Under the pieces are notes generated by a model that was given only the letters and a program-made list of their open reading frames with translations, had not been told where the DNA came from and did no database searches. A stretch of 64,000 bases of DNA, from contig CAYZZS010000004.1 of the NCBI GenBank assembly GCA_964483035.1, positions 10,081-74,080 of the forward strand. Reading direction: 5' to 3'. This DNA comes from an uncultured Candidatus Saccharibacteria bacterium (GTDB taxonomy: Bacteria > Patescibacteriota > Saccharimonadia > Saccharimonadales > CAYZZS01). A program made the position numbers and the translations under genes. Positions within the stretch are counted from its first letter, which is position 1, and each line of letters opens with the position of its first letter. Positions 1 through 64,000 of this stretch are shown piece after piece.

Positions 1-782
1 TTAGGTGGGTCTTGAGTGAGCCAATACCCACCAGTGTTGTCAACTGAGTTCGACCCAATATATGAGTATCCTTGAGCGCTCTCGTAGGTTATGACATTCG
101 CCCCCATATCGACGAATTGACCGTAAACTGTACCCTGTAGGTCTGTGTCACCTAGTATTATGGCGCTAGATGCACTAAGCGCAAGCCTGTTTGAAATCGA
201 ACTGCCAATCATGACTAGTTTGTCAACTTGCACGTTGCCATCAAAATTAACTGTATGCGCCGCACTGTTCTTACTTTGGATGATAAGGGAGCGGAAAGTA
301 GGAGAGCCGGTGATGTTGGCTGTGACAGAATTAGCAGATGAGCCAAGGTTTATAACTACGTCGTTGAGTGTTTTGCCAGATGTTCCAAAAGTCCTAGTAG
401 AGCTAGTGTAATTCAACTCTATTTGAGATGTTCCGGCATTAACCGACGAGTTACTGGAAAATCTCAAATCACCACCAATCGCCAAACGACCAGCACCCAT
501 ATTTAGCGTTGCAGCATTATTTTCTGACCCGTAGTAAACACCTATCCAGCACAGTCCTGATGTATTTAGAGAATATGAGTTGAGGTTTAATGTTCCATAA
601 CGCAAGTAAAACTGATGCAAAAGCGGTGTGTCAACGTTTAGGGTCAGGGTGAGGCTGCCATCCATTATGTAAACGACGTCACCGGCTACTGGAGTACCAG
701 CACTCCCCGCCGCTCCATCTTCAGTCGCAGCCCAAACAGAACCATTCCAGTTGCCGCTAGCTCTCAGATACCGATTCGCCAT
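1..782 (-). CDS. Tail fibre / receptor-binding-like protein, N-terminal 260 codons (continues past window start)
   Basis: Absent from the ORF track because it runs off the edge. I checked the minus frame triplet by triplet from the ATG (782-780) to position 3 and found no stop. It begins MANRYLRASGNWNGSVWAATEDGAAGSAGTPVAGDVVYIMDG and is Gly/Ser/Asn/Thr-rich. It is the last gene of the tail module and overlaps the upstream stop as TAATG. Confidence 0.6.
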   Translation of the reverse strand, partial: MANRYLRASGNWNGSVWAATEDGAAGSAGTPVAGDVVYIMDGSLTLTLNVDTPLLHQFYLRYGTLNLNSYSLNTSGLCWIGVYYGSENNAATLNMGAGRLAIGGDLRFSSNSSVNAGTSQIELNYTSSTRTFGTSGKTLNDVVINLGSSANSVTANITGSPTFRSLIIQSKNSAAHTVNFDGNVQVDKLVMIGSSISNRLALSASSAIILGDTDLQGTVYGQFVDMGANVITYESAQGYSYIGSNSVDNTGGYWLTQDPP

Positions 783-1588
783 TACTCAGCCCCCGAATAG
801 GTGACGTTAAACTTATTCAAATCTAAGATGTTCCTTGTGGTTGGAGTGTTTATGTCCTCCTCATTTCGCAAAAACACGTCATCATTCTGCGGTTGGCGTG
901 ATAAAACGAGCGAGTTAATAGCGCCGTACTTTTCGCCTAGTTTATAACGCAATAGGTTGTCGTAGGTCAGTATTTCGCCTGTATCCTGCGACTGCTCAAG
1001 CAAGAGGTTTCCATTAGGCAGGATGCGCCCGTTCGTTCCGGTCACTTCGCAGATCTCTCTTAAAACGTCTCTGTAGGTGGTGTCAGGAATATCAATGTAG
1101 TAATCTTCGGGGATTTCTAAAGAGCCGTTATAGATTGATTCGTTTTCCAGGATTACGCCAGCACCAGAGCAGACAGCTTGCAAATACTGAAATAACGACA
1201 CAGGAAAATTAGATACCGAGGTGTACTCTTTAGCAAATCGGAGCATGTTGTCGTAGCCCTCAAGTTTTGTTTGGTTTGTGTCTGCCAAGTATTCTGTTTT
1301 AGTGATCAGGAATTTGCCTTGCAAGACATATTCGTATTCTTCTGAAGGCAATTTAACACCATAGTAGACATCTATAGTTGTGTTAGAGAGTTCATCTTGC
1401 TGCCCTTCCACAAAGGCAACGAGCTTTTTCATGGAAGTGTTTAGCATCTTGCCAGTAGCGGTAATCGTGAATTGCTTCAGTTCACCGTCCGAGGGGATTA
1501 TTCTCTCGTCCTCAAGTCGCAAGTACCCAGTAACTTCTTTCACTGGAGCTGTGATGGCTTGCTTGAAGTCTGCGGATACAACTAACAC
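782..1588 (-). CDS. Tail-tip / baseplate structural protein (hypothetical)
   Basis: 268-aa ORF between the tape-measure module and the fibre. It is translationally coupled on both sides. The function is assigned by position only. Confidence 0.45.
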   Translation of the reverse strand: MLVVSADFKQAITAPVKEVTGYLRLEDERIIPSDGELKQFTITATGKMLNTSMKKLVAFVEGQQDELSNTTIDVYYGVKLPSEEYEYVLQGKFLITKTEYLADTNQTKLEGYDNMLRFAKEYTSVSNFPVSLFQYLQAVCSGAGVILENESIYNGSLEIPEDYYIDIPDTTYRDVLREICEVTGTNGRILPNGNLLLEQSQDTGEILTYDNLLRYKLGEKYGAINSLVLSRQPQNDDVFLRNEEDINTPTTRNILDLNKFNVTYSGAE

Positions 1589-1980
1589 TAACTGCTCCTT
1601 GAAACGGGAATTAGATTAACCTGAAACGGCTTGTACCGCCCTTTGGTTTTTTCGTCTAACTCGACTGAGTAATCTCCTGCGTAGTATTGGGCAGTTTTGG
1701 TAGTCTTTGATTTAGGGTCGAAATAAGTTACGCCAAAATAGGGCTGATCGAGTTTGGCAACAATAGAGCTTATGTCGTCCTCTAGCAGCTCGCCGCCAAA
1801 TTCAAGTTCAAGCTTTGGGTAAATACCAATTAACGTAGCTCTGATGTCGCCAGCCATATTTCTCTCTGCATCTCTCCAGAGCTTGGCATGAGTTACCTTA
1901 TAGCTTTTTAATCCAGGTACGGATTGGTTGTCTATTTTAAGTAAGGTGGCATCGCTGACGGCTGGCATAATATTCCCCAA
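1588..1980 (-). CDS. Distal-tail-like structural protein (hypothetical)
   Basis: 130-aa ORF whose track start is TTG. An ATG at 1968 (MPAVSD...) is the more likely start. The call is by position, downstream of the tape measure. Confidence 0.45.
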   Translation of the reverse strand: MGNIMPAVSDATLLKIDNQSVPGLKSYKVTHAKLWRDAERNMAGDIRATLIGIYPKLELEFGGELLEDDISSIVAKLDQPYFGVTYFDPKSKTTKTAQYYAGDYSVELDEKTKGRYKPFQVNLIPVSRSS

Positions 1981-2036
1981 ATAAAAAAGCGGCCCCCTAA
2001 ATAGAGAGTCCGCGTTTTACTGGTGGTATTATACCA
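1979..2036 (-). promoter_or_regulatory. Cassette copy 1: extended -10 box followed immediately by an intrinsic terminator
   Basis: The minus strand reads TGGTATAAT-ACCACCAGT-AAAACGCGGACTCTCTATTTAGGGGGCCGC-TTTTTTATTT. It starts right after the stop codon of 2037..2645. Confidence 0.55.
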
Positions 2037-2645
2037 TTAAATGATGCAGTCTGTCTCGTATTGTTCTGATGATTGACCCTCGAATGAATACATCATGACT
2101 TTGTAGCGATTATTCGACTTACAGTAAGTAAACCGAAATTCACTGCGAATCATAGCTCCAAAACTATTCTGTGAATCTACTACTGAGTCAACAGTAGCCA
2201 CATTGTCTTGAATGAAGTTAATGCTCCAACCGTCTAAGGGGTCAAAGAAGCCACCCTGGAATTCGGCGGTGGACGGTGCCTTTAAGATTTTCAAGACATT
2301 CTCCTTAGTAAAGTCTCGCAACTGAATTTTGTCATCTTCTGAGAACGTATTACTGTCCTTTATTCGCTGTGCTTCAGCTTCAGCCTCTTCACGCTTGCGC
2401 TCCTCTTCTGCGCGCTTTTGCTCTTCCTGATCCTGTTTCATCTGCTCAGGATCTATCTCAGCACCCTGCTCCTGTGCAGTCTGGCGCTCACTGGCGGTTG
2501 CCCCGTAGTCATTAGTGTCAGTTTGTCCACCTAATATCACAAGCCCGATAAAGAGAATGATAAGTACCTGAACGGCTATATGAAGCTTGCGGAATCGTTC
2601 CCATACCTTTGAAGCTATTCTAGCAGTCCGTTCAAAGATCGACAT
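2037..2645 (-). CDS. Membrane-anchored protein with charged coiled region (moron-like insert in tail module)
   Basis: 202 aa with an N-terminal TM segment (LHIAVQVLIILFIGLVILGG) followed by an E/K/Q-rich stretch. It has its own -10 box upstream and a terminator downstream. Confidence 0.6.
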   Translation of the reverse strand: MSIFERTARIASKVWERFRKLHIAVQVLIILFIGLVILGGQTDTNDYGATASERQTAQEQGAEIDPEQMKQDQEEQKRAEEERKREEAEAEAQRIKDSNTFSEDDKIQLRDFTKENVLKILKAPSTAEFQGGFFDPLDGWSINFIQDNVATVDSVVDSQNSFGAMIRSEFRFTYCKSNNRYKVMMYSFEGQSSEQYETDCII

Positions 2646-2686
2646 TTTTCTAACCCTATTAGTTAAGTTAATTGATATTGTGGCAC

Positions 2687-2692
2687 ATTATA
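2687..2692 (-). promoter_or_regulatory. Candidate -10 box (TATAAT) for 2037..2645
   Basis: The minus strand reads TATGTTGTATAATGTGCC, located between the tape-measure stop (2705) and the ORF start (2645). Confidence 0.4.
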
Positions 2693-2704
2693 CAACATAA
2701 TTTG

Positions 2705-5185
2705 TTAGATAGTCAACACATTTTCGTTCCTCATGAAAGCAGCGTCGTTAATTCCTCCGATTACACGCTCCATCAGCGTATCTTCGCCAAGCTTCACTGT
2801 AAGGTGTATCGGCTGCCCATTACCATTAATCTTGCTGGCTAATTCGTCCATCCAACCTGTATTTCTATCTAGGGGCAGTACTGCCTCACGACCCGCCTCA
2901 CCAACTAAAGCCATTGTTGGTGCGGATATAATACCACCTGTCGCTAGTTTTGGTATTTTTGGAATATTTATACCCTTTCCGCCGACTTCTGGAACCCAAT
3001 CTGGGATCTTGACCTTATTCAGGCCAGCAATGAACGAATTTATGATGTCGATCATGGCGTTAAGAGGGGCTTTTGCAATTGCTGCGAATCCACCAAAGAT
3101 GTTTTTGAAGATTGATTTCACTCCATCCCAGGCTTTACGCCAGTTGCCGCTAAACACACCGCTAATAAAGTCAATAAGGCCATTGAATATCCCGAATATC
3201 GACTTAACCACACTGGCAATTGTTCCTAGTACTGTACCCATTACTCCAGACACAAGTTGACCAATGAATGAGAACGCTGGAGACAGTACCTTTAGTAGAA
3301 AGTTCGACACAGGCACTATGAAGTTGTTATATATATTGAGCGCAGCCTGAACGAGTCTAGCCACAAAGCCGACTACTTCGTTCACAAGGTCTTTCAGGTG
3401 TTCATTCCAGAGGTTACTAAGCTCTTCTAGAAATGGTCGGATAATTGGGGCCAAAACATTATCCCAAACAGACTGGAACAACTTAATTGTGTTATCCACG
3501 AATTGACCAATGCCGTCTAAGATACTGGCTCCATATTTTTGCCAGTTCTCCAGTAATATCCCTGTGAAGTCAGCCCATATCTGGGCTGCTATTTTTAGTG
3601 CAGGGTCAATTGCGTCTTTCCATATAGAGTTGAATACGCCTACGGTGCTATCAATTATGACTGGCCCCCACGTATCAATAGCCGCTTGCACGTCTAGCCA
3701 GAACTGCGTCCACAGCATAGTTATGTTACTCAAGCCAAGCATGACATTGGGTTGTATTGCCGCCCAGGTCTCGGTTAGGTTTTGCCACGCAGCCAGGCCG
3801 AGCTGCTTGATAAGCTCGATGAAGAACCCTATGGCGCTGCCAGCCGCTCCGACAAAAGCTTGAACAGGTGCGCTATCCCATGCTCTTTTCAGGACGTCGC
3901 CTACTTTTCTCAGTGACTCAAGAATTGCCTCTACCTTGGGAGTGACCTTATCCAAGCTCTTGCCAAAGTCTCCAAAGTCCAGCCCACTAAGGTCAGGAAT
4001 ACCTCCACCAGCGCCACCACCACCAGCGGCCGATGCATCTGGCTCTTTTAGGACATTCATTTCATCAAAGGCGGCCAATCCAGCTAGTTCTTTTTTGAGT
4101 TTCTTGGCACTTCCCGCAGCGTCATTCATGCCACTAGAGGCATCTGCTGCGCCAGTACCGATTGCGCCAACAGATTTTGCTGCGTTTTGAGTTGATTTAG
4201 TCATGCTGTCGGCTTGTTTTTTACCAATGCCGAACAATGAACCAAACCAGCTAACAGCCACCATCATTACTTTTATGAAAGCGACTATGTACGGAATAGC
4301 TGCACTTACGGCTCTAGATATGGTGTTAAAGAACCCCGCAATGTTGGCTTGCCCAATGGCGTTCATAATGTCCGCCAGTCCTCGAACAATAGCCGTTCTC
4401 AGGTTAGCTATGGACGTTGCGACGCCGCCAGTAGAGTTTCTGGCCTGCTGCTCAAAGCTTTGGAAGCCAGGCAGCCCCTCTTTGTCCAGTCGAACCACAG
4501 CCATCATAAAGTCATTCATGCTGACTTTGCCCTCACGGAGTGCTGCGCCTAGTGCGTCGGCACTCGCAAAGTTCATAGCGGTAGCAATCTGCTTGAGCTG
4601 TGCGGGCATTGCCGACATAGCAGAGCGCCACTCCATCATATCCGGCTTGCCCTTAGTGTAGGCTTGGCTCAACTGCTCAAGGGCAGTGCGTTGTAGCTCC
4701 ATGGGTGCGCCACCAGCGAGAATGGCATTATTAAGCGCCAGGAACATACTAGTAGAAGCGGCTATGCTCCCGTTAGCACTCGTAAACCGCTGAACTGACA
4801 TAGCAGCGTCATCAAGGGCTGTCGGCAGCCCTTTTAGTTTGTCTGATAATACCTGTATAGATTTTTGTGATAAATCAGCGCTAATGCCTAAGTTTGACAT
4901 TGCGCGAGGAAAGTTATTGAGCGTGTCGAGTCGTTTAACTGCGTCAGATCCTAGAGCGGTGAGCGACCTGAACGCTGATACTAGGGCAGCAGATATAACA
5001 CTTCCTAGCGCAACGGCAGCCGCTCCAATCTTCTTGAATGACTTGGGCATACTCTGCGATACGTTTTTTACAGTCTTACTAATTCCCTCCAACTGGTCAT
5101 TTATCTCAGCAACTTGTTTCTTAAAGTCTGCTGTTTGTGCATTGATAATGACCACTAATTGATCGAGAGTTATGGATGGTGACAT
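2705..5185 (-). CDS. Tail tape measure protein
   Basis: 826 aa, long helical and Gly/Ala-rich, with hydrophobic central segments. It lies directly downstream of the G/GT chaperone pair. Confidence 0.85.
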   Translation of the reverse strand: MSPSITLDQLVVIINAQTADFKKQVAEINDQLEGISKTVKNVSQSMPKSFKKIGAAAVALGSVISAALVSAFRSLTALGSDAVKRLDTLNNFPRAMSNLGISADLSQKSIQVLSDKLKGLPTALDDAAMSVQRFTSANGSIAASTSMFLALNNAILAGGAPMELQRTALEQLSQAYTKGKPDMMEWRSAMSAMPAQLKQIATAMNFASADALGAALREGKVSMNDFMMAVVRLDKEGLPGFQSFEQQARNSTGGVATSIANLRTAIVRGLADIMNAIGQANIAGFFNTISRAVSAAIPYIVAFIKVMMVAVSWFGSLFGIGKKQADSMTKSTQNAAKSVGAIGTGAADASSGMNDAAGSAKKLKKELAGLAAFDEMNVLKEPDASAAGGGGAGGGIPDLSGLDFGDFGKSLDKVTPKVEAILESLRKVGDVLKRAWDSAPVQAFVGAAGSAIGFFIELIKQLGLAAWQNLTETWAAIQPNVMLGLSNITMLWTQFWLDVQAAIDTWGPVIIDSTVGVFNSIWKDAIDPALKIAAQIWADFTGILLENWQKYGASILDGIGQFVDNTIKLFQSVWDNVLAPIIRPFLEELSNLWNEHLKDLVNEVVGFVARLVQAALNIYNNFIVPVSNFLLKVLSPAFSFIGQLVSGVMGTVLGTIASVVKSIFGIFNGLIDFISGVFSGNWRKAWDGVKSIFKNIFGGFAAIAKAPLNAMIDIINSFIAGLNKVKIPDWVPEVGGKGINIPKIPKLATGGIISAPTMALVGEAGREAVLPLDRNTGWMDELASKINGNGQPIHLTVKLGEDTLMERVIGGINDAAFMRNENVLTI

Positions 5186-5187
5186 TA

Positions 5188-5798
5188 CTTCTTCTTTCCG
5201 TATTTGATTCGTGCTATCCGCTCGAAAGCCGTATCACTGGTGTAGACGGTTTTTTGTGACTCGTCCTGCGATAGCATTGGGCTTTTGGGGTATTTCTTTG
5301 GGTTATTCACGCCGACTGCTATGTAATTGCCAAGAATGTGGTTTAGGTGATCTGTTTGCTTGGCTTGTCTATCGAGCGAATCCTTATAGCCATCAATGCA
5401 TCGTGAGAATTGACCAACTGTCAGTTCCCAAAACTCGGCTACATGTATGCCTATAGAAAAGGCTAGGCTTTCTTGCTCTCGCCAGAAGTCGGTGAATCTT
5501 CCGCTTTGATAGCCTGGTTCATTTCCAGACGCATCTTGTTCGTGTCCACCTTTACTTTTCCTAAAAAACCAGCATCAGTCACAGCCTCGACAACTAGAGC
5601 CAATGATTCTGCAATACCTTTGTCCTCAAGCATGGCGTCAGCTTCTTCCTCTGACAAACCGCCAGCGCGTAACATGAATAAAATTGAGTCGAAACTCGGT
5701 AGGCCGTTCTCTAGCTCGTTGAAGGTATCGAAGAACCTTTTTTTGTTTTCACGTTCTGCTTTAGCGATATTTGATGCTTTGTAGTTGAGTTCTGACAT
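5188..5798 (-). CDS. Tail assembly chaperone, -1 frameshift fusion (GT-like)
   Basis: I translated the -1 frame. It is open from 5572 to a TAA at 5187-5185 that overlaps the tape-measure ATG as TAATG. The heptamer T_TTT_TTA sits in the overlap. Confidence 0.6.
5463..5798 (-). CDS. Tail assembly chaperone (G-like, zero-frame product)
   Basis: 111-aa acidic ORF between the major tail and tape measure genes. It contains a slippery heptamer near its 3' end. Confidence 0.7.
   Translation of the reverse strand: MSELNYKASNIAKAERENKKRFFDTFNELENGLPSFDSILFMLRAGGLSEEEADAMLEDKGIAESLALVVEAVTDAGFLGKVKVDTNKMRLEMNQAIKAEDSPTSGESKKA
5562..5568 (-). other. Programmed -1 ribosomal frameshift slippery site (U UUU UUA)
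   Basis: The plus strand reads taaaaaa. In the zero frame the minus strand reads ggT TTT TTA. The -1 frame continues for about 125 codons to the tape-measure start. Confidence 0.6.
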
Positions 5799-5863
5799 AG
5801 TTGTCTCCGTTTTCCGTCGTCACGTTAGTTTATGGTTGGGGGTTAACCCACCCCCAGAGGGGT

Positions 5864-6289
5864 TTATGAGCTTGAGCCTTCTTCGTAAACAGGCTGACCT
5901 GTTACGCGAAGCGTAAAGTTTACTCGGTCTAGTCCATCAGGTGTTGCTTCACCGAAAGTTCGAGCAGATATGTATGCGTCGAATGTCAGTGTTGCGCCGC
6001 TGGTGTAGCCAATAATCCATGTTCGAGTCTCACCAGAACTAAATACGCTGTCGATTATCTCAGCCTGACCGTCATAGACGTTGTTAGCTTCGATTTCTAC
6101 AGAACCGTTATCTTTCGAGCCTTGCACGAACTCTTTGTTTCCGCCGGGGCTGTCGAGTGTGGTTACATCGACTTCCTCGGCTTCGCTGGAAAGATCGCCG
6201 ATTCTGGCAATATTCTTCAGTAGTAGGTCTGCTTCTGAGCCTTCACCCTGCATCGTCAGGGTTGTACCCATTGATCGTACTCCTGCCAT
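5864..6289 (-). CDS. Major tail protein (phi13-like)
   Basis: 141 aa containing VDVTTLDSPGGNKEFVQGSKDNGSVEIEANN, which resembles phi13-family major tail proteins. It lies upstream of the chaperones. Confidence 0.65.
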   Translation of the reverse strand: MAGVRSMGTTLTMQGEGSEADLLLKNIARIGDLSSEAEEVDVTTLDSPGGNKEFVQGSKDNGSVEIEANNVYDGQAEIIDSVFSSGETRTWIIGYTSGATLTFDAYISARTFGEATPDGLDRVNFTLRVTGQPVYEEGSSS

Positions 6290-6300
6290 GATTTTCTCCT

Positions 6301-6633
6301 TTATTTAATGCCGATAAAGCGGCTGTTTATATGACAAATATTCGCGGGGTCTGGTACGTCCATCGAAAACGACAGACGATAACCTATCCCCCGCATTTTT
6401 GCTTCAACCTGAGACAGCAGAGTGTCTGCTGCGGAGCTGGTTTTTGCCCAGACATCGACGGTTATCTCAATGTCTTGTTTGGCTATCTCGTTATCGAGAT
6501 TCAGCTCTGCCGCGTTATCTGACACATAAAAGGTGATTGCTGGCACTTCTACGATGGTTTTTTGCGACCTCTGTAAGACATTAGATGTAATGCCTTTGAG
6601 TGCGTTATAAACCTCTGATTTCGGTAGGTGCAT
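6301..6633 (-). CDS. Tail completion / terminator-like protein
   Basis: 110 aa, positioned between the gp10-like gene and the major tail gene. Confidence 0.45.
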   Translation of the reverse strand: MHLPKSEVYNALKGITSNVLQRSQKTIVEVPAITFYVSDNAAELNLDNEIAKQDIEITVDVWAKTSSAADTLLSQVEAKMRGIGYRLSFSMDVPDPANICHINSRFIGIK

Positions 6634-6999
6634 CTATAAACCTTTATGTGCTTTTACTATCTCGGTGGTGATGAGTTTTTTGGCTTTGTCTTTGTTTTTT
6701 TGCAGAGCAGGCTTCAGGTATGGCTGTGCCTGCATTTTGCTTGTACCTAGTTCGACATACAGGGCATATTCCTTGTTAGTGCCTACTGTCGCTTCTGCGC
6801 CGCTTGGTATGGCCTTGCTGTTGGTGTTTATTGAGTCTCTTAACTCGCCAGTATCAACAGGTACGATATTTTTTGCCGTACCTTCGACAAGCAATCCAGC
6901 CAGATTGACACCTGTTAGGATTGCCTCCCTTGTTAAGGGGTCGAGCTTGTTGAGCTTTGCCTGCAACCGTCCAAGGTTCTTTATTTTTACTGTTGCCAT
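6634..6999 (-). CDS. HK97 gp10-family head-tail joining protein
   Basis: Contains VPVDTGELRDSI...KEYALYVELGTSKMQAQPYLKPAL, which matches my recollection of the gp10-family signature. Confidence 0.7.
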   Translation of the reverse strand: MATVKIKNLGRLQAKLNKLDPLTREAILTGVNLAGLLVEGTAKNIVPVDTGELRDSINTNSKAIPSGAEATVGTNKEYALYVELGTSKMQAQPYLKPALQKNKDKAKKLITTEIVKAHKGL

Positions 7000-7322
7000 T
7001 TTCTGCCCGCTATCTTTTTGTGTGAGTCGAATTGCCTAACCTCGGCTCGGTAGTGGATGCCGTCATAAGCGAACAAGTCGCCTGTCTGCATATCCACGTC
7101 TTTTCCACAGGTTATCAGCACGTCGATTCGTTCGGTCAACCCCATGTCAGACTGCGCCTCTTCGAGGTTTCCAAACCTAACATTTGCCTTAAAGGTGCTA
7201 ATCGGTGTTCCCGACTCGTCTATCCAGCCGTCCGTAGAACTCGCAGTCTTAGCCAGCTTGGTCACCGTCTTGTCGTAGAAGTGATCTGCGATTTTGTCAG
7301 TGAAGTTAGCTGGTAATAACAT
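6987..7322 (-). CDS. Head closure / head-tail adaptor protein
   Basis: 111 aa; position and size are typical for this role. Confidence 0.45.
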   Translation of the reverse strand: MLLPANFTDKIADHFYDKTVTKLAKTASSTDGWIDESGTPISTFKANVRFGNLEEAQSDMGLTERIDVLITCGKDVDMQTGDLFAYDGIHYRAEVRQFDSHKKIAGRKWQQ

Positions 7323-7704
7323 GGATTCTCCGGTAGGGCTGTAGCAGCTTCTCGAAGCCGATAAATAGCTCTTGGTCGTTTACTGATGCTAGGTACTGTT
7401 GAGGCCGCAGATGGTAGCTGATGGTCTGACCGTTATCCGACACAGACGATACGCTGTTGTTATCTGGGGCTTCAGTGTGAGCGTGGACATCAACTACGAT
7501 TTGGGCTATCACCCGCTCTAAGCTACTGGCTATTTTTGTTTCGTTTAGATAGAGCAGGACACGATCTGCGACTGTTTCCACCAGCAAGTCCAGCAAACCC
7601 CCTTCCGCAATATTCGGATTTAGGGTGGTTACATAGTCTGTGATAGTGGCTTTTTGGTCGTCAGTCATGTCTGCTCTCCTTTTAGCTTTCGTTTGATTCA
7701 ACAC
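7306..7704 (-). CDS. Head-tail connector (gp6-like)
   Basis: The likely true start is the ATG at 7668 (MTDDQKATITDY), preceded by AAGGAGAG. It lies directly after the capsid gene. Confidence 0.5.
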   Translation of the reverse strand: MLNQTKAKRRADMTDDQKATITDYVTTLNPNIAEGGLLDLLVETVADRVLLYLNETKIASSLERVIAQIVVDVHAHTEAPDNNSVSSVSDNGQTISYHLRPQQYLASVNDQELFIGFEKLLQPYRRIHVITS

Positions 7705-8524
7705 CTGCTACAAAGATCAGATCGGGTGCAACAGCCTTTGTGCCGTACCAGAATGGCAGGTAAAGAGACATGTCTGCGCTAAGTGGGATTCGCTGTGGTT
7801 CGTACTCATTAAGCACAACTGGTTGTGCGATTGAGCCGTCGGCCATAGCGATGTGACTGGCGCTTTGACGGATGTTGCTGTAAACACGGACACCGTGGTA
7901 GTAGCCAACTTCCTCGTCAGCAGCACCCTTGATGTTGTCAAGGTAGGTGCGGATTTTGCCGAACTCTTCAGTGTTCAAGAACACGCTAATCATTGAGCGC
8001 GGTACACCATCGACCCAGTCGTTCTTAACGTTCTGGACTTTTTGGATGATTTCTTCTAGGCGCCCTTCAGGGTTGCTTGCCACGAATGTGTGCAATGCGC
8101 CCTCAGCAACAGCCTTGTTGAAGAATGCGTAGTCGAGTTCACGAACTACGGTATCGCCGTGGTCTTTAGTACGAGTGCTGATTAGGTTAGCAACAGTGTT
8201 CGCCTGTACGTCAAAGACGGTGATCTCCTCAGAAATTTCACGCTTGTTTTCGTAGGTGTTGACTGTCACCTTACCAGTGTTGGCAACTTTGTTACCTTCG
8301 CCGTTAGAGCGAGATGTACCGTAAGCCTGTGACTTTGATGTTGCGTAGCGCTGCACCTCAACGCTTCCAGCTCGTGGGTCACCACTTAGGCGCTGGTTTT
8401 TGACAAGACCCGAAAGAGCCTTGACTTGGATTGCTTCGATAAGACCACCGTAAGCTTCTTTCAGCTCATCTGGGTTTAGTCCGGCCTTATCGATAAAAAT
8501 GCTATAAGCATCTGTTCGTGCCAT
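7682..8524 (-). CDS. Major capsid protein
   Basis: 280 aa, immediately downstream of the scaffold gene. Position and size fit an HK97-fold capsid protein. Confidence 0.6.
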   Translation of the reverse strand: MARTDAYSIFIDKAGLNPDELKEAYGGLIEAIQVKALSGLVKNQRLSGDPRAGSVEVQRYATSKSQAYGTSRSNGEGNKVANTGKVTVNTYENKREISEEITVFDVQANTVANLISTRTKDHGDTVVRELDYAFFNKAVAEGALHTFVASNPEGRLEEIIQKVQNVKNDWVDGVPRSMISVFLNTEEFGKIRTYLDNIKGAADEEVGYYHGVRVYSNIRQSASHIAMADGSIAQPVVLNEYEPQRIPLSADMSLYLPFWYGTKAVAPDLIFVAGVESNES

Positions 8525-8543
8525 CTTTTTCCTCGTTTACTTG

Positions 8544-9071
8544 TTACAGCACGATTGAACCTTCGTATTTCGGCTCGTTGTTCGTGCCTTTTGATTTATC
8601 TTTTGGCGTTTCGCCCTTGAGTCGTTCGTTAACGCCTGCCTCAACTGCTTTTAGAAAGACCTTTTCAAACTTGTCGATGTTGTCCTTAGTTTTGTCAGGG
8701 TCAACGTCAACTAGAAAGTCCACTACGTCAGTTGAGATACCTTTTTCCTGTAGAGTTTCCCTCGCGTCAGCTCGGTTTTCTCGTAAGGTGATTTCGCGCT
8801 CTTTCGCGGCAGTCTCCTGCTCACGCTTTTTGCGCTCCTCGGCTTCCTTTTCCTCGGCTGACAACTTGGCTTGTCGCTCACGCTCTTCAAGTTCTTTAGC
8901 TAGTCGCTCTTCTAATTTCTTTTCAAGCCTAGCCTCTTTCTCGGCAAGCGTCTTTCTTAGCTGCTTGTCAAAGTCCTCTTGAGTAAAAGTTTTAGCCTTG
9001 GGGTCATCTCCCTTTTTGTCATCCTGCTGACCATCAGGATTAGGGTTGTTTTGCTTGTCTTGTTCAGACAT
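8544..9071 (-). CDS. Scaffolding protein
   Basis: 175 aa, highly charged K/E coiled coil (FTQEDFDKQLRKTLAEKEARLEKKLEERLAKELEERE). Confidence 0.7.
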   Translation of the reverse strand: MSEQDKQNNPNPDGQQDDKKGDDPKAKTFTQEDFDKQLRKTLAEKEARLEKKLEERLAKELEERERQAKLSAEEKEAEERKKREQETAAKEREITLRENRADARETLQEKGISTDVVDFLVDVDPDKTKDNIDKFEKVFLKAVEAGVNERLKGETPKDKSKGTNNEPKYEGSIVL

Positions 9072-9105
9072 CGCTACTCCTCCGTGTTACCGCCGTCGCG
9101 TTAGT

Positions 9106-9195
9106 AAAATAAAAAACGACCCCCGATGAGGGTCGTGAAATAGAAAAAACGCGCCCCAAGGCGGGAATCGCGTTTTATATGCTCACATTATACCA
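9106..9195 (-). promoter_or_regulatory. Cassette copy 2: extended -10 box followed by two tandem intrinsic terminators
   Basis: The minus strand reads TGGTATAAT-GTGAGCATAT-AAAACGCGATTCCCGCCTTGGGGCGCG-TTTTTTCTATTT, then CACGACCCTCATCGGGGGTCG-TTTTTTATTTT. Confidence 0.55.
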
Positions 9196-9201
9196 TATTT
9201 A

Positions 9202-9390
9202 TCAGTAGTCTACGATGCTTCCATCGTCGTCATAATGAGTTGAGTAGTAATCCTCATAGCTTTTAACTACCTCCGGTAGAGCCTTGCCCTTATCGGTAAG
9301 CTTCAATCCCTTGGCAAGATCATCATAGTCACGATAGTACCACTCTTTGTTGGTCATGAAGTACGGTGTGGACATGTCTGTATCCATCAT
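9202..9390 (-). CDS. Small acidic hypothetical protein
   Basis: I trimmed the start to the ATG at 9390, which overlaps the MuF stop as ATGA. The product is 62 aa, beginning MMDTDMSTPYFMTNKEWYY. Confidence 0.5.
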   Translation of the reverse strand: MMDTDMSTPYFMTNKEWYYRDYDDLAKGLKLTDKGKALPEVVKSYEDYYSTHYDDDGSIVDY

Positions 9391-11009
9391 TTCAGTCTTT
9401 CTGCTAGATACTGGCCCATTGCTTTTGCCCATATAGTCCTGCCTCCTAAACGATAGCTCACAAAGGCTTCTGCGAAGAACTCACGCGGATTGCGCATACC
9501 ATAATCGGACATTTCACCCAGTAGCGTGGCTCTCGATTTGCCAGAAATACCTTCTGCAATACCTATTATGTCATTTTGAATACTCCTTGCCAACTTGTCA
9601 CTCATAACATCCTTACCCATTAGATGGTTTTCTATGACATGCCCCATCTCGTGAGTGGCAGTATAGCGAGTATATTTTCGCTTAGGCACTTTCATCTTGA
9701 AGCCATTACTGATTTCATTGGCTAAGGAGCCAATATATGACTGCTTGTCTCTAAGGTGCTGCGTAGACAGCATAATGACAGCATTATTTCGCTGCGTCGC
9801 ACCCTTAGCCTGCATATTGCTTGCCTTCAACTCTATGCCATTCGGCCCTAAGCCTTTGCGTAATGATGGATAATCTTCAAGTATGCTATTTATTTCGGCG
9901 ACACTATCTCTGAATATAGTGCTATCAAGTCTTGCCGTTGTTATTGCATTGTATTTTAGTCCTGAATTAAGCATAACGATTGCACCTGACGTACTGGCCG
10001 CCATACCTGCCGATGAACTTTCTGCCATTCGTTCGCGCCACTGGTCGTAGCTGATATTGCCGATGTAGCGGTTTCTGCCAGTATTAGGGTCGCGCATGAT
10101 TCGCGCATCGGGTTCATACTCTTCGCCTAAGTACGCCCGTGTTGTAGAGCGGCAGTTAGGGTGCTGTGGGGGGTAGTTTTCACTACTGGTAACTGGAAAG
10201 CGGTTGCCATCGAGTGCTTGGCAAATTGAGCTGGTTCTAGTGTCAAGTGTGGCAACATAAACAAACTCTTTTATGCCAATACCTTTGTAGCTCTCAATCG
10301 AGGCGAGCGTATTAAAGTGGTTAGTCTCTGTCCTGACTAATCGGGCAGCCTGAAATCGGGTCACATTATAGCGATCTTTGAGTTGCTTTATTGTGCGACT
10401 ATGGCTTTGCCCTGTGATTACGGCTACAGCTAGATCATTTTTTAACCCACTGGCTAGCAATTCACTGTTTTTCCATATTCTCTTTGAGTAGTTCTGGCCG
10501 TGAAACTTGGTTTTGAGAATACGGTTAACGGCTCTGGTGTTGATCTGTGCGAAAGCTGGCGCAACACCCGTGCCTTTGGATAGGTTATACATGGCATAGT
10601 TGTAGGCCGTGTTGATTGTCTGGCGGTGGGCATTAGTCTGAATTGCAAGGTGTAATTGAGCGGCTTTTTTCGACTCTAGCCACATTTGGGCTTCTAGAAG
10701 TTCTAGGCGGGATAATCTGAAGCCGTAGCCCTCTGGCAGCTCGGCAATCAGTCCGGCAGCTCTTACGGCCTCCTGAAAGCGCAATATATCGCCGCTAGGA
10801 GCTATTTGCCGGAGTTTCTGCACATCCCAGCCGTTTTTCTTGTAGGCGGCTTCATAGAGCTTAAAGACTGCTGCTAAGTTCGCTCGTCTGGCGTCGAGGT
10901 AAATGCGGTCAATGGCTCTGAGGTGCGGCAAGGCTTGCTGTTCAACGTAGGCAAGCTGTTCGGCTGCCCGCTTATCCCAATAGGCGTTAGTTCGTTTTCG
11001 GAAAGCCAT
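9387..11009 (-). CDS. Minor head protein (MuF / SPP1 gp7-like) fused to a C-terminal HExxH metallopeptidase-like domain
   Basis: The MuF-like motif is TLDTRTSSICQALDGNRFPV...PPQHPNCRSTT. The C-terminal part carries TATHEMGHVIENH and PREFFAEAFVSY. Confidence 0.75.
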   Translation of the reverse strand: MAFRKRTNAYWDKRAAEQLAYVEQQALPHLRAIDRIYLDARRANLAAVFKLYEAAYKKNGWDVQKLRQIAPSGDILRFQEAVRAAGLIAELPEGYGFRLSRLELLEAQMWLESKKAAQLHLAIQTNAHRQTINTAYNYAMYNLSKGTGVAPAFAQINTRAVNRILKTKFHGQNYSKRIWKNSELLASGLKNDLAVAVITGQSHSRTIKQLKDRYNVTRFQAARLVRTETNHFNTLASIESYKGIGIKEFVYVATLDTRTSSICQALDGNRFPVTSSENYPPQHPNCRSTTRAYLGEEYEPDARIMRDPNTGRNRYIGNISYDQWRERMAESSSAGMAASTSGAIVMLNSGLKYNAITTARLDSTIFRDSVAEINSILEDYPSLRKGLGPNGIELKASNMQAKGATQRNNAVIMLSTQHLRDKQSYIGSLANEISNGFKMKVPKRKYTRYTATHEMGHVIENHLMGKDVMSDKLARSIQNDIIGIAEGISGKSRATLLGEMSDYGMRNPREFFAEAFVSYRLGGRTIWAKAMGQYLAERLK

Positions 11010-12568
11010 TAGCGCACCTCTATGTCTATAGTCATCGCGGCATCTTCAACGACTAATCCGGTAATTGTCTCACGGACTTCAATATCGGTTATTTGCTCTG
11101 TTGCTATAAGGTCGACTACCGAGTCTCCTACCTCCAGCTCAATATCCCTCTTTTGGATTTCCAGCTCGATAGTGTTGATGTCGATACCAGACAAGAAATG
11201 AAGTGTCGCTTCGTCTAGAGTAGAGGATGAGAAACTATTATGTATCTGTATATAATGTCTCTGGGTAAGGAGCAGTCGCTCAAGGCCGCTTACTGAAGAT
11301 ACCTTTTGCACGGTTAGCAATGCAGACTGACTAAGCGCCACAGCGCTCAAATCTGTTTCAGAGGACAGACTGGTAACTGTTAGTATAAAGCCCTGCGACA
11401 GATTGGCTTCGTTAAGTCTCGCGGCAGAGGTTAGGTCGCCAATGCTCAGGATGTGCTTTTGCGACAGGTTTGTACTGTCTATGGTTGTCGCTGACGTAAT
11501 GCCCTGCACGCTTAGCGGAGTTTCGGTTGCAAGTTCTATGGAGCCTAAGCTACCGCTAGATGATGCCGATTGTATGGTCAGGCCAGTCTGCGTGTCTAAC
11601 GTCAGGCTACCCAGGTTCGCTTCGCTTACTACATCATTTGTAGTGAGGCTGTATGATGCCTCTATTTGTACAGCTTCTAGCTCACTCGTTGAAGTGATAG
11701 TATCCACGATTAAAGTGACAGAGTGACTTAGCTCGATCGTACCCAGGTGAGCGGTAGAGGCAAGCCCTTGCGCTACAAGCTGGTGGCTCTGGGTTAGCGC
11801 GCTGGCTTCTAGCGCACTGGTGGTGGACATATTCTGGACTTCTAGTATGTGTTTCTGGACGAGCGGAATAGTTTCAAGCGAAGTGCTTGAAACCAGATCT
11901 TGTAGGGTGACAGCTCCGGCTTGGGTTAGTGCGAGGCTTGTTAAGGTCGATTCTGACGTAAGGCCGTTTACTGTCAGGCTGTGCTTTTGCGAGAGCGTAG
12001 CCGCGCTTAATGAAGCAGTAGAGGCTATGCCACTTACTGTTAGCGAGTGAGTTTGCGTCAGATTAGCGCTGCCTACCGCTGCTAGAGAGACAGCCCCTTG
12101 TACGGTGAGCGGCGTGTCGCTGGAGCCGTCGCCATACGTGGCGTAGATCGAGTACCGGAAGTTGTTATTCGTCGTACCGGAGGGGTCAGGGAAGTTGGCA
12201 GCATACGCGATTGCCCGAAAGCGACCGAGGCCCGCGGCGCTCTCACGCGCAATTGTGACGGCAAACGATCCATCAGCCCAGGCGAGTATGTAGTAGCTGC
12301 CTGCTGAGATAGTCGGTGGACTAGCGAAGTTGGCGGTATGCCACTGCGCGCCTGTCGGCAGCGAAATTTCTTCAGTCTGCGCTATCAACGCGTCCGTCAC
12401 GGCGTCGTAGAGAGCGAACTTAGCTTTACGGGCCGCATTGTTACTGTTCAAATACGCCGAGATGCTGGCAACCGTTCCCGCGTCCGCAGCGACCGGGCCT
12501 GCACCGAGAATGTTGCCGGACAGCTGACCGGTCGATCCCCCGACGGAGGTGTTACCGAAGGTTGCCAT
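11009..12568 (-). CDS. Virion-associated repeat protein (globular N-domain plus 13 x 22-aa Ser/Thr-rich repeats)
   Basis: 519 aa. From residue 170 I can lay out 13 consecutive 22-residue units, for example LTQTHSLTVSGIASTASLSAAT and LSQKHSLTVNGLTSESTLTSLA. Confidence 0.65.
   Translation of the reverse strand: MATFGNTSVGGSTGQLSGNILGAGPVAADAGTVASISAYLNSNNAARKAKFALYDAVTDALIAQTEEISLPTGAQWHTANFASPPTISAGSYYILAWADGSFAVTIARESAAGLGRFRAIAYAANFPDPSGTTNNNFRYSIYATYGDGSSDTPLTVQGAVSLAAVGSANLTQTHSLTVSGIASTASLSAATLSQKHSLTVNGLTSESTLTSLALTQAGAVTLQDLVSSTSLETIPLVQKHILEVQNMSTTSALEASALTQSHQLVAQGLASTAHLGTIELSHSVTLIVDTITSTSELEAVQIEASYSLTTNDVVSEANLGSLTLDTQTGLTIQSASSSGSLGSIELATETPLSVQGITSATTIDSTNLSQKHILSIGDLTSAARLNEANLSQGFILTVTSLSSETDLSAVALSQSALLTVQKVSSVSGLERLLLTQRHYIQIHNSFSSSTLDEATLHFLSGIDINTIELEIQKRDIELEVGDSVVDLIATEQITDIEVRETITGLVVEDAAMTIDIEVR
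11204..12061 (-). repeat. Tandem 66-bp (22-codon) degenerate coding repeats, about 13 copies
   Basis: The period was read from the translated protein. The units conserve L-[ST]-Q-x-H-x-L-x-V and a downstream S/T cluster. Confidence 0.7.
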
Positions 12569-12580
12569 CAGGTGGCCCGC

Positions 12581-12946
12581 CTAGCTTGCGTCTTGGATTT
12601 CGTATGCAAAGGCTGGTATCGAGACAGTGCCACCTTCTGTAAGCACCTGTGAGGTACAGGTAGTGACCAGAATGAGATTAGTGCTGTCACAGATAGCTAC
12701 GTGGGTAGCTGTGCCGCTATCGTCAATTTCAATGTCATTCTGTGCGCTGATAGTTACTTTTCTGCCTGACACGTCACCGTCGCCCTTGGTGAAGTCGCTT
12801 CCGTCTATAACGACATCCGCAAGCTTGTAAGTCGTGACCGCTTCTGTGCGATTCGTAGGCTCTGCGGAGCATACTGTTAGTATTGTTCCTTTTGCAATCT
12901 CATCTAATGCTGCGTCGAGGACTGCATCTGCTACATATTTTCCCAT
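12581..12946 (-). CDS. Hypothetical virion-module protein
   Basis: 121-aa ORF between portal and MuF. I recognise no motif. Confidence 0.45.
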   Translation of the reverse strand: MGKYVADAVLDAALDEIAKGTILTVCSAEPTNRTEAVTTYKLADVVIDGSDFTKGDGDVSGRKVTISAQNDIEIDDSGTATHVAICDSTNLILVTTCTSQVLTEGGTVSIPAFAYEIQDAS

Positions 12947-13019
12947 TACTTCTTCCCCTTGATTGTTGCGTTTGTTTTTACTATTACGTTATGGATATTC
13001 AATTTTACATCTGCCATGT

Positions 13020-13367
13020 TTAACTCCTTGTTATGTCTGCTATTACAGTGATTTCTTCCCGTTTCCGGCTCAACTTGTTTGCCTCAGCATCGACCAACTG
13101 CACGTCAAACCAGTACGTTCCTGGGTCTACATTCTCAAAATCGGCAGGAGTGATTTTGAAGCGTACTATTCCCTTTTCCGGCTCTGGTATGTCCGTAATT
13201 ATTTTCTGGATGGCTGCGGTAGTGTCATCCGCAGGGTTTTTGCTCTTATTGAGCGTCAGGTAAGCAGTCGCTCCTGTAAGGTCATACAGAGAGCCGTCAA
13301 CTTTCTTGAACGTCACCTTTATCGTTCTTGAATCGCCGTGGATGAGTTCATTGTCTTTGAGTTCCAT
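13020..13367 (-). CDS. Hypothetical virion-module protein (possibly Ig-like or decoration-like)
   Basis: 115 aa with a beta-rich pattern (IKVTFKKVDGSLYDLTGATAYLTL...GTYWFDVQLVD). It is coupled to the portal stop. Confidence 0.4.
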   Translation of the reverse strand: MELKDNELIHGDSRTIKVTFKKVDGSLYDLTGATAYLTLNKSKNPADDTTAAIQKIITDIPEPEKGIVRFKITPADFENVDPGTYWFDVQLVDAEANKLSRKREEITVIADITRS

Positions 13368-14692
13368 TATTCATCATCCTCGTCAGATTCGTTAGTACCG
13401 AAGTTGCCCATCTTCATGCGTTCATCACGCTCTTTTTTAGCCTTTTCGACCACCTCAGAAGCGTCCTCAACAAATGACAGTTGCGCCACTAGGGTTTCGT
13501 CGTCTACTTTTCCGTCCAGATTGTTGATTATCTGCGAAGTCTCAAAGTCGTTCTTCGGCAGCGCTCTGCGGAATACTAACTTAATAGCGTCTACGTCTAC
13601 TTGGCTAATCTTGGACTTGTACTGAAGCATAGTCAGATACAGCTCTAGGCGATTGCGGAGTCCAGTTGCCAGTAAGCGTTCCTTTTTCTTGACGTTCTGC
13701 TCAAAGGCTAGGAGTTTATACAGAATCGACACGCCAGATGGTGCATTGCCAAAGGTTTCATCTGTAAGATCAGGCGTCTTGGAGAACTTGTGTATATCGG
13801 CGGCTATGGTCTTGCGCAGGACGTCAGCATCAGCTTCATCGATGTTCTTGATGAGGTACTCGGCCTTAGAGCCTTCCGGCAAGCCAATAGTGCGATTTTT
13901 CTTTATACCTTCCTGATCTTCTTTCGTCAGCCTAGCGCCGTAAAACGCTAGTATTGCGTCTACCAGCTTCTCTCGGTCTAGTACTCGGTCAGATTGCAGA
14001 ATGTTGTATGCGTCTATCAAAGAAGTGACAGGCTCGTAGTCACCTTTCAGGCGGCGATTATTGAAATAGTGGATCACAGGCACTTCACCAAAGAAATGCT
14101 CTCTGTCGGGAGTATCGGGGACTTCCGTAAGGTCTGAGCCAGCTAGCCTACGGTGATGCACATGCGTTGGCGTCCAGATGGTTATGTCGTAATCGTCTTT
14201 GCTGTTGTTTATCTGGGCGTAGTACAGCGCTGCCATCTTTTCGTGCTTGAATGTGTCATCGTAAATAACGATGGTGTTGTAGACGCTTAGTTTAGAGCTG
14301 AGGATCTCGGAATCTTCATCAACGTAGACGGTCTCAAAAGCCTGTCCAAACATTGACAGATCTTCGGCTATGTCAGTATCTAGCTCCTCAATGCTCTGGG
14401 CTTTATAGGCGTCTATAAGAGGAGTGATGTCATCCTTGCCACCGGCTTTATAATCAACAGGGTTACCCACTAAATACCCAGTGTTGATAGAGGTGATGTA
14501 GTCAGCGAAGTTATGGATTGCCAGCAGCGGATTAGGGGATTGCCTGTCCATTTCTGGCTTGTCATCCATATACGATTCAAGACGCTTGAATATCTTGATG
14601 TTGTTCTTGTTGGCTTTTATCGCATCGGCGATGACTTCACCGTTTAGAATGTCGGTGTCTTTCGGTAGGGTGTATATGGTGCGCTTTTTCAT
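13367..14692 (-). CDS. Portal protein (SPP1 gp6-like)
   Basis: 441 aa, directly downstream of the large terminase, with an acidic C-terminus. Confidence 0.8.
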   Translation of the reverse strand: MKKRTIYTLPKDTDILNGEVIADAIKANKNNIKIFKRLESYMDDKPEMDRQSPNPLLAIHNFADYITSINTGYLVGNPVDYKAGGKDDITPLIDAYKAQSIEELDTDIAEDLSMFGQAFETVYVDEDSEILSSKLSVYNTIVIYDDTFKHEKMAALYYAQINNSKDDYDITIWTPTHVHHRRLAGSDLTEVPDTPDREHFFGEVPVIHYFNNRRLKGDYEPVTSLIDAYNILQSDRVLDREKLVDAILAFYGARLTKEDQEGIKKNRTIGLPEGSKAEYLIKNIDEADADVLRKTIAADIHKFSKTPDLTDETFGNAPSGVSILYKLLAFEQNVKKKERLLATGLRNRLELYLTMLQYKSKISQVDVDAIKLVFRRALPKNDFETSQIINNLDGKVDDETLVAQLSFVEDASEVVEKAKKERDERMKMGNFGTNESDEDDE

Positions 14693-14694
14693 GG

Positions 14695-14754
14695 CAAAAT
14701 AAAACGACCCCGCACAGATGTGCAGAGTCGCGTTTTACTGATTACATTATATCA
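14695..14754 (-). promoter_or_regulatory. Cassette copy 3: extended -10 box followed immediately by an intrinsic terminator
   Basis: The minus strand reads TGATATAAT-GTAATCAGT-AAAACGCGACTCTGCACATCTGTGCGGGGTCG-TTTTATTTT. The TGA is the terminase stop codon. Confidence 0.55.
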
Positions 14755-16014
14755 TAATTCGATAAAATGTATGCGCCTGTCGTCCACTTCCCTTGCGTAA
14801 CAAATAATCGCTGCATCAGCTAGGTCAGGTGATCTAAAGCCACGCTTTTTGTAATCATCCTTTGATTCGACCTTACGTTTGCCCTTGTTGTCCATCTTCC
14901 ATTGTCTTGTGGTGAGTTCCATTAACAGGTTAGTATCATGCGGCAATTCAGCCTCACGGATGACTTCGGCCATGTGAAACCACGCCTCACTAATCCAGTT
15001 GGGGTATTTATCATCATCAATCGCCTTAGCCCCGAAGTTCACCGCTTTGATGTTCTTATAGCCTCGGTTCATCATGTCGTCAGTCACGCCACCACCAACG
15101 CCAGTATCATCTATGCGGATTTCCAGCTCCTTATCAAAGCCAACAAAATCTTCTAATAAATCACAGGTTTCAGTCGTGCGCTTCTTGGTGTAGACCGTAT
15201 ACTTGATGGTCTTTAAGCCTTTACGCATCCAGAATACGATTCTATCGTCACCCATGCGGGCAATGTCAGCTCCGACAATCACCGCGCCATCGCCCTTAAC
15301 TTTGCGACTCATTGCCTCTAGTGCAGCAGTACGAGGGATTATAGCGGTATCTCCCTGGCTTACTGGTTCGCCAAGCCACTTATGGGCATAGAGTTCGGGG
15401 TCAGTTTTCTTGTCATGCTCCATCTCCTTGCGGAGCACATCAGGGAATATGCCATACTTTTCTGCAACGTCGTAATTCACCTTGAGAGAAAAAGTATCCT
15501 CTGGCGGATTCATGACGTATTTAACGTACACAGGGTCAAGCTCAGTCATTCGGTTGAATGTAAAAATAAGCTGCGAGCCGTCTTTTCTAACGGTAGGTGA
15601 TAGGATGTCTAGGCTTTCTTCGCTGACAGATTGCGCTTCTTCAACCCAGCAAATATCAATGCCCTCAAGGGACTTAACGCTTTGGGTCGTGCCTTTTTTC
15701 AGCCCCTTGAATATAAAGTTCGACCCCGTAACGGTGTTTATGATTGATGTATTTGTGTACTTAAAGTCTGTGAATTCATACAGCTCGATAATATCTTTAA
15801 GTAGCTGCATGCTGGAGTCATCTATAGAGTTCTGAAGCTCACGAGTACAGAGTATGCGAACCTTGTCTTTTCTAGCCCTTAGTATTAGCGATCTAGCCAC
15901 GCTATGCGATTTCGTGCTGCCTCGACCGCCATAGAAAACCAAATTACGCCACTTAGGGTTAAACAGTTCCTTAAACTCTGCTGGAATATCAACTATCGTT
16001 TCGCTGGTCGTCAT
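14752..16014 (-). CDS. Terminase large subunit
   Basis: 420 aa with the Walker A-like motif [12 protein letters not shown] and a C-terminal nuclease-type region. Confidence 0.85.
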
Positions 16015-16405
16015 CTTCGCCCATAAACCTGACTAGCGCTGTTTTGAGTGGCTGATCGTCACTGGTCATATCGGTGCGGTCTTTCCAGCCAAAGCGATTC
16101 TTCATGTTCATGTACCAGCCGGTAAAGTTGAACTCTTTGTTGGTGAGGTTTGTTCGGCCTTTTCTGTGCCACCAAGCTTCAGCTAGCAATTTTCCGGTTT
16201 TTATGGTTTCCGAAAATTCTGGCTCTTCTAGCAGCCATCTATCCCATAAATCATTTGAAAAGCTACCACGCCACTCGTGTATTAGTGCCTTAATTTCTAC
16301 GTCAGACGCACCTTCTCTATACAAATTTAGTATGTTGTCATACCAGTTTTTGGGCAGAGAACTCAGGTCTTCTTTTGGTCGTCCTGGTTTAGAAATTCCT
16401 CCCAT
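15989..16405 (-). CDS. Terminase small subunit
   Basis: 138 aa containing [35 protein letters not shown] (HTH-like), immediately upstream of the large subunit. Confidence 0.65.
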
Positions 16406-16506
16406 TCCTCATCGCTCCCATTCCGAATCAGCCACATGGGTATGACCTGCGTTTCGCCGTCCACCGTGATGTATAGAATGTCGTCTATTACTTCCACGGA
16501 AATCAT
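16363..16506 (-). CDS. Small hypothetical protein (47 aa, below the track cut-off)
   Basis: My own translation gives [47 protein letters not shown]. Confidence 0.35.
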
Positions 16507-16520
16507 GGGTTGATAGTACT

Positions 16521-16742
16521 TTATTGCTGTTCATCTGTCACCTCTGGAGTATGAACATCACCGTTTAGCTGCTCGCCATTATATTCGACTTCCAGCTTTT
16601 CTTTTTTCACTCTAGGCCGATAAACCTTATATTCTCGCTTGAACAGAGTGAATGTCTTTTTGCCGGTCACATCTACTGTCTTGCCGTAAAGTCGTACTGT
16701 TTCGGTGCCATCTTCGTGCTTGGTTGGTGTTACTTTGTGCAT
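16521..16742 (-). CDS. Small hypothetical protein
   Basis: 73-aa ORF in the operon between the glycosyltransferases and terminase. Confidence 0.45.
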   Translation of the reverse strand: MHKVTPTKHEDGTETVRLYGKTVDVTGKKTFTLFKREYKVYRPRVKKEKLEVEYNGEQLNGDVHTPEVTDEQQ

Positions 16743-16743
16743 G

Positions 16744-16944
16744 TTAGTTCTCCTGTACGTTTACTTGCGCCAATGTATCAAGGTCATCGACAATCAGGCG
16801 GACACCGGCAGTTATTTGGCCTTCTGGGCTTATGTGAATAGTTACGTCCATAATATGTGAAAGTGGCAGCAATTTGCCGTCTACGATTATTTTGGTGTCT
16901 TTGGGGTTACCCGTACTGTTGGTGATTCTTACTACTCCGCTCAT
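16744..16944 (-). CDS. Small hypothetical protein
   Basis: 66-aa ORF, tightly packed against its neighbours. Confidence 0.45.
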   Translation of the reverse strand: MSGVVRITNSTGNPKDTKIIVDGKLLPLSHIMDVTIHISPEGQITAGVRLIVDDLDTLAQVNVQEN

Positions 16945-17105
16945 ACATCCTCCTCAAATTGTTCATAATGCCACGTTATAAATAAATCGTAGATGTAATC
17001 GTAATGGTCTTGGTAGTCCATCGGGTGTTCCATAAGCTTTTCCATGTTGTCTCTGACGAACTCGGCCACCTCATTGGCGATAAGCTCCGGTTTGACGATG
17101 TTCAT
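16941..17105 (-). CDS. Small acidic hypothetical protein
   Basis: I trimmed the start to the ATG at 17105 (MNIVKPELIANEV), which overlaps the GT2 stop as ATGA. Confidence 0.45.
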   Translation of the reverse strand: MNIVKPELIANEVAEFVRDNMEKLMEHPMDYQDHYDYIYDLFITWHYEQFEEDV

Positions 17106-17689
17106 ACCCGTACCCCCTTTTTGAAGTAATCCCACGTTAGACTGCCCACTCGTTTGTTGTAGTAGTAGGCATAAATATCGGTGAATTTGCATGTCGGGTT
17201 TTTAGCTAGAAGCTCCCGATGGACTTTTTGATCTTCGTGGATGCGTACAGGATCGGGGCGGATGTCGCCTAAAAACTCACGCCTGATAAACTTGCCGTTA
17301 CCAACCCATCTATTGACGTTCTCTTTGTATATTCTGCGCTTTCGTCCATCGCTATACTGGATGTTATAGAAGACCAAATCTTCTCCCTTGAGCTGGTTAA
17401 TGACTCTATTTACGTCTGGTAGGAAGTAATCATCGCTATCAAGCTGCACGATATAGTCTGCTGTGGCTTCATCCATGAGTCGAGCGAGTGAGTAGCCTAT
17501 ACCCATGTTTTCATCGTTAGATATAAGGGTAATGCTGCGATTGTCGGATAACTTCTCGATGACTTTTAGGGTGTTGTCGGTGCTAGCGTCGTCGCAGACT
17601 AGTACGTTGCAGTTTCTAGGTATGGAGTTGATAGCTTGCCTGATCAATTCCTCTTGGTTGTACACCGGTATGATTACGTCAACGGTCAT
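17102..17689 (-). CDS. Family-2 glycosyltransferase
   Basis: Contains VIIPVYNQEELIRQAINSI...VCDDASTDNT...QLDSDD, a GT-A fold with DxD-type motifs. Confidence 0.8.
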   Translation of the reverse strand: MTVDVIIPVYNQEELIRQAINSIPRNCNVLVCDDASTDNTLKVIEKLSDNRSITLISNDENMGIGYSLARLMDEATADYIVQLDSDDYFLPDVNRVINQLKGEDLVFYNIQYSDGRKRRIYKENVNRWVGNGKFIRREFLGDIRPDPVRIHEDQKVHRELLAKNPTCKFTDIYAYYYNKRVGSLTWDYFKKGVRV

Positions 17690-18402
17690 TTTTCAAACTC
17701 CGAGGGTTCGGGGAAGTGAGTGCGTAGGTCTTCTACCCACCGTCTAGTTGATAGTATCTCGCCCTCTAAGAGCTTGCCTGTGGTCGTCTTGCGGTCTTTG
17801 TACTGTTTACCGCCAATTTTGTAGATGTTTCCGTAGAGGCTCCTGCTGGCTAGTGTCACTCCTGCGGACTCTTGGACCCTCATTATCTCCAGGCGTTTCT
17901 GCTTGTTGTAGATGATTGGCGCATGGACTTCGTAGTTTTTGGGGTCTTTTATTCCTTGTTCAATAAGGAAGTCTCTGGTCTTGGATTTCGTCCTGAGCCA
18001 TGTGTTATGACCCTTGAATTCTTTTAACTTGCCGTCATAGAGTGGTTCTATCTCGATAGGTTTGGTAATGAAGAAGTCGTCATTGAAGAATATGAAGTCA
18101 TCTGCGACTCGTTCGTCATCCAGTATTGCCTTGACCTTGTTCCTGGTGTCTATGGGCTTGATGTGTGAACGCTTGAAGCCGTCAATCATTGTGATCCTGT
18201 CACTAAACCAATCCTCTTTGTCGCCGCACACAAACACTTCACCGTTCCAGTTGGTGATGTTCTTGAGGGAGCGCATGGAGTAACGTAGCTCTTTGCCTTT
18301 GTCGCTAGTGCGCTTGTAGATATAACAGACTGGATATTTCATAATGTTTAGTTGACCCGATTCCGTGCTGACTGCATATATTTGATTGTGTTGGTAGTCC
18401 AC
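17686..18402 (-). CDS. Stealth-family-like sugar-1-phosphate transferase
   Basis: KELRYSMRSLKNITNWNGEVFVCGD and FFNDDFF resemble the Stealth CR2/CR3 blocks as I recall them. The track start is GTG; an ATG at 18342 is an alternative. Confidence 0.5.
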   Translation of the reverse strand: MDYQHNQIYAVSTESGQLNIMKYPVCYIYKRTSDKGKELRYSMRSLKNITNWNGEVFVCGDKEDWFSDRITMIDGFKRSHIKPIDTRNKVKAILDDERVADDFIFFNDDFFITKPIEIEPLYDGKLKEFKGHNTWLRTKSKTRDFLIEQGIKDPKNYEVHAPIIYNKQKRLEIMRVQESAGVTLASRSLYGNIYKIGGKQYKDRKTTTGKLLEGEILSTRRWVEDLRTHFPEPSEFEK

Positions 18403-18690
18403 CGGCTATGCTTGCGAGGTACGAGATGCTTTTAGTAGCCTAATAAAACGCGCTTGCCCCAGCACGGAAGCAGGCCAGCTATTCGCCCTCCCTTTAAGCA
18501 CTAACTAGGAGGCGCAGCGAGTACTCTGCGCCATATAACTGTCTTTGGAGGGTAACCCAAAGTTAGGGATTGCTCCCTAGTTAACGCTCAATTTGTTAGT
18601 TTTCCAGTGATCTGCCCTAAAAATAGCAGATGTAATCAGTTAAACCTAGTGCTAATGGTTACTTTATTGTAAAATATTTGACAAATTATA
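18403..18690 (-). promoter_or_regulatory. Candidate late promoter, ~236-nt structured leader and terminator-like hairpin ahead of the late operon
   Basis: The minus-strand TATAAT is at 18685-18690. Verified local hairpins lie at 18511-18532, 18543-18562 and 18564-18579. The hairpin 18449-18466 is followed on the minus strand by TTTTATT. Confidence 0.45.
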
Positions 18691-18706
18691 CTACTTATGC
18701 TACTAT
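18678..18706 (+). promoter_or_regulatory. Near-consensus sigma70-type promoter (TTGACA-17 nt-TACTAT)
   Basis: TTGACA is at 18678-18683 and TACTAT at 18701-18706. The promoter sits back-to-back with, and overlaps, the minus-strand TATAAT. Confidence 0.6.
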
Positions 18707-18711
18707 GCATA

Positions 18712-18907
18712 CAGTAAGGTTAAGGTATAAAGGATAGATACTACCTTACAAAACAGCCCGGAAAGTATGGGGAACATCAGTCTCCGCAAGACTGTCATTC
18801 GGCGGAATGTTAAACGGTTCCTTTCATCATCCACCAAGGGCTGTTTTTCTTTTATAAAGAAAGAGGCCCAGGGGATAGACCGGCAGAGCCGGAACCTGGG
18901 CTTTTTT
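18712..18907 (+). ncRNA. Candidate phage small RNA 1 (about 139 nt to the first U run, about 196 nt to the second terminator)
   Basis: Starts at CAGTAAGG, 5 nt after the -10 box. Helices: GTAAGGT/ACCTTAC, CAGCCC(18754)/GGGCTG(18838), CAGTC/GACTG. T runs lie at 18844-18848 and 18902-18907. Confidence 0.5.
18856..18907. terminator. Bidirectional intrinsic terminator
   Basis: The GCCCAGG...CCTGGGC stem is flanked by an A run upstream and TTTTTT downstream. Confidence 0.6.
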
Positions 18908-19007
18908 ATTATACGACATGAAATGCGAAATATCTTCTATCTGTTCCCGTAATTCCTTAGTCATAGCTGCTCAAAACCTCCCACTGTAATAACCCATTTG
19001 TCTAACT

Positions 19008-19038
19008 ATCAAAAATAGAAAAGAGCCCGAAGGCTCTC
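19008..19038 (-). terminator. Intrinsic terminator closing the upstream (early/middle) minus-strand operon
   Basis: The minus strand reads AGAGCCTTCGGGCTCTTTTCTATTTTT. Confidence 0.6.
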
Positions 19039-19259
19039 TTACGCTCGTCTGGAATAACACTATTCTAGCACGAGGCAAGCTTAAGGTACACAGAAATCCT
19101 GATAATAGAAATGGGAGCTGTATGCTCAGCTCCCAGCGTTCTTGGAAAGTGCCATTATTATAGCATTTTCTAGTTCGTCACGCACCACATTCCCGTAGGT
19201 GCTAATTAAAGGTACCCTATCACTGGGCGCCAGGGTTTTGTTTGCTCTGAATTATACTC

Positions 19260-19694
19260 TCATTCACTTCGAGATACAGATTTAATCGTATTTATAACAC
19301 TCGAAACATTCGTTTTTATATTTGGCGTTTTTACGGAGATACTTTGACCAGGTAAGTTGATTTTTACTCTATCACTCATCTCTGCCCCCCCATCTAGTTC
19401 TTTGCGAAGGGTGGCTAGGCGTAATTCATCAGCTCTCTCCATCTGGTCAACCGCTTCTTCAAAGCCAGCCTTAAAGTCAAAGGATTCGTTCATCCCAAGC
19501 ACAAGGCTTTTAGGTCGCTCCAGCTCATCAATCCTTGCCAGCTTCTCAAGGTTTGAGATGAGGGCTTTAATAGCGTCTACTTGGTAGTTAAGCGCCTTTT
19601 CTTCGTCCATACCGCCAGCGCTAGTGTCCATGTTGTATGTGTAGAAACAGTGCTTGATTGAGTCTTCTAGCTCGTCTGTAGTGTTTTTGCTCAT
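19260..19694 (-). CDS. Acidic hypothetical protein
   Basis: 144-aa ORF, the last gene before the terminator. It contains a G7 run (plus-strand C7 at 19385-19391). Confidence 0.5.
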   Translation of the reverse strand: MSKNTTDELEDSIKHCFYTYNMDTSAGGMDEEKALNYQVDAIKALISNLEKLARIDELERPKSLVLGMNESFDFKAGFEEAVDQMERADELRLATLRKELDGGAEMSDRVKINLPGQSISVKTPNIKTNVSSVINTIKSVSRSE

Positions 19695-19948
19695 ACCTTC
19701 GGCTCCTTTAGCTTGTCACGCTCTGCTTGAATAGCCCTTAGTGGGACGACACCATGCTCGTATTTCTGACTTCCTATGAGTGCAATTGGAGTGCCTTTTT
19801 GAGCTTCCAGCCTATCCAGTACCGCTTCTATTTGCTTATTGTGCCAGTCAATGATTGCTTGCTTGGCTTTGCCCATATCGGACTGACGTATATCGCCATC
19901 ATAGAAATCTTCTAGTATCTCATCTAGCTCTTGTGTGTTATCTGTCAT
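19691..19948 (-). CDS. Small hypothetical protein
   Basis: 85-aa ORF with 4-nt overlaps on both sides. Confidence 0.5.
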   Translation of the reverse strand: MTDNTQELDEILEDFYDGDIRQSDMGKAKQAIIDWHNKQIEAVLDRLEAQKGTPIALIGSQKYEHGVVPLRAIQAERDKLKEPKV

Positions 19949-20289
19949 AGCTCTGCCTCTATTTTGGCTATCACTTCTCTAATATCATGCAGCGCCAGCC
20001 TGTAACCGTGCTGCTTCTCTGGCATATGATAGCCGTACCTGGTGGTTAGCTGTTCAGCGGTTGGCATTGACTTGTCTAGCTCTGCTAATAGCTTTAGCTT
20101 TTCGGTGCGGATGAGGTCTAGTAGCTCTTCCTTGGCTGTAGCAAATATCTCGATGTGGCGCTCATCTTGCCACATGGTGTCACTTGCTCCATCAGTAAAC
20201 GCCTGCGATAGTATTTCATCGAGCGTCCGTAGTTCATCTTCACTAGCTTGATTGGTGTCTGTGCTAGTCATCATATCGCCTGTTCTCAA
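19945..20289 (-). CDS. Small acidic hypothetical protein (TDTNQASED N-terminus)
   Basis: 114 aa in the track. The likely start is the MMTSTDTNQ at about 20274. Confidence 0.5.
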   Translation of the reverse strand: MRTGDMMTSTDTNQASEDELRTLDEILSQAFTDGASDTMWQDERHIEIFATAKEELLDLIRTEKLKLLAELDKSMPTAEQLTTRYGYHMPEKQHGYRLALHDIREVIAKIEAEL

Positions 20290-20515
20290 TTTCCTGCTCT
20301 AGCTGTTCTGTTGTATATAGCTTTAGGCTATCAACAGAGCGTGAGTATCCACTGTTTTCAATGCGGTCATCTATTATGCTGGCATAACGACTAATGATTG
20401 TGCCTGTGCCACGCTCACTCCTGTTACCCTCTATCTCGTTTTGCATATTCCATAAAAGCTTAAAGATAGGTCGCTTATCTTCACTAGCTTGATTGGTGTC
20501 TGTGGGGCTGCTCAT
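20264..20515 (-). CDS. Small hypothetical protein (TDTNQASED N-terminus)
   Basis: 83 aa. It shares a perfect 28-nt block with the next gene. Confidence 0.5.
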   Translation of the reverse strand: MSSPTDTNQASEDKRPIFKLLWNMQNEIEGNRSERGTGTIISRYASIIDDRIENSGYSRSVDSLKLYTTEQLEQEIENRRYDD

Positions 20516-20527
20516 AATGATTTGTCC

Positions 20528-20942
20528 TTATTTAGCTCTAAAAATTACTACTGCACTTGGAAAAGGTGCTGAATTGCTAGATCCACCAAACTTGAGGCGA
20601 CCTTTGATAAAACGAACCTCAGCACCCCCCCCCGATAACGTAATCGTGCCACCAGCGAGTGTCAGTTCTTGCAGGTAACAAACAGACGACTAACGTGTTG
20701 CTCTCATACGCCTTTTTAACCCACTTACCAATCTCTCTACCGTAAGGAGGATTCATAAATACTCGTTCACCAGACCAGTCCTGTTCTAAGCCGTCATCAT
20801 CTTTAGTGAAGTAAATCGGACATTTGGCGTTTTCTGGCGTAGCACACGGATCTAGCGTGAAATCAAACTCCTCGTCGAGCTTGTCGAAGAAGTCTTGCGG
20901 CGTAGACCAAAGATCGGTCTTACTACTGAAATGTACCTGCAT
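20528..20942 (-). pseudogene. dam: Phage Dam-family DNA N6-adenine methyltransferase, frame-broken at a G9 tract (candidate phase-variable gene)
   Basis: The N-terminal ORF carries FMNPPYGR and ends ...WWHDYVIGGGC*. Removing one G continues the frame as GGGAEVRFIKGRLKFGGSSNSAPFPSAVVIFRAK*, ending at the TAA 20530-20528. Confidence 0.75.
20625..20633 (-). repeat. Homopolymer G9 (plus-strand C9) inside the methyltransferase gene
   Basis: Counted directly from the sequence: agca-ccccccccc-gataacg. Confidence 0.95.
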
Positions 20943-21176
20943 AATCTCTATCCCTCCTTAATGTAATGTTGTTTAGAAGCGCAGTCTGCCCCACACGGTA
21001 AAGACATCGTCATGCCTCAAGCTCGCTAAGTACCGCTATGGGGTAGGCTACGCTCCATTAAGGTTCTAGGCGAGGGGTTAGCTTGCATCGCACCAGGTCC
21101 TGTTGTTTCAAGGCACACAAGCCAACCATATCCCCGCCTGCTTCTGGACTTACACCCCGCTAGGGGATGCCGGGGA
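20943..21176 (-). ncRNA. Structured GC-rich leader / ncRNA candidate upstream of the methyltransferase
   Basis: Long-range helices verified by hand: 21118-21127 with 21076-21085 (10 bp), and 21040-21053 with 20979-20992 (12 of 14 positions). There is also a nested CCCCG/CGGGG pair. The region ends at the SD sequence AAGGAGGG. Confidence 0.45.
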
Positions 21177-21392
21177 TTAAATCTCTCTATCAAATTCATA
21201 TAAGTGGATGTCGTCATCCAGCCGTCTAACGTAGCGAAATTCTAGCCCATAATTCTTAACTTCGGTTACATCAATAGGTTCCGGCATCAGGCTAACGCTC
21301 TCTGACGGCTTCATGATTCTGACGCTTGGCAGAAGATTTGGGAGTTCAATCATAGAGGTAAACTGTCCATATTTAAGAATCGCTTTCATCAT
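21177..21392 (-). CDS. Small hypothetical protein
   Basis: 71-aa ORF. Confidence 0.5.
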   Translation of the reverse strand: MMKAILKYGQFTSMIELPNLLPSVRIMKPSESVSLMPEPIDVTEVKNYGLEFRYVRRLDDDIHLYEFDREI

Positions 21393-21547
21393 TGGTTCTC
21401 GTATGCGTCTGTAACTACCTTGTCAAACTGCTCCCAGCTCGAAAATCTCACAGGAGGCCCGGTTACTGCCTTTAACACTTCAATCCATGACTCAAGACTT
21501 TCTACTCTTTTCTGGAGGCCATTCAATTGTTCCTGTGTATCTGTCAT
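21389..21547 (-). CDS. Small coiled-coil hypothetical protein (52 aa, below the track cut-off)
   Basis: My own translation gives MTDTQEQLNGLQKRVESLESWIEVLKAVTGPPVRFSSWEQFDKVVTDAYENQ. The SD is AAGGAGAA, and the stop overlaps the next start as ATGA. Confidence 0.5.
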   Translation of the reverse strand: MTDTQEQLNGLQKRVESLESWIEVLKAVTGPPVRFSSWEQFDKVVTDAYENQ

Positions 21548-21582
21548 ATCTATTCTCCTTTAACGTTATGTAGTTTGTGGGG

Positions 21583-22275
21583 TTAAGTTTCTTTATCCAG
21601 CACAAATTCTTCGGCTTCAAAACCGAAAGTCCACGCCCTTGCCTGCCTAGCCGTTTTCATTTTTGGCGGCACTCTCAAAAAATACTCACGGGTAGTTGAG
21701 GGGTCTTTGACGTGAAGCAGCGTCAAATCTTCATCATCTTGGAGCTTGATGACCATGAGCGTACCGTCTACCTCCGACTCATCTTTAACCTCGGCGTGTT
21801 CCGTCAGCTTCTCGTAACCGACAAGTTCGATAACTGCCCGGCGTATTTCAGCATTAGGTAGCCCGATTATCTCTTGCGGCGATACTTCCTTACTATTTAG
21901 CACCTTATACAGCGTGTCGGTTGTCTTTATCAGGTCTTCTACGGCTTCACCCTTTTCACCGTCATAGCCCTCCTCAAATTCTATTGAGCCTTTTAGCTCA
22001 TAGGTTACATCTGCTGTGGGCTCTTCGGGGCCATAACATGAACAACCAGCCTGTGAGCAAGTGATTAGTTCTTTATCTTTGTTCACGCCTATGTCAAACT
22101 GCACCCAATCGTAACCGCCACCTCCGCCCGTGCCAATCCAGAATTCATCACCCACCGCGCCGGTATTCAGATTCTTGAACTTGCCAGCGATATTCTTTAG
22201 CTTCCTAATGGTTGGTTCTGGTATTACCACCGTCTTAGTCCCTGACATATACAATCTTCTCTGGTGTGTACTCAC
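21583..22275 (-). CDS. Hypothetical phage protein
   Basis: 230 aa. It has a Gly run (GTGGGGGYDW) and a Cys cluster (CSQAGCSCYG). Confidence 0.55.
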   Translation of the reverse strand: MSTHQRRLYMSGTKTVVIPEPTIRKLKNIAGKFKNLNTGAVGDEFWIGTGGGGGYDWVQFDIGVNKDKELITCSQAGCSCYGPEEPTADVTYELKGSIEFEEGYDGEKGEAVEDLIKTTDTLYKVLNSKEVSPQEIIGLPNAEIRRAVIELVGYEKLTEHAEVKDESEVDGTLMVIKLQDDEDLTLLHVKDPSTTREYFLRVPPKMKTARQARAWTFGFEAEEFVLDKET

Positions 22276-22546
22276 GCTGTCTTACAATGGCGTAGAAGCC
22301 TTGTGGCAGGTCGATAACACCGTGTTCTTCATGATTTAAGTTAGCCTTACCGTGTACTTCAAAATAGCCCAAACCCTGCTCGCTTTTATCGTTTGACCGA
22401 AACAACGTGAAGTCACCCTGTAAGCGGTGGTTGTGGCCGGTGGCCTCGCCCCTCAGCAGGATTGCATCGCCCTCGACGAACTGCTTAATCAGTCGTAAGT
22501 CCGGTCGCTCTATTCTGTGAACTAGTAAATCGCCGTGTCTGTACAT
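22235..22546 (-). CDS. Hypothetical phage protein
   Basis: 103 aa, starting MYRHGDLLVHRIERPD. Confidence 0.55.
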   Translation of the reverse strand: MYRHGDLLVHRIERPDLRLIKQFVEGDAILLRGEATGHNHRLQGDFTLFRSNDKSEQGLGYFEVHGKANLNHEEHGVIDLPQGFYAIVRQREYTPEKIVYVRD

Positions 22547-22674
22547 TTCTCCTCCTTATTACTGTTCCTGTATTCTTCCCATGTCAGCGGCTGTAATCTT
22601 TCGCCGGTGAAGATGTAGTGCTTCATGGCGTAGTTGGCGTAGATGATTTTGAAGATGAGGTTGATGAGTCTCAT
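22522..22674 (-). CDS. Small hypothetical protein (50 aa)
   Basis: My own translation starts MRLINLIFKIIYANYAMKHYIFTGERLQPLTWEEYRNSNKEEK. The SD is AAGGAGAAGG. Confidence 0.4.
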   Translation of the reverse strand: MRLINLIFKIIYANYAMKHYIFTGERLQPLTWEEYRNSNKEEKCTDTAIY

Positions 22675-22751
22675 GCCTTCTCCTTACAAATCACGCAGGT
22701 ATCACTGATATACAATCTCCTGCAGGACGGGCAGAACTTGAGCTTGTTCAT
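22671..22751 (-). CDS. 26-aa zinc-ribbon-like micro-protein
   Basis: MNKLKFCPSCRRLYISDTCVICKEKA has two CxxC pairs. It overlaps both neighbouring ORFs as ATGA. Confidence 0.35.
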   Translation of the reverse strand: MNKLKFCPSCRRLYISDTCVICKEKA

Positions 22752-22891
22752 AGCCAGTAGAACACCTTAAACTCGACCAAAACGTACAAGACGCTTGCAT
22801 AGATTAAGATAGTACCGACCCACTGGAGATAGTCCTTGAGGACGGTACTTTTTGGGTTTATGACCCCTCTTTGGTAGTGGTAGGTCTTCAT
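22748..22891 (-). CDS. 47-aa membrane micro-protein
   Basis: MKTYHYQRGVINPKSTVLKDYLQWVGTILIYASVLYVLVEFKVFYWL. Its stop overlaps the next start as ATGA. Confidence 0.35.
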   Translation of the reverse strand: MKTYHYQRGVINPKSTVLKDYLQWVGTILIYASVLYVLVEFKVFYWL

Positions 22892-23042
22892 ACTCCATTG
22901 CCCTTTTAATCGTTTTCTTGCTGTAGAACATGCTTTTTTGGCCTTCCTCCGCCGCGTGAGGCGCGGCCGCCCATTGCAGCGACCCGCCGTCTGGTTTCTG
23001 GTGAGGCCGATCCTAAACCTCGCTTCTTCTTTGGTTTCTCCA

Positions 23043-23243
23043 TTACTCCCCTCGTTTTTTTCTGCGGCTGATTCTGCCGCCCTTAGCGCCTGCTATTCGT
23101 GCAAGCTCCCTGTTCTGGTAAAAGCCTCCAGTGCGGCCTTTCTTACCGCCCATAGCCCCGATGCGCTTGTAAAAGTCATCTCCGAACTTAGCTTTATTGG
23201 TTGCTGCTGCTAATTTGCCGCCTTCTGTTGTTCCGGCCATCAT
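23043..23243 (-). CDS. KGG-repeat general-stress-like small basic protein
   Basis: GGKKGRTGGF...AGAKGGRISRRKK resembles KGG-repeat stress proteins. Confidence 0.45.
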   Translation of the reverse strand: MMAGTTEGGKLAAATNKAKFGDDFYKRIGAMGGKKGRTGGFYQNRELARIAGAKGGRISRRKKRGE

Positions 23244-23580
23244 ATCTCCCTAAGTGATTTGTTTTGTTGAAATGACAGGGGTAGCCGCAAAGATACTGGA
23301 TATTAGTTAAATCCATTTTCCGGTTGGCATGACTGCCCCGGTTCTGTATATGGTCAACGTCCAAAGTATTGTCCTCGCTTTCTCCCCTGCCACAATCGGC
23401 GCATTTGCGTCCGAATGTCTCATCTAAAAACGGTTTCGCTACTTCATCTCGCCACTTTTCGTACTCAAGCTGCCGTTTTCCTTTCCGCCTGATACGGTTG
23501 CTGCGCTTGATTGGCGTCCGTGGCTTTTTGAAACAGTAAAATGAAGTGTGCTCCGCACTGTCACAATGCTTGCAAACCAC
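23194..23580 (-). CDS. HNH endonuclease
   Basis: Contains CADCGRGE...DVDHIQNRGSH...NIQYLCGYPCH. Confidence 0.8.
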   Translation of the reverse strand: MVCKHCDSAEHTSFYCFKKPRTPIKRSNRIRRKGKRQLEYEKWRDEVAKPFLDETFGRKCADCGRGESEDNTLDVDHIQNRGSHANRKMDLTNIQYLCGYPCHFNKTNHLGRYDGRNNRRRQISSSNQ

Positions 23581-23782
23581 ACCTTACTCTCGCTTCCTGA
23601 CAGGACGGATGGTAGATGCCTGCGTCGTGGAGGTATCTGCCGCACCATTTGCATTTTCCGTACTGCCGGTATTTGTTGAGGTCGAAGTTAAGAAGCATGA
23701 GCAAGCGCTGCTCGATCTTCGTTTGAGCTGCTTCTTCGGCTTGTGACATGTCAGGCATAATCTTTCGACGGTCACGCCACAT
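23561..23782 (-). CDS. Small Cys-rich hypothetical protein
   Basis: 73 aa containing KCKWCGRYLHDAGIYHPSCQ. Confidence 0.4.
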   Translation of the reverse strand: MWRDRRKIMPDMSQAEEAAQTKIEQRLLMLLNFDLNKYRQYGKCKWCGRYLHDAGIYHPSCQEARVRCGLQAL

Positions 23783-24059
23783 CCCGCAGCCTTTCCGTTC
23801 CTTTAGCGGTCAAGCGGTAGTAATTGACTCTGACCTTGCTAGGTCCAACTTGCTGATAGGCAACCTTGACGAGTCCTTTTCTCCGAAGTTCGGCGATCCT
23901 TGGCGTTACGCAGCCTTCAATGACGTGCAAGTCCTGGGAAATCTGCCGGTAATGGCAGGGCTGTAGTTTGCCGATAGACCGCAGGACGACCGTTTGGCTG
24001 ACACTGATTTTCTTTGGTTTTTTGTTAGTCCTTTTCTTAAAAAACCGTAAACCCCACAT
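23772..24059 (-). CDS. Winged-helix (MarR-like) DNA-binding protein
   Basis: Contains YRQISQDLHVIEGCVTPRIAELRRKGLV...YYRLTAKG. Confidence 0.55.
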   Translation of the reverse strand: MWGLRFFKKRTNKKPKKISVSQTVVLRSIGKLQPCHYRQISQDLHVIEGCVTPRIAELRRKGLVKVAYQQVGPSKVRVNYYRLTAKGTERLRDVA

Positions 24060-24067
24060 AATCCCCT

Positions 24068-24418
24068 CTAATCGTTTAGGTTCTGTTTAACGTAACCGAT
24101 AAACTGTTCCATCCGCTGAGCGTAGTACTGCTCAAACGTCAGGTCATTGCGTCCGGACTGCTGATATTCGATATACAGCACGCTCCGGAGCCGTTGTGAT
24201 GGTGTCTTTCCCCCGGTGTCTCTCCTTATTTCTTTTAATTCCAGATCGTCGCCGTGTTCCTGTTCGGAGAACAGCAGCCAGCCGAATTTCTGAAAGTAGT
24301 TCATAACGATGAGCTTCTCCTCATCTGTTGCTTCGTTCGTATGGAAGCGAAGCGAAAGCCCGCCGTCTTTAAGGGCGGTAATACCCTCTAGGACGGCGGG
24401 GATTTGAAATTGTTTCAC
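24068..24418 (-). CDS. Hypothetical phage protein
   Basis: 116-aa ORF. Confidence 0.5.
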   Translation of the reverse strand: MKQFQIPAVLEGITALKDGGLSLRFHTNEATDEEKLIVMNYFQKFGWLLFSEQEHGDDLELKEIRRDTGGKTPSQRLRSVLYIEYQQSGRNDLTFEQYYAQRMEQFIGYVKQNLND

Positions 24419-24433
24419 CTTAACCCCGCATGC

Positions 24434-24904
24434 TTAATCTTCAAAGTATTTGAGCATCATCTTGTATTCGGGATGATCCTTGTTCGCCTCCTTTGGCAAG
24501 TGTTCGCTTTCGTCTGCATACTGAGCTGAATATTCAGTACTCAAGCCCTCTCCATGACGGGTGATGATAATATCCGCCGTCATATATTCTTTCTCAGGCT
24601 TTTGCTGCAGCAGTTTCACGATCTGATCGCCCAACGCCGGACCTTTTTCAAGCACATGAAAGTGTCCGGTATCAAAGCTATAGACTACGAATCCATAGGT
24701 AAGCTTCGGTTCGGCATCCTGCAGAAACTTTGGCATGTCCCCATCGCCGACAATGGCCCGGACAAAACCCTTGGCCGTCTTTTTGCCGACGACATGATAC
24801 ATACAGCCGTCAGTCAGCACTCGGACACGGTTTTCACCCGTCTTCAGGCTGAGGAACCGGGACGGCTTAACGTAGTTGTCTAAGTTGATCTTCTGGAATT
24901 TCAT
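24434..24904 (-). CDS. Possible ssDNA-binding protein
   Basis: 156 aa with an acidic C-terminal tail (...KYFED), adjacent to the nuclease gene. The assignment is weak. Confidence 0.3.
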   Translation of the reverse strand: MKFQKINLDNYVKPSRFLSLKTGENRVRVLTDGCMYHVVGKKTAKGFVRAIVGDGDMPKFLQDAEPKLTYGFVVYSFDTGHFHVLEKGPALGDQIVKLLQQKPEKEYMTADIIITRHGEGLSTEYSAQYADESEHLPKEANKDHPEYKMMLKYFED

Positions 24905-25779
24905 ATTGCCTCCACGAGCTGAATCTTTTTGGGGTACACCGTCAAATCCGGTGGTTGTGGTATTTTGCCGTTATGGATGTCCAAATAGGTGTCGTACAGC
25001 CGTTTAAAGCTGTCGAAAGTCCCTTCAACGTACTTGAATTCAAAACCATGCTTGTGCCGTGTGCTGACCCGGAATATACCGCAGTGTGTCACGGGCTTTT
25101 CATGGGCGTAAGATTCGTTGTACATCTCCCGATACGCAATTACTTGCTTTTCATGGGCGTAGTGGATTCCTGCCGAGGTCTTCCAGTCAATAAGCACCTT
25201 GATGACTTCCTGGTTCTCCAGCAGCGACGCATGCGCTGGCTTCGGCTCGTACTCGCCGTTTTCGTTGATGGTGAGGTACATGTTAGGGTTGCTCAGCATG
25301 TCGAGCCGTGCCTTTTGAACCAGTCCTACAAAGTCCAGCGTACCTGCCAGCATGATAGACGGACTGGCTACCACTAGTTCACTCTTAAAGAGGCTCGGTT
25401 GTAGGAATTTCAGGCAGCGTACGAACGTCGTGATAGCCGCTTTTTCATAGACTGATGGATAGTCTTTCTCTAAATCCAGCCGCAGTCCCCCGAGTAAATC
25501 CTCGAAAGCGTTATGAATCTTCTTGCCCCGGTTGCCCCGTTCGAGCAGTAGTTCTTCGGACTCCTCTTTGGAGTTCCGCTTCCAAAACTCTCTAAGTCCA
25601 TAAGCTACCGGACCGGCCTCATCAATCACGTTGGTGACTGACATACAGAACTGGCCCTCTGGAAAATCTTCATTCTTGATGAAGTAGTAATGATTGTCGT
25701 CAAGCTCCACTCTGGTTATCTCGCAGTTGCTTAGCTTATGCGTGACACCTAATTGCCTGATCTCGCTGATGTCTGCCAT
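24901..25779 (-). CDS. PD-(D/E)XK-family nuclease (recombination exonuclease-like)
   Basis: GTLDFVG followed by VLIDWKTS gives a D...D-x-K arrangement. Confidence 0.5.
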   Translation of the reverse strand: MADISEIRQLGVTHKLSNCEITRVELDDNHYYFIKNEDFPEGQFCMSVTNVIDEAGPVAYGLREFWKRNSKEESEELLLERGNRGKKIHNAFEDLLGGLRLDLEKDYPSVYEKAAITTFVRCLKFLQPSLFKSELVVASPSIMLAGTLDFVGLVQKARLDMLSNPNMYLTINENGEYEPKPAHASLLENQEVIKVLIDWKTSAGIHYAHEKQVIAYREMYNESYAHEKPVTHCGIFRVSTRHKHGFEFKYVEGTFDSFKRLYDTYLDIHNGKIPQPPDLTVYPKKIQLVEAI

Positions 25780-25792
25780 AGTTGCTCCTTAT

Positions 25793-26035
25793 CTAAATGT
25801 CACGGTCAAAGAACCGGAACAGCTCGTAGGCCGCCCGGTATGAAATGATGCTGATGGCACCTACAAGCGGGTAGCTGAAATAGCTCGGCATCTGGATGTT
25901 CAGGTATACCCAAACTCCACAGATAACCAGCACAATCAAGCTAACTGCCTGCACGAAGCGCTCTACGTTCCTTGTGACACGTATGGACGTATCCTTTGCC
26001 GTCTTTGCCTGTTGTCTGATGTTGTACATAACCAC
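25793..26035 (-). CDS. Small two-TM membrane protein
   Basis: 80 aa with two hydrophobic segments. Confidence 0.45.
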   Translation of the reverse strand: MVMYNIRQQAKTAKDTSIRVTRNVERFVQAVSLIVLVICGVWVYLNIQMPSYFSYPLVGAISIISYRAAYELFRFFDRDI

Positions 26036-26039
26036 CCTC

Positions 26040-26270
26040 CTAAATCTCGTCTTGGCAGTCCTCGCAGATCGTCACCGTCTTGTGGTACGTGCTGTGTTCG
26101 CCAGTGGCGGCGGAGTCTACCTCGATTGCTTGTTCTCTTGTTAATTCGTGCTGGCAAGCGAACTGCCAGTCGTCGTTTAGTCTCCACTCACTCGGCAGAT
26201 GCAGGACCTGAATCCGCTTTACAGGTGGTGGAAAATATATATTTGATATGTTTTTGAAAATTGCATGCAT
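26040..26270 (-). CDS. Small hypothetical protein
   Basis: 76 aa, with a GGAGG SD 8 nt upstream. Confidence 0.45.
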   Translation of the reverse strand: MHAIFKNISNIYFPPPVKRIQVLHLPSEWRLNDDWQFACQHELTREQAIEVDSAATGEHSTYHKTVTICEDCQDEI

Positions 26271-26459
26271 GTTATCGCCTCCAAAAACTTTTGCCCCAAA
26301 GTTGCTTTTGCATTGAATTACCCTCCTTATGGCCTTACTGACCAGCGGGCGGGCAAGTTATCGCGGCTTTAAGATCACTTATAAAGCTTCTTGCCCACCA
26401 GTCGGTCAGTAAAACCGACTTAGTAAGGTCATGTCCTCTCGCAAAAGAGGCACGACCTG

Positions 26460-27008
26460 TTAGTACCAATGACCCATATCCCGTCCGTTGATTGGCACTC
26501 TCGCTTTCCAGTGGGCTAAGGCTTTGGCTGGCGTGCTGTAGCGTTCGGCTATATAGTCGATTCCCCACTCTATTTGACTCTCCACACTTGATGGATCGGG
26601 GATTTTGCTGCACGGCCACGCTTGGGGGATGCCGCAGGCGGCGCTGTGAGGGTTCTTGGCGTTCGGATTCCATCCGCTTTCTCTATGCCACAGCTCCTCT
26701 AGTGCCTCCCACTGCGTCCCATGCCAGCCCTTTGCCTCGGCTTTCTGTTTAGCGAGGGATTTTGGGTCGGTTGGTACTGGTTCCGGCTTCGGCTCGGTCT
26801 CAGTTTTCACGGCTTCCACTTCGACAATGTTTGGTACTTGAAGTGGAGCTTGTGTTTCCTGTGTCACTTGTTCCGCCAGAGTTATTTCCTCTGCCGTAGG
26901 TTGAACCGAATTGTTAATGTTCGCCGGAGTTTGCCGGATGAGGAGTACGAATATTCCGCATACGGCCAGTAGCTTTATGACCACTGATACCCCCTCTGAG
27001 GACTCCAC
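26460..27008 (-). CDS. Membrane-anchored lytic transglycosylase-like protein
   Basis: GTG start, an N-terminal TM segment, then ESGWNPNAKNPHSAACGIPQA (an SLT-type E-S-G...Q block). Confidence 0.55.
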   Translation of the reverse strand: MESSEGVSVVIKLLAVCGIFVLLIRQTPANINNSVQPTAEEITLAEQVTQETQAPLQVPNIVEVEAVKTETEPKPEPVPTDPKSLAKQKAEAKGWHGTQWEALEELWHRESGWNPNAKNPHSAACGIPQAWPCSKIPDPSSVESQIEWGIDYIAERYSTPAKALAHWKARVPINGRDMGHWY

Positions 27009-27126
27009 ATCCTCATAAATCTCCCGTTTTGCCCTATCCTGTCGCTGCCATTCTCCTTGAGAAGTGGTAGCCGATAGCTAGCTCGGTGGTTTGTCCGATG
27101 GAGCCACAAACGCTAATTCCCGACTC

Positions 27127-27158
27127 CAAAAAGAAAAACCCCGCCGTTAGTGGCGGGG
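27127..27158 (-). terminator. Strong minus-strand intrinsic terminator upstream of the first leftward gene
   Basis: The minus strand reads CCCCGCCACTAACGGCGGGGTTTTTCTTTTT. Confidence 0.6.
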
Positions 27159-27178
27159 TCTATCCCTGTTATGCTATT

Positions 27179-27198
27179 TACATTTTATAAAAAATGTA
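27179..27198. promoter_or_regulatory. Perfect 8-bp inverted repeat (TACATTTT-ATAA-AAAATGTA), operator-like
   Basis: Read directly. It lies between the plus-strand TTGACA promoter and the leftward genes. Confidence 0.45.
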
Positions 27199-27206
27199 CT
27201 TTAGTA

Positions 27207-27235
27207 TTGACACAAGGTCATTTATTTGCTAAAAT
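27207..27235 (+). promoter_or_regulatory. Near-consensus sigma70-type promoter (TTGACA-17 nt-TAAAAT)
   Basis: TTGACA is at 27207-27212 and TAAAAT at 27230-27235. Confidence 0.6.
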
Positions 27236-27239
27236 CGCA

Positions 27240-27588
27240 ACTCGTAAGTCACAGTATGTGTTCTTACGCACCTTATACCCCCAATTCTAACAGTTTCGGT
27301 CCTTTGGATCGGAGCATATGTTAGGTGTTTTAGAGCGTGCCAATATAAGTTGTTACCCTCCACTTATTGTGGCGCATCCGCTCGTGTAGCGTGATAGCGC
27401 TCTAAAACAAATTATTCCCTTTAACCCCGCGTTCCCCCCTCGTTGTAGTTGAGGCTTGGCGGTAACGACGGACATACCTGAGTGGGCCTAAAGCTGACTT
27501 TGCGAGACAGCTTTAGGAGGCCTTCAAGGTGGGTTGAAGGGTGTAAAGAGCCTCCAGCGGTGCCCACCCCCTCTGGAGGCTCTTTTTA
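27240..27588 (+). ncRNA. Candidate ~350-nt structured ncRNA 2 at the phage/host junction
   Basis: No credible ORF. Verified helices: 27243-27248/27263-27268, 27327-27337/27398-27408 (11 bp perfect), 27487-27496/27508-27517 (10 bp perfect), 27521-27527/27534-27540. A terminator closes the unit. Confidence 0.55.
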
Positions 27589-27590
27589 TT
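27547..27590 (+). terminator. Intrinsic terminator of ncRNA 2
   Basis: AGAGCCTCCAG...CTGGAGGCTCT forms an 11-bp stem followed by TTTTT. Confidence 0.75.
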
Positions 27591-27847
27591 AGAATTACAC
27601 TTATTAGATTCATCTGTTAGGTGCTCTATTCCGAGTGGTATGTCGCTTCGGCATCAGCATTCACTGCATACTTGGTGAGATAATAATTCGGGCTTTTTGT
27701 GGAAATCTTCTTTGTAATGACGAATGAGTCCTCATTATCCTCACATGGATAACCCCCCTTGCCCCAAGGCTGGCGCAGGTGTAGGGAGTTATCTGGCTCA
27801 GACGACTATTACGGGCAGCAAATATTGTAAAATATTTAGAAATATGG

Positions 27848-27853
27848 TATAAT
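27848..27853 (+). promoter_or_regulatory. Extended -10 promoter (TGGTATAAT) giving a leaderless or near-leaderless mRNA
   Basis: The TATAAT ends 3 nt before the first ATG (27857) and 6 nt before the second (27860). Confidence 0.45.
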
Positions 27854-27856
27854 GAT

Positions 27857-28450
27857 ATGATGAGTGTTGATCAGTACTTGAGTGATAGGCGACATGAGTC
27901 AGTCACGGATATCAGGGTGTTTCAGGATGTGGATCGTGCTGCAATGCGGCAGTGCTTTGATGGTGGACTTATTAAAATTGACGCTCGACTGAGAGGGCAT
28001 GAGTTGCCCTCTATTAATGAGATTGCTGATGGTGCGATTAATTGGTGGAGCTTAGAAAAGCACTATCCAAGAATTGCAGCAATCGGGGGTGCTGTTATTC
28101 GTTGCGCAGATGGAAAAGCGCGCCCAATTGTGGAATCGGTCAAGTATGAGACTCAGCAGGCGGTCCATGTTGATAGCGCCATATCTCACGGCATAACCCT
28201 TTTGCTGCCGTTGCGCGGTGCTGACGCTACGTTTTACTATGGCGGTAGCAAGTTTGCACATTACGAGGATGCTGATAGCTCAATCGTATACGGCGTAGGG
28301 GATGTTCTGGTATTGCGCCAGGCCATTGAGACAATTGATGGTAGGGTCCCAGAGGTGCCTATGCGTAGGCCTTGGCACGTCGGTGTTGCAGAAGGCACGC
28401 GAGACTTGTTGGCAATAGATTTACATGCAGAGCATTGGCGGTTGCCTTAG
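27857..28450 (+). CDS. Hypothetical protein (possible double-stranded beta-helix / HxD-containing)
   Basis: 197 aa containing AVHVDSAISHG. I recognise no family. Whether it belongs to the phage or the host is unclear. Confidence 0.55.
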   Translation: MMSVDQYLSDRRHESVTDIRVFQDVDRAAMRQCFDGGLIKIDARLRGHELPSINEIADGAINWWSLEKHYPRIAAIGGAVIRCADGKARPIVESVKYETQQAVHVDSAISHGITLLLPLRGADATFYYGGSKFAHYEDADSSIVYGVGDVLVLRQAIETIDGRVPEVPMRRPWHVGVAEGTRDLLAIDLHAEHWRLP

Positions 28451-28462
28451 GGTACTGTCGAG

Positions 28463-29101
28463 TTATAAAAAGCTGCGGGTTTCGGGTGTCAGCCTTCCTC
28501 CGCTGTAGACAAACTCCCCCAGGATGGCGTTTACTTCGCGCAAGAGTTCCGGTATCTGGCCGCGTTCTTCCTGGGTGAATTTTCCGAGTACGAAGTCGGA
28601 TGCGTCGGCTTTTTTGGCGATCTTGTCATGGATGCCGATACGTACGCGAGCAAAATCTTTGCCGACAACCTGGATGATTGATTTAATGCCGTTATTCCCT
28701 GCCGCCTCGCCGCCGACTCTCAGGCGTATCTGGCCGAACGGAATATCAAGTTCGTCATGAACTACCATGAGATTTTCCAGCGGTATCTTATAAAAATGCA
28801 TGATGTTGCGCACCGCTTCCCCGCTGAGGTTCATGTACGTTGTTGGCTTGGCAAGGATAACCCTGGCGTCTCCGATGGGGTGGGTAGTGATGTAAGCTTT
28901 TAGATCTTTCTTTTCTGTCCAGCCTGGGAAATCATATGCTTCGGCGAAGCTGTTTAAACATTCAAAACCGATATTATGTCTAGTGTGGTGATATTCGCGG
29001 CCGATGTTGCCGAGCCCGACGATGAGCAATGTTTTATGCAGGCCAAGGCTGTAGAGCGGTACGTGAGAGCTGGTGTCTGGTTTTTTCTGAAACAATGCCA
29101 T
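28463..29101 (-). CDS. pth: Peptidyl-tRNA hydrolase
   Basis: Contains LIVGLGNIGREYHHTRHNIGF...YMNLSGEAV...VVHDELD...GNNGIKS. Confidence 0.9.
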   Translation of the reverse strand: MALFQKKPDTSSHVPLYSLGLHKTLLIVGLGNIGREYHHTRHNIGFECLNSFAEAYDFPGWTEKKDLKAYITTHPIGDARVILAKPTTYMNLSGEAVRNIMHFYKIPLENLMVVHDELDIPFGQIRLRVGGEAAGNNGIKSIIQVVGKDFARVRIGIHDKIAKKADASDFVLGKFTQEERGQIPELLREVNAILGEFVYSGGRLTPETRSFL

Positions 29102-29133
29102 AGAGTTAAGTATCTGTTATCTGATGCCAACTA

Positions 29134-29562
29134 TCAAGAAAACATACCCCGATCAGGATTAAAGTTCTCCCAATCGATATCTTGCCACTGTAGAATCACA
29201 GTTGGCAGGCTTGAGAACTCGGTCTCCAGCAGATCACGATTAGGATCTTCGGGTATTATTAGCCCCTTGGTTTGCATGTCAATTCGGCCTTCACGCCGCA
29301 CGAAGTCGTAATGCAATGCCAGCCACTTCAGGCTTTCGTGGTCCGCAAAATCTTCCGGTGATTCAGCGATAAAAAACTGTACCATAAGCTCGCCAACACC
29401 GGAGGTTTGCAGGGCGGCATGCACGGATACTTCTTCTTTGAACCGATGGTATGCCGCAGGAGTAAGGGTGGTTACGTGCCTGCCGTGGTACAGTGCGTCC
29501 ATCACGGCAAAGCTATGCTCTATAGGCTTCTCGGCTTTATTGCGCGGCACTTCGCCAGTCAT
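29134..29562 (-). CDS. Hypothetical protein
   Basis: 142-aa ORF with a 4-nt overlap with der. Confidence 0.55.
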   Translation of the reverse strand: MTGEVPRNKAEKPIEHSFAVMDALYHGRHVTTLTPAAYHRFKEEVSVHAALQTSGVGELMVQFFIAESPEDFADHESLKWLALHYDFVRREGRIDMQTKGLIIPEDPNRDLLETEFSSLPTVILQWQDIDWENFNPDRGMFS

Positions 29563-30911
29563 TTAGTTCCCGTCGGCTTTTCGCCGTGCTTATGTGTCAC
29601 GCGCTTTTCGATGAACCAGAACTTGATCGGTGTGCCGGTATAATCCCACACTTCGCGGAACTGCTTGTCCATGAATCGCTTGTAGCTCCAGTGCAGAAAC
29701 TTGGTGTGGGCGCCGAAGACCTTGAAGCTGGGGTTCGGATTGCCTTCTTCTTGTACTATGTAATTCAGCTTTGGTTCACGGTTCTTTAGTCCGGCTGGCG
29801 GGTGCATGCTGACGACCCTCCGCAGCCATTTGTTGAGCTCACGAGTCGGTATGCTTTGCTGGCGCCGCTCTGCGATCTCTAGCGTCAGATCAAACAGTTT
29901 AGTGACATTCTGACCAGTTACAGAACTTGTAAAGATTAGGGGTGCCCACGGCACAAAGGTGAAATTATGCTGGATTTGCGGCGCGATAGCATCCCGGGTA
30001 AAGGCATCTTTGTCGATGCTGTCCCACTTGCTGACGACCAGGATCAGTCCCTTGCCCGATTCCTTTATCATGCCGGCTATTTTCTGATCCAGGGCAACGT
30101 TCAGTTCATTGGCATCCATCAGCAGTAGGACGACGTCGGCTTGCTCGATAGCAGAGAGCGAGCGGATGACGCTGAACCGCTCCACACCTTGCCCGATTTT
30201 GCCGCTGCGTCGTATGCCGGCCGTGTCCAGTAGTTCTATCTCGTGCTTTTTGTAATTAATAACCGTCCGGTTGATGTCGCGCGTCGTACCGGCTCGGTCC
30301 GCGACAATTGCCTGCTGCTTTTTGGCCAGGGCGTTAAAGAGTGCCGACTTGCCGACATTCGGACGGCCGAGAATGGCCAGCCGGATCCGGTTTTCATCTT
30401 CGTCGATGCGCGCCGGCGGGATTTCCTGTAGCAGCTGCTCCAGCAGATCCTCAATGCCCCGGTTCTGGGTGGCGCTGGTTGTGATAATGGTCTTAATGCC
30501 CAGCTTTTGGAACTCGGTGATGTCTTTGCCCCTGGCCCGGTCGATTTTATTTACCACCAAAAAGACCGGTTTTTTGGTCTTGAGCGCCATTTTGGCGACA
30601 CGGCGATCTTCTTCGGTAATGATTGTGTTTGCCTCGATTACGACCCAGATTACATCGGCGCTGTCTGCGGCCTGCTGGATCTGCTCCTGGATGGTAAATT
30701 CAAAGTCGTCTTCCGGGTCCTTGATGCCGGCGGTATCAACCAGCCAGAAGTCGCGGTCCTCGTAACTGGCCTTGGCTATGATGCTGTCGCGCGTCGTGCC
30801 CGGTTCATTGGCGACGATGGCTTCGCGGCGCGAAAGGATGGCGTTAAACAAGCTGGACTTGCCAACATTTGCTCTGCCTACGATTGCGACAATCGGTACT
30901 TTTCTTGCCAT
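29559..30911 (-). CDS. der: Ribosome-associated GTPase Der/EngA
   Basis: Two G domains (GRANVGKSSLFN and GRPNVGKSALFN) plus a KH-like C-terminus. I moved the start to MARKVPIVAIVG at 30911, which avoids overlap with the upstream gene. Confidence 0.9.
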   Translation of the reverse strand: MARKVPIVAIVGRANVGKSSLFNAILSRREAIVANEPGTTRDSIIAKASYEDRDFWLVDTAGIKDPEDDFEFTIQEQIQQAADSADVIWVVIEANTIITEEDRRVAKMALKTKKPVFLVVNKIDRARGKDITEFQKLGIKTIITTSATQNRGIEDLLEQLLQEIPPARIDEDENRIRLAILGRPNVGKSALFNALAKKQQAIVADRAGTTRDINRTVINYKKHEIELLDTAGIRRSGKIGQGVERFSVIRSLSAIEQADVVLLLMDANELNVALDQKIAGMIKESGKGLILVVSKWDSIDKDAFTRDAIAPQIQHNFTFVPWAPLIFTSSVTGQNVTKLFDLTLEIAERRQQSIPTRELNKWLRRVVSMHPPAGLKNREPKLNYIVQEEGNPNPSFKVFGAHTKFLHWSYKRFMDKQFREVWDYTGTPIKFWFIEKRVTHKHGEKPTGTK

Positions 30912-30915
30912 GGTG

Positions 30916-31542
30916 TTATTGTACTCCACTAACAGCGTGTTGATCGGCTGCCGCGTATTCGAGCAGGCCGTTTTGCAGCATCCCGGCGCTGATAGCCGGC
31001 AGGGTCTCGGTAATAAAGTCTTCAAACGGACAGAGTTGCTTGCGGTCTAGGCTTAAATGGTCGTAGTACCCTAAGTCCTCTGCGTTAAACGCAAAGAATT
31101 GTTCGCTGCCCTGTTCGATATGAGCCAGACTTTTCGGCGGCTGATAAAAGTACTCCGGGCGCAGACCGTAGGTCCGTTCGATGATGTGGGCAGCCAGCGC
31201 CCTGCGTCGGGTGAGTGAGCGCACGGTATCCAGGCTGATCTCATGCTGAATGGCGCTTTGGAATACCGCCGGGGCATCGTGGGCAGGCATTCTGAACGAT
31301 AGTGCGGCCCGGCCGACAAACGCAGCCATGACATCAATGCCGTTTTCAATATCGCGCTCTCGTTCTTTTGGCATAAAACCGTCTCGCAGCAGAATTCTCT
31401 GGACGATGGGCTCTGAGATAGCAAACGCTGAGGCCGCCACGAACTCGCCCATATCGTGCGGCTTCTGATCGGGCGCCAGCGTAAATGTACTGGCGCGCAA
31501 AGCAATTTGCTCTGCTACCTTCGGCAGCGTGGAGTGAATCAT
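30916..31542 (-). CDS. Hypothetical protein
   Basis: 208-aa ORF in the same operon. Confidence 0.55.
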   Translation of the reverse strand: MIHSTLPKVAEQIALRASTFTLAPDQKPHDMGEFVAASAFAISEPIVQRILLRDGFMPKERERDIENGIDVMAAFVGRAALSFRMPAHDAPAVFQSAIQHEISLDTVRSLTRRRALAAHIIERTYGLRPEYFYQPPKSLAHIEQGSEQFFAFNAEDLGYYDHLSLDRKQLCPFEDFITETLPAISAGMLQNGLLEYAAADQHAVSGVQ

Positions 31543-32210
31543 TTAGATAACTTTACAACAATTTCCTTGAATTTACCAGACTTTAGATCGTCTAATTTGT
31601 AGGTACCGAACTGCGTGCGGTGCAAGGCCGTGACCTTATAGTCTAGGCTCATGAAGGTCCGGCGGATTTGCCGGTTCCTGCCCATACTGATTATCACGCG
31701 CCAGCGCTGCCTGTCATCACTCATCGGTGCTAGCCGTAGTCTACTGATGTAATCATCGATCGCTATACCCTGCTCTAGTTTGCTTATGTCCGCTGGCAAG
31801 AGCGGTTTGTCGATAGTTACTTCATAAACTTTATCTTTAGCGTAACGGGGGTGGGTTAGCTGGTTTGCCAGGTCTCCATCGTCGGTTAGCAGTAGTAATC
31901 CCGAAGAGTCTTTGTCCAGGCGGCCGACTGGTTTGAGGCGGCTGTAGGCTGCCGGTAGCAGATCATACACGGTCTTGCTGCCCTGGCCTTCCCGGGATAC
32001 TACGTAGCCCACAGGTTTATGAAGCATGATGGTTGTGAGGCTAGGTAGCGATACGGGTTTTCCATCAAACGAAACCTGATCTGATTCATGGACTATGCTG
32101 CCAGTTTCGGCTGGCGTACCATTGATAGCCGCTCTTCCCTGCTCTACCGCCGTGTCAGCAGCACGCCGACTCATGCCAGTTGCGAGTGCTAGGTATTTAT
32201 TGATTCGCAT
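31539..32210 (-). CDS. rRNA pseudouridine synthase (RsuA/RluB family, S4 domain)
   Basis: Has an S4-like N-terminus (MRINKYLA...) and GRLDKDSSGLLLLTDDGDLANQLTHPRY. Confidence 0.85.
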   Translation of the reverse strand: MRINKYLALATGMSRRAADTAVEQGRAAINGTPAETGSIVHESDQVSFDGKPVSLPSLTTIMLHKPVGYVVSREGQGSKTVYDLLPAAYSRLKPVGRLDKDSSGLLLLTDDGDLANQLTHPRYAKDKVYEVTIDKPLLPADISKLEQGIAIDDYISRLRLAPMSDDRQRWRVIISMGRNRQIRRTFMSLDYKVTALHRTQFGTYKLDDLKSGKFKEIVVKLSK

Positions 32211-32251
32211 GATTTACTAAAAGTATACCCGAAAGTGCGGAGGTTAGTGGC

Positions 32252-33352
32252 ATGTCCCGGCCGTATGAACATATAGGAAAGCCAAGTCCTGAGGCAGTAT
32301 TCCAGCGCACCCGAGATGCCCTCGGGGTGCCGCAGGAGCGCGAGTTGGAGCGGGGCCTACCCGAGAGTGCCGTATTGTTTGAGCGATTTCCCCACCGCTT
32401 TTTGCCAACAATCGGTGTCGAGATCGAACTGCAGCATTCGCAGCTGGATCACCGTGTCGGTTGGTATATGGAGAATGATGTTGCCTATCATGATTTGCCG
32501 GAGTGGAAACAGCGCGAACTCCAGCCCATTTTCCAGGATATTGACGATAAGTGGCTGCCCCGCCTGGCGGCACTTGAAAAGGCCCGGCTGCGGCTTGGAA
32601 ATGATTCATATAAGGAAGTTATTACGCCGCCGTATTACTACAATGCTACCCTAGCTAGGCTCACGAATTATCTGTTTGATACTGGAGTTCTTCCCGAGGG
32701 CGGTGCTCACCCACTACACATTACCTTAGGCGGCATTGATATTGGTGAGTATGATGACGCACTGCACTCACTGGCACGGATGGTTGAGCTGCTCGAAGGC
32801 AGTACGCATCATCGGGTTGCGACACCTATGCATACTAGTAAGCCTCACTGGACACAGAAATCCGCAACTGGCTATCTGAAGAGAAGTTCTCAGGAGCTTG
32901 CAGGCGGTGTGTCCGGTCTGGAGCTACGGGCTCTGCAAGCTAGTGATGCTCAGCAGCTCGCGAGAGTGTTGTGGCGGGCGCAATGGTTGGGTGCTGAGCT
33001 GAATGCGTGGCTGCAATCTACCGAGGAAGAACGGCAACACCCTTCCCTGATTGACCATCCTGATGAGTATGATCGTCAACTGCTTGTGACGGGCTGGAAT
33101 GGTATGGTGAAGTTTATGACAGAAGTGTATGAGTTAAATGGTGTGGATTTTGATTCGAATTGGGGCGGACCGCTTGAGAATCCGCAAGTGTGGTACGTGC
33201 AAATGGGACTTTGCAGTACTACGATGCAGAATCAGGATTTCAAGTCGAGACTGTGCCTTGCTGTTGACGATGCGCTAGAGAGTGTAGAGATAGGTGTCCT
33301 AACGCATCATCGGTTCGCGTGTATGCGCCAGGGCTATCTGCCTGCTAAATAG
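32252..33352 (+). CDS. Hypothetical protein (possibly amidoligase-like)
   Basis: 366 aa. TIGVEIELQH resembles the amidoligase N-terminal strand. The assignment is weak. Confidence 0.5.
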   Translation: MSRPYEHIGKPSPEAVFQRTRDALGVPQERELERGLPESAVLFERFPHRFLPTIGVEIELQHSQLDHRVGWYMENDVAYHDLPEWKQRELQPIFQDIDDKWLPRLAALEKARLRLGNDSYKEVITPPYYYNATLARLTNYLFDTGVLPEGGAHPLHITLGGIDIGEYDDALHSLARMVELLEGSTHHRVATPMHTSKPHWTQKSATGYLKRSSQELAGGVSGLELRALQASDAQQLARVLWRAQWLGAELNAWLQSTEEERQHPSLIDHPDEYDRQLLVTGWNGMVKFMTEVYELNGVDFDSNWGGPLENPQVWYVQMGLCSTTMQNQDFKSRLCLAVDDALESVEIGVLTHHRFACMRQGYLPAK

Positions 33353-35207
33353 CTATGGAGCTAGGATCGGGCTTAGCGGGCTGGGCAGGTGCTGCCGGGC
33401 CTGGGTCGGGAGCTGGAGCGGGAGCCGGCTGCTGGCTTGCAGCGTAAATTTCATTGCCGGGCGGCACTACACCATTTGTTGCTGCCTGAGGGGCGGCGGG
33501 TAATTGCATGCCGGCTTCGCGTAATTCTTCCTGCTCGAGCAGCTTGTTTAGGTCTGTCTTTGGAGCGCTGATATCGGTAATGGGTTGAATGACTTTCTTG
33601 TTTGCTATGTGAACGGCACTGGTTTCCGAGCCCGAACTTGTATCCGTACCGGGCTGAGCGGCTTGTGGTTCAGCTGCTGGGGCTGCTGGCTCCGGTGTTG
33701 GGATGGCCGGTTGCGGTGGAGCTGGCTGGACTGCAGCAGGTTCACTTGGCGCTACCGGAGGGGCTTGCGGTGCTGGGTCGGCAGGCTGAGCGGCTTGTGG
33801 TTCGGTAGGGGCAGCCGGCTGCTGATCAGCAAAAGGCTCTACTGCTACCGGAGGCTGCGTTGCTGCAGCTGTCTCCGGTGCCGGTTCGGCAGAGGTGGTG
33901 ATTGTCGGATTGCTGGCTAAGAAGTCATTAATCTGCTGATTGATCAGCGCCTCTTCCGTTGCAGTTGTTTGCGTTAAGGTCGGGTCAATGTCCGCACCTG
34001 GAGTGGCAGGCGCAGGTACTTGCTGAGGGGTGTCAACTGTGTCAGCAGGCGCTGGTGCCTTGCTGGCTACAGCTTCCGTTTGTCCGGTCGTCATGTCCGG
34101 TGCGGGAGTGGACTCGGCTACAGCTGGCATAGCTGCTGTATCAGCGCTTGGAGTGACAGTGGCTGCCGGAGCTGCTTCCAGTACCGGAGGCTTTTCAGAG
34201 GCAAGTGTTGTGACGGGTTCAGGTTCCGGAATGGGATCGACAGGCACCGCTGGGGCAGCTGGGGTTTGTACTGCCTGTAAGGTTGGTGCTAAATCAGCGC
34301 TCGGGGCTGCTGCCGGAGGCTGCATGGTGGCGGCTGTCATGTCGGTAGCCATAGCTGGGGCTTGCTGCATTACTGCTGGCTGTGCGGGAGGTGTAGCTGG
34401 TTCCGGGGTGACAACAGTACTCGCAGAGGGATCCTGCGGTGCGGTGGCTGCAGGAGTAGGCTGATCAAGAGGTGCGGCCGGTGCTACCACAGGGGCAGCC
34501 GGCAATGCTCCATCTTGGACCGGAGCTGGTGCTGCTGGCTGCGTGCCGTCAAGGTTGGGTAGCTGCAATTCGGGTGCCTGAGGTTGCGGTGTAGGCTCGG
34601 TAGTGGGCTGAGGTTGAGGTACTGCCTGGTCTGCTGGAGCTGTAGCAGCTGGAGGTTCAGCAGGTAGCGCGGATGGCTCGGCTGCTGCTTCGGTCACAAC
34701 TGGCGGCGGAGCCGCTGGCTGCAATCCTGGATCGAATGAGTTTTGCTGGGTCGGCGAAGAAGGCAAAGCTGCCTGAGGGGCATCTGCCGGCATCTGGTCT
34801 CTGTCGGCAGCGGAAGCCGCTGCTTCCGGTGATGGAGCGTCGCCTTCGAGTACTTCGCGGGCTACTTTGGCTACATCCTCCAGGGTGACCTGGGATTTGA
34901 CCAGGTAGCGGTCAGCACCAAGCTTGTCAGCTCGAGTTTTATCCTCTACCTGACTAAGAGCGGTCATCATAATAACCTTGGTATTCTTGGTTTCAGGCGT
35001 GCTGCGCAGGATATCGAGCATGTCAAAGCCGCTAATCTTGGGCATCATGATGTCAGATATAATCAAGTCCGGACGTTCCTTAACTGCAAGAGCTAGGGCT
35101 TCTTCTCCATCTTTGGCGGACACGATTTGGTAGCCTTCGGCAAGCAGTCTTGCCTCGTAAATCTCACGAAGGTTATTGTCGTCCTCGACGAGCATTATTT
35201 TTGCCAT
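33345..35207 (-). CDS. Response-regulator receiver domain fused to a ~490-aa Pro/Ala/Thr/Gln-rich low-complexity tail
   Basis: The REC domain reads MAKIMLVEDD...DLIISDIMMPKISGFD...MMTAL. No recognisable output domain follows. Confidence 0.8.
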   Translation of the reverse strand: MAKIMLVEDDNNLREIYEARLLAEGYQIVSAKDGEEALALAVKERPDLIISDIMMPKISGFDMLDILRSTPETKNTKVIMMTALSQVEDKTRADKLGADRYLVKSQVTLEDVAKVAREVLEGDAPSPEAAASAADRDQMPADAPQAALPSSPTQQNSFDPGLQPAAPPPVVTEAAAEPSALPAEPPAATAPADQAVPQPQPTTEPTPQPQAPELQLPNLDGTQPAAPAPVQDGALPAAPVVAPAAPLDQPTPAATAPQDPSASTVVTPEPATPPAQPAVMQQAPAMATDMTAATMQPPAAAPSADLAPTLQAVQTPAAPAVPVDPIPEPEPVTTLASEKPPVLEAAPAATVTPSADTAAMPAVAESTPAPDMTTGQTEAVASKAPAPADTVDTPQQVPAPATPGADIDPTLTQTTATEEALINQQINDFLASNPTITTSAEPAPETAAATQPPVAVEPFADQQPAAPTEPQAAQPADPAPQAPPVAPSEPAAVQPAPPQPAIPTPEPAAPAAEPQAAQPGTDTSSGSETSAVHIANKKVIQPITDISAPKTDLNKLLEQEELREAGMQLPAAPQAATNGVVPPGNEIYAASQQPAPAPAPDPGPAAPAQPAKPDPSSIAI

Positions 35208-35333
35208 GTTCGGTGCCCCTGTTTCATTGGATTGTTGTTACGCTTTTCCTTAATTGTAGCATAAGTATTTTCGCTATAAAGTCCACAGAATTTGGGTGGA
35301 TTTCAGGGGGTTGTGTAGAAATTTCTATAGGCA

Positions 35334-37142
35334 TTACATCCCCAGGAAGGCGCCGGGCGTTTGATTGACAGGAGTTGCATCAGCTGGCTGTGTGGCCAGG
35401 ATTTCCGTTGCTTTCTGTGTTGATAGCCGAGGTAAGTTGATGTAAAAAGTACTACCGCTTCCCAGCTTGCTTTCCACCCAGATGCGGCCATTGTACAGTT
35501 CAATGATTTTTCGGCAGATGAATAAGCCTAAGCCCGTTCCGCCGGTAGTGCGGGTACTGGAGTTGTCTACCCGATAAAACTTCTGGAAAAGGTGCGGTAT
35601 ATCTTCTCCGGCAATACCAGGACCGGTGTCGCGGATGTAGAACTGAACGATGGAATTGTCGCCAGTGAGGCCAATGGTGATTTTGCCAGTGTCGGTATAT
35701 TTAACAGCATTATCAAAGAGATTGGTGATGACTTCACGGATGCGGTCCGGATCGACAAGAGTGTAGTACAGTGGCTTGACGACTTTGCTGCTGGCGGCAT
35801 TGGCCGGACTGCTGGCGTCGATCATGGTGTGTCCGCCGCCAATAATATATTCGATGTATAGGCCCTTCTTTTGGGCGGAGAACTTAAGGTCTTCAACCAG
35901 TTTCTCTAAGTATTCGCCCATCTCCACGACTACCGGATGGTTGCTAATGCGGCCGTCCTCGGCTTTGGCGGATGCTAGCAGGTCTTGGAATAGCTTGCCA
36001 AGGTGCTGTGTTGAGGAGTGGGCCTTCTCAAGGTAGGTGCGGGCATTGCTGTCGACGCGGCTGACGCTGGGATTGAGCGCCAGCGCTAGATAGCCCTCGA
36101 TGGCTGCGACGGGTGTGCGCATTTCATGAGAGGCGGTACTGATAAATTCGGCACGGCGAGCTTCTTCATCGCGCTCTTTACTGACGTCACGGAAGACGGC
36201 TATCAGGCTACCGGTGTCTCTGCCCTCGGCGTCGAGCAGTGCTGAGGTGTCTATGACGATAGGTACGTATTTGCCTGATTTCGTTTCCAGTACGGCATCA
36301 TTGTCGCGAACATGGGTTTTGGCACGGCGAGCCTTTTGCAGGGGGTCCTGCTCCTCATTGTATGGTTTCCGTTCTTCAGTGCAGAGCTTAAGTACATTGC
36401 GGTAATCCAGGTTGATTGCATCCTGCGTCGACCAGCCAATGATTTTGCTGGCGCCGGGATTCAAGTAGCTGATAATGTTTGAGGTGTCGACCACTACTAC
36501 GCCGTCGTTCATTGAGTTAAGTATGAAGTCGGATTTGAGCTGTTCTTTCTTCAGTTGTCCGGCGAGGCCGAGCTCGTTGTTGACAGTTTGCGGCATGAAT
36601 GTTCGCCAGATAAGCCAGCCTGCCACGGCAGTAATAAAGGTGACGGTAAGTGTGGCCCCCATCATGCTGCCACTATCTTGCTGGTCGTACACACCGAGCA
36701 AAACCAGGAGCGTGCCCAGAGCGGTCAGCGCGACCGGCAGTGCGGCGCCGTACACACCCAGCATGCCGCCAAAGAACGAGAAGATGACTACCAAGCCGAA
36801 GAATGGCGAGTCATAGCCACCGGTTACGCCCACAGCCAGTAGGCAAATGTGCAGCGTCAGATAATAGGTAATGAAGTATGAACTCCAGATACTGTAGCGC
36901 CGCACGAATGGCAGAGCCCCAATTGAATAAACCAATGTCGCCAGCGCTATGGCTGGTGACACAAGGGATGTCCCAGCATGCGAGATTAGGAAGTTGAGCG
37001 GCTCCAGCAGGCGGCCGGCAATGTGCAAGCCAAGAATAAGCAAGGCAAAAACTGTATATACCAAGTTTAGCCTGCGCAGCCAGGTTTCGGGTACGTGTTT
37101 CATTTTCGGAATATGCCCACCGCTAAGGTTTATCATAACCAT
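35334..37142 (-). CDS. Membrane sensor histidine kinase (multi-TM, PAS-like, HisKA, HATPase)
   Basis: Contains FISTASHEMRTPVAAIEGY and DTGPGIAGEDIPHLFQKFYRVD...GGTGLGL. Confidence 0.9.
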   Translation of the reverse strand: MVMINLSGGHIPKMKHVPETWLRRLNLVYTVFALLILGLHIAGRLLEPLNFLISHAGTSLVSPAIALATLVYSIGALPFVRRYSIWSSYFITYYLTLHICLLAVGVTGGYDSPFFGLVVIFSFFGGMLGVYGAALPVALTALGTLLVLLGVYDQQDSGSMMGATLTVTFITAVAGWLIWRTFMPQTVNNELGLAGQLKKEQLKSDFILNSMNDGVVVVDTSNIISYLNPGASKIIGWSTQDAINLDYRNVLKLCTEERKPYNEEQDPLQKARRAKTHVRDNDAVLETKSGKYVPIVIDTSALLDAEGRDTGSLIAVFRDVSKERDEEARRAEFISTASHEMRTPVAAIEGYLALALNPSVSRVDSNARTYLEKAHSSTQHLGKLFQDLLASAKAEDGRISNHPVVVEMGEYLEKLVEDLKFSAQKKGLYIEYIIGGGHTMIDASSPANAASSKVVKPLYYTLVDPDRIREVITNLFDNAVKYTDTGKITIGLTGDNSIVQFYIRDTGPGIAGEDIPHLFQKFYRVDNSSTRTTGGTGLGLFICRKIIELYNGRIWVESKLGSGSTFYINLPRLSTQKATEILATQPADATPVNQTPGAFLGM

Positions 37143-37263
37143 TATCTATCGTTTGCCGTACTATTACAAATCGGGACCGTACTGGATTATTTACCGAAGT
37201 TATGCTACACTCTCCCCTGTTCTGTTTTTTGTACAATTAACATGTAACATGCAGGCTCGTAAC

Positions 37264-37338
37264 GGCCTCATCGTCTAGCGGTTAGGACACCGGGTTCTCA
37301 TCCCGGCAACCGGGGTTCGATTCCCCGTGAGGTCACCA
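37264..37338 (+). tRNA. tRNA-Glu (anticodon CUC), CCA encoded
   Basis: Cloverleaf built by hand: acceptor GGCCTCA/TGAGGTC, anticodon stem CCGGG/CCCGG with loop TTCTCAT, and T arm CGGGG-TTCGATT-CCCCG. Confidence 0.85.
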
Positions 37339-38833
37339 AAAGAGACTCATTTGACATAGATGGGTCTTTTTTCATGCTTGCTAAGGTGTAAAGTGTGCTT
37401 AATTTGGGCGTTCGAAATTTATTTGTAGTCAGGTCGTATTCAAGCCCTTCTGGAAAGACTAGACGTTGGTAGATTATTTGATGTTCTATCGAGGCGTTAC
37501 TCCAAATTCGTGGTGCGTTCGACATAAAACGCATCGCATAATCTATTGCATCAGTTTTTAGTTCAGATAAAGAGCCGATACTGGTAAGGTCTTCCTGTAC
37601 AGCATCAGACTCAATCTTTATCTTAGCTACAAGGTCCTTCTTCTCATCTACTGTTATCTGTCCTGCAACAAGCATTTCTACAACCTTATTTCTTCGCTCT
37701 GTAAGCTGTTCTAAGACCTTGTGGAGCTTCTTTTGTTTACTGCTTAGGGTTTGCGTCTCTTCACGCCAGACACGTACTATTATCTCTTTTAAGAACTTCT
37801 CCATATCTGGGTCAGGAGTTAGTGATGACAGCAGTTGCAAGAATTGTTCATGTAGCTCTATTGTCTGTACAGATGGGACATGACACCTAGAACAGTGGTA
37901 ACGCGGAGAACGCTTACCCGATCCACCGACTGGACTACTGCCAGTCATATACTTATTACAATTTGCACACACGAGGAAACGTCTCAGAGGAAATTCAGGA
38001 TTATTCTTCTTGTATGTAGCAGCAGTGTTTTTGTTGCTTCTCAGTAGCTCTTGATTACGGTGAAATGTTGCAGGAGTAATAATCCCTTTGAATTTTGAAG
38101 GTATGAGCTGACCCTCTGTGTGACTACTTTGTTCAAGTCCTGCATAGATAGGATTACGCAACATCTTGCTTAGTGCCTGTATCTGCATCGGCTTGCCTGT
38201 AGCAGATTTCAACCCGATACTTTCACACAGCTTAATAAGACTAGCGATTGTGTAGGTACCTGTTGCGTATACTTCTAATACAGTAACCACCTTATCTGCT
38301 ACCCCCTCTACAGGTGCAAGCGTGGATTTCTCAAGTACATCTCTCACATTTCTCAGGCCGTGAGGTGCTTTACTCATACGCCAGCCCTCTTTTGCGTGGG
38401 CTTTCATGTTGTCTTTCACACGGACAGACTTAACCTTGTTGTCATGTTGAGCTAGTACAGCTTCTAAGTTCTGGATAAGCTCCTCATTAACGCTATCCTC
38501 AACACCTGAGTTGATATTCTTGTACTGAACACCTAATTTAGATAACAAGGTGCGTAGTGCGAAAAAGTCTGAAGCATTACGTGTTAGACGGTCTGTCTGG
38601 TATGTGATGAGATAGTGTATGTTACCCTTGTTCGCTTCAAGATACGCTAACATCTCTTTCATGGCAGGACGGTCGAGGGTTTTGGCCGATACACCGTCAT
38701 CGTGGTAGATTTCTTTAACCAGTACATCATTACGTGATGCCCAATCCTGACATAGCTTTTGCTGGATATCGAGACTAGCACCCTCTACTTGTTGAGTAGT
38801 TGATACCCGAAGATAAATAACTGCTTTTTTCAT
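37298..38833 (-). CDS. Large serine recombinase (integrase)
   Basis: The resolvase-type N-terminus is KKAVIYLRVSTTQQ. A recombinase domain, a zinc ribbon (CANCNKYMTG...RYHCSRC) and a coiled coil follow. Confidence 0.9.
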   Translation of the reverse strand: MKKAVIYLRVSTTQQVEGASLDIQQKLCQDWASRNDVLVKEIYHDDGVSAKTLDRPAMKEMLAYLEANKGNIHYLITYQTDRLTRNASDFFALRTLLSKLGVQYKNINSGVEDSVNEELIQNLEAVLAQHDNKVKSVRVKDNMKAHAKEGWRMSKAPHGLRNVRDVLEKSTLAPVEGVADKVVTVLEVYATGTYTIASLIKLCESIGLKSATGKPMQIQALSKMLRNPIYAGLEQSSHTEGQLIPSKFKGIITPATFHRNQELLRSNKNTAATYKKNNPEFPLRRFLVCANCNKYMTGSSPVGGSGKRSPRYHCSRCHVPSVQTIELHEQFLQLLSSLTPDPDMEKFLKEIIVRVWREETQTLSSKQKKLHKVLEQLTERRNKVVEMLVAGQITVDEKKDLVAKIKIESDAVQEDLTSIGSLSELKTDAIDYAMRFMSNAPRIWSNASIEHQIIYQRLVFPEGLEYDLTTNKFRTPKLSTLYTLASMKKDPSMSNESLLVTSRGIEPRLPG

Positions 38834-39057
38834 AGTGATGTTATTCCTGCGCTTTCAATAGTAGCATTATTTTTGATATTTTTCGAACTAATATACGTGC
38901 GAATAGAAAGCCTGACTACTGTTTCAGTAGCTCGTATTAGTACTTCTAACTCTTCTTTGGTTAGTTCTTTTGATATTTGGCCTAAGAGCTTTCGAGCTTC
39001 TTTGACCGTTATGACCTGCTGGTCATTTATATTGAGTGGTTCTTTTTGTTGTTCCAC
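38830..39057 (-). CDS. Small protein upstream of and coupled to the recombinase (possible DNA-binding or directionality factor)
   Basis: 75 aa; overlaps the integrase start as ATGA. Confidence 0.45.
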   Translation of the reverse strand: MEQQKEPLNINDQQVITVKEARKLLGQISKELTKEELEVLIRATETVVRLSIRTYISSKNIKNNATIESAGITSL

Positions 39058-39160
39058 TGTAAATCCTGTCAGACCGACTGAAGATTGTTAGAGCCTTCAG
39101 TGACAAGACACTCTAGCGAGGAGATAATTTATATTTTGTGGTTTGCCCTAGAATCGAAAA

Positions 39161-39221
39161 AGGATAAATCCTAGTGGCAAACACCCTCTTCGCAAAAAGG
39201 AGGTTTGTCAGGATTTATCCT
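39161..39221. promoter_or_regulatory. Two copies of a 12-bp palindromic site (AGGATAAATCCT / AGGATTTATCCT), centres 49 bp apart
   Basis: Read directly at 39161-39172 and 39210-39221, in the divergent intergenic region of the island. Confidence 0.5.
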
Positions 39222-39379
39222 TTGATTACACACCAAACGAGTGATGTGCAAGCAATGTTTTTCGACCACATTACAATATTTATATTATACCATATTCTGT
39301 TTACATCTGTTCTTTCGTTAGCAAAGTGGCCTATCTGTCATACTAGTAATAGAGGTAATGCGAAAACAAAGGGAGTTAT

Positions 39380-39610
39380 ATGGAAATAAAAAAGGCAGCA
39401 GGAAGACCACCTAAAGTCACTTACAAAACGATGTTAAGGCTTGCGGATGCATTGCAGCACAACAGCACGATCCATGAAGCCTGTCGTTACGCAGGAATAA
39501 GTCGCAATACGTACTACTCATATCTAAATAATGAGGTGTTCGCCGAAAAAATGGCTAGAGCTAAAGAAAACCAGAGTAAAGTGGTGTTTAGTTTCAGTAC
39601 ATATTTCTGA
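39380..39610 (+). CDS. Small HTH DNA-binding protein
   Basis: Contains GRPPKVTYKTMLRLADALQHNSTIHEACRYAGISRNTYYSYL. Confidence 0.55.
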   Translation: MEIKKAAGRPPKVTYKTMLRLADALQHNSTIHEACRYAGISRNTYYSYLNNEVFAEKMARAKENQSKVVFSFSTYF

Positions 39611-39721
39611 AATTTCAGTTGATTTCGCTGTGTTTTTAAGATATTTGGTGTCACAAAAGTGGAAGAAAAAACTCTCTTGATTACATAGTTATTCATAGGG
39701 TGATGTGCCATAATAGTCCTT

Positions 39722-40201
39722 ATGGATTTGAAAGAAATAATTGAGGTGTGGGAGAAGTACGTTGCTACTATAAAAGACTGGCAAGCTCTTGTTGGGCGTA
39801 AAAAACCGAAGATAACACAGTGTGGACCAGTGTACGAACTTAAATCACCTATTCCTAAATGGTACGGATCACTTGCGATTAGTGACATGAGAGAGCTTGC
39901 TGTTGCATACCCCCACTACCATAAGAATGGCGAAACAGAAGTCTACTTCGTTATTCAAGGTACAGGACTAACAGTTGTTGGCGGAAAAGAGGTAAAGCTA
40001 AAGAAGGGTTCTGTAGTAGTTACACCCCCTAACACGACACACTTCACATTCCCTAAGAAAGACTTAGTTATGCTTGTTGTTAATCTGCCAAGATTCAAAG
40101 CTGATAATGTTGTTGAGCTGGAAGATTCTGACCCTGAGGTAAAGTTCGACAAAGACCAATACGAAGAACTGTCATTGAAACATCTCGGACAAATATTATA
40201 A
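39722..40201 (+). CDS. Cupin-domain protein
   Basis: Contains HYHKNGETEVYFVIQGTGLTVVGGKEVKLKKGSVVVTPPNTTH. The extended -10 box TGCCATAAT ends 7 nt before the ATG, so the mRNA is probably leaderless. Confidence 0.6.
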   Translation: MDLKEIIEVWEKYVATIKDWQALVGRKKPKITQCGPVYELKSPIPKWYGSLAISDMRELAVAYPHYHKNGETEVYFVIQGTGLTVVGGKEVKLKKGSVVVTPPNTTHFTFPKKDLVMLVVNLPRFKADNVVELEDSDPEVKFDKDQYEELSLKHLGQIL

Positions 40202-40379
40202 AAATGGCGTTAAAGGGTGTAAATTTGGCGGAAAATTCTGTAGCCACTTGCTTAGGGTTTCTGATAAGTAAATAGTGAACAGCATTTAATGCTCTCTGTG
40301 ACGCATCTGGAGCACTCTGGACAGGTTTTTGGGCGTAAAATGAGTCGTAATTGCTCGCTGAGGTAAGTATACTTACTTT

Positions 40380-41279
40380 ATGTGGTTCGCACTCTCTATT
40401 CTTGCATTGCTCATGTTGTCTGGCAGACGTACCGCCGAAAAGAAGGCTGCGACTGGCATAGACAGTATGGCGATGGCTTGGCTACAACAAGCAGTTGCGT
40501 TACCGCTTATCGTATTGACACTTTTCTTTGCTAGATTCTACTGGCCTAGCGAACTACCCCTTTTATTCTGGGAACTTATGGTTATCTATGTATCCCTGCA
40601 AGCTATATATCTTTATTGTTACTATAAAGCTGTCTCTATTGCTGATATTAGTTTTGTTGCACCTCTCATGACTTTGTTCTCGGTTGGAAACATGATTGGA
40701 GCTTACATTATATTGGGTCAAGTGCCATCGTTATCTGGTGTTATCGGGGCAGCTTTTATTATTTCTGGGGCATGGATAATATCTCGTGCGAAAAAACATG
40801 GTACCGTCGAATCAATAACAGCCCATAAGAAAGCCCTCATGCTAGTAATAGTTGCAATCATTGTTTGTAGCATCTTCTCGAACATAGAAGTAAAAATGCT
40901 GGAAATGAGCAATCCAATAAGCTACAACTTTTACACCTCAGTTCTAACAGTGCCTTTTGTGATTCTGGTTACAGTGATACTTTTAAGAAGCCGAAAGCAG
41001 AATGGCTTAATTTATTGGAAGTCGGTCAATAAAAGTGTCAGAAGCCATGCATGGCCTTTAGCTATTGTCGGCGTAACTTACACTGTAAATATGTTGGCTA
41101 CCTATCAAGCTAAGGTGATGGCTCCGAATCAGGCATATGTCGGTGCTATAAAGGCAGCCTCTGTAATACCTGTCGTTATTCTTGGGGTACTGTTTTTTCA
41201 AGAAAAGGTATCTCGAAAGCAGTGGCTAGGCATTGCTTGTATGCTAATAGGGCTTGCTCTGATTGCTCTTAATGTTTAG
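40380..41279 (+). CDS. EamA/DMT-family transporter
   Basis: 299 aa with about 10 hydrophobic segments in two halves. Confidence 0.65.
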   Translation: MWFALSILALLMLSGRRTAEKKAATGIDSMAMAWLQQAVALPLIVLTLFFARFYWPSELPLLFWELMVIYVSLQAIYLYCYYKAVSIADISFVAPLMTLFSVGNMIGAYIILGQVPSLSGVIGAAFIISGAWIISRAKKHGTVESITAHKKALMLVIVAIIVCSIFSNIEVKMLEMSNPISYNFYTSVLTVPFVILVTVILLRSRKQNGLIYWKSVNKSVRSHAWPLAIVGVTYTVNMLATYQAKVMAPNQAYVGAIKAASVIPVVILGVLFFQEKVSRKQWLGIACMLIGLALIALNV

Positions 41280-41314
41280 CTATTCGTGTCTTAATTGGGA
41301 CTCGTGGTTACTGA

Positions 41315-41683
41315 TTAGAGCCAAGGAGGACCAGAGTAGCGAGTGGTCGTACTGAATACAATCTCGTTATCATCAAAGACATGACGAGCTGGTATTAGTG
41401 CCGATGCGGATTCCATAAGCCCGTTGAAGGTTTCTGTATATTCGTCACGAGCTTTGGCTGCTTCACTTAATACTTCAGTAACACCTTCTTGCATAGGGTC
41501 TGGATTGCGTGACAATAATTCTGCGATGGCTTTTGCACTTTCTATTGCCTTTTGGGCTCTTAAATCATAAACGGCATTAGCGGCTAAGGCTATTTCATAG
41601 CCCTGAACCATCTCATCGTGTTGCGTAACAGGTAATTCTTTACTCATAAAGTATATACTAGCATATTTCCTAGTATAAAGCAA
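41315..41683 (-). CDS. Hypothetical protein
   Basis: 122-aa ORF. Confidence 0.5.
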   Translation of the reverse strand: MLYTRKYASIYFMSKELPVTQHDEMVQGYEIALAANAVYDLRAQKAIESAKAIAELLSRNPDPMQEGVTEVLSEAAKARDEYTETFNGLMESASALIPARHVFDDNEIVFSTTTRYSGPPWL

Positions 41684-41929
41684 ATTTTTTGTAGTGTTAC
41701 AAAAGCCATAAAGGGTGTATGTTGTATAATATAAGTATTGAGCCCAGTCGTTGACTAGCTACTAGTACACTAATAACAAAAATATACGCCGAAAACATAA
41801 CAATAGAGTAGATAGCAGTAGTTCTACTCTAAGCTTGAATGTATCCTGCTACTGTTATTGCCCTCATGTAGCCGTATACCTCAAGTAATTCAGTACAGAT
41901 TGCGTTCAATTTCGACTTTACATAGTTCA

Positions 41930-41978
41930 CCAATGAAAGGCACCCACATTGTGTGGGTGTTTTTCATTGGTTGTTTTG
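41930..41978 (+). terminator. Long near-perfect hairpin followed by a T-rich run
   Basis: CCAATGAAA-GG-CACCCAC attgt GTGGGTG-T-TTTTCATTGG, followed by TTGTTTTGG. Confidence 0.5.
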
Positions 41979-42137
41979 GCGGTACCCGGGTTGCCGCAAT
42001 CCGCAAGGCAAGCTTCTATTTTAGGAAATTCCGTCCATTAAGCCTCGATAACTTCCACTTTTTATAGCTGCCTGCCAATTGTTGTTTTTATTGTGCTTGG
42101 GTATGATTAGGCTTAAGAATTATTACATAGGAGGGAT

Positions 42138-43808
42138 GTGCTCATGGATATCAAGCCAGCAGCTCGGCCGCCGAGACGGCCGGTACAGGCTCAAGAGGAG
42201 GCTGGTTCGCCGCCTTTACTGGATATTAATAACGCGGCTAATATGGCAGCTCCGTCTCCTGCTGCACCAAAAAAGTCTAAACGACCTCTGATAGTGATTA
42301 TCATCGGTTTGGTTTTGATTTTGGGTGCGCTTGGTGCGGCTTTTTGGCTTACCAATAAGGGTTCTTCCGGCTTTATTAAGGACGCTCGGCCGCATGCAGT
42401 GGCGCCGGTACTTGGTGGGGTGTCTGAATCGAAAACTATCGCAAAAGGCGGTGGTGAAATCAGCTTGTCTGATGAGGCTGTCTCGGCCAAGCTTTCAATT
42501 ATGGAGGACTCTGTAGTCAGTAGTACAGAGTTTACAGTGACGAGCCTCAGCGATGTGCAGAATCTGCCCGAAGGCATGGAGTTCCTGGGTGGCGTTCAGG
42601 TTGAGCCGGATGGTCAGACGCTGTTGAATGCCGGATGGCTGGCAATCGAGCTGCCGGACGGAGCTGATTCTTCCCGGCTGGCCGCCTTCCGCTACCATGG
42701 CCAAGGCGAAGAGTTCCATCTCTATCCGCTTGCTGTTGAGGATGGTGCTGCAAAGGTGCCGATCGCCGGCTTTAGCGGCTACGGTATTTTGCATTTGAAT
42801 GCAGACATTGCCAAAGCACCGGTGCCGACCGATATAGGCGACCAGGCGGCTGCGGCTATTGCTGCTGTCACGTCCAAGCATACGGCCGACGGTAGCTTGC
42901 CGGGCGAAGTCATGACACAAATAAAGGATATTCTAAAGACTTGGCACAGCAGCGAAGTCCTGCCGAACCTTAAGGATGCGGCCAAAGATGATACGAAGGC
43001 CAGGTCTGCTATCGGCGAATGGATACGGTGGCTGATATTTGTGCAGCTCTATGGACTTGACGAAGATTTTGCTGAGGAGGCTGCCGCGAGCGAACAAGCG
43101 ATCCGCGATAGTTTGGTGCATGCGGTAAATGTCGCTGAGCAGTCCTGCAGGGCTGACAGGGATGCTACGCAGATTGCTGCTATGTTCTATTGGCTGGGTG
43201 CTGCGCAGTTGCTTGGCATGGAGGATGCATTTGGCGGAAGCGACGCGATAGCAGCTAAGGCGGAGGCCTGCGGCAAATTCAAGCTGACATTGAAGTCCAC
43301 ACTTACCAATCCGGAGTTTGAATCGCAAGCCAGTGCAACCGGTGAAGGTACACTTGGTCTCGATATGCAGAGCCTCTCGCTTACCGGCAGCGGCAATATC
43401 ACAGAAGACAGCACTGTTACGCTGGTCGGCAAGAGTTGCACTACTTCCCAGACTCCCGAATTTACATTTACGATCTTACCTGTAGGTATTAGCCTGAATG
43501 CTAGCGGCATCAGCCTGGGTGCCGGTGCCGGCAGTAGCAGCTTGTCGTTGGGTATAGAGTTCGGTGATACGCCGTATATACACTATAAGTGTGACTACAT
43601 GAGTCTGGGGCAGCCGTTCCCGGAATGGATGAGCTTGTTTATGGAGGCTCATGAGGAGCGTGAAATCCCGGGTACTAGCGGCTATGGCTTTGCCATTAAC
43701 GACTGGGAGATAGTCAATCAGGACGGTGTGTTTGCCCGCAAGGCTTACCAGGGCCTGCATAACGGCGTCGAGGAAGATACGGTATTCGAGCTGCATCATC
43801 TGGAATAA
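42138..43808 (+). CDS. Membrane-anchored hypothetical protein
   Basis: 556 aa: a Pro-rich N-terminus, one TM segment, then a large extracytoplasmic region. Confidence 0.6.
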   Translation: MLMDIKPAARPPRRPVQAQEEAGSPPLLDINNAANMAAPSPAAPKKSKRPLIVIIIGLVLILGALGAAFWLTNKGSSGFIKDARPHAVAPVLGGVSESKTIAKGGGEISLSDEAVSAKLSIMEDSVVSSTEFTVTSLSDVQNLPEGMEFLGGVQVEPDGQTLLNAGWLAIELPDGADSSRLAAFRYHGQGEEFHLYPLAVEDGAAKVPIAGFSGYGILHLNADIAKAPVPTDIGDQAAAAIAAVTSKHTADGSLPGEVMTQIKDILKTWHSSEVLPNLKDAAKDDTKARSAIGEWIRWLIFVQLYGLDEDFAEEAAASEQAIRDSLVHAVNVAEQSCRADRDATQIAAMFYWLGAAQLLGMEDAFGGSDAIAAKAEACGKFKLTLKSTLTNPEFESQASATGEGTLGLDMQSLSLTGSGNITEDSTVTLVGKSCTTSQTPEFTFTILPVGISLNASGISLGAGAGSSSLSLGIEFGDTPYIHYKCDYMSLGQPFPEWMSLFMEAHEEREIPGTSGYGFAINDWEIVNQDGVFARKAYQGLHNGVEEDTVFELHHLE

Positions 43809-43828
43809 ACAATAAGCTTTGACTAAGA

Positions 43829-43855
43829 CAAAAAGCCCCTTTAGGGGCTTTTTGC
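43829..43855. terminator. Bidirectional intrinsic terminator between convergent genes
   Basis: Reads AAAAAGCCCCTTTAGGGGCTTTTT. Confidence 0.75.
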
Positions 43856-43878
43856 TTTGCGAGATGGCCTAGGTGGTA

Positions 43879-44154
43879 TTAGCGGCCTAAGTCGTACTGA
43901 ACCCGGACCAGTGTCCAGATGAGCTGCTCGGGATCGAACTTCAGCCGATACGTCGCCTGCCCGTCCGTCATATCGAACAGTCGCACCAGCCGCCTGCCCT
44001 TTTGGACAAGGTACTGCATGCCGGATTCCAGGAATGTCACCTCCTTATTGTCGTATTCGATGCGCTTCGGGAAGCTTTTAAACTGCTGGTTTCCCCGGAA
44101 GTACAAGGCGGTGACCGCAACCTCTTTGTTGATGATTGTCGTGTTCATATTCAA
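43879..44154 (-). CDS. Hypothetical protein
   Basis: 91-aa ORF. Confidence 0.5.
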   Translation of the reverse strand: MNMNTTIINKEVAVTALYFRGNQQFKSFPKRIEYDNKEVTFLESGMQYLVQKGRRLVRLFDMTDGQATYRLKFDPEQLIWTLVRVQYDLGR

Positions 44155-44547
44155 GTCCTCGTTTAGGGTTTATGAAACAAGGCTCACGGTCCGTATGGAT
44201 CCGTGGCTGACGGAATGTGAGGGTTAGAAAACTAGCCGGCGAGCATCTCTAGTCCGTCAATTAGAGGCTTAAGCCAGGTTAGTGTTGAATATGAAGGGCG
44301 GCAGTGACGCTTGTCCTTTCCGGCTCAGAAAAGAACGGTGTGTATGCTCCCTTGAGGTTCGCTTATGTAAGCTTACGCGTAGGAATCAGGTAGGTGCCTG
44401 AAGCACGCGTACTGCTAATGATTAGTATAGTCCTATATCAGTCGGCCGCTCAAGCCGCTAATCGTTGTGGTTTAGTAGCCGTTTTGTTATCAGGTCGGTG
44501 GAGCTTAACAGGTAGTGTTAGGGCATGGATCTGGGCTTGCTGCTGCA

Positions 44548-45171
44548 TTATGCGTCGCTACATCCGGCTGCTATGAGAGCTGTTTTGTAGTTGTCCTCAA
44601 TCTCCTGCAGCTTTTGCTCATGCAGGGCATTTTCGCGCTCAACGCCCTCTTTCTGCCCTTTGGGGTTGAATAGGCCCATGAGTAGTCTACGTAATCTATT
44701 CTGGGACTTTTCATGCCGGTTGTTTTCGTTCTCCAGCGCTTTAGTTTTTTGCTGTTCGGCAGCAGCTCGTTTCTCTTCATTGCATTTGGTCGCTCTAGGT
44801 GACGAGCTGTCCTCTGTGGCACTGATGTCGGCTGCGGCAGCTTCCGAAATTGTGGTTGATAGAGTGCTTTCCTTGTTGGTATCTGTGTCTATCGGTTGGA
44901 TATGGTCGCCCAGCACCGAGCTTTCCAGCTCTAGCTGTTTACGGGTTTTATTGGTAGATCGGTCTATTGGCTGGTCAGTTTGGCTGTCTGCTGCTTGTCG
45001 CCAGAAGTCCATTGTCGAGAAGGAGTTTGTAATGAGCAACATGGCACAAATAGATGTCGCTAGGAGGGGTGCAAGTATACTGAGGCCTCGCCAGCCTAGC
45101 TTGCTGCTGTCGGTCTCGCTGGATCTGGCCGCTTCGTCGTCGTCGGCTTCACTTTTTCTAAGTCGCAACAT
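44548..45171 (-). CDS. Membrane-anchored hypothetical protein
   Basis: 207 aa with one TM segment and a charged C-terminal region. Confidence 0.5.
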   Translation of the reverse strand: MLRLRKSEADDDEAARSSETDSSKLGWRGLSILAPLLATSICAMLLITNSFSTMDFWRQAADSQTDQPIDRSTNKTRKQLELESSVLGDHIQPIDTDTNKESTLSTTISEAAAADISATEDSSSPRATKCNEEKRAAAEQQKTKALENENNRHEKSQNRLRRLLMGLFNPKGQKEGVERENALHEQKLQEIEDNYKTALIAAGCSDA

Positions 45172-45215
45172 ACGAGAATTATTATAACGCTTTATGCAAG
45201 TCTAGTGCTGAGAGA

Positions 45216-45647
45216 TTATTTATGGTATGGATGATTGCTATTGATGGTGCTTGCCCGGTACAGCGCTTCCAGTAGCACGACCATGGCAAGATCGTGCGGG
45301 AACGTGAGCTCGGAGAGGCTAAGTTTGTGGTCTGCGGTGTTAATGACTTCCTCCGGCAGTCCCTCGGGGCCGCCGATAATAAAGCTTACCTCCCTGCCTT
45401 CCTGGCTTCTTTTTGCAAGAAAGCGGGCCAGCACTTCGCTTGACAGCTGTTTACCGGATACCTCTAAAACTACCCTGCAGCTGCCTTCGGATGCCTCCAG
45501 AATCTTTTTGGGGTCGTATGCGTATTTATCGGGGATCCGCGTAGTGCGGACAGTGTGAAGTCGGCTCAGGCGTGCATAGTATTCACTCCAGCCAGCCTTG
45601 GCATACTCGAGCTTCGGCTCCCCGACGGTTATAATATGGAGTTTCAT
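45216..45647 (-). CDS. rlmH: 23S rRNA (pseudouridine1915-N3)-methyltransferase RlmH
   Basis: SPOUT-type protein: MKLHIITVGEPK...FIIGGPEGL...SLSELTFPH. Confidence 0.85.
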   Translation of the reverse strand: MKLHIITVGEPKLEYAKAGWSEYYARLSRLHTVRTTRIPDKYAYDPKKILEASEGSCRVVLEVSGKQLSSEVLARFLAKRSQEGREVSFIIGGPEGLPEEVINTADHKLSLSELTFPHDLAMVVLLEALYRASTINSNHPYHK

Positions 45648-45915
45648 CTGGGTATGATGGCAATATTATACTCAAATCGCAAGCAGTACAATTTATCTTT
45701 CAGGAATTTAAGAATAACTTTTTGGTACCTGGTAGCATTTCGCTTTGGCGGCCATAGGTCAGTGCGAGATGGGCGTTTCAGTTCCTAAGCCTATTTAGGC
45801 CACGCAAATAAGCTTGGGAGCTGCCAGGGGTAAGAGAAAGAAAAAGAATGTTGCGAGAGCAAAATTGCACTCAAGCTTGCTCTTCGTCTTCTCTACCCCT
45901 GGTGGCAGCTCTCTG

Positions 45916-46311
45916 TCAGCGGCCTCGGCTGTCCATCTCCGTTATGACGTTGTCAGCCCAGTCAAAGTCTGGACGATCTTCCGCCGGGTCTTGGTACCCT
46001 TCGAGCTCGGAATCCTCAAATTCCGGCAAGTAGTCCCGCTCCTGAAGGCGCACGCAGATGGCACCGTAACGGTTGGGAATGTTGTCGTAGCTGAGCGGCT
46101 CGCGAAGGCGCGGGTCATCGCACTCATGCCACTGGCCATCATCGCCGAGCTTCTCGAAGAGGTGGGTGATGGACTTGGTGCTTGTGAGTTCGTCGTAGCC
46201 TTCAAGTCGCGGGTATAGCGACTCGAGATTCGACAGGTTGGCACCTTGCCAGATGACCTGCTCGGACGTCTGGTCGGTGTTGCTGTGGGTGATGCGGCTC
46301 ACTCGGTACAT
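45916..46311 (-). CDS. Acidic hypothetical protein
   Basis: 131-aa ORF. Confidence 0.5.
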   Translation of the reverse strand: MYRVSRITHSNTDQTSEQVIWQGANLSNLESLYPRLEGYDELTSTKSITHLFEKLGDDGQWHECDDPRLREPLSYDNIPNRYGAICVRLQERDYLPEFEDSELEGYQDPAEDRPDFDWADNVITEMDSRGR

Positions 46312-46489
46312 TGCTACTCCTTACCTTGATGCGAGTACGATGAGGTTTGCTATTAACGATGCCAGGCCGACGCCTGCAAGGATGGCTCCGAGACCGGGCC
46401 TGTCATTCGACAGAATCCGTCGGCTACCTCTGTAGACTAGCTATATGGCGAGTAGTGCATATATCCATTCCATCATATTGCTCCTGACG

Positions 46490-46729
46490 CTACGCTGCGT
46501 CGAGGAGGTTGGTTTCCCGGTACGGGAGGTCCTTCGGTTCGTCCCCGTCAGGGTCATCATCGTCTGCCTCGGACATGTTCAGGCCGAGAACGTAAACGGT
46601 GATGCAGATGAGGGCGCTAGGCAGGATAAAATACGGTGCCAATCCGGTTTCCGGGAAGGCAATCCGGATAATTGCTCCTACCACCAAGAGGCAGGGACCG
46701 ATGATCTTTAGGACATTCCTTAGCTTCAT
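46490..46729 (-). CDS. Small membrane protein
   Basis: 79 aa with two hydrophobic segments and an acidic tail. Confidence 0.45.
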   Translation of the reverse strand: MKLRNVLKIIGPCLLVVGAIIRIAFPETGLAPYFILPSALICITVYVLGLNMSEADDDDPDGDEPKDLPYRETNLLDAA

Positions 46730-46908
46730 TGCTGTTCCTTTCTGTGACTGGAAATCAACACATTGTTTGCAATGTATTCATTCCCAATCACAGAAGCGTA
46801 ATGGGTATGACAGAGAGCTTTTAAGGTGCTTTGGAGCAATAAAAATGCTCGACAAAACTGTATAATTATAGCATAAGCAAGTAAAAAAGTCAATAATGTG
46901 CTCCTTGG

Positions 46909-48198
46909 TCAGGGCTTTATGCGCAACAGAGGTAGCTCCTTCCAATTAGATACATAGCGGGGGCTGCGGGCCTGGCGCTTGGGCTGCCAGGCGGTGCCGA
47001 GATTCTCGGACGCGTAGTAGACGCGGCGTTTGCCAAAGCGTGTATTGATAGTATCAATTGCACGCATCATGGATTGCGACTGGTCGTGTCGGAGGGGGTC
47101 TACGGCGCCGAGCAGATCAGTTTGAAGACGATCGGCAGGTAAGAAGTCTTCTAGCCAGACACCCGCCCGGTGGTAGTATTTGCCGGGAATAAAAAGATCC
47201 ATGAGCAGGTCGACACAGGTAGTAATGATGGTTCCGGTGTCTGCTGTTGGGGCTGGCAGGACCGTGTGCTTGCTTTGTATCGCGTAGCCCGGCTTGTGCT
47301 TATTGGTGGCGATAAATACGCCGACTGTCCGAGTCAGCTGTCCGGAGCGTCGCAGGCGAAAAGCTGCGGTCGTAGCAAAGCTGGTGATGGCCGCTTCGAG
47401 TACATAGAAATCGCCGGTATCCTCGCCGAAGGTCCGGGTGCGGGCTATGCTTTTAGGCAGGGCTCCTTCCCGCTCAAGCGGCAGGCAGCTGGTGCCGTTT
47501 AGCTCGGTGACTAGTTGCCTGCCGCGGATGCCCATGAGCTGTTGGGCGTATTGCGGCCTGAGGCGGCTGACGTCCAGGGCGGTAGCTATGCCAAGGGCTC
47601 GGAGTTTGGGGGCGTATCGCCAGCCGATTCCCCATACGTCTTCAAGCGGTGTTGTCTGCAGATATGCTTCTTGTTGAGCGGTTGTGGTGTGCATGAATGA
47701 AAGCGCGCCGTCGCTGCGGGGCTGCTTTTTGGCCTGGGCTGCAGCTAGCTTAGCGAGTGTTTTAGTGGGCGCAATACCAACCGAGACCGGAATGCCTACT
47801 TCTCGCCAGATACGCGCTCTTAGTGCCCTGCCCCAGGCGGCGTAGTCGGTGATGTTCAGCTCGCTGAGATCTAAAAACGATTCGTCCACGGAATAAATCT
47901 CTATTCGGGGAGTGCTGCGCGTTAAGATCTCGACGATGCGGCGAGAGATATCGCCGTAGAGCTCGAAGTTCCCGGAAAACAGTACCACCTTGTTTCTCTT
48001 AAAAATATGCTGATACTTGAAGGCTGGCGCGCCCATGGGGATGCCGAGTGCTTTAGCCTCATTGCTGCGGGCCACCGCGCAGCCGTCATTACTGCTGAGT
48101 ACCACGACGGGCTTGCCTTCCAGGTCCGGCCTGAACAGCCTTTCGCAGCTGACGAAGAAGTTATTGCAGTCAATCAGCGCGAACACCGGCCGGCTCAT
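46909..48198 (-). CDS. umuC: Y-family DNA polymerase (UmuC/DinB-like)
   Basis: I moved the start to MSRPVFALIDCNNFFVSCERLFRPDL at 48198, which overlaps the upstream stop as ATGA. Confidence 0.85.
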   Translation of the reverse strand: MSRPVFALIDCNNFFVSCERLFRPDLEGKPVVVLSSNDGCAVARSNEAKALGIPMGAPAFKYQHIFKRNKVVLFSGNFELYGDISRRIVEILTRSTPRIEIYSVDESFLDLSELNITDYAAWGRALRARIWREVGIPVSVGIAPTKTLAKLAAAQAKKQPRSDGALSFMHTTTAQQEAYLQTTPLEDVWGIGWRYAPKLRALGIATALDVSRLRPQYAQQLMGIRGRQLVTELNGTSCLPLEREGALPKSIARTRTFGEDTGDFYVLEAAITSFATTAAFRLRRSGQLTRTVGVFIATNKHKPGYAIQSKHTVLPAPTADTGTIITTCVDLLMDLFIPGKYYHRAGVWLEDFLPADRLQTDLLGAVDPLRHDQSQSMMRAIDTINTRFGKRRVYYASENLGTAWQPKRQARSPRYVSNWKELPLLRIKP

Positions 48199-48533
48199 GA
48201 CTTGCTCCGGTAGCGGTGGATGACCGCGGTGACGACGCCCCATATCTCTGCCTGAGGCGCCATCTTTGATGGGAGAGATACGGCGAATGTACCGCCCTCC
48301 CACCACGCCACCAGGTCGGTTTTACGGGGCGTTAGGGCGCGGTCCACGATGGCGATATCGCCGCTGTATATCCCGGCACCGTTCCATTCGTCGCCTTCAA
48401 TGCGCATCAGGAAAGTACTGGCGCTGTTTCGGACAAGCAGCTGATTGAGATCCAGGAAGCGCGCCTTGCCGTCCGCTGCCGGGTTGGGAAAACCCCGGTG
48501 AATGGATACGCCGGTAGTATTCATGTCTTTCAT
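48195..48533 (-). CDS. UmuD-like S24-fold protein lacking the Ser/Lys catalytic dyad
   Basis: I moved the start to the ATG at 48533 (SD AAGGAG). GFPNPAAD...LDLNQLLV...GDIAIVD aligns with E. coli UmuD from memory, but GDSM is replaced by GDEW and the Lys position by Ser-Leu. Confidence 0.7.
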   Translation of the reverse strand: MKDMNTTGVSIHRGFPNPAADGKARFLDLNQLLVRNSASTFLMRIEGDEWNGAGIYSGDIAIVDRALTPRKTDLVAWWEGGTFAVSLPSKMAPQAEIWGVVTAVIHRYRSKS

Positions 48534-48606
48534 AGTGAGCTCCTTCACAGACAAATTGTTCAATGAGATTTATAGATGTTTAATGAATGTATGGAGGATG
48601 TGGATG

Positions 48607-49281
48607 ATGTGCGGACGATATACGCTATACGAGACGGAGGATTTGGGTGAACGGTTCAAGCTTGCTGCCCGGCCGCAGTTTGTCTCTCAGGACAATTACA
48701 ACGTCGCGCCGAGGCAACGGTTGCCAATCGTATACCAGGAGGACGAGAATCGGGTGGCCGAGCTGATGCAATGGGGCTTTATCCCCTTTTGGGCCAAGGA
48801 TCCATCCAAGGAGAGGCGGCCGATTAACACGCGGGCTGAATCTGCGTTTACCAGCCCCATGTGGCGCGAAGCGGCCAAATCGCACCGGGCATTAGTGCCG
48901 GCGCGGGGCTTCTATGAGTGGCGAAAAGCAGCTGATAATCGTAAGGTGCCGTATTTCATCCGTCCAAAAGACCAGGAACTGTTTGCGTTCGCCGGACTCT
49001 ATAGCGTATGGAATGATGTCGAGGGACATCCCCTCTATACGTTCTCGATCATAACGACTCGGGCGAATAAGGATATGGAGCCGATCCATGACCGTATGCC
49101 AGTGATACTTTCGCCGGAGCAGGAAGCGCTCTGGCTGGATCCTGCGCACCGCGACCAAGCGCTACTGGCAGAGCTGCTTGAACCGTACGAGGACGATAGA
49201 CTTACGATTATAGAAGTGAGCAAGGATGTAAATTCACCGCGCAACAATGACAAACACCTCATTGAAGCGGTAGACGAATAA
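48607..49281 (+). CDS. yedK: SOS-response-associated peptidase (SRAP/YedK-like abasic-site sensor)
   Basis: I moved the start so that the N-terminus is MCGRYTL (Cys2). ...PINTRAES... follows. Confidence 0.85.
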   Translation: MCGRYTLYETEDLGERFKLAARPQFVSQDNYNVAPRQRLPIVYQEDENRVAELMQWGFIPFWAKDPSKERRPINTRAESAFTSPMWREAAKSHRALVPARGFYEWRKAADNRKVPYFIRPKDQELFAFAGLYSVWNDVEGHPLYTFSIITTRANKDMEPIHDRMPVILSPEQEALWLDPAHRDQALLAELLEPYEDDRLTIIEVSKDVNSPRNNDKHLIEAVDE

Positions 49282-49539
49282 AGGACCCTGACCACTGGTG
49301 TTAATAAGCCTGTAGGTAGAAATCCGGGTTTTGACCTGGAAGTACCTGCATTGCTAATTGTTAGTATAGGATATTTTTTCTAAATAAACGTATTAGAATG
49401 TTCACTTTCGTATCGGCATCTTCTTTTGCTGATTTTGTGTGTCGAAAAAACGATCTTCTTTCTGCGCTATAAGATGTATACTAAGCCATTATCCCACTTC
49501 TCTGCCACCTTTTGTGGCGATAAAAGGATGGCGCCAAAA

Positions 49540-49970
49540 ACGCCAGGCGACGATCAAACTTCTACTCGCCCCAGCCCTGCCGAAGCCGCGCCGTCACAGT
49601 GCAAGCATCTCCGCTATTCCCTTATTACTTCGGCGGAGCAAGTGACGGCTTGATTCGGCTCCGGTAGGGCTGGGGCGAATCGGTTTGATCGAGCCTGAGG
49701 CACAATGGCAATCCCGCTAGAGCGGGATTATTTTTCGTCCCGCCTCAGCGGGGCATTGCAGGAGTCAGGCTCAGGTAAACCGGCGCAAGTCCGTCTGACT
49801 GCCACCCGAGTCATTGGCTGCTGCCAAGTCCTGTTTAAGTAGTCGAAGAACCAAACAGGACCGACCGAAGGGAGTCCAGCAGCCACGGGTGGAAGTGGCG
49901 GTGCTTGCCGCAGAGTTTAGCTGCCGCCTGTTGCTTTTGGCGTCACCTTTTTGCCAACGCAAAAGGTGAC
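49540..49970 (+). ncRNA. Unidentified, densely structured non-coding locus (one or two RNAs); strand tentative
   Basis: A 139-nt irregular hairpin spans 49552-49690, including a 12-bp perfect core (49567-49578 with 49666-49677). A terminator-like hairpin lies at 49710-49735. Further nested helices: GAGCCTGA/TCAGGCTC, CCACCCG/CGGGTGG, GGCTGCTG/CAGCAGCC, CCTGTTT/AAACAGG. Confidence 0.5.
49710..49735 (+). terminator. Intrinsic terminator-like hairpin inside the non-coding locus
   Basis: Reads AATCCCGC-TAGA-GCGGGATT-ATTTTT. Confidence 0.55.
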
Positions 49971-49999
49971 AAAAGAAAGACTTATTAATTCAATTTTGG

Positions 50000-51313
50000 C
50001 TATTGATAGGTAACCTTGCTGGCAGCATCGATAACCGTTACCCAGGCCTGGCCTGGATTAAGCTTAATGACGTTGCCGTCCAGATCCTTGAAGGTGAACT
50101 GACTCTTGCGATTAGGCTTGTGCCACTTGCCCTCTTTCATGACACCGTCCTGAAATATGAAGACGGTGTTGCTGCCAGTCGTCTCATAGGTGGTGTGCAG
50201 ACGGTCAGCCGCCAGGCCTTTGGTGCTTACAAGGGCTATGACAACTTTCGGCGAAATCTGGTCACCAGAACGCTCGTCGGTGTGCGGCCGGCCGGCCATG
50301 ATGCGCTTATAGGAGTTGGATTCGGCATTATACTCAAATCTGACATTGTAATTAGCGCTGGAGATATCCAGGCCGATATTTTTGGCATTCGGAGTTTCAC
50401 TGGCTTTTTCTTCTTTTCGCTCCCACGGGGTGAAGTTGCTGCCGGTATAGCCCTTGGAGAGTGCGACGTCGCGGAGCGCTGGAATGCCGGAGTACATGTT
50501 ATGCGGCGCGAAGCGGCTGGAGACACGGTGATAAGCACCGCTGTGATGGAATTGATCAAGGTCGCGCACGCCAAGGGAGCCGATTTCGGACAGTGCTTCT
50601 GGGCTGCCGCCGACATGGGCGTATGCGGCGTCAAAAGCCAGCGTCCAGTCCAGGTAGTATGGGCGAGCACTCCGGATAGGTCCGATGTAGTCTGGTTCAG
50701 TGTCCTGGAAGAGGGCGAGGAATCTGGTAATACCGCCTTCGGCCACAGCTTCGAAGACTACGCCTGCGTCCTTAAGTCCGGCCTGTGGCCGGGCATCAGG
50801 GCTGTTCTCTATCATGACGCCGATGATCGGGCGCTTGGCAATTTCTGGATCGACCTGTAAGCCGGTAAGCGGTGATGCGACAGTGGTGGGCTCTTCCTTT
50901 TTCTCATGCGGTGCGAAATAGGTTTCCGGGGGCGGTGGCGCAAAGCTAACTTTTTTATACAGCGCGAATGCACCGGCGCCGGTTATTCCAAGCACCGCGA
51001 TCAGGGCGGCGATAAACAGTGCCCACTGTTTTTTCGAGAAGTTTTTTGGAAGAAAATCTACCCGCTTAAACAGTTTGTCCTTGAACGATGTTTTTGTATC
51101 GTTTGGTGTTGGCTCGTCTTTAACTTGCGGCTCTACTGCCGCTGGCTTGTTTTCTTGCTTTGGGGCGACAGCGGGAGTCCGCTGAGGAAGCGGCAGCTCA
51201 CGGGGGGTAAGGCTGTCGTCCAGTTGTTCGGGCTTCGGCTGTGGCCTGACCCGCTGCACCGGATCAATAAAGGCGCGTCGTGGGCGCGGCTTAAAGTCGT
51301 CTTTCATACGCAA
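50000..51313 (-). CDS. DUF3048-like secreted/membrane-anchored protein
   Basis: A Pro/Lys-rich N-terminus, one TM segment, then ...VFEAVAEGGITRFLALF..., as I recall for DUF3048. Confidence 0.55.
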   Translation of the reverse strand: MRMKDDFKPRPRRAFIDPVQRVRPQPKPEQLDDSLTPRELPLPQRTPAVAPKQENKPAAVEPQVKDEPTPNDTKTSFKDKLFKRVDFLPKNFSKKQWALFIAALIAVLGITGAGAFALYKKVSFAPPPPETYFAPHEKKEEPTTVASPLTGLQVDPEIAKRPIIGVMIENSPDARPQAGLKDAGVVFEAVAEGGITRFLALFQDTEPDYIGPIRSARPYYLDWTLAFDAAYAHVGGSPEALSEIGSLGVRDLDQFHHSGAYHRVSSRFAPHNMYSGIPALRDVALSKGYTGSNFTPWERKEEKASETPNAKNIGLDISSANYNVRFEYNAESNSYKRIMAGRPHTDERSGDQISPKVVIALVSTKGLAADRLHTTYETTGSNTVFIFQDGVMKEGKWHKPNRKSQFTFKDLDGNVIKLNPGQAWVTVIDAASKVTYQ

Positions 51314-51428
51314 TTATTGTACTACAAAACCATGAGTACTTTACTTAGTTTGCTTTGGATTTACAGGCATATTTTGGTAGTTTTCAGGAAACGGATATCT
51401 AATCAAGAGTTCTAGTATAATACTACTT

Positions 51429-54266
51429 ATGCTACGTGCACAAAAGCAACAACCGCGCGACCCGGGAGTAGTTCTGCTGCTTCAAATACCCCGTACTAAC
51501 GAGAAAAAAGAGCTGGCCGCAGAGCAGATGTTTGCTAGCTTGCACGGCTTGTTGACCGGGCCGAAAGCCGGAGTGCTGATCCGCAAAACCAAGCGGGAGC
51601 GAGTAAGCTTTGAGATTGCCGTTAAGAATAAGCGGATCGGTTTCTATGTCTGGGTGCCGACCGTGCTCAAAGGTTATGTTGAGGAGCAGATTTACGCGCA
51701 GTACCCCAACGTCAATATTTCTGAAGTGAGGGATTATATTGAGCATGATCCAGAGCCGGGGGTGATACATCTTGGCGCCGAGCTGAAGCTGATGGCGCAT
51801 GAGGCGTTGCCGATCAAGACATTTCCGAGCTTTGAGGTCGACCCCCTAGCGGCTATTACCGCTACTCTGGCGCAGTTTGCTGATGACGAAGAAGCCTGGC
51901 TGCAGATTGTGATGCGGCCGGCCAACGACTCCTGGTACAAGCGCAGTGAGCGCTATGCCGCGTCGATCCGCAGCAAAGGAAGCGGCGGAAGCAGCGGGTT
52001 GGCAACTGCGTTGTGGGCGCCGCCCGAGTCCAAAGGCGGAGCGCCGGTCAAGCTGGCAGAGTATGAGTCCGCCAGAGCGAACGCGGCTGAAGAAAAGAGC
52101 CACAAACTGGCATACGAAGTTGCCATACGGGTCGTTTACCGCGGTCACGCCATGCCCCAGGCGCGCATGCGCCTACAGGCGATCACCGCCAGCTTTAAAC
52201 AGTTCAACACTACGTATCTCAATGGTTTTGTGGCGAAAATCGTAGAAAAGCCGAGCTTCCTGACACTGTTTCGGAGCCGCGATTTTTTGAGCCGCGGTTT
52301 TGTCTGCAATATCGAAGAAGTCGCCAGTTTGTACCACTTGCCGCACACAAACGTAGAAACGCCCAATATCCTCTGGGCAAATGCCAAGACCGCTGAGCCG
52401 CCGGCTACCCTTCCCCTCGTCACCGAAGCCAATCGTGCCGAAATCAGTCCCGTTGCCGTCACTAATTTCCGCGGGCAGAACACTATGTTCGGTCTAAACC
52501 GCGCTGATCGCGGCCGGCATCTATATATCATTGGTCAGACTGGTGTCGGTAAGTCGGGGATGTTGGAGCTTTTGACTATTTCCGATATATACAGCCCCTA
52601 TGGCTTCGCGGTCATTGACCCGCACGGTGATTACGCGCTGAGCATTCTGCGCCGTATTCCGGCCGAGCGGATAGACGACGTCATATATTTCAATCCGGTC
52701 GATATGGATTATCCGATCGCCTTTAATCCCATGGAGGTGACCGATCCAAAGCTCAAAACGCACACCGCCTCGGAGCTGATCGGCGTACTGAAGCGGATGT
52801 TTGACTCCTGGGGACCGCGGTTGGAGTATATCCTGCGCTATAGCCTACTGGCTCTGCTCGACTACCCTGATTCGACCATGCTGGATATCACCCGGATTCT
52901 GACTGACAAGAAATTCCGCAACGAAGTCCTCACGCACGTGCAGGATCCGGTGGTGCGAAACTTCTGGCTGGTGGAATTTGCCAGCTGGAATGACAAATTT
53001 GCGGCCGAAGCGGTGGCGCCGGTACTAAACAAAGTCGGTGCTTTTACGGCCAATCCGATCGTGCGTAATATCATCGGCCAGCCGAAGAGCAGTTTCAACA
53101 TCCGCCAGATCATGGATGAGCGCAAGATATTAATCGTCAATCTCTCCCGGGGGCTAATCGGCGAAGATAATGCCGGACTGCTTGGTGCGTTGCTGGTTAC
53201 TAAAATGCAGTTAGGTGCCATGAGCCGAGCCGATATTGACCACAAGGACCGAGTTCCCTTCTATCTATACGTGGACGAATTCCAGAACTTTGCCACTGAT
53301 TCGTTCGCAACGATATTGAGTGAGGCGCGTAAGTATGCGCTGAACCTGACAGTGGCCAACCAGTATATTGCTCAGATGAGTCAAGAGGTGCGCGACGCGG
53401 TGTTCGGTAACGTCGGATCCATCATCGCCTTCCGCACCAGCGCCGATGATGCCCGGATCATGCAGAAGTATTTCGAGCCGCATTTTGAGGAGCATGATTT
53501 GGTGCACATGCATAACCTGCACTTCGCGATCAGTATGATTATCAACGGCGAGAAAATGCCAGCTTTTTCTGCCACTTCATTGCGTCTGCCGCCGCATAGC
53601 GAGGATTACAGTCAGCAGATTATCCAAAACAGCCGGGAGAAGTACGCCATTGGCCGTGGCAGCATCGAATCATTTATGCATGACCGCTACGTCACGCCGG
53701 CACCGGGTGCCGTTCAGCAAAAGCCAAAGCCTGCAGCTAAGCCAGAGGTGCCAGCAAAGCAGACGGAGAAGCGACAGTCTCAAGCTGTGCCTCCTGAAGC
53801 TAAATCAGAGCCTGCCTCCACCGAAAAGCCGAAGACTGCCAAGGCTGCGGAGCCGAAGAAGTCAAAATTAACCGCAACCAACAATCCGATAGCCGCGTTT
53901 CTGCTCCAGGCCGCCGCTGCAGCTGACACCATTCCAATCGAGAATGATCTGGAGGAAGTCTCCAAAGAGATGAAGGCTGAAGAGGAGGCGCGACAGGCTG
54001 CCAAGAAGAAGCGTCGTCGACGCCGTACGCGCAGTAAGAAGAAGGTCCAGGAGCTAAAGAAGCAGCCGGATGCTGAGAAGGTTGAAAAGAAAGAAACCGA
54101 AAAGAAGGAGTCAAAGAAAGCTTCTAAAAAGGATTCCAAGGACAAGAAAGACAAGAAGCCGAAAGTTACCGACTCTCTTGATGACGGCAGGCCGATTACC
54201 GAACTGCTGGTGGATGATTCGGACGCCGGACAATTTAGCGATGATCATGTCGTGAAGCTCCGGTAG
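51429..54266 (+). CDS. Coupling-protein-like (TraD/VirD4/HerA-type) P-loop ATPase with a long Lys/Glu-rich C-terminal tail
   Basis: Walker A is IIGQTGVGKSG and Walker B is FYLYVDEFQNF. The last ~230 aa are K/E/A/P-rich, including KKKRRRRRTRSKKK. Confidence 0.6.
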   Translation: MLRAQKQQPRDPGVVLLLQIPRTNEKKELAAEQMFASLHGLLTGPKAGVLIRKTKRERVSFEIAVKNKRIGFYVWVPTVLKGYVEEQIYAQYPNVNISEVRDYIEHDPEPGVIHLGAELKLMAHEALPIKTFPSFEVDPLAAITATLAQFADDEEAWLQIVMRPANDSWYKRSERYAASIRSKGSGGSSGLATALWAPPESKGGAPVKLAEYESARANAAEEKSHKLAYEVAIRVVYRGHAMPQARMRLQAITASFKQFNTTYLNGFVAKIVEKPSFLTLFRSRDFLSRGFVCNIEEVASLYHLPHTNVETPNILWANAKTAEPPATLPLVTEANRAEISPVAVTNFRGQNTMFGLNRADRGRHLYIIGQTGVGKSGMLELLTISDIYSPYGFAVIDPHGDYALSILRRIPAERIDDVIYFNPVDMDYPIAFNPMEVTDPKLKTHTASELIGVLKRMFDSWGPRLEYILRYSLLALLDYPDSTMLDITRILTDKKFRNEVLTHVQDPVVRNFWLVEFASWNDKFAAEAVAPVLNKVGAFTANPIVRNIIGQPKSSFNIRQIMDERKILIVNLSRGLIGEDNAGLLGALLVTKMQLGAMSRADIDHKDRVPFYLYVDEFQNFATDSFATILSEARKYALNLTVANQYIAQMSQEVRDAVFGNVGSIIAFRTSADDARIMQKYFEPHFEEHDLVHMHNLHFAISMIINGEKMPAFSATSLRLPPHSEDYSQQIIQNSREKYAIGRGSIESFMHDRYVTPAPGAVQQKPKPAAKPEVPAKQTEKRQSQAVPPEAKSEPASTEKPKTAKAAEPKKSKLTATNNPIAAFLLQAAAAADTIPIENDLEEVSKEMKAEEEARQAAKKKRRRRRTRSKKKVQELKKQPDAEKVEKKETEKKESKKASKKDSKDKKDKKPKVTDSLDDGRPITELLVDDSDAGQFSDDHVVKLR

Positions 54267-54407
54267 AAGGCCTATTAAAAATTGACTTTTAAGTTCTGCG
54301 AGTGTATAAGAGCATTAACCTCATTTCCGAGAGGTCGTACATTCAAAAAGATTTCACGGTTTGGATAGAATCTTCACCGCTTAGGATTGCATAAGGAGAG
54401 GGGTTAA

Positions 54408-54740
54408 GTGGCGCCATTTACAGGAATTGTGCTAAGCCTAGCTTCTTCAGTTGGAGGCTATTTTTTTCTAACGAAGTGGCTATTGCCGGATATGTTGAAG
54501 TCAGATAAGGTCATCTGCAGCAATATTTCAGGAGGTGATGCCGTAGGGTTTGGCGACGTGCTTGACATACTCATTAGCGATCGTGGCTGTGAATGGCAGT
54601 CAGGCTATGGTCCTTGGCAGTGGATATTGGCGGCACTTATTACGGTTGCATTAGCTCGTCAATCGTTTTTTTGTTCCTTGGGTTTACATGGGATTATGGG
54701 CTGCCTGATTGGGCGGATAATCTTGCCGCCTTCGGTGTAG
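54408..54740 (+). CDS. Membrane protein fragment (possibly the 5' part of a frame-split gene)
   Basis: 110-aa ORF overlapping the next ORF by 148 nt in another frame. Confidence 0.3.
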   Translation: MAPFTGIVLSLASSVGGYFFLTKWLLPDMLKSDKVICSNISGGDAVGFGDVLDILISDRGCEWQSGYGPWQWILAALITVALARQSFFCSLGLHGIMGCLIGRIILPPSV

Positions 54741-55081
54741 CTGTATTGATCTCGATAGTGTCACTCAGTCTATCATTTGTGTTTGCGCATGATGTGCATA
54801 AAAATGAGAATTACTTCTCAGCACTGCCATTATATGCATTTTTGATAGCTAGCTTGTATCTTCCATTCCCTACGTACAGAGTTGCGCTTTCTTGGTTTGA
54901 GTCAAGTGCTGGTGACTATGTGCTGAGTGGCGGCGTTCTCCTCGGAACGTACATGGGACTGCTTGTGGCAGTTGGTATTGCCGTAATTCTGCTGATTCTG
55001 CTTTTTATATACGCAATAATACTTGCGTTTTTCTATCTATTCGCAGCCCTAGTGGTCTTTGGGTTTGCTGCGTCACGATAG
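54593..55081 (+). CDS. Multi-TM membrane protein (possibly the 3' part of a frame-split gene)
   Basis: 162 aa, strongly hydrophobic. Confidence 0.4.
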   Translation: MAVRLWSLAVDIGGTYYGCISSSIVFLFLGFTWDYGLPDWADNLAAFGVAVLISIVSLSLSFVFAHDVHKNENYFSALPLYAFLIASLYLPFPTYRVALSWFESSAGDYVLSGGVLLGTYMGLLVAVGIAVILLILLFIYAIILAFFYLFAALVVFGFAASR

Positions 55082-55303
55082 GTGGAGTTACCGACTATGA
55101 AATTGTGAATGTCTGATTTAGCAAACCCTGGAAATTCCAGGTCATGGAGGGTGATGAGGGTGACACACGACTGGCCAATTAAAATCGACCTAACTCTTAT
55201 CACCAACTCCATGCTAGCCTCTGTGAGTGTGCGCTTGCACTGATGAGTCCAAAAGGACGAAAGGCTATCGATTTCTGGCAAACTACGTGATCCGATTGCA
55301 GTG

Positions 55304-56761
55304 CTACAGTGCGGCAATCTGTTCGTCCATGCGGCGCAGTGACACTTCTTTTCCAAGGACTGCCAGCGTTTCGGCCAAGCCGGGGCTGGCTGGCGACTGA
55401 GTGGTTGCGATGCGGATCAGACTGAAGAGGACTGCCGGTTTTTGGCCGGTGATTTCCAGCAGATTATTTAGGTGTCCGGTGAGATTTTCTTCTGTGAAAT
55501 CGCTCTGCTCAAGCGCGGCTCTGCTTGTTGCGAGCAGCTCCTTAAGCTCATCGTTCGATAGCTTTTTTAGCTGTTTGTGGCCGGTGATTAATTCCGAATC
55601 TAGCGGCAGATCGGTGAAGAAGAATAGAGTAAGTTCGGGCAGCTCCGCATAATATTTGAGACGCTCCTGGACCAATTTCAGTACCCGTTTTTTGTATAGC
55701 TCGTCGTAGCTTTTGGCTTCTGGCGGCCAAAAGTCCTCTATTTTGACATAAAGTGTTTCCAGTGTCATGTCGCGGATATGGCGTCCACTGATCCACAGTA
55801 GCCGCTGTTCATCGAACTTGGCACCGCTTTTCTGCACTCTGGTAATATCAAATTTCTCGATAATTTCATGTCGGGTAAATATCTCCTGCTCGGTGCCATC
55901 GTTCCAGCCTAGTGTCACTAGGAAGTTCATGAGTGCCTCTGATGGGATGCCCATGGCTTTGTACTCCAGTAGCTGCTTGGCGCCTTTGCGTTTAGAGAGC
56001 TTTTGTTTGCCGTCCGGGTCCAGAACCGCCGGTACAGTCGCGAAGGTCGGCCAGGCAATACCGAGAGCGTCGTATAGGTTAAGGTATTTCGGTACTGACG
56101 ATAAAAACTCCTGAGAGCGGACAACATGTGTGATTTTCATAAGGTGGTCGTCAATAATGTGAGCAAAGTTATAGGTCGGAAAGCCGTCGGATTTCATCAG
56201 AATGAAGTCGTCTATTACTTCAGGTCCGGCATGGAGCTCGCCCATGACCTCGTCATGCCAGGTGTACTCTCTGGGTTCAGACTTCAGGCGCAGCGGCTGG
56301 CTGCCGTCCCATTTGGGCGGGTTTTTTGGCCGGTGGTCACGAAATAGAAAGGGGCGCTTCTCTGCCTTGGCTTTTTCTCTGAAAGCATTAACCTCTTCTG
56401 GGGTGTACGGGTCAGCATAGGCACGGCCGGCGTCTACCAGTTTCTGCGCCCACTCCCTATATATATCCAGGCGTTCGCTTTGGGTGTACGGTCCATGCGG
56501 GCCGCCCTTGTCCGGGCCCTCGTCCCAGTCGATACCCATATAGGCGAGCGTGCTGGTGATATTCACGACGGCGCCTTCAACTTCCCTCGCCTGGTCGGTG
56601 TCTTCGATCCTGAGCAGGAATTGACCGTCGTGATGGCGTGCAACTAGCCAGGCAAATAGTGCTGTCCGAACGGTTCCGGCATGCAGGGCGCCTGTCGGGC
56701 TGGGCGCAAAGCGTGTTCGTACCACTGCTTTTTTATCAATAGAAGCGCGATCCTCATTCAT
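55304..56761 (-). CDS. gltX: Glutamate--tRNA ligase
   Basis: Contains RTRFAPSPTGALHAGTVRTALF (HIGH-type) and KLSKRKGA (KMSKS-type). Confidence 0.9.
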   Translation of the reverse strand: MNEDRASIDKKAVVRTRFAPSPTGALHAGTVRTALFAWLVARHHDGQFLLRIEDTDQAREVEGAVVNITSTLAYMGIDWDEGPDKGGPHGPYTQSERLDIYREWAQKLVDAGRAYADPYTPEEVNAFREKAKAEKRPFLFRDHRPKNPPKWDGSQPLRLKSEPREYTWHDEVMGELHAGPEVIDDFILMKSDGFPTYNFAHIIDDHLMKITHVVRSQEFLSSVPKYLNLYDALGIAWPTFATVPAVLDPDGKQKLSKRKGAKQLLEYKAMGIPSEALMNFLVTLGWNDGTEQEIFTRHEIIEKFDITRVQKSGAKFDEQRLLWISGRHIRDMTLETLYVKIEDFWPPEAKSYDELYKKRVLKLVQERLKYYAELPELTLFFFTDLPLDSELITGHKQLKKLSNDELKELLATSRAALEQSDFTEENLTGHLNNLLEITGQKPAVLFSLIRIATTQSPASPGLAETLAVLGKEVSLRRMDEQIAAL

Positions 56762-56801
56762 CAGAGGTTATTGTAAGGAATAGCGCCCCAAAAAGAAACT
56801 G

Positions 56802-57029
56802 CTAACGGCGGTTCTGGCGGCTGCTGCGATTCAGTATTGCGCCCACTGCGCTAATTGCCGCGAGGCCGCCCAGTGCGAATATATGTGCGGCTGGCAGATC
56901 CGTAAGGCTGTCTGCGTCTACTGCGGCTTCTTGTGGCTCGATCGCAGCTGTGTGGCTGACTGCTTCTGAGGCTGCAACGTCGATGTCGCCTGAGAAGTTT
57001 TCAGGCATTGATAACTCAAACCCACTCAT
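56802..57029 (-). CDS. Small acidic protein with a C-terminal membrane anchor and basic tail
   Basis: 75 aa ending ...IFALGGLAAISAVGAILNRSSRQNRR. Confidence 0.45.
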   Translation of the reverse strand: MSGFELSMPENFSGDIDVAASEAVSHTAAIEPQEAAVDADSLTDLPAAHIFALGGLAAISAVGAILNRSSRQNRR

Positions 57030-57070
57030 ATAGCTTATTATACCACAATCGGTAATAAAAGTAAATATTC

Positions 57071-58237
57071 TTACAAAGAGCCGGCAATGCGGAGCAGTTG
57101 ATCACTTGTCAGGTCGGCGTTGCCCTCAACCTGATACCAGATTCCTCGGTCTACCCAGGTGGCGTTGGAGTTGTCGTAGATGTAGATTGTTTTGCCCTTT
57201 TCCTGATAAGTCTGATACGGTTTGTCGAGTGTTGTCACGTAGCTGGCGCGCAGAGTTTCGCTGTTCCACTTTGACTCTTGCTGTGTAATGGTAAAACTGC
57301 GGTTGTCAGTGGCGGAGTTAAAGCTGAGGATGATTTTACCGGGCTCGTACGCAATAGGTCCGCTCATGGTAAAGCCGGCGGGATTGTAGTCTGGCATAGA
57401 GGCGTTAATGCCGGCGCGTGCCGCGGCCACCCGCATCGCGAAGTTCGGAACATTCATGTAGGCAATGTAGGCGCCAATGAGCAACAGGGTTACTGCCATG
57501 GCACCGATGCTGACGGTGCGATTGGCAAAACCGAGCTTACGAAGCAGGTTCAAGCGCTTGCCTCTGGTTTTCTTGGCCTTGGTGGGCTTAACAGGCTTGC
57601 TGGCGGCATTTTCAAGTGCTTTTTGGATACGGTCGATATGATCTTCGGACTTTTTAGCTGGTGCCTTGGGTAGCGGGTAAACCGGTAATTCATTGATAGC
57701 TACCGATGGGGCTGGCTTGCGGGTGGTTTTTGCTGCTGGCGGCGGAGATGACGGAGTTGGTTTGACAGGTAGCGGCTCAGATCGCTTTGCTACGCTAGCG
57801 ACCGGCGCACCGAATTTACTGATCATGCTGCTCTTTGAGACTTTGGCTGCACGGGCTAATCTGTTCTGCTCCAGGGCAGCGGCCGCGGCTTGCTTCGTGG
57901 CTGGTTTGGTTGGCTTGGCGGCTGCTGTCTTCGGCTTTGCTGCTGGTGCGGGTTTAATGTCAGGTTTTCTGACTGCATGCCGCATGAGGGTTTTGGATTT
58001 CTGAAGGCGGTTTACGCGGGCTTTCGGCGCTGGCACCCGTTTCTTGGCCGGAGGCTTGACGGGGCTAGTTATTGCTTTGGCCGCAGGAGATGGAGGGCGT
58101 TTTCTCGGAGATACAACGCCATCGAGCACGTTCCGTGCAGAGACGGCCACTGCCGGCTTACGGAATCGGAACGAGCGGCGGGATGACATCTCGTATGTTT
58201 TACCGTTGATTTCCAAGCTTGTTTTTTTCTGCCCCAT
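57071..58237 (-). CDS. Membrane-anchored protein with a Lys/Pro/Ala-rich cytoplasmic N-terminal region
   Basis: 388 aa with one TM segment near residue 250 and a folded C-terminal domain of unknown family. Confidence 0.55.
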   Translation of the reverse strand: MGQKKTSLEINGKTYEMSSRRSFRFRKPAVAVSARNVLDGVVSPRKRPPSPAAKAITSPVKPPAKKRVPAPKARVNRLQKSKTLMRHAVRKPDIKPAPAAKPKTAAAKPTKPATKQAAAAALEQNRLARAAKVSKSSMISKFGAPVASVAKRSEPLPVKPTPSSPPPAAKTTRKPAPSVAINELPVYPLPKAPAKKSEDHIDRIQKALENAASKPVKPTKAKKTRGKRLNLLRKLGFANRTVSIGAMAVTLLLIGAYIAYMNVPNFAMRVAAARAGINASMPDYNPAGFTMSGPIAYEPGKIILSFNSATDNRSFTITQQESKWNSETLRASYVTTLDKPYQTYQEKGKTIYIYDNSNATWVDRGIWYQVEGNADLTSDQLLRIAGSL

Positions 58238-58435
58238 GTTACTTCTTTCTATTGCAAAGCCAGGACCCGTTTAATTGCCCTTATGGTAAACCACAGACTT
58301 GGTTGCTGCAAGCGGCTTTTAGTTTCCGGTCACTTACCCATATTCCATAGAATATGCATGGTATTATAATAAGCGTGTGAGCTTTGAAACTGCAACGGCA
58401 ATTATGGCCAATGCAACGGGCTCCTTTACTTTTGT

Positions 58436-59908
58436 ATGGAATTTCTTGATCCAAAAAAGCGCAGGGCGCATAACATCCGCTTGTTTATCGGCTACATCCT
58501 GATGGGTATAGCTATTATTATGACTTCCATCGTATTGATGCACGTCTCTAATGGCATCAGTTACGACTTGTCGACCAGGTCGGTCATTCAAAAAGGCATG
58601 GTATTCATCTCTTCCCAGCCGGTTTCTGCGGACATCCACATTAATGGATCGCCAATTAGCTCCCGGACTAATGCCCGCCTCACGCTTGAAGAAGGTCAGT
58701 ATGAATTCGAAGTACGCGCAAACGGCTATCGTCCCTGGAGGCGGATCCTTAATCTGCTTGGTGGAACCGTAGAGCGGTTGATGTATCCCCGGCTCTTTCC
58801 GGAGCATTTGACAAGCGAAACCATGCGTACCTACAGTGGGCAGCCGTCATTCGTCACGCAAAGTCCAGACCGGCAATGGCTGCTTGTGCAGCGAGCTGGG
58901 ACGCACCTGCAGTTTGAGGTGGTGAATTTGAATGATCCAAAGGAGCCGGTGGCGACGTTGTCTCTGCCGAGAGATTTAGTGACAGATCAGGGTGAACAGC
59001 GCTGGAGTAGTCCGGAATGGTCGACCGACAATCGCCATGTACTTGTCCGGCATGATTTCGAAGGTGGTCACGAGTATGTCATTATTGACCGCCAAGGTGA
59101 AAATTCGGTAAATCTCAACCGGCATTTCGGGTTGGCAATTCCTGAGGCTACACTTCGTGACAAGGCTTTCGATAAGTATTACTTCTTTGATCCGGAAACC
59201 CGAATGTTGCGGACGGCAGAATTAAGCTCCAGATCGGTAGCATTGCTGCTGAGCGATGTTCTTTCGTATAAATCTCACGGTAATAATGTCGTTCTGTACA
59301 CGACTGACTCGGGCGCTCCCAAGGGCAAGGCCCGAGTAATGATCCTGGAGGGTATCCAGTCATACCATGTACGCGACATCACGCTGGATTCGCCGCATTT
59401 GCTTGATATCGCACGGTTTGACGGTAGCTGGTATATGGTCATGGGTGCTGAGAAGGAAAACCGGGTGCATGTGTATAAGGATGCCGTATCCGAAATAAAG
59501 GACAATCCGGAAAGGCTGCCGCTCCCTGTCGGTGCGCTCAAGGTCGATAGCCCGAAGTTTATCGGCTTCTCAAACAACGCCCGATTTGTGATGGCGCAGC
59601 ATGGCAGCTCTTTTGCCGTGTATGACGCCGAGACCGATCGGCATTATACCTACACCATGGATACGGAGATTGAGCCGACATATCGCGCTGTCTGGATGGA
59701 TGGGCATAGGCTTTCTGTAGTGAGCGCTGGTCATGTGCATGTTTTTGACTACGACGGCATCAATCATCATGAGCTGAGCGCCTCAAGGGAGAGGTTCACC
59801 CCGTATTTTGACCGAGACTACACCGCTATGTATGCGCTTGCAGCGCCTAGCGGCGGCGATCAGAGTAGAACTGTTTTGGTTCGAACATCTTTGATCGTCG
59901 AAGAATAG
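58436..59908 (+). CDS. PEGA-domain membrane-anchored protein with a beta-propeller-like C-terminal region
   Basis: An N-terminal TM segment, then SQPVSADIHINGSPISSRTNARLTLEEGQYEFEVRANGYRPW, which is PEGA-like. Confidence 0.5.
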   Translation: MEFLDPKKRRAHNIRLFIGYILMGIAIIMTSIVLMHVSNGISYDLSTRSVIQKGMVFISSQPVSADIHINGSPISSRTNARLTLEEGQYEFEVRANGYRPWRRILNLLGGTVERLMYPRLFPEHLTSETMRTYSGQPSFVTQSPDRQWLLVQRAGTHLQFEVVNLNDPKEPVATLSLPRDLVTDQGEQRWSSPEWSTDNRHVLVRHDFEGGHEYVIIDRQGENSVNLNRHFGLAIPEATLRDKAFDKYYFFDPETRMLRTAELSSRSVALLLSDVLSYKSHGNNVVLYTTDSGAPKGKARVMILEGIQSYHVRDITLDSPHLLDIARFDGSWYMVMGAEKENRVHVYKDAVSEIKDNPERLPLPVGALKVDSPKFIGFSNNARFVMAQHGSSFAVYDAETDRHYTYTMDTEIEPTYRAVWMDGHRLSVVSAGHVHVFDYDGINHHELSASRERFTPYFDRDYTAMYALAAPSGGDQSRTVLVRTSLIVEE

Positions 59909-59914
59909 CAGTTC

Positions 59915-61210
59915 CTAACTACTGAACCATCCGGTGATGCGCTGCCATAAACTTGGGGCGTTGCCTGGAACGACGGTAGGCTGTTCGGCAGTTTTTGGCG
60001 CGCTGCTGGCAACATTGGCAGCCGGATCGGGTGAGATCTGCTCACCGAACACCGCCAAGCGGTTAAGGACTGTTCCCGGTGGATCACAAGTGATGAGTGT
60101 GGCGGTAGCGGGCCGGTCGGTACTGCCCAGAACCCACACGTCGGTAGGTTTGACAACTTTTTTATCATATACGCGGTAGACATACCGTTTACCTTCCCGG
60201 GTCAGATAAAAGGTGTCACCGGGCTCCAGCCGGTTGAGCAGGACGAAGGCGAATTTGTAATTCCCTTTGTTGAGGATGTTATTGCTGGAATGGCCGAATA
60301 TGGCGGCATTGCCCAGTTCGCCCGGCAATGACGTGGTGGCGTAGTGCACGACACCGCGTTCGAGCGCCTTTTGAATGGCCGCTTCTTCGATTGACGGCTC
60401 ATCGTAGACTACCGGGATCTCCACGTTGATTTTGGGAATGATAATTTTGGGAACCGGATCAGTTACCGGGCTGTTTTCGTCGACGATAATCGGTGTGGAG
60501 CTGACATTTCTACTAGGGGTAATGAACGGCGCGATGATCCGCTCATTAAAAAAGCTGAATAACATGATAAGTACTACCAGTGACCCCATGCTAAGGCCGA
60601 ACAGCAGTGACTTGAACTGATGGGCTCGAGGTGACTTATCCTGGTCCTGAATCTTGCCGAGTAGCTGTTTTTTGATGTCGGAAGCAGTCCTGGTCTCAGG
60701 CTTGCTAGCTGGCTGCTGTGACGGCTTGACGGGCAATGGGTCGGCGGACGGCGTTGTCGGCTCTGGTTTGACTGGAGCTGCTGGTCTCGGCATTGCTGGC
60801 GTCTGTACAGCTTCACTCGGCTGCTGGGGCTTGGCCTCTGTCCTGACTGTCTGGTCTGGCTGTCCGTGAGTGCGGTAGAATTCTTGCCACACTTCGTACT
60901 TCTCGGTATCTGGCAGCCCAGAGTAGTACTCGTGCCACTTGGCTTGGATTTGTGCCAGCGGCAGACCAGAAGTAGATAGCTTATGCATGTACTCCTGATG
61001 TTTGGAGCGGTGTCCTGCGGTTACTGCTTCCTGTAGCGCTACTTGAGTATTCGGCTCTTCCTCGTACAGTGCAGCGATTTTCTTGCGGATCTCATCTGCG
61101 GCTGGATTTGCGTTTTGTGCACCAGTGCTGCTCAATGGCTGCACTTCCCGCTTGCCTCCTGGCAGCAGATAACTGTTATCGTCTGGTGTGTTGTGCTTGC
61201 TCTGGCTCAT
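59915..61210 (-). CDS. Sortase with a long disordered N-terminal region
   Basis: The C-terminal domain contains AAIFGHSSNN and ATLITCDPPGT (His and Cys active-site contexts). Confidence 0.7.
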   Translation of the reverse strand: MSQSKHNTPDDNSYLLPGGKREVQPLSSTGAQNANPAADEIRKKIAALYEEEPNTQVALQEAVTAGHRSKHQEYMHKLSTSGLPLAQIQAKWHEYYSGLPDTEKYEVWQEFYRTHGQPDQTVRTEAKPQQPSEAVQTPAMPRPAAPVKPEPTTPSADPLPVKPSQQPASKPETRTASDIKKQLLGKIQDQDKSPRAHQFKSLLFGLSMGSLVVLIMLFSFFNERIIAPFITPSRNVSSTPIIVDENSPVTDPVPKIIIPKINVEIPVVYDEPSIEEAAIQKALERGVVHYATTSLPGELGNAAIFGHSSNNILNKGNYKFAFVLLNRLEPGDTFYLTREGKRYVYRVYDKKVVKPTDVWVLGSTDRPATATLITCDPPGTVLNRLAVFGEQISPDPAANVASSAPKTAEQPTVVPGNAPSLWQRITGWFSS

Positions 61211-61372
61211 AGCTGGCTGTCGAAAAGCTCATGCTGGCTCCTCGAGTGTAAGTATAGTACAATACCTGCTGTTCTCATATCTGTTAAAAAGGTATCTGTG
61301 CACAAAATAGTGGAAGTCAGAAAGGGTTATGGCGCACCACATTCGCTTGTGCCAACGTTGAATTTCTATGGA

Positions 61373-61460
61373 GCCGCAGTGGTGGAACTGGTAGACACGC
61401 TGGACTCAAAATCCTGTGGGCATTGCGCTCGTGACGGTTCGAGTCCGTCCTGCGGCACCA
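61373..61460 (+). tRNA. tRNA-Leu (anticodon CAA), long variable arm, CCA encoded
   Basis: Acceptor GCCGCAG/CTGCGGC, anticodon loop CTCAAAA, T arm GACGG-TTCGAGT-CCGTC. There is one T-T mismatch in the anticodon stem. Confidence 0.8.
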
Positions 61461-61467
61461 TGGATGT

Positions 61468-62496
61468 TTAACGAGATTTAGGCTTACTGCGTGACCACGT
61501 ATTATGTACGATGCTGCCGACTCTCTCTTCGATATGTTCTTGCCAAAAGTCAACCACTGCGTCCTGGGACTCACCAATGTGAATCGCCCTGGCTTTGGCA
61601 CGAGCGGCTCTTAGGACCATGGAGGTGATGCGTGGCGAGCTATTCTTGAGCATAAAGGCCTCATCGGTGGGTAATTTTTCAACACTTTGCGGCTTAATAG
61701 TAATCCCGTTGCCTAGGCGTATGGTATTCCGGGATCCGGCTGGCTCTCGAAGCGTGTGTAGGATTTCTGCGAAGTGCACAAGCGATTTGCCGGGTCCGTC
61801 CATAATCCATTCCGATAATTCTGGGAGCTGCTTGAACGAGTTTTCTGCGATTTGCGCCAATTTTTCGCTGTCTTTGGGCCGGAGTCCTGAGATTGACCGG
61901 GTCAGGTAGTTGAGGGCTGTGGAGCCAATGTGCGGTACCGGTATGAGTGAGGAGCTGTTCTTTCCGATGCGCACATACCAGGTCTCCAGGGTGCCCAGAT
62001 CGAGCGGAACGCTGAACGGGAACAGTGCTTTTTGGGCCTCGGTGATTGTATCGTCCTCTTCTTTGACATATCGGTCGGCTAAGTGGACTTTTCTGGTGCT
62101 GGTGATAGGGTGCTTTCTCTGCTCCTCAAGCTGCGCCAGATTCTTTAGGCCAAAGAATGACAGCTTCAGTTCATCGCCGATTGTTTTCTCGCCGATTTCC
62201 TCTGCTCGCTTGACCACATCTTCATCAGTTGAAAGTACCAAGACGTCCATATCTCGGCGGCTGGCCCGTCTGACGCCGCGTTTTGTTTTGCGCGGGCGGA
62301 ACTGCGTGACTTCCAACCCTTCCGGCGCGACAACTTCTTTATCTTCAAAACCCGATATTTGTACTTCCGGATTAGTCAGTGCCGCTGATCCGATCCCCCC
62401 GATTACCTGATAGTTCGTAAACTTCTCTTCCTCCATGGCCTCCACGAACGGGCGGATGAGGTCTACACAATTTTTACCTAGATCCGGTCTACTCAC
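61468..62496 (-). CDS. Hypothetical protein
   Basis: 342-aa ORF. I recognise no motif. Confidence 0.55.
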   Translation of the reverse strand: MSRPDLGKNCVDLIRPFVEAMEEEKFTNYQVIGGIGSAALTNPEVQISGFEDKEVVAPEGLEVTQFRPRKTKRGVRRASRRDMDVLVLSTDEDVVKRAEEIGEKTIGDELKLSFFGLKNLAQLEEQRKHPITSTRKVHLADRYVKEEDDTITEAQKALFPFSVPLDLGTLETWYVRIGKNSSSLIPVPHIGSTALNYLTRSISGLRPKDSEKLAQIAENSFKQLPELSEWIMDGPGKSLVHFAEILHTLREPAGSRNTIRLGNGITIKPQSVEKLPTDEAFMLKNSSPRITSMVLRAARAKARAIHIGESQDAVVDFWQEHIEERVGSIVHNTWSRSKPKSR

Positions 62497-62587
62497 TGTT
62501 ATTCCCCTTTTCTCAAGTGCCTGGCGGCGACCAGAGCAGCGTTACTTTTCGGCAAGTATACGTTATTTTTTAAGTTGGCAATAATGC

Positions 62588-63385
62588 TTAAGGTTGCAAT
62601 ACGCCGGTCGTCAATGCTTCAAATGGCTTTGAAGGATTTTGCAGCCACCAGACACTGGTGTGGGCGGCAGTTTTAACTCGCCAGGCCTCCTGTTCTGTGA
62701 CTGCTGTGAGTGAAACCTTGCCGCTGCTGGCAACGATCTTATGATTGAGGTGTTGCAGGACAATGTTTGCAGGGTACGCCGCCATCAGCTGTATCAGCGC
62801 TTCGCTCAACTGCACCACGCCCATGCTGAAGGTGAACGCTTGTGGTGTCTTGGCTTCTTTGCAGAGTTTCTGTAATTGCGCGATGGTACAGACAATAGTG
62901 GTTTCTGGGCGATCAAGCAGTGCCAGCGGACTGGTGTAGAAGAGGTCGACTGCATCCTTGGTGATGGTGACCTGTCCGGAAAATTTCTGTAAGAAAGTCT
63001 CGAGCAATGCCGCGGTCTCAGAGTTGCGGCCGAGGTCGCCGGCGACTAAAACGCCGTCTGCCCAGGCTGCATGTTCGAGCATTTCCGCAAGCGCTTGCTT
63101 GCCGAAGCTGCCGCTCGGGGTGCTTGGGGCAAATTCGCCGTTCTCGAGCAGATTACCCACAGTCCGCTTCAGGGCGTCAGGCAGCAATACCCGAGCGGTA
63201 CCAATTCCGGACTTAACTGACTCCTTGTATGCCGCGGCTGGTGCGGCAAAGCCATGAAGATTGCCGCCGATAATTAGTAGCTTGCCGGCTATTAAACGGT
63301 TCTCCGGCCGGCTCCAAAGCAGGTCCGGAAATAGTGGCTTATCTTTGGATTGCCGTAGGAATGAATGTTGCTGCATGTAAATCAC
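62588..63385 (-). CDS. YjeF C-terminal-like carbohydrate kinase / NAD(P)HX dehydratase-like protein
   Basis: LLIIGGNLHGFAAPAAAYKESVKSGIGTARVLLP and GVLVAGDLGRNSE fit a ribokinase-like fold pattern. Confidence is moderate. Confidence 0.45.
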   Translation of the reverse strand: MIYMQQHSFLRQSKDKPLFPDLLWSRPENRLIAGKLLIIGGNLHGFAAPAAAYKESVKSGIGTARVLLPDALKRTVGNLLENGEFAPSTPSGSFGKQALAEMLEHAAWADGVLVAGDLGRNSETAALLETFLQKFSGQVTITKDAVDLFYTSPLALLDRPETTIVCTIAQLQKLCKEAKTPQAFTFSMGVVQLSEALIQLMAAYPANIVLQHLNHKIVASSGKVSLTAVTEQEAWRVKTAAHTSVWWLQNPSKPFEALTTGVLQP

Positions 63386-63392
63386 TCGTTCG

Positions 63393-64000
63393 TTAGAGGT
63401 TCTTGGTCAGGGTATCCATGGCCAGGATATTTTCATTAAACCATTTAATGACGCCGGTGTGGCCTTTGCGCCGCTTAATATGAATACTTATGGGGGTGGT
63501 TGTTTCCCAGTGATTAAATTTCGACAGAACTTCCCGCTGCTTAACAATGTAGTCCAGTCCTCCAAGGACGATACCAAAGTTGGTTGTGGGGGGTTGATGA
63601 AGCTCCTCCCACTCCGCTTGAAGTGATTGCAGGTCGTGTCCGTGGCACATAAACTCTTTCTTTGGATCTATTTTATGCAAAGCTTTGATTATCCCTCTGA
63701 ATGCCAGATTTTTCATAATCAGACGAGCGGCATTGGCGCCTGCGGCAGCGAACATGCCCGGAGCAGTCTCTGGGCTGTGTTTTTGAATGTACCAGGCAAT
63801 ACCCCCGCCAAGGCTGGCGCCAGCGTGCCGATGAATGGGGTGTTCCCTTGCCCGCAGCTGAAAGTCATTTGAGATATCAGCTATAAGTTGCGGCAGCAGC
63901 GTGGCGTCGCCGGCAAGCAAAACATCGTTGTCGTATTCGTATGCCACGACGTCGTGCCCGCACACCAGCAATGATCGGGCGGCAGTTTCAAAATCAGTAA
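63393..64000 (-). CDS. Alpha/beta-hydrolase-like protein (N-terminus beyond window end)
   Basis: The frame stays open to position 64000 (I checked the codons upstream of the TTG at 63971). The G-x-S-x-G context is HAGASLGGG. Confidence 0.55.
   Translation of the reverse strand, partial: TDFETAARSLLVCGHDVVAYEYDNDVLLAGDATLLPQLIADISNDFQLRAREHPIHRHAGASLGGGIAWYIQKHSPETAPGMFAAAGANAARLIMKNLAFRGIIKALHKIDPKKEFMCHGHDLQSLQAEWEELHQPPTTNFGIVLGGLDYIVKQREVLSKFNHWETTTPISIHIKRRKGHTGVIKWFNENILAMDTLTKNL

Follow-up and report, generated by a model that had tools for sequence, protein, structure and literature searches.

A G8/G9 homopolymer on the tri-glycine loop of a prophage Dam-like methyltransferase gene as a candidate contingency locus

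The window, that is, the whole stretch of 64,000 nucleotides analysed here, carries on its minus strand a small Dam-like N6-adenine methyltransferase gene whose reading frame is broken at a run of nine G residues (Table 1). From position 1 to approximately 27–29 kb, the window is a siphovirus-like prophage. It encodes a tape measure protein, a Mu-F-like protein, an SPP1-type portal, and the large and small terminase subunits, and its early region holds exonuclease, SSB, and HNH genes. The dam gene belongs to the early region as well and sits among small genes of unknown function, between the replication and the packaging modules. Cellular genes start at approximately 29.5 kb and include those for the Der GTPase, a two-component system, tRNA-Glu, GluRS, a sortase, and PEGA, DUF3048, and DUF4367 proteins. 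The named relatives of the GluRS, at 67–70% identity, are nearly all annotated as 'Candidatus Saccharimonadales bacterium', and this similarity points to a CPR bacterium of the Saccharibacteria type as the probable host. A complete-looking siphovirus-like prophage in a Saccharimonadales (CPR/Patescibacteria) host is uncommon. Four contigs, in NCBI and Logan, carry the exact portal protein of the prophage, which shows that this phage has been assembled more than once.

Table 1. Positions of the dam gene, its tract, and the other features discussed, in window coordinates
Feature	Position	Strand	Basis or remark
Prophage portal protein gene	13367–14692	-	
Short GtrB-like glycosyltransferase gene of the prophage	17102–17689	-	
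Second small paralogue downstream of dam	19945–20289	-	
First small paralogue downstream of dam	20264–20515	-	
Out-of-frame rest of the dam gene	20528–20624	-	translation of the repaired gene; in the G8 frame, residues 106/107–137, AEVRFIKGRLKFGGSSNSAPFPSAVVIFRAK and stop
Truncated (OFF) frame, prophage Dam-like N6-adenine methyltransferase, 107 aa	20619–20942	-	ORF list; Pfam PF05869
Premature TGA of the G9 allele	20619–20621	-	T of Ala107 GCT plus GA of Glu108
G9 homopolymer (plus-strand C9)	20625–20633	-	sequence; encodes the conserved Gly104-Gly105-Gly106 loop
Synonymous-conservation island (residues 102–110)	20611–20641		same columns in L162–L181
NPPY catalytic motif IV (Asn64–Tyr67), within FMNPPYGR	20742–20753	-	sequence; invariant in 26 aligned homologues
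Strongly structured leader/intergenic region upstream of dam, 238 nt	20943–21180	-	fold
tRNA-Glu(CTC)	37264–37338	+	
Large serine recombinase gene	37298–38833	-	Resolvase and Recombinase domains
UmuC-like Y-family polymerase gene	46909–48306	-	host part
GluRS gene	55304–56761	-	

Several neighbouring features were noted in their own right. The 238 nt leader upstream of dam folds at −95.3 kcal/mol (z = −4.3), and none of 200 shuffled sequences did as well. It has no Rfam match even at E ≤ 5, and a scan of the whole window at the Rfam gathering thresholds returned nothing besides two tRNAs. The leader is missing from all the relatives that were fetched; there, a small gene directly adjoins dam. 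The leader may represent a structured RNA not described so far, or what is left of an insertion. Downstream of dam, two adjoining small genes are paralogues with a shared N-terminal TDTNQASED stretch. They also share an exact DNA repeat of 27 nt, at which the Logan contig breaks. The prophage further carries a short GtrB-like glycosyltransferase gene, a possible surface-modification moron. In the host part there is a UmuC-like Y-family polymerase gene, and a large serine recombinase gene whose 3' end overlaps the oppositely directed tRNA-Glu(CTC). The overlap may mark where a second mobile element, distinct from the prophage, has its integration module or att site.

The product of the dam gene matches the Pfam family PF05869 (Dam) at 1.8e-29. 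The truncated form scores 91.7 bits (5.3e-26) and the repaired form 103 bits, against a cut-off of 28.1. The score against the NCBIfam equivalog TIGR01712 ('phage_N6A_met') is 82 bits, below the cut-off of 97.05. These profile scores place the protein as a Pfam-level member of PF05869, yet not as an equivalog of the curated TIGR01712 set. The alignment of 26 homologues gives VIGGGAEVRFIKGRLKF as a conserved motif of the closest subclade. An AlphaFold2 model (pLDDT 83.5) places Gly104–106 in a loop between a helix (96–103) and a strand (108–117), which is followed by another strand (128–134). Both strands are encoded past the tract and belong to the core sheet of the model. The best PDB fold matches of the model are N6-adenine methyltransferases, such as CAPAM and METTL16 (TM 0.63–0.69); a PDB search by sequence found no relative. 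The alignment, the model, and the fold matches together identify an (N/D)PPY motif IV on a Rossmann-type methyltransferase fold. The last two β-strands of the core sheet are missing from the product of the G9 allele, which in light of the model should therefore be inactive. The target motif of the enzyme is probably GATC, by analogy with characterised members.

On the minus strand, the sequence around the tract reads ...TGG TGG CAC GAT TAC GTT ATC GGG GGG GGG TGC TGA, and the 107-aa frame ends in ...WWHDYVIGGGC. This truncated protein is identical to P0015, which is recorded in NCBI and Logan. The earlier note, made from the letters of the window, had described a phage-type Dam frame with an NPPY motif that stops two codons past the G9 run. 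It had also proposed that a run of eight or eleven G would reopen a conserved C-terminus ending just short of the next gene. The minus-strand sequence and the PF05869 match bear out this description. With one G deleted, the frame continues as ...VIGGGAEVRFIKGRLKFGGSSNSAPFPSAVVIFRAK to its stop and yields a 137-aa protein with the conserved C-terminus of the family. The TAA that ends the G8 frame lies at 20528–20530, and the ATG of the next gene, at 20515, follows 12 nt further on. Compared with the in-frame G8 of relatives, the G9 of the window has one extra G, and the C-terminal part that is now out of frame shows no sign of decay: 28 of its 28 residues match those of L162, the closest in-frame relative.

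The C9 is the sole homopolymer of at least eight in the window. By chance, approximately 0.34 G/C runs of nine or more are expected in 64 kb, so the run by itself is unusual, not significant. What gives it weight is that it falls on a conserved Gly-Gly-Gly motif, together with the state of this site in relatives. The tract is a simple-sequence repeat of hypermutable length within an open reading frame, where a change of a single unit shifts the frame.

Tract lengths other than eight recur among the relatives of the gene. A protein search weighted to the N-terminal part found nine proteins of 107–112 aa, P0015 of the window included, and all of them end at the tri-Gly site. The last residues before their stops are GGGC, GGGR, GGGCRGAVY, GGVLR, GGVLRCGL, and GGALI. 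DNA was checked for five frameshifted lineages, of which four carry G9 (the window, also L001; L171, JGI Ga0075163; L179, JGI Ga0490003; and L181, on a 47-kb Logan contig) and one carries G7 (L180, on a 32-kb Logan contig). A DNA pattern scan of JGI metagenomes gave L171, which has approximately 77% amino acid identity and also ends in ...VIGGGC, as well as L170, which has G8. For three of the truncated proteins, the DNA confirmed the altered tract (G9 in L179 and L181, G7 in L180); when each was set to G8, the full-length conserved protein was restored. The protein ends imply three further G9 alleles, namely P0122 and P0124 (GGGR or GGGC) and P0127 (the extended GGGCRGAVY), and one further G7 allele, P0128 (GGVLRCGL). 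P0123 (...VVGGALI) is included in the count of nine truncated proteins and was classed as neither G9 nor G7. Counting DNA-verified and protein-implied alleles together, the ratio of +1 (G9) to −1 (G7) variants is 7:2. A query with the tail of the G10 frame found no G10-type allele of close relatives. P0132 and P0139, which this query covered at 95%, are ordinary in-frame homologues and were rejected as G10 alleles.

The 154 homologues retrieved comprise 23 full-length proteins with the tri-Gly motif, nine truncated proteins, all of which end at the tract, and 122 proteins without the motif, none of which is truncated (Fisher p = 2.7e-7). Roughly one quarter of the tri-Gly clusters are OFF. FRAMESHIFTED alleles at the tri-Gly tract are common and site-specific in the retrieved homologues. 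The central prediction of the switch proposed earlier, that natural alleles should differ in tract length, agrees with these data: G8, at least four DNA-verified G9 lineages, and one G7 lineage were found, and these alleles of different repeat number differ in ON/OFF state. Two of them, L177 (G8) and L179 (G9), are 98.9% identical.

To compare tract retention, relatives were picked by protein similarity alone, and their DNA was fetched afterwards. An uninterrupted in-frame G8 (GGG GGG GGY) is present in six lineages (L162, the closest relative, with 92% amino acid identity; L163/164; L172/173; L174–176; L177; and L178). The tract is interrupted in L165, L166/167, and L082, which read GGAGGGGGT, GGTGGGGGT, and GGAGGCGGT, respectively. 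G8 is therefore kept in six of the nine lineages picked in this way. Most of these lineages differ from one another at 0.55–0.9 of their four-fold sites, which amounts to saturation. GGG accounts for 15 of the 91 Gly codons in the rest of these genes, and it is the rarest Gly codon in the window (11% in the prophage part, 9% in the host part). The four-fold sites of residues 102 and 104–107 are the most conserved stretch of the gene, with the modal base in 33 of 40 cells across eight independent lineages. No sliding window gives a higher value, and among randomly drawn five-column sets 0.034% attain it (p ~3e-4). In a stricter test confined to the tract, both GGG codons are present in five of the eight independent lineages, a value equalled by 5% of other column pairs. 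The tract is thus probably retained by selection, with moderate statistical support and a borderline result in the tract-only test.

Around the tract, we noted an island of synonymous conservation that extends over residues 102–110 in the window and over the same columns in L162–L181. Every one of the 12 lineages in the codon alignment encodes Ala107 by GCT, even where the tract is interrupted, and so do all eight lineages picked by protein similarity; elsewhere, GCT makes up 32% of the Ala codons. Together with the GAR codon that follows, the GCT creates the TGA that ends the +1 (G9) products two codons past the tract. The constant GCT may result from selection to end shifted products quickly, from an SD-like pause site, or from another cause.

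Searches of GenBank phages, GTDB genomes, and IMG/VR did not extend the set of tract-bearing relatives. Megablast of the region against 50,697 GenBank phages gave no match, and tblastn gave only relatives of at most 69% identity, none of which has the tract. Scans of GTDB genomes and IMG/VR by protein alignment gave 160 loci, among which the tri-Gly motif was found in L082 alone and the tract in none. A pattern scan of IMG/VR for at least seven G followed by YGCTGARGT found nothing.

On balance, we favour the reading that the G8/G9 tract is a slipped-strand contingency locus and that the window captures it in the OFF state. The loop between helix 96–103 and strand 108–117 is coded GGG GGG GGY, which makes a G8 mononucleotide repeat, and slipped-strand mispairing during replication would add or remove one G. 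G8 would be the ON state (137 aa), both the G9 of the window and G7 would be OFF, and the opposite change would restore ON. Reversion should be frequent, as only the length of a repeat changes, by one base. Within a population of the phage or of lysogens, some genomes would then methylate and others would not. This would probably serve as bet-hedging: methylated DNA would escape classical restriction enzymes, at the cost of becoming a target for methylation-dependent (Type IV or DpnI-like) nucleases. In a lysogen, the enzyme could also alter the methylome of the host. The OFF share among the tri-Gly clusters suggests a high forward rate, and for a mononucleotide repeat this would imply a high back rate as well; on this reading, the tract would be reversible in vivo. 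A G8 tract measured in Campylobacter jejuni mutates predominantly by insertion (PMC3401435). The 7:2 excess of +1 variants agrees with that measured behaviour, and we count it in favour of a slippage switch.

A plain pseudogene is an unlikely explanation, although it would account for part of the pattern. On that view, the G8 would be a mutational weak point and nothing more; the +1 change would have knocked out a dispensable prophage gene recently and, in effect, irreversibly, and no adaptive switching would be involved. The OFF alleles are tips scattered among ON relatives, every one of them beside an ON relative, and this distribution also fits recurrent one-way loss. Prophage accessory genes are frequently lost, and the borderline result of the tract-only test leaves room for such a reading. 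However, if the tract were purely a liability, interrupting synonymous changes such as those in L165, L166, and L082 should have spread; instead, the tract persists in several lineages that are saturated at synonymous sites, and it is built from the rarest Gly codon. The OFF alleles themselves do not look like decaying genes either. None of the five has a second lesion, and the downstream frame is intact in every frameshifted allele. Read in the G8 frame, residues 107–134 of the five OFF alleles have an identity of 0.876 to ON alleles, against 0.892 between ON alleles, so that C-terminal conservation is not relaxed. The frameshifts are therefore recent or have been repeatedly reversed. The forward rate implied by the OFF share would be very high, and with it the back rate, which also speaks against a one-way loss.

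We also regard a sequencing or assembly artefact as improbable. In that case, the true sequence would be G8, the gene would be intact, and the ninth G would be a homopolymer miscall in the consensus. Homopolymers of 8–9 are a classic place for indel errors, and the repaired gene is perfect, as an error would leave it. Over 1123 aligned bases, the G9 among them, the Logan assembly of run SRR7082974 (L001) shows 100% identity; the contig is unbroken at the tract and ends at the 27-nt repeat further downstream. The NCBI and Logan contigs probably come from the same run and are not independent as to platform, but the second assembler worked from raw k-mers and still yielded G9. Frameshifts at the same tract occur in JGI, ENA, Logan, and NCBI data, on contigs of up to 47–79 kb. 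For three G8 lineages, replicate assemblies from different runs could be compared four times, and the tract was the same each time. The G9 lineage L179 and the G8 lineage L177 are 98.9% identical over 839 bp; apart from tract length, five SNPs and one 3-nt indel make up the differences, and no other homopolymer differs. The variants are mostly +1, as in slippage at G8 in vivo. The earlier note had named a homopolymer error as the trivial alternative. For the present assembly it retains some probability, and the second assembly and the comparative pattern weaken it.

Programmed recoding is very unlikely. Here the G9 would itself be functional, with full-length protein arising either from ribosomes that shift by +1 on the rare GGG codons or from transcriptional slippage on the G9/C9 run. 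Shifting by +1 at GGGG, of the sufD type, is a classical phenomenon. The tract repeats the rarest Gly codon and is slippery, the island of synonymous conservation surrounds it, and SD-like strings (GGGGGTG and GAGGT) are present. On the other hand, the shifted arrangement is not conserved, as the closest relative and most others have an in-frame G8, and the G7 alleles would require the opposite shift. A conserved RNA structure past the tract was considered as a frameshift stimulator and rejected, because the consensus fold of the 84 nt that follow the start of the tract is weak (−7.7 kcal/mol) and has no compensatory pairs. Thus, neither a conserved out-of-frame arrangement nor a stimulatory element was found. 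Some leaky slippage on the run of rare GGG codons is possible; a designed mode of expression is unlikely. An alternative genetic code with TGA as a sense codon is ruled out, as TGA ends nine of the 32 long ORFs in the window.

Of the explanations considered, we retain the contingency switch. A broader form of it can be put forward tentatively, and we hold it to be possible rather than probable. A whole subclade of environmental phage Dam genes, the gene of this prophage included, would keep G8 under selection, on a structurally tolerant tri-Gly loop, as an ON/OFF device, so that methylated and unmethylated genomes would occur together in every burst or lysogen population. It would hedge between classical and methylation-dependent nucleases and toggle the epigenome of an ultra-small host in the lysogen, and the conserved GCT-GAR would, as part of the design, stop the +1 product at once.

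The kind of switch is already known from phase-variable methyltransferases and from phage contingency loci. Host-adapted pathogens offer well-known cases of phase-variable methyltransferases, and phage contingency loci have reportedly been demonstrated only recently, for T-even coliphages. What is new here is the PF05869 family, the G8 on the tri-Gly loop across a subclade, the large fraction of alleles that are OFF in public metagenomes, and a host that is probably a CPR bacterium. If the contingency reading is true, the principle would extend to a widespread family of small phage Dam enzymes and to temperate phages of uncultured environmental bacteria, probably CPR. The ON/OFF choice of methylation would then bear on the arms race between phage and host, in which classical restriction stands against methylation-dependent restriction. 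Approximately one quarter of the tri-Gly members of the subclade are annotated as truncated in public data, and these would have to be read as OFF alleles, not as junk. The tract would also serve as a simple marker for heterogeneity in phage populations that can be read in existing metagenomic reads.

Bacterial phase-variable methyltransferases offer the first comparison. In the Type III mod phasevarions and in the poly-G Type IIG gene cj0031 of Campylobacter jejuni, a repeat likewise lies inside the methyltransferase ORF, and slippage by one unit changes the frame, and with it the ON or OFF state of methylation (reviews PMC12707154, PMC13076061). Tracts of G8–G9 fall within the measured hypermutable range (PMC3401435). 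The gene studied here differs: its product is an orphan phage Dam of the PF05869 family, 137 aa long, and does not belong to the Type III mod, Type I, or Type IIG enzymes. The gene is also prophage-borne in an uncultured host, with no restriction partner in view; among the annotated neighbours of dam, no restriction–modification partner was seen. The label 'phasevarion' used in the earlier note is therefore an analogy and not a class assignment, since the enzyme is an orphan PF05869 protein and its gene is neither a Type III mod nor a Type I hsdS. It may nevertheless work in the manner of a phasevarion, in which a phase-variable methyltransferase controls a regulon.

The Dam-like methyltransferase PamA, from a Staphylococcus aureus prophage, methylates GATC and alters host gene expression and virulence (PMC12435837). 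Such prophage enzymes can thus act on the host. PamA is likewise a small prophage orphan adenine methyltransferase with an NPPY motif, and its inactivating substitution P65T has the residue number of Pro65 here. PamA is not reported to be phase-variable, and we infer the shared family from the position of the motif and from matches to Staphylococcus phages. A poly-G tract in a phage methylase gene is cited, for Bordetella phage BPP-1, in bioRxiv 10.1101/2025.10.21.683753. In the BPP-1 sequence (L182, NC_005357), the gene bpm (bbp30, 29758–30513, minus strand) has a G8 at nt 585–592 that encodes ..PGGV... This is also an adenine methylase gene of a temperate phage with G8 inside the ORF. The encoded protein differs, being a PF01555 (N6_N4_Mtase) enzyme of 251 aa, and the tract is at an unrelated position.

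Phage contingency loci are the nearest in kind. The A-runs of T2/T4 agt and rIIA and the poly-G receptor-binding genes of Fletchervirus are, like the dam tract, coding homopolymers carried by phages. The T2/T4 loci undergo reversible ±1 frameshifts (Gomez, Barrick & Waters, bioRxiv 10.1101/2025.10.21.683753), a reversibility that is proposed for the dam tract. The A-runs were demonstrated experimentally in lytic coliphages, whereas the G-run described here lies in a methyltransferase gene of a temperate phage and its evidence is comparative and metagenomic. The closest experimental parallel to the dam tract is agt of phage T2, a DNA modification gene. It switches by ±1 in its A-run, with reversion approximately 1000-fold faster than that of a SNP, and different host nucleases, TgvAB versus McrA/BC, favour the ON and the OFF state (bioRxiv 10.1101/2025.10.21.683753).

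Follow-up and report, generated by a model that had tools for sequence, protein, structure and literature searches.

A GC-rich gap at the end of a prophage early block

The window, by which we mean the whole 64-kb stretch of DNA analyzed here, carries a siphovirus-like prophage on its minus strand. Genes for a tape measure, a minor head protein, a portal, and the large terminase lie between 2.7 and 16 kb, a serine integrase gene (37298–38833) adjoins tRNA-Glu, and from ~39 kb there are non-phage genes that apparently belong to the host (gltX and genes for a sortase, UmuC, and a TraD-like protein). In minus-strand order, a DUF6745 gene (21583–22248), a 52-aa gene, and a 71-aa gene (21177–21392) are followed by a 234-nt gap and then by a Dam-family methyltransferase gene (20528–20942, with its ATG at 20940–20942). 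This gap, which we call the element (20943–21176, minus strand), comprises everything between the stop codon of the 71-aa gene and the ATG of Dam and is distinguished by its fold and GC content; it belongs to the early/recombination ('nin-like') genes of the prophage and lies where the early block ends. Its GC content of 0.52–0.53, compared to 0.43–0.475 in the flanks, bears out the initial annotation, which had described a GC-rich interval upstream of Dam. The element is identical in three Logan contigs (L001–L003).

The neighboring genes have features of their own. No function is assigned to the 71-aa protein, which has one other relative in 5.8 billion proteins and no Pfam domain on record. 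The Dam gene is interrupted by a run of nine G residues (20625–20633), resulting in a 107-aa product that ends at 20619; with eight G residues, the frame would continue to a TAA at 20528–20530. Full-length relatives of this Dam have 135–146 residues, and a 92% relative on contig L092 has eight G residues and is in frame.

The element RNA folds in a strand-specific manner

On the gene strand, the element RNA had a predicted MFE of −93.8 kcal/mol (z −4.28), a stability that none of 200 dinucleotide shuffles reached, whereas the plus strand of the element gave −72.4 kcal/mol (z −0.30). When the prophage was scanned in 331 overlapping 234-nt windows on both strands, the element ranked first for low minus-strand MFE and for strand asymmetry, and second for low z. 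The weak fold of the complementary strand indicates that the structure depends on G-U pairs, about a dozen by manual count, which are available to the sense RNA only. Similar z values were reached by other windows of the prophage.

Numbering the element from position 1 at 21176 on the minus strand, the MFE structure comprises three hairpins, of which hairpin 1 is short, hairpin 2 has 70 nt, and hairpin 3 has 84–108 nt; hairpins 2 and 3 survived the addition of 50–200 nt of flanking sequence. Two helices listed in the initial annotation were present, namely a 10-bp helix formed by GGUUGGCUUG (50–59) and CAAGCUAACC (92–101) and a helix in which 12 of 14 positions pair, one of them as G-U, between GCGUAGCCUACCCC (124–137) and GGGGCAGACUGCGC (185–198). 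A third, in which CCCCG (2–6) and CGGGG (41–45) enclose CCCC-UAGC-GGGG (11–22), can be read in the sequence, but the MFE structure prefers to pair CGGGG with CCUCG, which lengthens hairpin 2 and makes the CCCCG/CGGGG helix an alternative. The distance from the last helix to the Shine-Dalgarno (SD) sequence of Dam, AAGGAGGG (positions 218–225), is 19 nt and not about 30 nt as first described. In the MFE structure, the SD region is paired with CCUUAAUG (positions 114–121) and with AUCCC, and this pairing was maintained when 50–100 nt of flank were added.

A homologue in an otherwise unrelated phage

Among all of our DNA pattern scans, the two-strand pattern for hairpin 2 alone recovered a true homologue. 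A scan for both strands of the 10-bp hairpin 2 helix identified IMG/VR contig 3300020050_007684 (called L106 hereafter), a 14.9-kb phage contig of 39% GC with portal, tail-spike, RecT, SSB, and RusA genes. The L106 RNA starts directly after the stop codon of RusA and has the orientation of the genes; it is truncated by the end of the contig, at ...UGCGCUCUAAAUU. A 76-nt stretch of L106 is 78% identical to the prophage element, additional common blocks lie outside this stretch, and blocks of 15–18 nt are identical in the two. A tblastn search of the prophage proteins against L106 gave no match, making the element the sole similarity. Each copy is ~7–8 GC points above its own phage, with the L106 element at ~47% by manual count.

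Folded alone, L106 assumed the same layout, with an MFE of −123.2 kcal/mol (z −5.76) and an antisense z of −1.19. Compared to the prophage copy, L106 has ~90 extra nucleotides, predicted to form two hairpins, that separate the junction motif from hairpin 2, as well as a different hairpin 3 tip. The core is ~300 nt in L106 (14607–14904) versus ~200 nt in the prophage. Because the RNA is common to an otherwise unrelated phage, it is probably a free-standing RNA and not the sensor of the methyltransferase.

Architecture of the conserved core

Blocks and architecture in common with L106 define a conserved RNA core at positions 7–205 (20972–21170, minus strand). The 5′ part of the core is hairpin 1 (21152–21170), with the sequence GCAU-CCC-CUAGC-GGG-GUGU in the prophage and GCAU-CCCU-AUGU in L106; all four closing pairs are kept in L106, three of them identical and one with a one-sided change from U-G to U-A. 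A single-stranded junction motif follows (21139–21154), UGUAAGUCCAGAAGCA in the prophage and UGUAAGCCCAAGAACA in L106, and the common block here, GCAU...RUGU and then AAGYCCARGAA, spans hairpin 1 and junction 1 and includes the motif UGUAAGYCCARGAA.

Hairpin 2 (positions 39–108; 21069–21138), defined by the MFE structure and the alignment with L106, has a 7-bp outer helix (GGCGGGG/CCUCGCC), a 4-nt bulge, an 11-bp helix (GGUUGGCUUGU/GCAAGCUAACC) that is invariant in both copies, an inner helix, and a loop containing UGAAA. Its common blocks are GGCGRGG in the outer helix, GGUUGGCUUGUGUGC in the 5′ strand, UGAAA in the loop, and AUGCAAGCUAACCCCUCG in the 3′ strand. Hairpins 2 and 3 are connected by a junction, UAGAACCUUAA (21058–21068), in which UAGA is conserved and forms a further common block. 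The segment paired with the Dam SD region in the MFE structure, CCUUAAUG, occupies 21056–21063 and thus overlaps hairpin 3 by 2 nt.

Hairpin 3 (positions 120–203; 20974–21057), assigned from the MFE structure and comparison with L106, retains a base helix, UGGAGCGUAG/CUGCGCU(U)CUA, and an inner helix, CGGUA/UACCG, whereas its tip and the helix between the base and inner helices differ from L106. The corresponding common blocks are GAGCGUAG in the 5′ strand of the base, CGGUA...UACCG in the inner helix, and UGCGCU(U)CUAAA in the 3′ strand of the base and the adjoining tail. As read from the sequence, the 3′ tail (20943–20973, minus strand) consists of CUAAACAACAUUACAUU, the SD sequence (20952–20959), and the spacer to the Dam ATG; CUAAA is the only part of it in common with L106.

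This architecture bears on the idea that the hairpins are elements for mRNA processing or stability, acting as RNase III-type sites or protective structures between cistrons as in the early mRNAs of T7. The element lies between cistrons of a polycistronic operon and has two long irregular duplexes (~22 and 34 bp), which would suit such a role, and the RNase III sites of T7 early genes are likewise long imperfect hairpins located between the cistrons of a polycistronic phage mRNA. RNase III cleavage, however, makes few demands on sequence identity, and the identical blocks of 15–18 nt and the single-stranded motif exceed these demands; moreover, the T7 sites are single hairpins of ~50–60 nt with no long blocks common to unrelated phages. 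We therefore consider a processing role improbable.

Base pairing is maintained where the sequence has drifted

We aligned 45 base pairs by hand, and every one of them forms in the prophage copy as well as in L106; 35 are identical, 6 have changed on one side, 4 are compensatory, and none is broken. The one-sided changes are of the G-C/G-U/A-U type, and three of the four compensatory changes fall between two invariant helices of hairpin 3. Hairpin 2, which is 83% identical in a MAFFT alignment (A3), contributes 20 scored pairs, from its outer helix, its 11-bp helix, and two inner pairs, and all 20 form in both copies, two with one-sided changes and one with a compensatory change. In hairpin 3, the base helix has eight identical pairs and two one-sided changes, the inner helix has five identical pairs, and the middle helix has three compensatory changes and one one-sided change. 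These counts come from two independent members, with the hairpin 3 alignment fitted to the structure and most pairs invariant and hence uninformative; because there are only two members, the covariation depends on a structure-fitted hand alignment. A pair of sequences is too small a set for statistical support of covariation, and in a two-sequence shuffle control, 244 of 500 shuffles reached the observed value, leaving this test without discriminating power. A covariance model of the hairpin 2 region (R1) scored 108.5 and 116.8 bits, and a model of hairpin 3 constructed from the prophage copy alone (R2) matched L106 at the expected place, but with no more than 10.3 bits and an E value of 2.4.

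As judged from the two sequences, the pattern of conservation is that expected for selection on a folded RNA and is unlike the neutral decay of transferred DNA. This point is relevant to the possibility that the element is a piece of inserted DNA, whether selfish or passive, such as a recombination scar or a small mobile element, with the hairpins as a by-product that has no RNA function for the phage. A left direct repeat, GATAGAGAGATT (21180–21191, minus strand), lies just before the TAA of the 71-aa gene, and a right direct repeat, GATAGAGATT (20943–20952, minus strand), is located at the opposite boundary; the 8-mer GATAGAGA is common to both repeat copies, and the repeat, GATAGAGA(GA)TT, falls at exactly both gene boundaries. 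Sharing of an 8-mer at such spacing occurs in 0.7% of random window pairs, a modest significance because the repeat was noticed post hoc. The flanking repeat could mean that the element is merely inserted DNA, as could its presence in unrelated phages and a GC content above that of its host phage. By contrast, reading the ends of the element revealed no terminal inverted repeats, the 64-kb window contains no second copy, which argues against a repeat or MITE within it, and blastn searches found no copy in GenBank phages, PLSDB plasmids, or E. coli genomes. The G-U-dependent strand asymmetry of both copies and drift that preserves pairing also point to selection on RNA, and we regard simple DNA insertion as very unlikely.

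Known RNA families, coding potential, and further copies

The element does not match a known RNA family. An Rfam 15 cmscan of the whole window at gathering scores found two tRNAs elsewhere and nothing in the element, and the check proposed with the initial annotation thus returned no family, the SAM and SAH classes included. A permissive scan of 20800–21400 (E≤10) gave two noise matches, a snoRNA and a CRISPR repeat; L106 gave one noise match to a miRNA precursor (E 9). Models of self-cleaving ribozymes (hammerhead, twister, pistol, hatchet, HDV-like, and others) had no Rfam match at E≤10, the GOLLD and ROOL models had none either, and ARAGORN detected nothing in the element.

A 63-codon ORF (21026–21217) begins inside the upstream gene and overlaps the element. 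The initial annotation had noted that this ORF looked spurious, and our results agree. The L106 element has stop codons in all three frames and no ORF is conserved, tblastx found nothing in the element interior, and a search of 1.84 billion protein representatives returned two weak matches only (P0227 and P0228), both of them tandem-repeat 'proteins' whose similarity we judge to be chance inflated by repeats. The ORF has no credible protein relatives, and we reject a coding reading. More generally, the proposal that the element folds by chance or encodes a short protein, from this ORF or a smaller one, could draw on the overlapping 63-codon frame and on the other prophage windows with comparable z values, but a homologue with stops in three frames in an unrelated phage, two tandem-repeat matches as the whole yield of the protein search, and a fold that none of the 200 shuffles equaled make it extremely unlikely.

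Other routes to additional copies gave negative results. Synteny via the 71-aa gene led only to the identical Logan contigs and to one 588-bp ENA contig, whose ends are an amplification primer (GTTTCCCAGTCACGATC) and which is therefore uninformative about downstream sequence. Synteny via the DUF6745 gene, 400 nt upstream, found no close relatives in IMG/VR, and ten contigs with 71–78% DUF6745 relatives had other downstream genes and no element. Among the pattern scans, an exact 23-mer and a hairpin 3 21-mer had no match, GTAAGTCCAG..GAAACAACAGGA gave nothing but chance matches in IMG/VR and GTDB genomes, the J1 pattern gave one chance match in JGI metagenomes, and the E+F pattern, which is 1 nt off for L106, gave one chance match inside a helicase gene. 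Searching ~570 kb of fetched loci with R1, including the neighborhoods of GenBank RusA relatives, recovered only the two known copies. On the basis of sequence and predicted structure, we propose these two as the known members of a new candidate family of structured RNAs.

The element is independent of the methyltransferase

The initial annotation suggested that the element might be a cofactor-sensing leader of the SAM-dependent Dam enzyme, a ribozyme, or a stand-alone ncRNA. In a more general form, the element would control translation of the downstream gene, here Dam, as a leader or riboswitch; it would sequester the SD through pairing of CCUUAAUG with CAUUAAGG and of AUCCC with GGGAU and would be opened by a ligand (SAM, SAH, or another) or by ribosomes that finish translating the upstream gene. 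In favor of such a mechanism, the RNA stops 13 nt short of the SD, and the MFE structure pairs the SD region with positions 114–121 and 1–4 in a manner stable to 50–100 nt of flank. Riboswitches, too, typically have conserved junction nucleotides and spread horizontally. Like SAM and SAH riboswitches, the element is a GC-rich structured 5′ leader by the gene of a SAM-dependent enzyme, with conserved junctions and the SD paired in.

Several results argue against this role. First, no Rfam riboswitch matched at E≤10, and the ~90-nt variable insertion, the lack of a covariance-model match, and the lack of a conserved association with Dam set the element apart from the SAM and SAH classes; it also exceeds most riboswitch aptamers in length. 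Second, the closest relatives of this Dam do not carry the element. Using a frame-corrected 137-aa Dam as the query, none of the best 80 IMG/VR loci (61–80% identity) matched the element by blastn or nhmmer, and the gap upstream of the Dam start ranged from −22 to 110 nt in the 16 loci that were measured. The four closest Dams in 5.8 billion proteins (92, 86, 84, and 84% aa identity) have no leader, with their starts abutting or overlapping the preceding gene. For the 92% relative on L092, nucleotide similarity begins at the ATG and the upstream genes are different. A boundary of similarity at the ATG, together with relatives that have no element, indicates that Dam is a cassette with its own boundaries and that the RNA is not part of it. 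Third, the predicted accessibility of the Dam SD (0.0275) ranks 20th of 37 prophage genes. This mid-range value means that sequestration of the Dam SD is nothing special, and we reject SD sequestration or translational coupling as a special feature. Finally, the segment that pairs with the SD is not part of the conserved core, and U120 and G121 belong to another conserved helix in the comparative structure.

The SAM-riboswitch idea is therefore unsupported, and among the initial suggestions the stand-alone ncRNA is favored by the sense-strand fold and its retention in L106. A leader of any type, including one for Dam, seems to us quite unlikely. Because the L106 contig ends inside the RNA, before any downstream gene, a riboswitch for some other ligand that controls whatever lies downstream keeps some room. 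As a caution for annotation, a structured leader before the gene of a SAM-dependent enzyme need not be a SAM riboswitch.

Discussion

The gap upstream of Dam probably encodes a real structured RNA with a core of ~200 nt, and this RNA is probably a free-standing phage RNA and not a sensor for Dam. Numerous intergenic regions of phage genomes are unannotated, and a role has been assigned to few of the structured RNAs that phages encode. The element has no Rfam counterpart and is the sole sequence common to two otherwise dissimilar phages. Its structure, strand specificity, and conservation, like its independence from Dam, are documented above; the interpretation that follows concerns its function. 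In our model, the ~200-nt core would consist of hairpin 1, single-stranded UGUAAGYCCARGAA, hairpin 2, a UAGA junction, and the long irregular hairpin 3.

Neither a promoter nor a terminator was predicted inside the element or on the element's strand, for the prophage copy or for L106. Since the RNA fills a same-strand gap in the prophage and follows RusA in L106, it is most simply part of an operon transcript and would be produced as such. A helix, on both of its strands, and several junction nucleotides match exactly in the two copies, and neighboring helices have drifted yet remain paired, a pattern suggesting that the folded RNA is recognized by conserved machinery. Identical sequence in phages that probably have different hosts likewise suggests recognition by a conserved machine. 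We tentatively favor, at a little under an even chance, an independent RNA module of the early block that would be recognized in cis by conserved machinery, with antitermination as the leading proposal.

An alternative is a stable trans-acting ncRNA, cut from the operon transcript, that binds or titrates a host or phage protein as a defense decoy or enzyme modulator. A very stable fold, blocks invariant across unrelated phages, and a module that spreads without a linked protein would fit this role, and phage-borne structured RNAs of unassigned or decoy function have precedents in GOLLD, ROOL, DicF, and the ToxI mimics. GOLLD, ROOL, and DicF resemble the element in being structured RNAs found as modules in unrelated phages or prophages, with no function assigned at discovery. 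GOLLD and ROOL, however, are 500–800 nt and present in Rfam, and DicF, which matures from a stretch between genes in an operon mRNA, is a 53-nt RNA that works through antisense pairing. A trans-acting RNA must also be reconciled with the failure to predict a promoter or terminator of its own in either phage and with the finding that no partner protein is common to both phages in the available sequence; we view this possibility as rather unlikely.

For the cis-acting module that we prefer, the element would behave like put, EAR, or conAn2 and modify the transcribing RNA polymerase, and the modified polymerase would read through terminators between the early and packaging genes. A promoter-like site and two strong predicted intrinsic terminators are present on the same strand at 19181–19019, ~1.8 kb downstream of the element and before the terminase genes; consensus scans place the terminators at 19135–19112 and 19040–19019, and a separate late promoter is equally possible there. 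A cis-acting element that binds conserved machinery in a put- or conAn2-like form of antitermination is our leading guess for function, but it is speculative and positional in its basis, and we rate its chances as low. The downstream terminators may instead be part of a distinct late transcription unit whose promoter uses a protein factor, and known RNA antiterminators sit near the start of their operons and have no sequence in common with the element.

Three systems provide the closest comparisons. The HK022 put sites (putL and putR) and Bacillus EAR are folded, cis-acting, operon-encoded RNAs that function as RNA-only processive antiterminators (PMC9378689, PMC8191782). They resemble the element in having stem-loops with conserved sequence and pairing; they are located upstream of terminators in phage early operons, and the element lies upstream of predicted ones. 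At ~70 nt, put has two stem-loops and is located just after early promoters, and EAR is ~120 nt, whereas the element has a core of ~200 nt (~300 nt in L106), is positioned late within the early genes, and does not resemble either in sequence. The conAn2 elements of the pLS20-type bipartite antitermination system are 260–600-nt intergenic RNAs that act in cis on terminators 0.3–1.5 kb downstream (PMC8191782). Like the element, conAn2 occupies the space between a small gene, starting at its stop codon, and the RBS of the next gene, and it contains a GC-rich segment and stem-loops. It differs in belonging to Gram-positive conjugation operons and in requiring the upstream ConAn1 protein for long-range action, and its relatives are poorly conserved (30–40%), in contrast to the invariant blocks and phage context of the element.

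If the element is a cis-acting regulator of transcription or an RNA that binds machinery, it would be an addition to the small set of put, EAR, and conAn2 and would provide an annotation marker of the early/late boundary in uncultured phages. A bolder and doubtful version of this proposal is that the prophage and L106 copies are the founding pair of a new class of phage RNAs, horizontally exchanged and protein-independent, that phages of different hosts would carry where the early block ends. The invariant helix and junction motif would dock on a universally conserved host machine, most concretely RNA polymerase, and the RNA would control passage from early to late genes. Were this true, the element would be an RNA-only antitermination module much larger than put.

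Sequence repeats within and around the element

In L106, the IMG/VR phage contig carrying the one known homologue of the element, the helix that closes the 5' part of the RNA (GGUUGGUUGUG/CAUAACCAACU; 14578-14640) is similar to the invariant helix of hairpin 2 (GGUUGGCUUGU/GCAAGCUAACC). This resemblance suggests that the helix has been duplicated within the RNA. The equivalent enclosing position in the window is taken by the alternative CCCCG/CGGGG helix proposed in the initial annotation.

Copies of a direct minus-strand repeat, GATAGAGAGATT at 21180-21191 and GATAGAGATT at 20943-20952, sit exactly at the two gene boundaries of the element and may represent an insertion or recombination scar. 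The 8-mer common to both copies has a p of about 0.007 at this spacing, as 0.7% of random window pairs share an 8-mer equally far apart, a value to be read with the repeat having been spotted post hoc. The resulting arrangement, AUU-UAA-hairpin ... AUU-AUG, is formally like the take-off and landing codons of translational bypassing in T4 gene 60, but Dam has a strong SD of its own, and a 237-nt bypass is very unlikely.

A G tract interrupts the Dam reading frame

The Dam gene itself (20528-20942, minus strand) is interrupted by a run of nine G residues at 20625-20633, giving a 107-residue product that ends at 20619. With eight G residues, the frame would be open through the conserved C-terminus (AEVRFIKGRLKF...APFPSAVVIF) up to the TAA at 20528-20530, and the relative with 92% amino-acid identity (L092) has G8 and an in-frame Dam. 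The truncated form is also present in the Logan contig L003, which was assembled independently. The tract could be phase-variable or slippage-prone, could mark a pseudogene, or could reflect a homopolymer sequencing error.

Weak or uninformative matches

Two metagenome tandem-repeat 'proteins' (P0227 and P0228) are weakly similar to the translation of hairpin 2, as in GWLCMETTRPG..ANP versus GWLVCLETTGPG..ANP. This likeness is probably due to chance, inflated by the repeats; if real, it would imply that a related unit of 183 nt is repeated in tandem. A diverged copy of the upstream 71-residue gene (87% amino-acid identity) occurs in a single contig, L004, where nucleotides 1-17 are a random-amplification primer (GTTTCCCAGTCACGATC) whose reverse complement lies at 556-572, 16 nt from the other end. 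With primer sequence at or near both ends, the sequence just beyond the gene is an artefact and cannot tell whether the element RNA is present. A chance match to the junction pattern in contig L104 (2060-2100) bears no other resemblance to the element; its surroundings are bacterial, GC-rich and intergenic (GGGGCGCAAGUCCGGAAGCGGG), with a short minus-strand ORF on one side and a long hydrophobic open frame on the other.

Other features of the prophage

In the prophage scan, further 234-nt minus-strand windows, at about 26326-26560, 6202-6670, 24337-24570, and 27379-27612, also have folding z-scores far below zero (–4.5 to –6.0). Contrary to the element, the plus strands of these windows score low too, and some of the windows overlap small ORFs. 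An ORF-poor minus-strand stretch of about 850 nt (18403-19259) separates small early genes from the genes preceding terminase. Within it, a promoter-like site (19181-19154) precedes two strong terminator-like hairpins (19135-19112 and 19040-19019), beyond which there are others, an arrangement that resembles the PR'-tR' late control region of lambda. At 37264-38833, a serine integrase gene directly adjoins tRNA-Glu(CUC), and the prophage probably ends here, at its attachment site. The window has a second tRNA (Leu-CAA) at 61373-61460.

Follow-up and report, generated by a model that had tools for sequence, protein, structure and literature searches.

The locus considered here raises the question of whether a large structured RNA, encoded where a prophage meets a bacterial chromosome, belongs to the phage or to its host, and which kind of RNA it is. 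Genomes of Saccharibacteria are about 1 Mb in size and contain very little non-coding DNA. In the window, the 64,000-nt stretch of DNA that was analysed, a unit at the phage/host junction (27207-27589, plus strand) comprises a near-consensus promoter, a non-coding RNA of about 350 nt and an intrinsic terminator. A preliminary description had placed it correctly at this junction, though within the phage, where a temperate siphovirus would carry its integrase and repressor module; as possible roles it proposed a phage immunity RNA, a decoy, or a host ncRNA gene serving as attachment site.

Judging from sequence, a strong and conserved extended -10 promoter drives an RNA that ends at an intrinsic terminator. 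The sigma-70-type promoter (27207-27235, plus strand; score 11/12) consists of the -35 box TTGACA (27207-27212), a 17-nt spacer and the -10 box TAAAAT (27230-27235), as described previously, with an extended -10 TGc at 27227-27229. Promoter-like sites occur in the region of the RNA about as often as expected (4 observed, 3.5 expected), so that the site alone is not significant and gains its significance from conservation across 115 homologs. The promoter was kept in 115 of 120 distinct homologs. Of these 115, 101 have TTGACA as -35 box and the other 14 TTGACT; 107 have a 17-nt spacer and 114 the TGn element. The transcription unit proper (27237-27589, plus strand, about 350 nt) was delimited from sequence, its 5' end by a conserved GCAA 2-5 nt past the -10 box and its 3' end by the U-tract. 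Homologs range from 295 to 658 nt, with a median of 387 nt over about 120 loci. The earlier statement that no credible ORF is present was borne out, none longer than 48 aa overlapping the unit.

The plus strand folds at -142.3 kcal/mol, compared with -101.6 ± 5.2 kcal/mol for dinucleotide shuffles (z = -7.8; 0 of 100 shuffles equal), and the minus strand of the same region gives a z of -5.9; the abundant G-U pairs in the helices identify the plus strand as the transcribed one. Together with promoter conservation and covariation, this fold agrees with the view of an independently transcribed, highly structured ncRNA. The molecule is predicted to consist of two domains: the 5' one comprises P1, P2 and the three-way junction that P3 closes, and the 3' one has P6 as its closing helix. 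Compensatory changes maintain all major helices, and the covariation analysis suggested in the preliminary description gave support to nearly every helix. In the 5' domain, compensatory changes affect 52 of 57 pairs, 91.5% are paired, and the covariation score is 0.401 against 0.03-0.05 for slid controls; the CM-derived alignments A5 and A8 (the latter with a few spurious rows) were fitted to the structure and lean towards it.

The 5' domain begins with the P1 hairpin CGUAAG.../...CUUACG (27243-27268, plus strand; helices 1-2), in which 8 of 10 pairs are compensatory and many G-U pairs again point to the plus strand. A conserved, single-stranded C-rich junction, CACCUUAUACCCCCAAU (27269-27285, plus strand), follows; its ACCTT is invariant in alignment A2, and an ACCTT-type motif is present in 115 of 119 homologs. 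P2 (27286-27325, plus strand; helices 3-4) has a conserved base, UCUAAC/GUUAGG, and a variable, sometimes absent distal hairpin, with both-side changes in 17/17 pairs and 93% of cells paired. P3 (27326-27409, plus strand; helix 5), formed by UGUUUUAGAGC (27326-27336) and GCUCUAAAACA (27399-27409), closes the three-way junction with P3a/P4 and P5; it is the 11-bp helix reported earlier as GTTTTAGAGCG (27327-27337) with CGCTCTAAAAC (27398-27408), which was confirmed. P3 is 97.4% paired, and on a plain MAFFT alignment 11 of its 13 pairs are compensatory (e.g. GCUUAAG/CUUAAGC and GUCCAAG/CUUGGAC). Within the junction, the P4 hairpin AUAAGU/ACUUAU (27345-27367, plus strand; helix 8) presents an invariant 11-nt loop, UGUUACCCUCC (27351-27361), containing an anti-Shine-Dalgarno-like CCUCC. 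Its ACCCTCC is invariant in 57 sequences and TACCCTCC occurs in 117 of 119 homologs, while the stem covaries (AAG/CTT to TCG/CGA). P5 (27376-27395, plus strand; helices 9-10) is a variable hairpin with 7/7 compensatory pairs, and alignment A2 shows it swapped for an insertion of about 100 nt in some relatives.

The 3' domain of the window (27417-27541, plus strand) is of type 1; most relatives have a type 2 or other version. It is closed by P6, CCCUUUAAC(C) (27417-27426) pairing with (G)GUUGAAGGG (27532-27541), which is 99.8% paired and whose terminal C-G pair becomes G-C in five sequences and A-U in two. Inside P6 lie an irregular hairpin of some length (27427-27471) and P8/P9 (27475-27531, plus strand), the latter with the 10-bp helix noted before, CCTAAAGCTG (27487-27496) with CAGCTTTAGG (27508-27517). 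For the type-1 version, compensatory changes were seen at 40 of 59 pairs, with 93.5% of cells paired. The RNA ends with the strong terminator already recognised (27546-27589, plus strand), here a 12-bp stem (27546-27557/27573-27584) followed by the U-tract TTTTT (27585-27589); in 107 such hairpins, 9/9 stem pairs are compensatory and 94.6% paired. Its loop motif, GCGGUGCCCACCCCCUC (27557-27573), is invariant except for the second base and occurs once in the window (0.04 expected). Altogether, the RNA contains four nearly invariant C-rich single-stranded elements, its invariant C-rich loops being UGUUACCCUCC, ACCUUAUACCCC and GCGGUGCCCACCCCCUC.

The distribution of the gene bears directly on its ownership. 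Relatives of the pth gene of the window are nearly all Saccharibacteria MAGs, which identifies the host as a Candidatus Saccharibacteria bacterium. Some 120 genomes and metagenome contigs of Saccharibacteria (TM7) were found to have the RNA at one chromosomal position, in a fixed arrangement with leftward dprA, the rightward RNA and leftward pth. Among pth loci of species genomes, 60 of 70 gave nhmmer matches, always on the strand convergent with pth, and 120 metagenome loci contained 64 full and 21 truncated copies in the same synteny. In relatives, dprA and topA are neighbours of the RNA gene, while the gene 3' of it is usually the convergent pth, 2-130 nt away, or else a variable accessory gene. 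Throughout the class, the RNA gene stays at a single position, with dprA on one side and pth on the other. About 70% of the exact matches to the 17-nt loop in metagenome contigs belong to this RNA, and E. coli genomes contained no DNA match to it.

As about 120 phage-free dprA-pth loci carry the whole RNA, it is to be regarded as a host gene, and the phage reading is unsupported: the unit is situated beyond the junction, on its host side, and what had been taken for the seat of an integrase/repressor module is the usual position of a host gene beside pth. The preliminary description had asked whether prophage-free relatives have the locus and whether it matches a known housekeeping RNA family; the former proved to be so, and the latter did not. 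We consider it likely that Candidatus Saccharibacteria encode here, on the chromosome, a structured ncRNA of housekeeping type that is transcribed independently, apparently the founder of a new family, and no phage element.

The best explanation for the junction is that the prophage was inserted between dprA and the RNA promoter and left the RNA gene intact. The siphovirus-like prophage takes the place of dprA directly upstream of the promoter and reaches at least 7.3 kb beyond the start of the window; a search of the whole window for dprA or topA similarity, made to place the other junction, returned none. The prophage-side end (27136-27183, minus strand) consists of a terminator (27161-27136) preceded by ATG-TAA (27183-27178). 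This ATG lies at about the dprA start position of relatives, 19 nt from AGTATTGACA in the window, the corresponding distance from the dprA start being 15-19 nt in relatives. In Logan contigs, the phage side ends at 27153, in the terminator palindrome, and the host side starts at 27183, these limits coming from different samples and probably representing assembly breaks.

A second, unrelated prophage (L145) occupies the same place. That two phages with almost no detectable mutual similarity both abut the RNA 5' flank, that in each a terminator precedes a shared CTGTTAT...CTATTTACA(C)AT arm, and that dprA is displaced in the window, all speak for the divergent dprA/RNA promoter region, or the RNA gene itself, being the attachment site of a Saccharibacteria prophage family, with the RNA mainly an integration landmark. 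However, the RNA gene is intact and it is the start of dprA that the insertion replaces, neither the junction in the window nor that in L145 has a visible integrase nearby, no direct repeat or att core is definable with the other prophage end outside the window, and a search for a close prophage-free relative giving attB found none. The locus L453, which has a homolog of the 197-aa ORF found downstream of the RNA in the window and an adjacent dprA, is no empty site, being only about 70% identical. We regard this role as possible, if rather doubtful; it is compatible with the RNA being a host gene and does not exclude it. Of the earlier proposal of a host ncRNA gene used for attachment, the host origin is upheld, and the attachment part is suggested by the two unrelated prophages. 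The 3' hairpin was also considered as attB for integrases and rejected as the main explanation: 12-kb host loci contained no duplicated loop copies, the variable spacers between the RNA and pth contained no integrase, and phage copies of the hairpin lie between structural genes and after stop codons.

A host gene of this kind might still be a familiar one, that is, a highly diverged RNase P, tmRNA, SRP or 6S RNA missed by standard models. The median length of 387 nt would suit an RNase P RNA or a tmRNA, the RNA is universal in the lineage and has a strong promoter, prophages adjoin it, as is typical for ssrA, and CPR RNAs are often atypical (e.g. tRNA genes missed through introns). Nevertheless, Rfam 15 at gathering score gave no match in the window and 26 related loci, and at E ≤ 10 nothing meaningful was obtained for the window RNA or the L009 homolog. 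At both thresholds this included models for bacterial type A/B RNase P (RF00010, RF00011 and related ones); of its universally conserved P4 strands, CR-I GGAAAGUCC (one mismatch allowed) occurred in 3/119 homologs and CR-V ACAGAA...GGCUUA in 0/119. For tmRNA, to be recognised by a tag reading frame and a tRNA-like domain (T-arm, CCA end and an acceptor stem built from both ends of the molecule), ARAGORN and the Rfam model were both negative, a T-loop motif was present in one and TCCACCA in three of 119 homologs, and the 3' end is a terminator hairpin, with no acceptor/CCA end. SRP RNA, to be recognised by its domain IV (helix 8), GNAR tetraloop and GGAAGCAGC-type internal loops, had no Rfam match, the motif GAAGCAGC (one mismatch allowed) being found in only 12/119 homologs and without positional conservation. 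Nor was there an Rfam match to 6S RNA, whose rod of about 180 nt, with its large central bubble imitating an open promoter, is unlike the multi-branched, two-domain fold that covariation supports here at a median of 387 nt. Moreover, the 3' domain has at least two architectures, a change that a catalytic core would not tolerate. These exclusions, which draw on models and motifs, agree with the earlier failure to match the RNA to tmRNA, RNase P, SRP, 6S or a riboswitch, and make a diverged housekeeping RNA very unlikely.

Other known classes gave the same result. The Rfam models for OLE, GOLLD, ROOL, raiA and HEARO had no match at gathering score or E ≤ 10. No description of such an RNA or its motifs was found in open-access papers and bioRxiv, and a 2022 preprint on the TM7x transcriptome states that TM7x has no validated small RNAs. 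The 3' loop resembles the E. coli 5S rRNA segment GCGGUGGUCCCACC..., a likeness judged superficial when alignments were inspected by eye: the RNA lacks two other 5S motifs, CCGAAC of loop C and GAGAGUAGG of loop E.

Less probable still is that the unit is no stand-alone RNA and instead a riboswitch or other cis-regulatory leader, or the mRNA of a small protein. Large conserved structures 5' of genes are often riboswitches, and the 197-aa ORF does lie 3' of the RNA in the window, but this ORF has its own promoter, and the RNA its own terminator, with a T-rich 3' tail in 91 of 115 homologs, before a convergent pth or variable genes; plus-strand ORFs, with a median of 43 aa, are short and not preserved across the length-variable homologs.

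The weakest candidate is a prophage-encoded immunity RNA (of the P4 CI or P1 c4 type) or decoy that represses superinfecting phages or distracts a host RNA-guided system, which its contact with phage DNA, the occurrence of the 3' hairpin motif in phage contigs and the resemblance of GTTTTAGAGC to the start of type II CRISPR repeats might suggest, but which is scarcely credible given that the whole RNA with its promoter is conserved between host dprA and pth at about 120 loci with phage genes on neither side, that the Rfam c4 model and the INPHARED collection (50,697 phage records) yielded no match, that the only one of about 2.9 million viral contigs with the full RNA has it at its end as host flank, that GTTTTAGAGCG forms no array, being limited to the two strands of P3, and that the neighbours scanned have no cas domains. 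A degenerate promoter pattern was also run against viral contigs; among the matches listed, similarity was at promoter level only, the pattern being too unspecific.

Part of the RNA does occur in phages. The 3' hairpin, with a variable stem and the 17-nt loop, was encountered about 45 times in viral contigs, giving 44 distinct stemmed copies whose loop invariance is a matter of construction, since they were collected by exact loop match. Of these copies, 35 are intergenic and 33 have no U-tail; in 22 of 29 cases, the ORF upstream has the same orientation. They are found in 3' UTRs, in small transcription units, including short phage promoter-hairpin units (L081, L157, L102, L134 and L148), and capping a tRNA-like RNA of permuted order. 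No consistent G-rich cis partner of the loop was detected in phage copies.

Our best guess is that the RNA is an RNP scaffold or a sponge RNA. The helices would form a rigid scaffold on which the invariant C-rich loops are offered to a C-binding protein or a G-rich RNA. These loops are UGUUACCCUCC, where CCUCC is the anti-Shine-Dalgarno core, ACCUUAUACCCC and, in the 3' hairpin, GCGGUGCCCACCCCCUC. The RNA would act as RNP scaffold or titrating sponge and be neither a catalytic RNA of known type nor a cis-regulator. The 3' hairpin may be a separable recognition or stability module, whose loop may dock on an adjacent GGUGG segment as a pseudoknot. As the loops and the proposed pseudoknot are invariant, covariation cannot test any of these partners. 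Phages of Saccharibacteria, in turn, would equip their transcripts with this hairpin, presumably as a means of engaging the host factor that the RNA itself engages. Taken as a whole, the proposal describes a new class of large structured RNAs, universal in Saccharibacteria, whose 17-nt loop docks a cellular factor and whose hairpin is copied by phages onto small RNAs, the 3' ends of mRNAs and a permuted tRNA mimic resembling Y RNA, to use or evade that factor; we advance it tentatively, as a working idea that is rather less likely than not.

If it holds, it would amount to molecular mimicry at the RNA level between a phage and an ultrasmall epibiont. The shared hairpin also offers a way of studying how phages and hosts interact in the Candidate Phyla Radiation. 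An RNA of about 390 nt, kept at one locus across a class with unchanged loops, must do something central. Some Saccharibacteria can now be cultivated and are genetically tractable, which makes the RNA directly testable. In practical terms, metagenomes can be screened for Saccharibacteria, and probably also for their phages, with the 17-nt loop as a simple sequence marker.

Among known systems, P4 CI and P1 c4 are likewise structured, non-coding and near prophage DNA, yet they are phage-encoded, processed from phage transcripts and pair with phage mRNAs, whereas the Saccharibacteria RNA is host-encoded and conserved without phage. The hairpin with U-tail shared by the host RNA and short phage units, which are otherwise unrelated, recalls the 3' modules of enterobacterial sRNAs that bind Hfq or ProQ/FinO; in those, shape and U-tail matter and a loop sequence does not, whereas here the 17-nt loop is invariant, the stem is free and most phage copies do without the U-tail. 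With CsrB/RsmZ, 6S RNA and RsaE/RoxS it has in common repeated short conserved single-stranded motifs on hairpin loops, which in RsaE/RoxS, sRNAs of Gram-positive bacteria, are also C-rich and complementary to Shine-Dalgarno-like G-rich sequences. However, it is much larger, with a conserved architecture and no simple string of hairpins, and its motifs are 11-17 nt long and mutually different, so that the likeness would be one of design and not of membership. Parallels are also seen with OLE, GOLLD, ROOL and the raiA motif RNA, which are likewise several hundred nucleotides long, multi-domain, with many covarying helices and highly conserved junctions and loops, and are lineage-restricted, stand-alone genes; GOLLD and ROOL share the link to phages. 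The present RNA differs in having no Rfam 15 match, in its phylum (Patescibacteria/Saccharibacteria), in being single-copy at a fixed locus, and in that phages carry its 3' hairpin and not the whole RNA, and it would join these on the short list of large bacterial RNAs with open functions.

The promoter, the two long perfect helices, the strong terminator and the absence of a credible ORF reported in the preliminary description were all recovered in the RNA (window 27207-27589, +). The -35 TTGACA (27207-27212, +) and -10 TAAAAT (27230-27235, +) are separated by 17 nt and scored 11/12 in the promoter scan, with a TG directly upstream of the -10. The helices pair GTTTTAGAGCG (27327-27337, +) with CGCTCTAAAAC (27398-27408, +), within helix P3, and CCTAAAGCTG (27487-27496, +) with CAGCTTTAGG (27508-27517, +), both as perfect complements, and a 12-bp terminal hairpin (27546-27584, +) is directly followed by TTTTT. 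The ORF scan found no ORF longer than 48 aa overlapping the unit. The high degree of structure also held, the plus strand folding at -142.3 kcal/mol against -101.6 ± 5.2 in dinucleotide shuffles (z = -7.8; 0/100 shuffles folded as well), with a milder value for the minus strand (z = -5.9).

All genes to the left of the RNA lie on the minus strand and are phage-like, encoding a tape-measure protein, a Mu-F-like protein, an SPP1-type portal, the large terminase, an HNH endonuclease, an SSB, an exonuclease and a transglycosylase (26460-27008, -). The same phage part holds a family-2 glycosyltransferase and a Stealth CR2-like protein (17102-18402, -), possibly surface-modification morons. To the right lie the cellular genes pth (28463-29101) and der (29559-31025), with a 142-aa ORF between them and a pseudouridine synthase beyond der. 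As the Pth relatives in species genomes (45-65% identity) are almost all Candidatus Saccharibacteria/Saccharimonadales MAGs, the host is a member of Saccharibacteria (TM7), within the Patescibacteria/CPR.

A phage-encoded RNA, and with it the immunity function first proposed, was rejected on the basis of its distribution. Using window 27100-27860 as nhmmer query against 70 pth loci from species genomes, a homolog was detected in 60, always convergent with pth and extending over window ~27170-27594, promoter and terminator included. Of the ten loci without a match, four carried labels other than Saccharibacteria (Chloroflexota-type and Geobacteraceae MAGs), four ended inside pth, and two retained only 0.6-1.7 kb after it. 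The 5' neighbour in relatives is a divergent dprA, followed by topA, as in the species-genome locus L010 (pth 6001-6642, RNA 6638-7083 (-), dprA 7133-7993, topA 8105-10396). A metagenome scan with the 17-nt terminator loop yielded 120 loci, comprising 64 full-length homologs, 21 cut by the contig end and 35 without a homolog, most of the latter being chance matches without a stem in coding DNA of high GC content. Where the flank sufficed, dprA lay 8-200 nt from the 5' end, and pth, in convergent orientation, beyond the 3' end, in nearly all full copies. No DNA match to the RNA was found in the phage collection or in E. coli genomes. The search for prophage-free relatives suggested in the preliminary description thus recovered the RNA with its dprA/pth flanks and points to host origin: given this synteny and the lack of a match in the phage collection, the RNA is encoded by a chromosomal gene belonging to the host lineage.

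The spacer between RNA and pth varies across genomes (2-3140 nt; ~0-3 kb) and carries unrelated accessory genes, among them the window's 197-aa ORF (27857-28450), which has its own TTGTAA-17-TATAAT promoter and forms with it an inserted unit at 27825-28450 (+). Searches of Pfam, PHROG, PADLOC and NCBIfam returned no match for this ORF, whose distant homolog in a related locus (L453) occupies the same place. The genes found there in other genomes include, judging by eye from their translations, apparent lipoproteins and proteins of methyltransferase, acyltransferase and kinase type.

The start codon of dprA in relatives, which reads CAT on the RNA strand, precedes AGTATTGACA by 15-19 nt. At approximately this position the window has a CAT (27181-27183) followed by TAA on the minus strand, forming an ATG-TAA mini-frame (27136-27183 region), after which a strong terminator (27161-27136, -) stands at the prophage end. 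Since no dprA or topA similarity occurs anywhere in the window, phage DNA starts essentially at the dprA start, with the RNA promoter and gene intact, and the terminator would keep leftward transcripts of the host dprA promoter out of the prophage. Logan contigs identical to the window carry the phage at least 7.3 kb past the window start, into tail genes, and the element is therefore at least 34 kb long, its other end falling beyond the sequence in view; no integrase was found in its visible part. A second prophage contig from the viral set, L145 (IMGVR_UViG_3300049064_000004), ends in a full RNA homolog (7932-8381, +) oriented as in the window, preceded 5' by phage genes that also share the window's orientation (a RecT-like protein and an exonuclease/FtsK-like protein). 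What the two phages share is the RNA homolog with the sequence directly 5' of it (CTGTTAT...CTATTTACA(C)AT), plus a terminator at the corresponding position; elsewhere, tblastx returned only a few short, weak matches. As two nearly unrelated phages adjoin the same 5' flank, the spacer between dprA and the RNA promoter may be a recurrent integration site, although the comparison delimited no att core.

The transcription signals are conserved together with the gene. The promoter was kept in the extracted stretch of 115/120 distinct homologs, with TTGACA (101) or TTGACT (14) as -35, a 17-nt spacer in 107/115, an extended -10 TGn in 114/115 and a -10 of the form TAnnnT. The terminal hairpin runs into a T-rich tail in 91/115, and inferred ends give lengths of 295-658 nt (median 387). 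The helices are rich in G-U pairs, which would be A-C mismatches on the opposite strand, so the plus strand is the transcript; we infer an RNA that is expressed and functional as such.

The covariation analysis called for at the outset was carried out domain by domain. Folding a plain MAFFT alignment of 57 5' domains (P1, P2 and a three-way junction closed by P3) with RNAalifold recovered the long P3 helix, with compensatory changes in 11/13 pairs, for example from GUUUUAGAG/CUCUAAAAC to GCUUAAGAC/GUCUUAAGC and to GUCCAAG/CUUGGAC. When 50 homologs were aligned to a covariance model of the window's 5' domain, 91.5% of cells were paired, both sides changed in 52/57 pairs, and the covariation score was 0.401 vs 0.03-0.05 with partners slid by 1-3 columns. 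P6 (CCCUUUAAC/GUUGAAGGG), which closes the 3' domain, was 99.8% paired, its terminal C-G pair becoming G-C in five sequences and A-U in two. The interior of this domain has at least two architectures: type 1, which includes the window (19 sequences), and type 2 (66), with 25 sequences fitting neither. Type 2 has a conserved core, CAAAGCGAGUC...AAGAU...GGCAC...GAUGCUUCGCU, and frequently a loop UUUAAGGAGUUUUGG with a Shine-Dalgarno-like GGAG. About 22 homologs aligned to a model of the window's type-1 domain were 93.5% paired, with 40/59 pairs compensatory. The 5'-domain and type-1 alignments are model-fitted and contain a few spurious rows; given the much lower slid-partner controls, the signal is far above fitting bias. 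The terminator stem, aligned gap-free over 107 hairpins, was 94.6% paired with compensatory changes in 9/9 pairs. In a subset of homologs (L019, L020, L024, L026, L028, L033, L038, L040, L044, L049, L050, L053, L057 and L064) the P5 hairpin is replaced by a ~100-nt insertion with its own conserved blocks (AGUAUA...GCAAUUGCUUAAGCUA), and one version of the RNA reaches 668 nt (L011, 7035-7702).

Between the covarying helices, several blocks hardly change across the class: ACCUUAUACCCC at the P1/P2 junction, the P4 loop UGUUACCCUCC (TACCCTCC in 117/119 homologs), CUAAcCCCUUUAAC, GGUGGGUUGAAGGGUGU and the terminator loop GCGGUGCCCACCCCCUC (119/119, only the second base varying). Three of the single-stranded invariant blocks are C-rich, and CCUCC, the anti-Shine-Dalgarno core, lies within the P4 loop. 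A CCACC/GGUGG pseudoknot is possible, because the loop segment CCACC is complementary to GGUGG directly before the P6 3' strand, both sides being invariant.

The RNA matches no known family. Rfam 15 gave no match to it in 26 related host and viral loci and only two tRNAs in the window; at E<=10, the window RNA and a type-2 homolog returned only noise. ARAGORN found no tmRNA. Hallmark motifs were rare among 119 homologs: RNase P CR-I in 3, CR-V in none, the T-loop in 1, TCCACCA in 3, and the SRP domain IV word (one mismatch) in 12 at non-conserved positions. Judged by these models and motifs, a diverged housekeeping RNA, such as the product of rnpB, ssrA or ffs, is unlikely. A CRISPR repeat was discarded: although GTTTTAGAGCG resembles the start of a repeat, its sole occurrences are the two strands of P3. 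A full-text literature search on Saccharibacteria/Patescibacteria ncRNAs and the motif sequences retrieved nothing relevant, and a TM7x transcriptome preprint states that TM7x has no validated small RNAs.

The 3' hairpin occurs in host loci once per 12 kb, in this RNA only; a 14/17 match in the host part of the window (32700-32716, +; GCGGTGCTCACCCACTA) is probably due to chance. In viral contigs, a scan with the loop yielded 86 stretches, collected by exact match, so that loop invariance there arises by construction and the informative features are stems, orientation and contexts. About half had the full GCGG...CUC loop on a perfect 5-17-bp stem of unrelated sequence. Overall, ~45 viral contigs (among loci L073-L157, e.g., L081 1921-1961, L157 11479-11519 and L098 5293-5333, all -) and ~10 phage-like metagenome contigs (e.g., L360, L412, L410 and L443) carry the loop on a free, covarying stem. 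Among 44 distinct stemmed viral copies, 35 were intergenic, the upstream ORF was co-oriented in 22/29 and only 11 had a T-rich tail. Copies lie directly after stop codons, in short promoter-plus-hairpin units or, in eight related contigs, between a structural and a scaffold-like gene and ahead of another hairpin, CCAGCUUUGCUGG. L145 has its own copy (6851-6891, -), located ~1 kb into the phage and on the strand of the phage genes. The hairpin thus acts as a portable RNA module whose loop is sequence-specific.

The finding is thus real and more interesting than first proposed, for a reason other than phage immunity: the host itself encodes this structured RNA, in a gene that keeps its synteny and its transcription signals across the class and here adjoins a prophage. 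Its identity as a structured RNA gene of the host lineage is held with high confidence. This structured RNA, deeply conserved throughout a whole CPR class, had not been described before, and phages appear to mimic part of it. The helices would serve to present the invariant C-rich loops, and the 3' hairpin may be a recognition site for a cellular factor, one that phage transcripts would engage too. The likeliest mode, proposed tentatively, is an RNP scaffold or titrating RNA binding G-rich (Shine-Dalgarno-like) RNA or a C-binding protein.

Compared with known systems, the two-domain, multi-branched fold differs from 6S RNA. In two viral contigs, L105 (~9440-9560, -) and L106 (7395-7585, -), the hairpin caps the acceptor stem of a circularly permuted tRNA-Val-like cloverleaf (fold z = -3.9), which received no ARAGORN or Rfam call and runs in the order anticodon-stem 3' half, T-arm, acceptor 3' strand, motif hairpin, acceptor 5' strand, D-arm, and anticodon stem/loop. 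With a closing stem around the whole, this permuted element recalls the architecture of the bacterial Y RNAs (YrlA).

Follow-up and report, generated by a model that had tools for sequence, protein, structure and literature searches.

Within the 64,000-nucleotide stretch of Saccharibacteria DNA that we analysed (the window), the gene for a large serine recombinase (LSR) runs into the 3′ end of a tRNA-Glu gene, and this overlap very probably represents the attL of a small integrative island whose LSR carries attP inside its own reading frame. The tRNA-Glu(CTC) gene, located by ARAGORN at 37264-37338 (plus strand), is complete and chromosomal. The LSR gene lies at 37298-38833 on the minus strand and encodes 511 residues, with the C-terminus ...LLVTSRGIEPRLPG in the ORF list (the same end is also given as ...ESLLVTSRGIEPRLPG). 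The 41-bp overlap of the two genes (37298-37338), already described by a sequence-only reading of the window and confirmed here with ARAGORN and the ORF list, comprises the LSR stop codon, 12 full codons and two nucleotides of a thirteenth. In this integrated form of the gene, codons 1-500 belong to the element, while the tRNA, read antisense, supplies codons 501-511 (TSRGIEPRLPG) and the stop; the stop codon TGA is the complement of 37298-37300, that is, of anticodon positions 35-36 and A37. The overlap is not due to chance, because it is repeated at other loci (41 nt with tRNA-Glu also in L015, L020, L049, L087, L090, L094 and L130) and because C-terminal peptides resembling antisense tRNA T-arms, such as RGIEPRLPG, RRIELRLPG, PGIEPGLPG and TGFEPVLPP, were found in 84 of 120 homolog clusters. 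A TGA arises at the same spot from any tRNA with a YTC anticodon when it is read in the integrase frame, and this fixed position accounts for the near-constant length of 511 residues among database homologs.

The Pfam domains identify the protein as an LSR. A Resolvase domain (PF00239, 2.8e-25, residues 4-150) is followed by a Recombinase domain (PF07508, 6.9e-07; 29.9 bits, cutoff 21.1), and the match to Zn_ribbon_recom (PF13408, 3e-4) lies, with 21.6 bits, below the curated cutoff of 25.3. PHROG assigns the protein to the integrases (1.1e-69). In the homolog alignment, the catalytic S11 of the R9-V-S11-T motif is invariant and the Zn-ribbon cysteines C289, C292, C314 and C317 show little or no variation; following the Zn-ribbon, AlphaFold predicts long antiparallel helices at residues 342-423 with pLDDT values above 90. 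Cysteine conservation and the structural model, together with the sub-threshold Pfam match, thus describe a Zn-ribbon with four cysteines and an inserted coiled coil. Sequence matches in the PDB cover the catalytic domains only and are uninformative about the tail. The homolog search returned a family from Saccharibacteria/Patescibacteria in which most members have 511-520 residues, and at least ten homolog clusters run past a common '...ESLLV' into a longer, protein-like tail (P0018 ends in ...LVNYLKSKWNEICSELLEVYNYMRVITVMNNIPA). No viral relatives of the integrase were found among the IMG/VR viral contigs, so there is no evidence of a phage nature.

Island junctions and the severed integrase tail

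The island stands out as a low-GC block at roughly 37.3-42.0 kb, with 39-44 % GC against roughly 50-55 % in the flanks. Composition and junction mapping define it as 37340-41933 (4,594 bp, core counted once), since TCACCAA is present at both junctions. The comparison of attL and attR yielded identical cores at 37333-37339 and 41927-41933, the identity between the two sites being limited to 6-7 bp. The first six nucleotides of the attL core (TCACCA, 37333-37338) are the last six of tRNA-Glu and are common to all four tRNA-Glu islands (window, L087/L088, L015 and L020). The sequence-only reading had placed a recombination junction within or next to the 3′ half of the tRNA. The junction is real, and because attL and attR have only the 7-bp TCACCAA in common, its position can be narrowed to the extreme 3′ end of the tRNA (acceptor end, discriminator and CCA).

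In the pattern usual for tRNA-inserted islands (PMC4383910), the island would bring its own copy of the tRNA 3′ half in place of the original, as islands with tyrosine integrases do, and the end of the integrase would merely look tRNA-like. In one of its two options, the same reading had let the island supply the tRNA 3′ end. We regard this pattern as refuted and hence as very improbable here: a search of the window with the 29-mer from the tRNA 3′ half, allowing up to three mismatches, found no further copy, the stretch common to attL and attR is only 7 bp long, and the tail of unsplit homologs does not resemble a tRNA. A repeat search of the window for long direct repeats around the low-GC block likewise returned chance-level matches only. 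What the island appears to supply instead is a replacement terminator (see below).

If the integrase gene was cut at 'LV' by integration, its native tail is expected at the other end of the island, and it was found there (41829-41933, minus strand), encoding LV followed by NYVKSKLNAICTELLEVYGYMRAITVAGYIQA and a stop codon and read as LVNYVKSKLNAICTELLEVYGYMRAITVAGYIQA*. Codons 1-500 and the severed tail join in frame to give 532 residues, the exact length of the unsplit homolog P0018. Of the 34 residues in this tail, 31 are identical in the tail of unsplit P0072 and 33 in that of L087. The second option of the sequence-only reading, that integration rewrote the integrase C-terminus, therefore holds, as the native tail is severed at attR and unsplit 532-residue homologs exist. 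As in SSV-type systems, attP lies within the integrase ORF and the gene is split by integration. Uninterrupted long-tail integrase genes are present in L001, L002 and L003, which carry no tRNA on the contig, and the alignment of L001 with the reconstructed circle stays collinear through the junction. With a slash marking the point of exchange, the predicted attB junction reads GGTCACCAA/TGAAAGGCACCC (longer form ...CCCCGTGAGGTCACCAA/TGAAAGGCACCCACA) and the predicted attP junction CATAGTTCACCAA/AAGAGACTC (longer form ...TTTACATAGTTCACCAA/AAGAGACTCATTTGAC); the element sequence directly after tRNA-Glu at attL is AAGAGACTCAT...

Based on these junctions, we propose the following reaction course. 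In the free circular form, the integrase would have 532 residues, and its codons 498-500 (L-L-V; ...TTGGTGA) would be antisense to TCACCA. Recombination within this 6-bp sequence, in which we infer the 2-bp cut site to lie, would place the element immediately 3′ of tRNA-Glu, and the tRNA would survive unchanged, since it has the same core sequence as the element. Since the recombination site lies inside the integrase gene, insertion would swap the integrase tail: the native 32 residues, left 4.6 kb away at attR, would be traded for 11 tRNA-antisense codons, with the anticodon bases 35-36 and A37 providing the new TGA stop. Excision would restore both genes.

Directly upstream of the integrase gene, and overlapping its start by 4 nt, lies a 75-residue ORF (38830-39057, minus strand) that belongs to the conserved integrase module; it shares 60 % identity with its positional counterpart in L001, and a 75-residue ORF is also present in L087. 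Its product is a candidate regulator or directionality factor. The repeat search also revealed a perfect 14-nt inverted repeat (39159-39172 and 39210-39223; AAAGGATAAATCCT / AGGATTTATCCTTT) in the divergent intergenic region between the operon of the 75-residue ORF and the integrase and the gene of a helix-turn-helix protein; this repeat is a possible operator. This helix-turn-helix protein (76 residues, 39380-39610, plus strand) has a weak Pfam match to HTH_Tnp_1_2 and a PHROG match to small-terminase or invertase-type helix-turn-helix proteins (1.2e-10). The cargo consists of a cupin-domain protein (159 residues, 39722-40201, plus strand; Pfam Cupin_2, 9.2e-11), an EamA-family transporter (299 residues, 40380-41279, plus strand; Pfam EamA, 1.2e-17) and a 122-residue ORF (41315-41683, minus strand), a variable cargo gene not conserved in L001. 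Neither the 75-residue nor the 122-residue ORF has a Pfam or PHROG match. Cargo differs from island to island. Logan assemblies of the same strain break at 37339, the right edge of the attL core, where L089 ends, and a second time at 39179, the start of L084 and L085, in the region of the inverted repeat (39159-39223). The integrase module assembles separately and is thus apparently present in more than one context in the Logan samples. The strain is contained in the samples SRR7082966, SRR7082968 and SRR7082982.

Empty sites, the native tRNA terminator and its putative replacement

The distribution of the island was surveyed in 80 species-level Saccharibacteria loci, fetched via the histidine kinase that neighbours the tRNA. 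tRNA-Glu(CTC) adjoins the histidine-kinase gene within the fetched stretch in 70 of the 80 loci, and an LSR overlaps the tRNA in only three of these 70 species (L015, L020 and L049). The sequence-only reading had suggested comparing the locus with island-free relatives; in these, the sequence 3′ of the tRNA differs from that in the window and matches the island's distal flank. Species that lack the island can be aligned with the reconstructed attB (37300-37339 joined to 41934-41990) through the junction, one example being L062 with 86.7 % over 120 nt. The layout common to island-free loci is tRNA...GGTCACCA(A/T), xxAAAxx, a GC hairpin, TTTTT and xxTTGGTTG.

These data also bear on whether the LSR could be a resident chromosomal gene that overlaps a convergent tRNA by chance and has no mobility. 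Overlaps between convergent genes are indeed found in compact CPR genomes. Such a gene would nevertheless have to be reconciled with its absence from 67 of the 70 species with the same tRNA-kinase synteny, with the low-GC block and the cargo that varies between islands, and with a distal flank that matches the sequence 3′ of the tRNA in empty sites. We consider this reading refuted and its remaining probability negligible; the recombinase is sporadic and not the conserved chromosomal gene that the earlier reading had named as the opposite case.

Neither an empty site of the same species nor an excised circle was found in exact-protein look-ups, in which contigs were either occupied or broken, and the attB junction had no matches in the JGI metagenomes. 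The exact 556-residue flank protein returned no record in the look-up for a same-species empty site, a 554-residue version was found on three contigs, each with the island's right end, and the exact response-regulator look-up led to a contig ending at the junction. A response regulator in the window (620 residues, 33345-35207, minus strand) has a normal receiver domain at its N-terminus; the roughly 480 residues after it are low-complexity sequence rich in Pro, Ala, Thr and Gln, and the local GC content at its gene reaches 0.60.

At the right end of the island, a 20-pair hairpin followed by a T-run (41929-41971, plus strand) folds with -31 kcal/mol (z -7.5). A terminator of this type is found directly 3′ of tRNA-Glu in the island-free loci L062, L036, L074, L045, L032, L038, L010 and L014. 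Because island-free species have the same layout after the tRNA, we identify these 45 nt, now displaced by 4.6 kb, as the ancestral terminator of tRNA-Glu. At the left end, an intrinsic terminator borne by the element is predicted at 37338-37373 (plus strand), consisting of an A-tract, a hairpin and T6, and right after the tRNA the sequence reads AAAAGAGACTCAT-loop-ATGGGTCTTTTTT. The attL hairpin folds in tRNA sense with -15.2 kcal/mol (z -4.39), a value matched by none of 200 shuffles. Its reverse complement, in integrase sense, reaches only -4.9 kcal/mol (z 0.02), since two G.U pairs turn into A.C mismatches on the other strand. Compensatory stem changes preserve the hairpin in nine related loci (among them L001, L002, L015, L049, L087, L090 and L092), and it coincides with the conserved integrase peptide KKDPSxxxES. 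Its presumed role is to end transcription of the tRNA once the element has inserted. With the native terminator moved to attR, a hairpin and U-run supplied by integrase codons ~487-498 would thus stand in for it, a case of dual coding in which a putative tRNA terminator is encoded antisense within conserved integrase codons.

Selection on the tail and possible consequences of the swap

An AlphaFold model of P0018, built on a 64-sequence alignment, is confident to about residue 488. It continues with a disordered linker at 493-506, the region of the crossover codons, followed by a helix of low confidence at 507-524, the pLDDT being 40-50 for residues 493-532. According to this model, the native tail may form a tethered amphipathic helix, an assignment of low confidence. 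A helix motif, W-N-x-[ILV]-[LF]...L, occurs in the tails of homologs down to ~30 % identity, and its recurrence in such distant tails speaks for a role of the tail in the free form. Between the severed tail and that of L087, there are five synonymous differences and one non-synonymous difference (pN/pS about 0.06), which indicates that the severed tail is under purifying selection.

A different reading of the tail swap is that the split is real and has no effect, attP simply lying in the dispensable 3′ end of the integrase gene of a compact element and both forms of the enzyme being equal. We assign it a considerable probability that stays somewhat below even. It is consistent with the exchange of only 32 of 532 residues, which leaves all catalytic and DNA-binding domains intact, with the low confidence of the predicted tail structure, and with the wide variation in tail length and sequence between subfamilies; the purifying selection on the tail and the motif that recurs to ~30 % identity speak against it.

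Comparison with L002 provides a view of the tail's history. DNA identity between the window and L002 is 53-57 % in the integrase body, rises to 67 % over the 100 nt preceding the core and reaches 92 % in the tail; the step coincides exactly with the core (L002:1612-1810 compared with window 41829-41933 and 37340-37440). Such a step is the pattern that site-specific tail exchange between different elements would produce. As far as can be read from these alignments, the elements move across species and exchange tails at the core, which is evidence that they cycle. The L002 integrase gene is a hybrid, and its body has 44 % protein identity to the integrase of the window.

Integration could also be a one-way step, if the 511-residue protein were inactive and the element remained locked in place unless an intact integrase came from another copy, a model put forward for SSV-type integrases of archaea. 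The analogy with archaeal SSV-type integrases that carry attP inside the gene (PMC8371274; PMC7253208), the resemblance of a hybrid integrase with its breakpoint at the core to hybrid archaeal enzymes, and the excess of integrated over free forms (84 against at least ten homolog clusters) all fit such a suicidal integrase. In contrast to SSV-type integrases, however, the integrated ORF retains every recognisable domain; the bodies of integrated integrases show no decay and are under strong purifying selection (pN 0.041 against pS 0.624), and the severed tails are still intact, which implies a frequent return to the free form. We therefore judge a one-way lock to be unlikely.

Serine integrases catalyse integration between attP and attB, whereas excision needs a directionality factor; they are prized in genome engineering for being simple and directional. 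The tethered C-terminal helix might tune the activity or direction of the integrase, so that the free and integrated enzymes would differ, an idea we hold as possible at roughly a one-third weight. Likewise possible, though on the unlikely side, is a wider proposal in which the tail swap would be a built-in state sensor, with 532- and 511-residue integrases differing in activity or directionality, within a large CPR-centred clade of serine integrases that reads many tRNA 3′ ends and reshuffles specificity and tails at the core. The element would then register its integration without a separate factor, and the targets of the clade would be the tRNAs for Glu, Ala and probably Gly, Met, Ser, Arg, His, Lys and Leu. 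The LSR family offers a testable route to a control of directionality that is independent of cofactors.

Known systems and integrases at other tRNA genes

The enzyme resembles LSRs of the Bxb1, phiC31, A118/LI and TP901-1 type in its resolvase catalytic domain, recombinase domain and Zn-ribbon with a long coiled-coil insertion, in serving a small element at one specific chromosomal site and, as the 6-7 bp common to the junctions would suggest, probably also in the very short identity between attP and attB. It differs from them in that it targets a tRNA gene at the 3′ end, that attP lies inside the integrase ORF and integration alters the enzyme's own C-terminus, and that the putative replacement terminator of the tRNA is encoded antisense within integrase codons. 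The sequence-only reading called tRNA targeting much less typical of large serine recombinases than of tyrosine integrases, in agreement with the literature (PMC4383910).

Attachment sites inside the integrase gene have been described for SSV-type tyrosine integrases and were said to be exclusive to archaea (PMC8371274), where hybrid suicidal integrases with gene parts of different origin are also known (PMC7253208). SSV-type integrases (SSV1, pT26-2 family) share with the present system an attP in the integrase ORF, a tRNA target, split gene parts at opposite ends of the element and hybrid genes assembled from parts of different origin (compare L002). They are, however, tyrosine recombinases of archaeal hosts, whereas the Pfam domains place the enzyme studied here in the unrelated serine superfamily, in a bacterial host (Saccharibacteria/CPR). 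Moreover, only the last 32 of 532 codons are removed here, and the other 500 remain in an open ORF that keeps all domains; the outcome therefore appears to be a tail swap and not two inactive pseudogenes. Islander-type islands with tyrosine integrases are comparable in their tRNA target, in the tRNA remaining functional after insertion and in the position of the integrase gene at the island edge beside the tRNA; they differ from the serine-recombinase island described here, which has no displaced tRNA fragment or long direct repeat and a core of only 6-7 bp. Broussard et al. reportedly described in 2013 mycobacteriophages of clusters G, N and P in which a phage ORF beside the integrase gene contains attP in its 3′ end; integration at a tRNA gene is said to change the C-terminus of the encoded protein and hence its behaviour (integration-dependent immunity). 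In the mycobacteriophages, a repressor is rewritten by the action of a tyrosine integrase, whereas here a serine integrase would itself be rewritten, with a possible effect on its behaviour.

Our search of the open-access literature found no attP within the integrase gene of a serine recombinase or of a bacterium, and no tRNA-targeting LSR from Saccharibacteria. An LSR module that combines an intragenic attP, a tRNA 3′-end target, a tail swap and an antisense-encoded terminator thus appears to have no published serine equivalent. The findings challenge two textbook statements, namely that tRNA targeting is a trait of tyrosine integrases and that 'suicidal' integrases with an internal attachment site are a peculiarity of archaeal tyrosine recombinases. 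For annotation, they account for database integrases that end in GIEPRLPG or GFEPVLPP. Small cargo islands of 4-8 kb emerge as a common vehicle of gene flux in Saccharibacteria and other CPR bacteria, groups in which little is known about mobile elements.

Split integrases were also found at other loci. Among the tRNA-Glu islands with the core TCACCA, L087/L088 (5,513 bp) encodes an integrase 92 % identical to that of the window, and L015 (4,104 bp) and L020 (5,681 bp) encode integrases with 31 % identity; in all three, the integrase gene ends 41 nt into tRNA-Glu, with the severed tail, correctly oriented, at the far end of the island. Two islands in tRNA-Ala genes, L097 (8,428 bp) and L103 (6,721 bp), have integrases with ~30 % identity and the core GTGGAC (integrase sense); their distal tails begin with LVDSSIAFWNSF... 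and LVDFSIPFWNTF..., respectively, and the distal flank consists of a hairpin and a T-run. The split integrase is thereby established for the Glu and Ala subfamilies only. In tRNA sense, the core of the Ala subfamily is GTCCAC (L097:3016-3140 and 11380-11509; L103:91-210 and 6750-6877), and after integration the tRNA-Ala gene continues as ...GTCCAC/TCG and not as ...GTCCAC/CAAAAA. Since integration thus removes the genomically encoded CCA, the CCA of this tRNA would need to be added post-transcriptionally.

More distant LSRs (23-35 % identity, some of them Microgenomates-like) also stop antisense inside tRNA genes, with overlaps of 41-185 nt (L106, L109, L111-L113, L115, L116, L119, L123, L124, L128-L130, L135, L144, L149, L150 and L154). 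The tRNAs entered are those for Glu, Gly, Met, Ser, Arg, His, Lys, Leu and Ala. A search of the islands whose LSRs overlap tRNAs for Arg, His, Lys, Leu, Met and Ser gave no convincing severed tails. Finally, a 164-kb contig (L092) carries an N-terminally truncated integrase copy (L092:10010-11371), which starts at about residue 90, lacks the catalytic serine and has an uninterrupted native-type tail. It lies 4.4 kb from tRNA-Glu (15770-15844) and may represent a decayed or tandem element.
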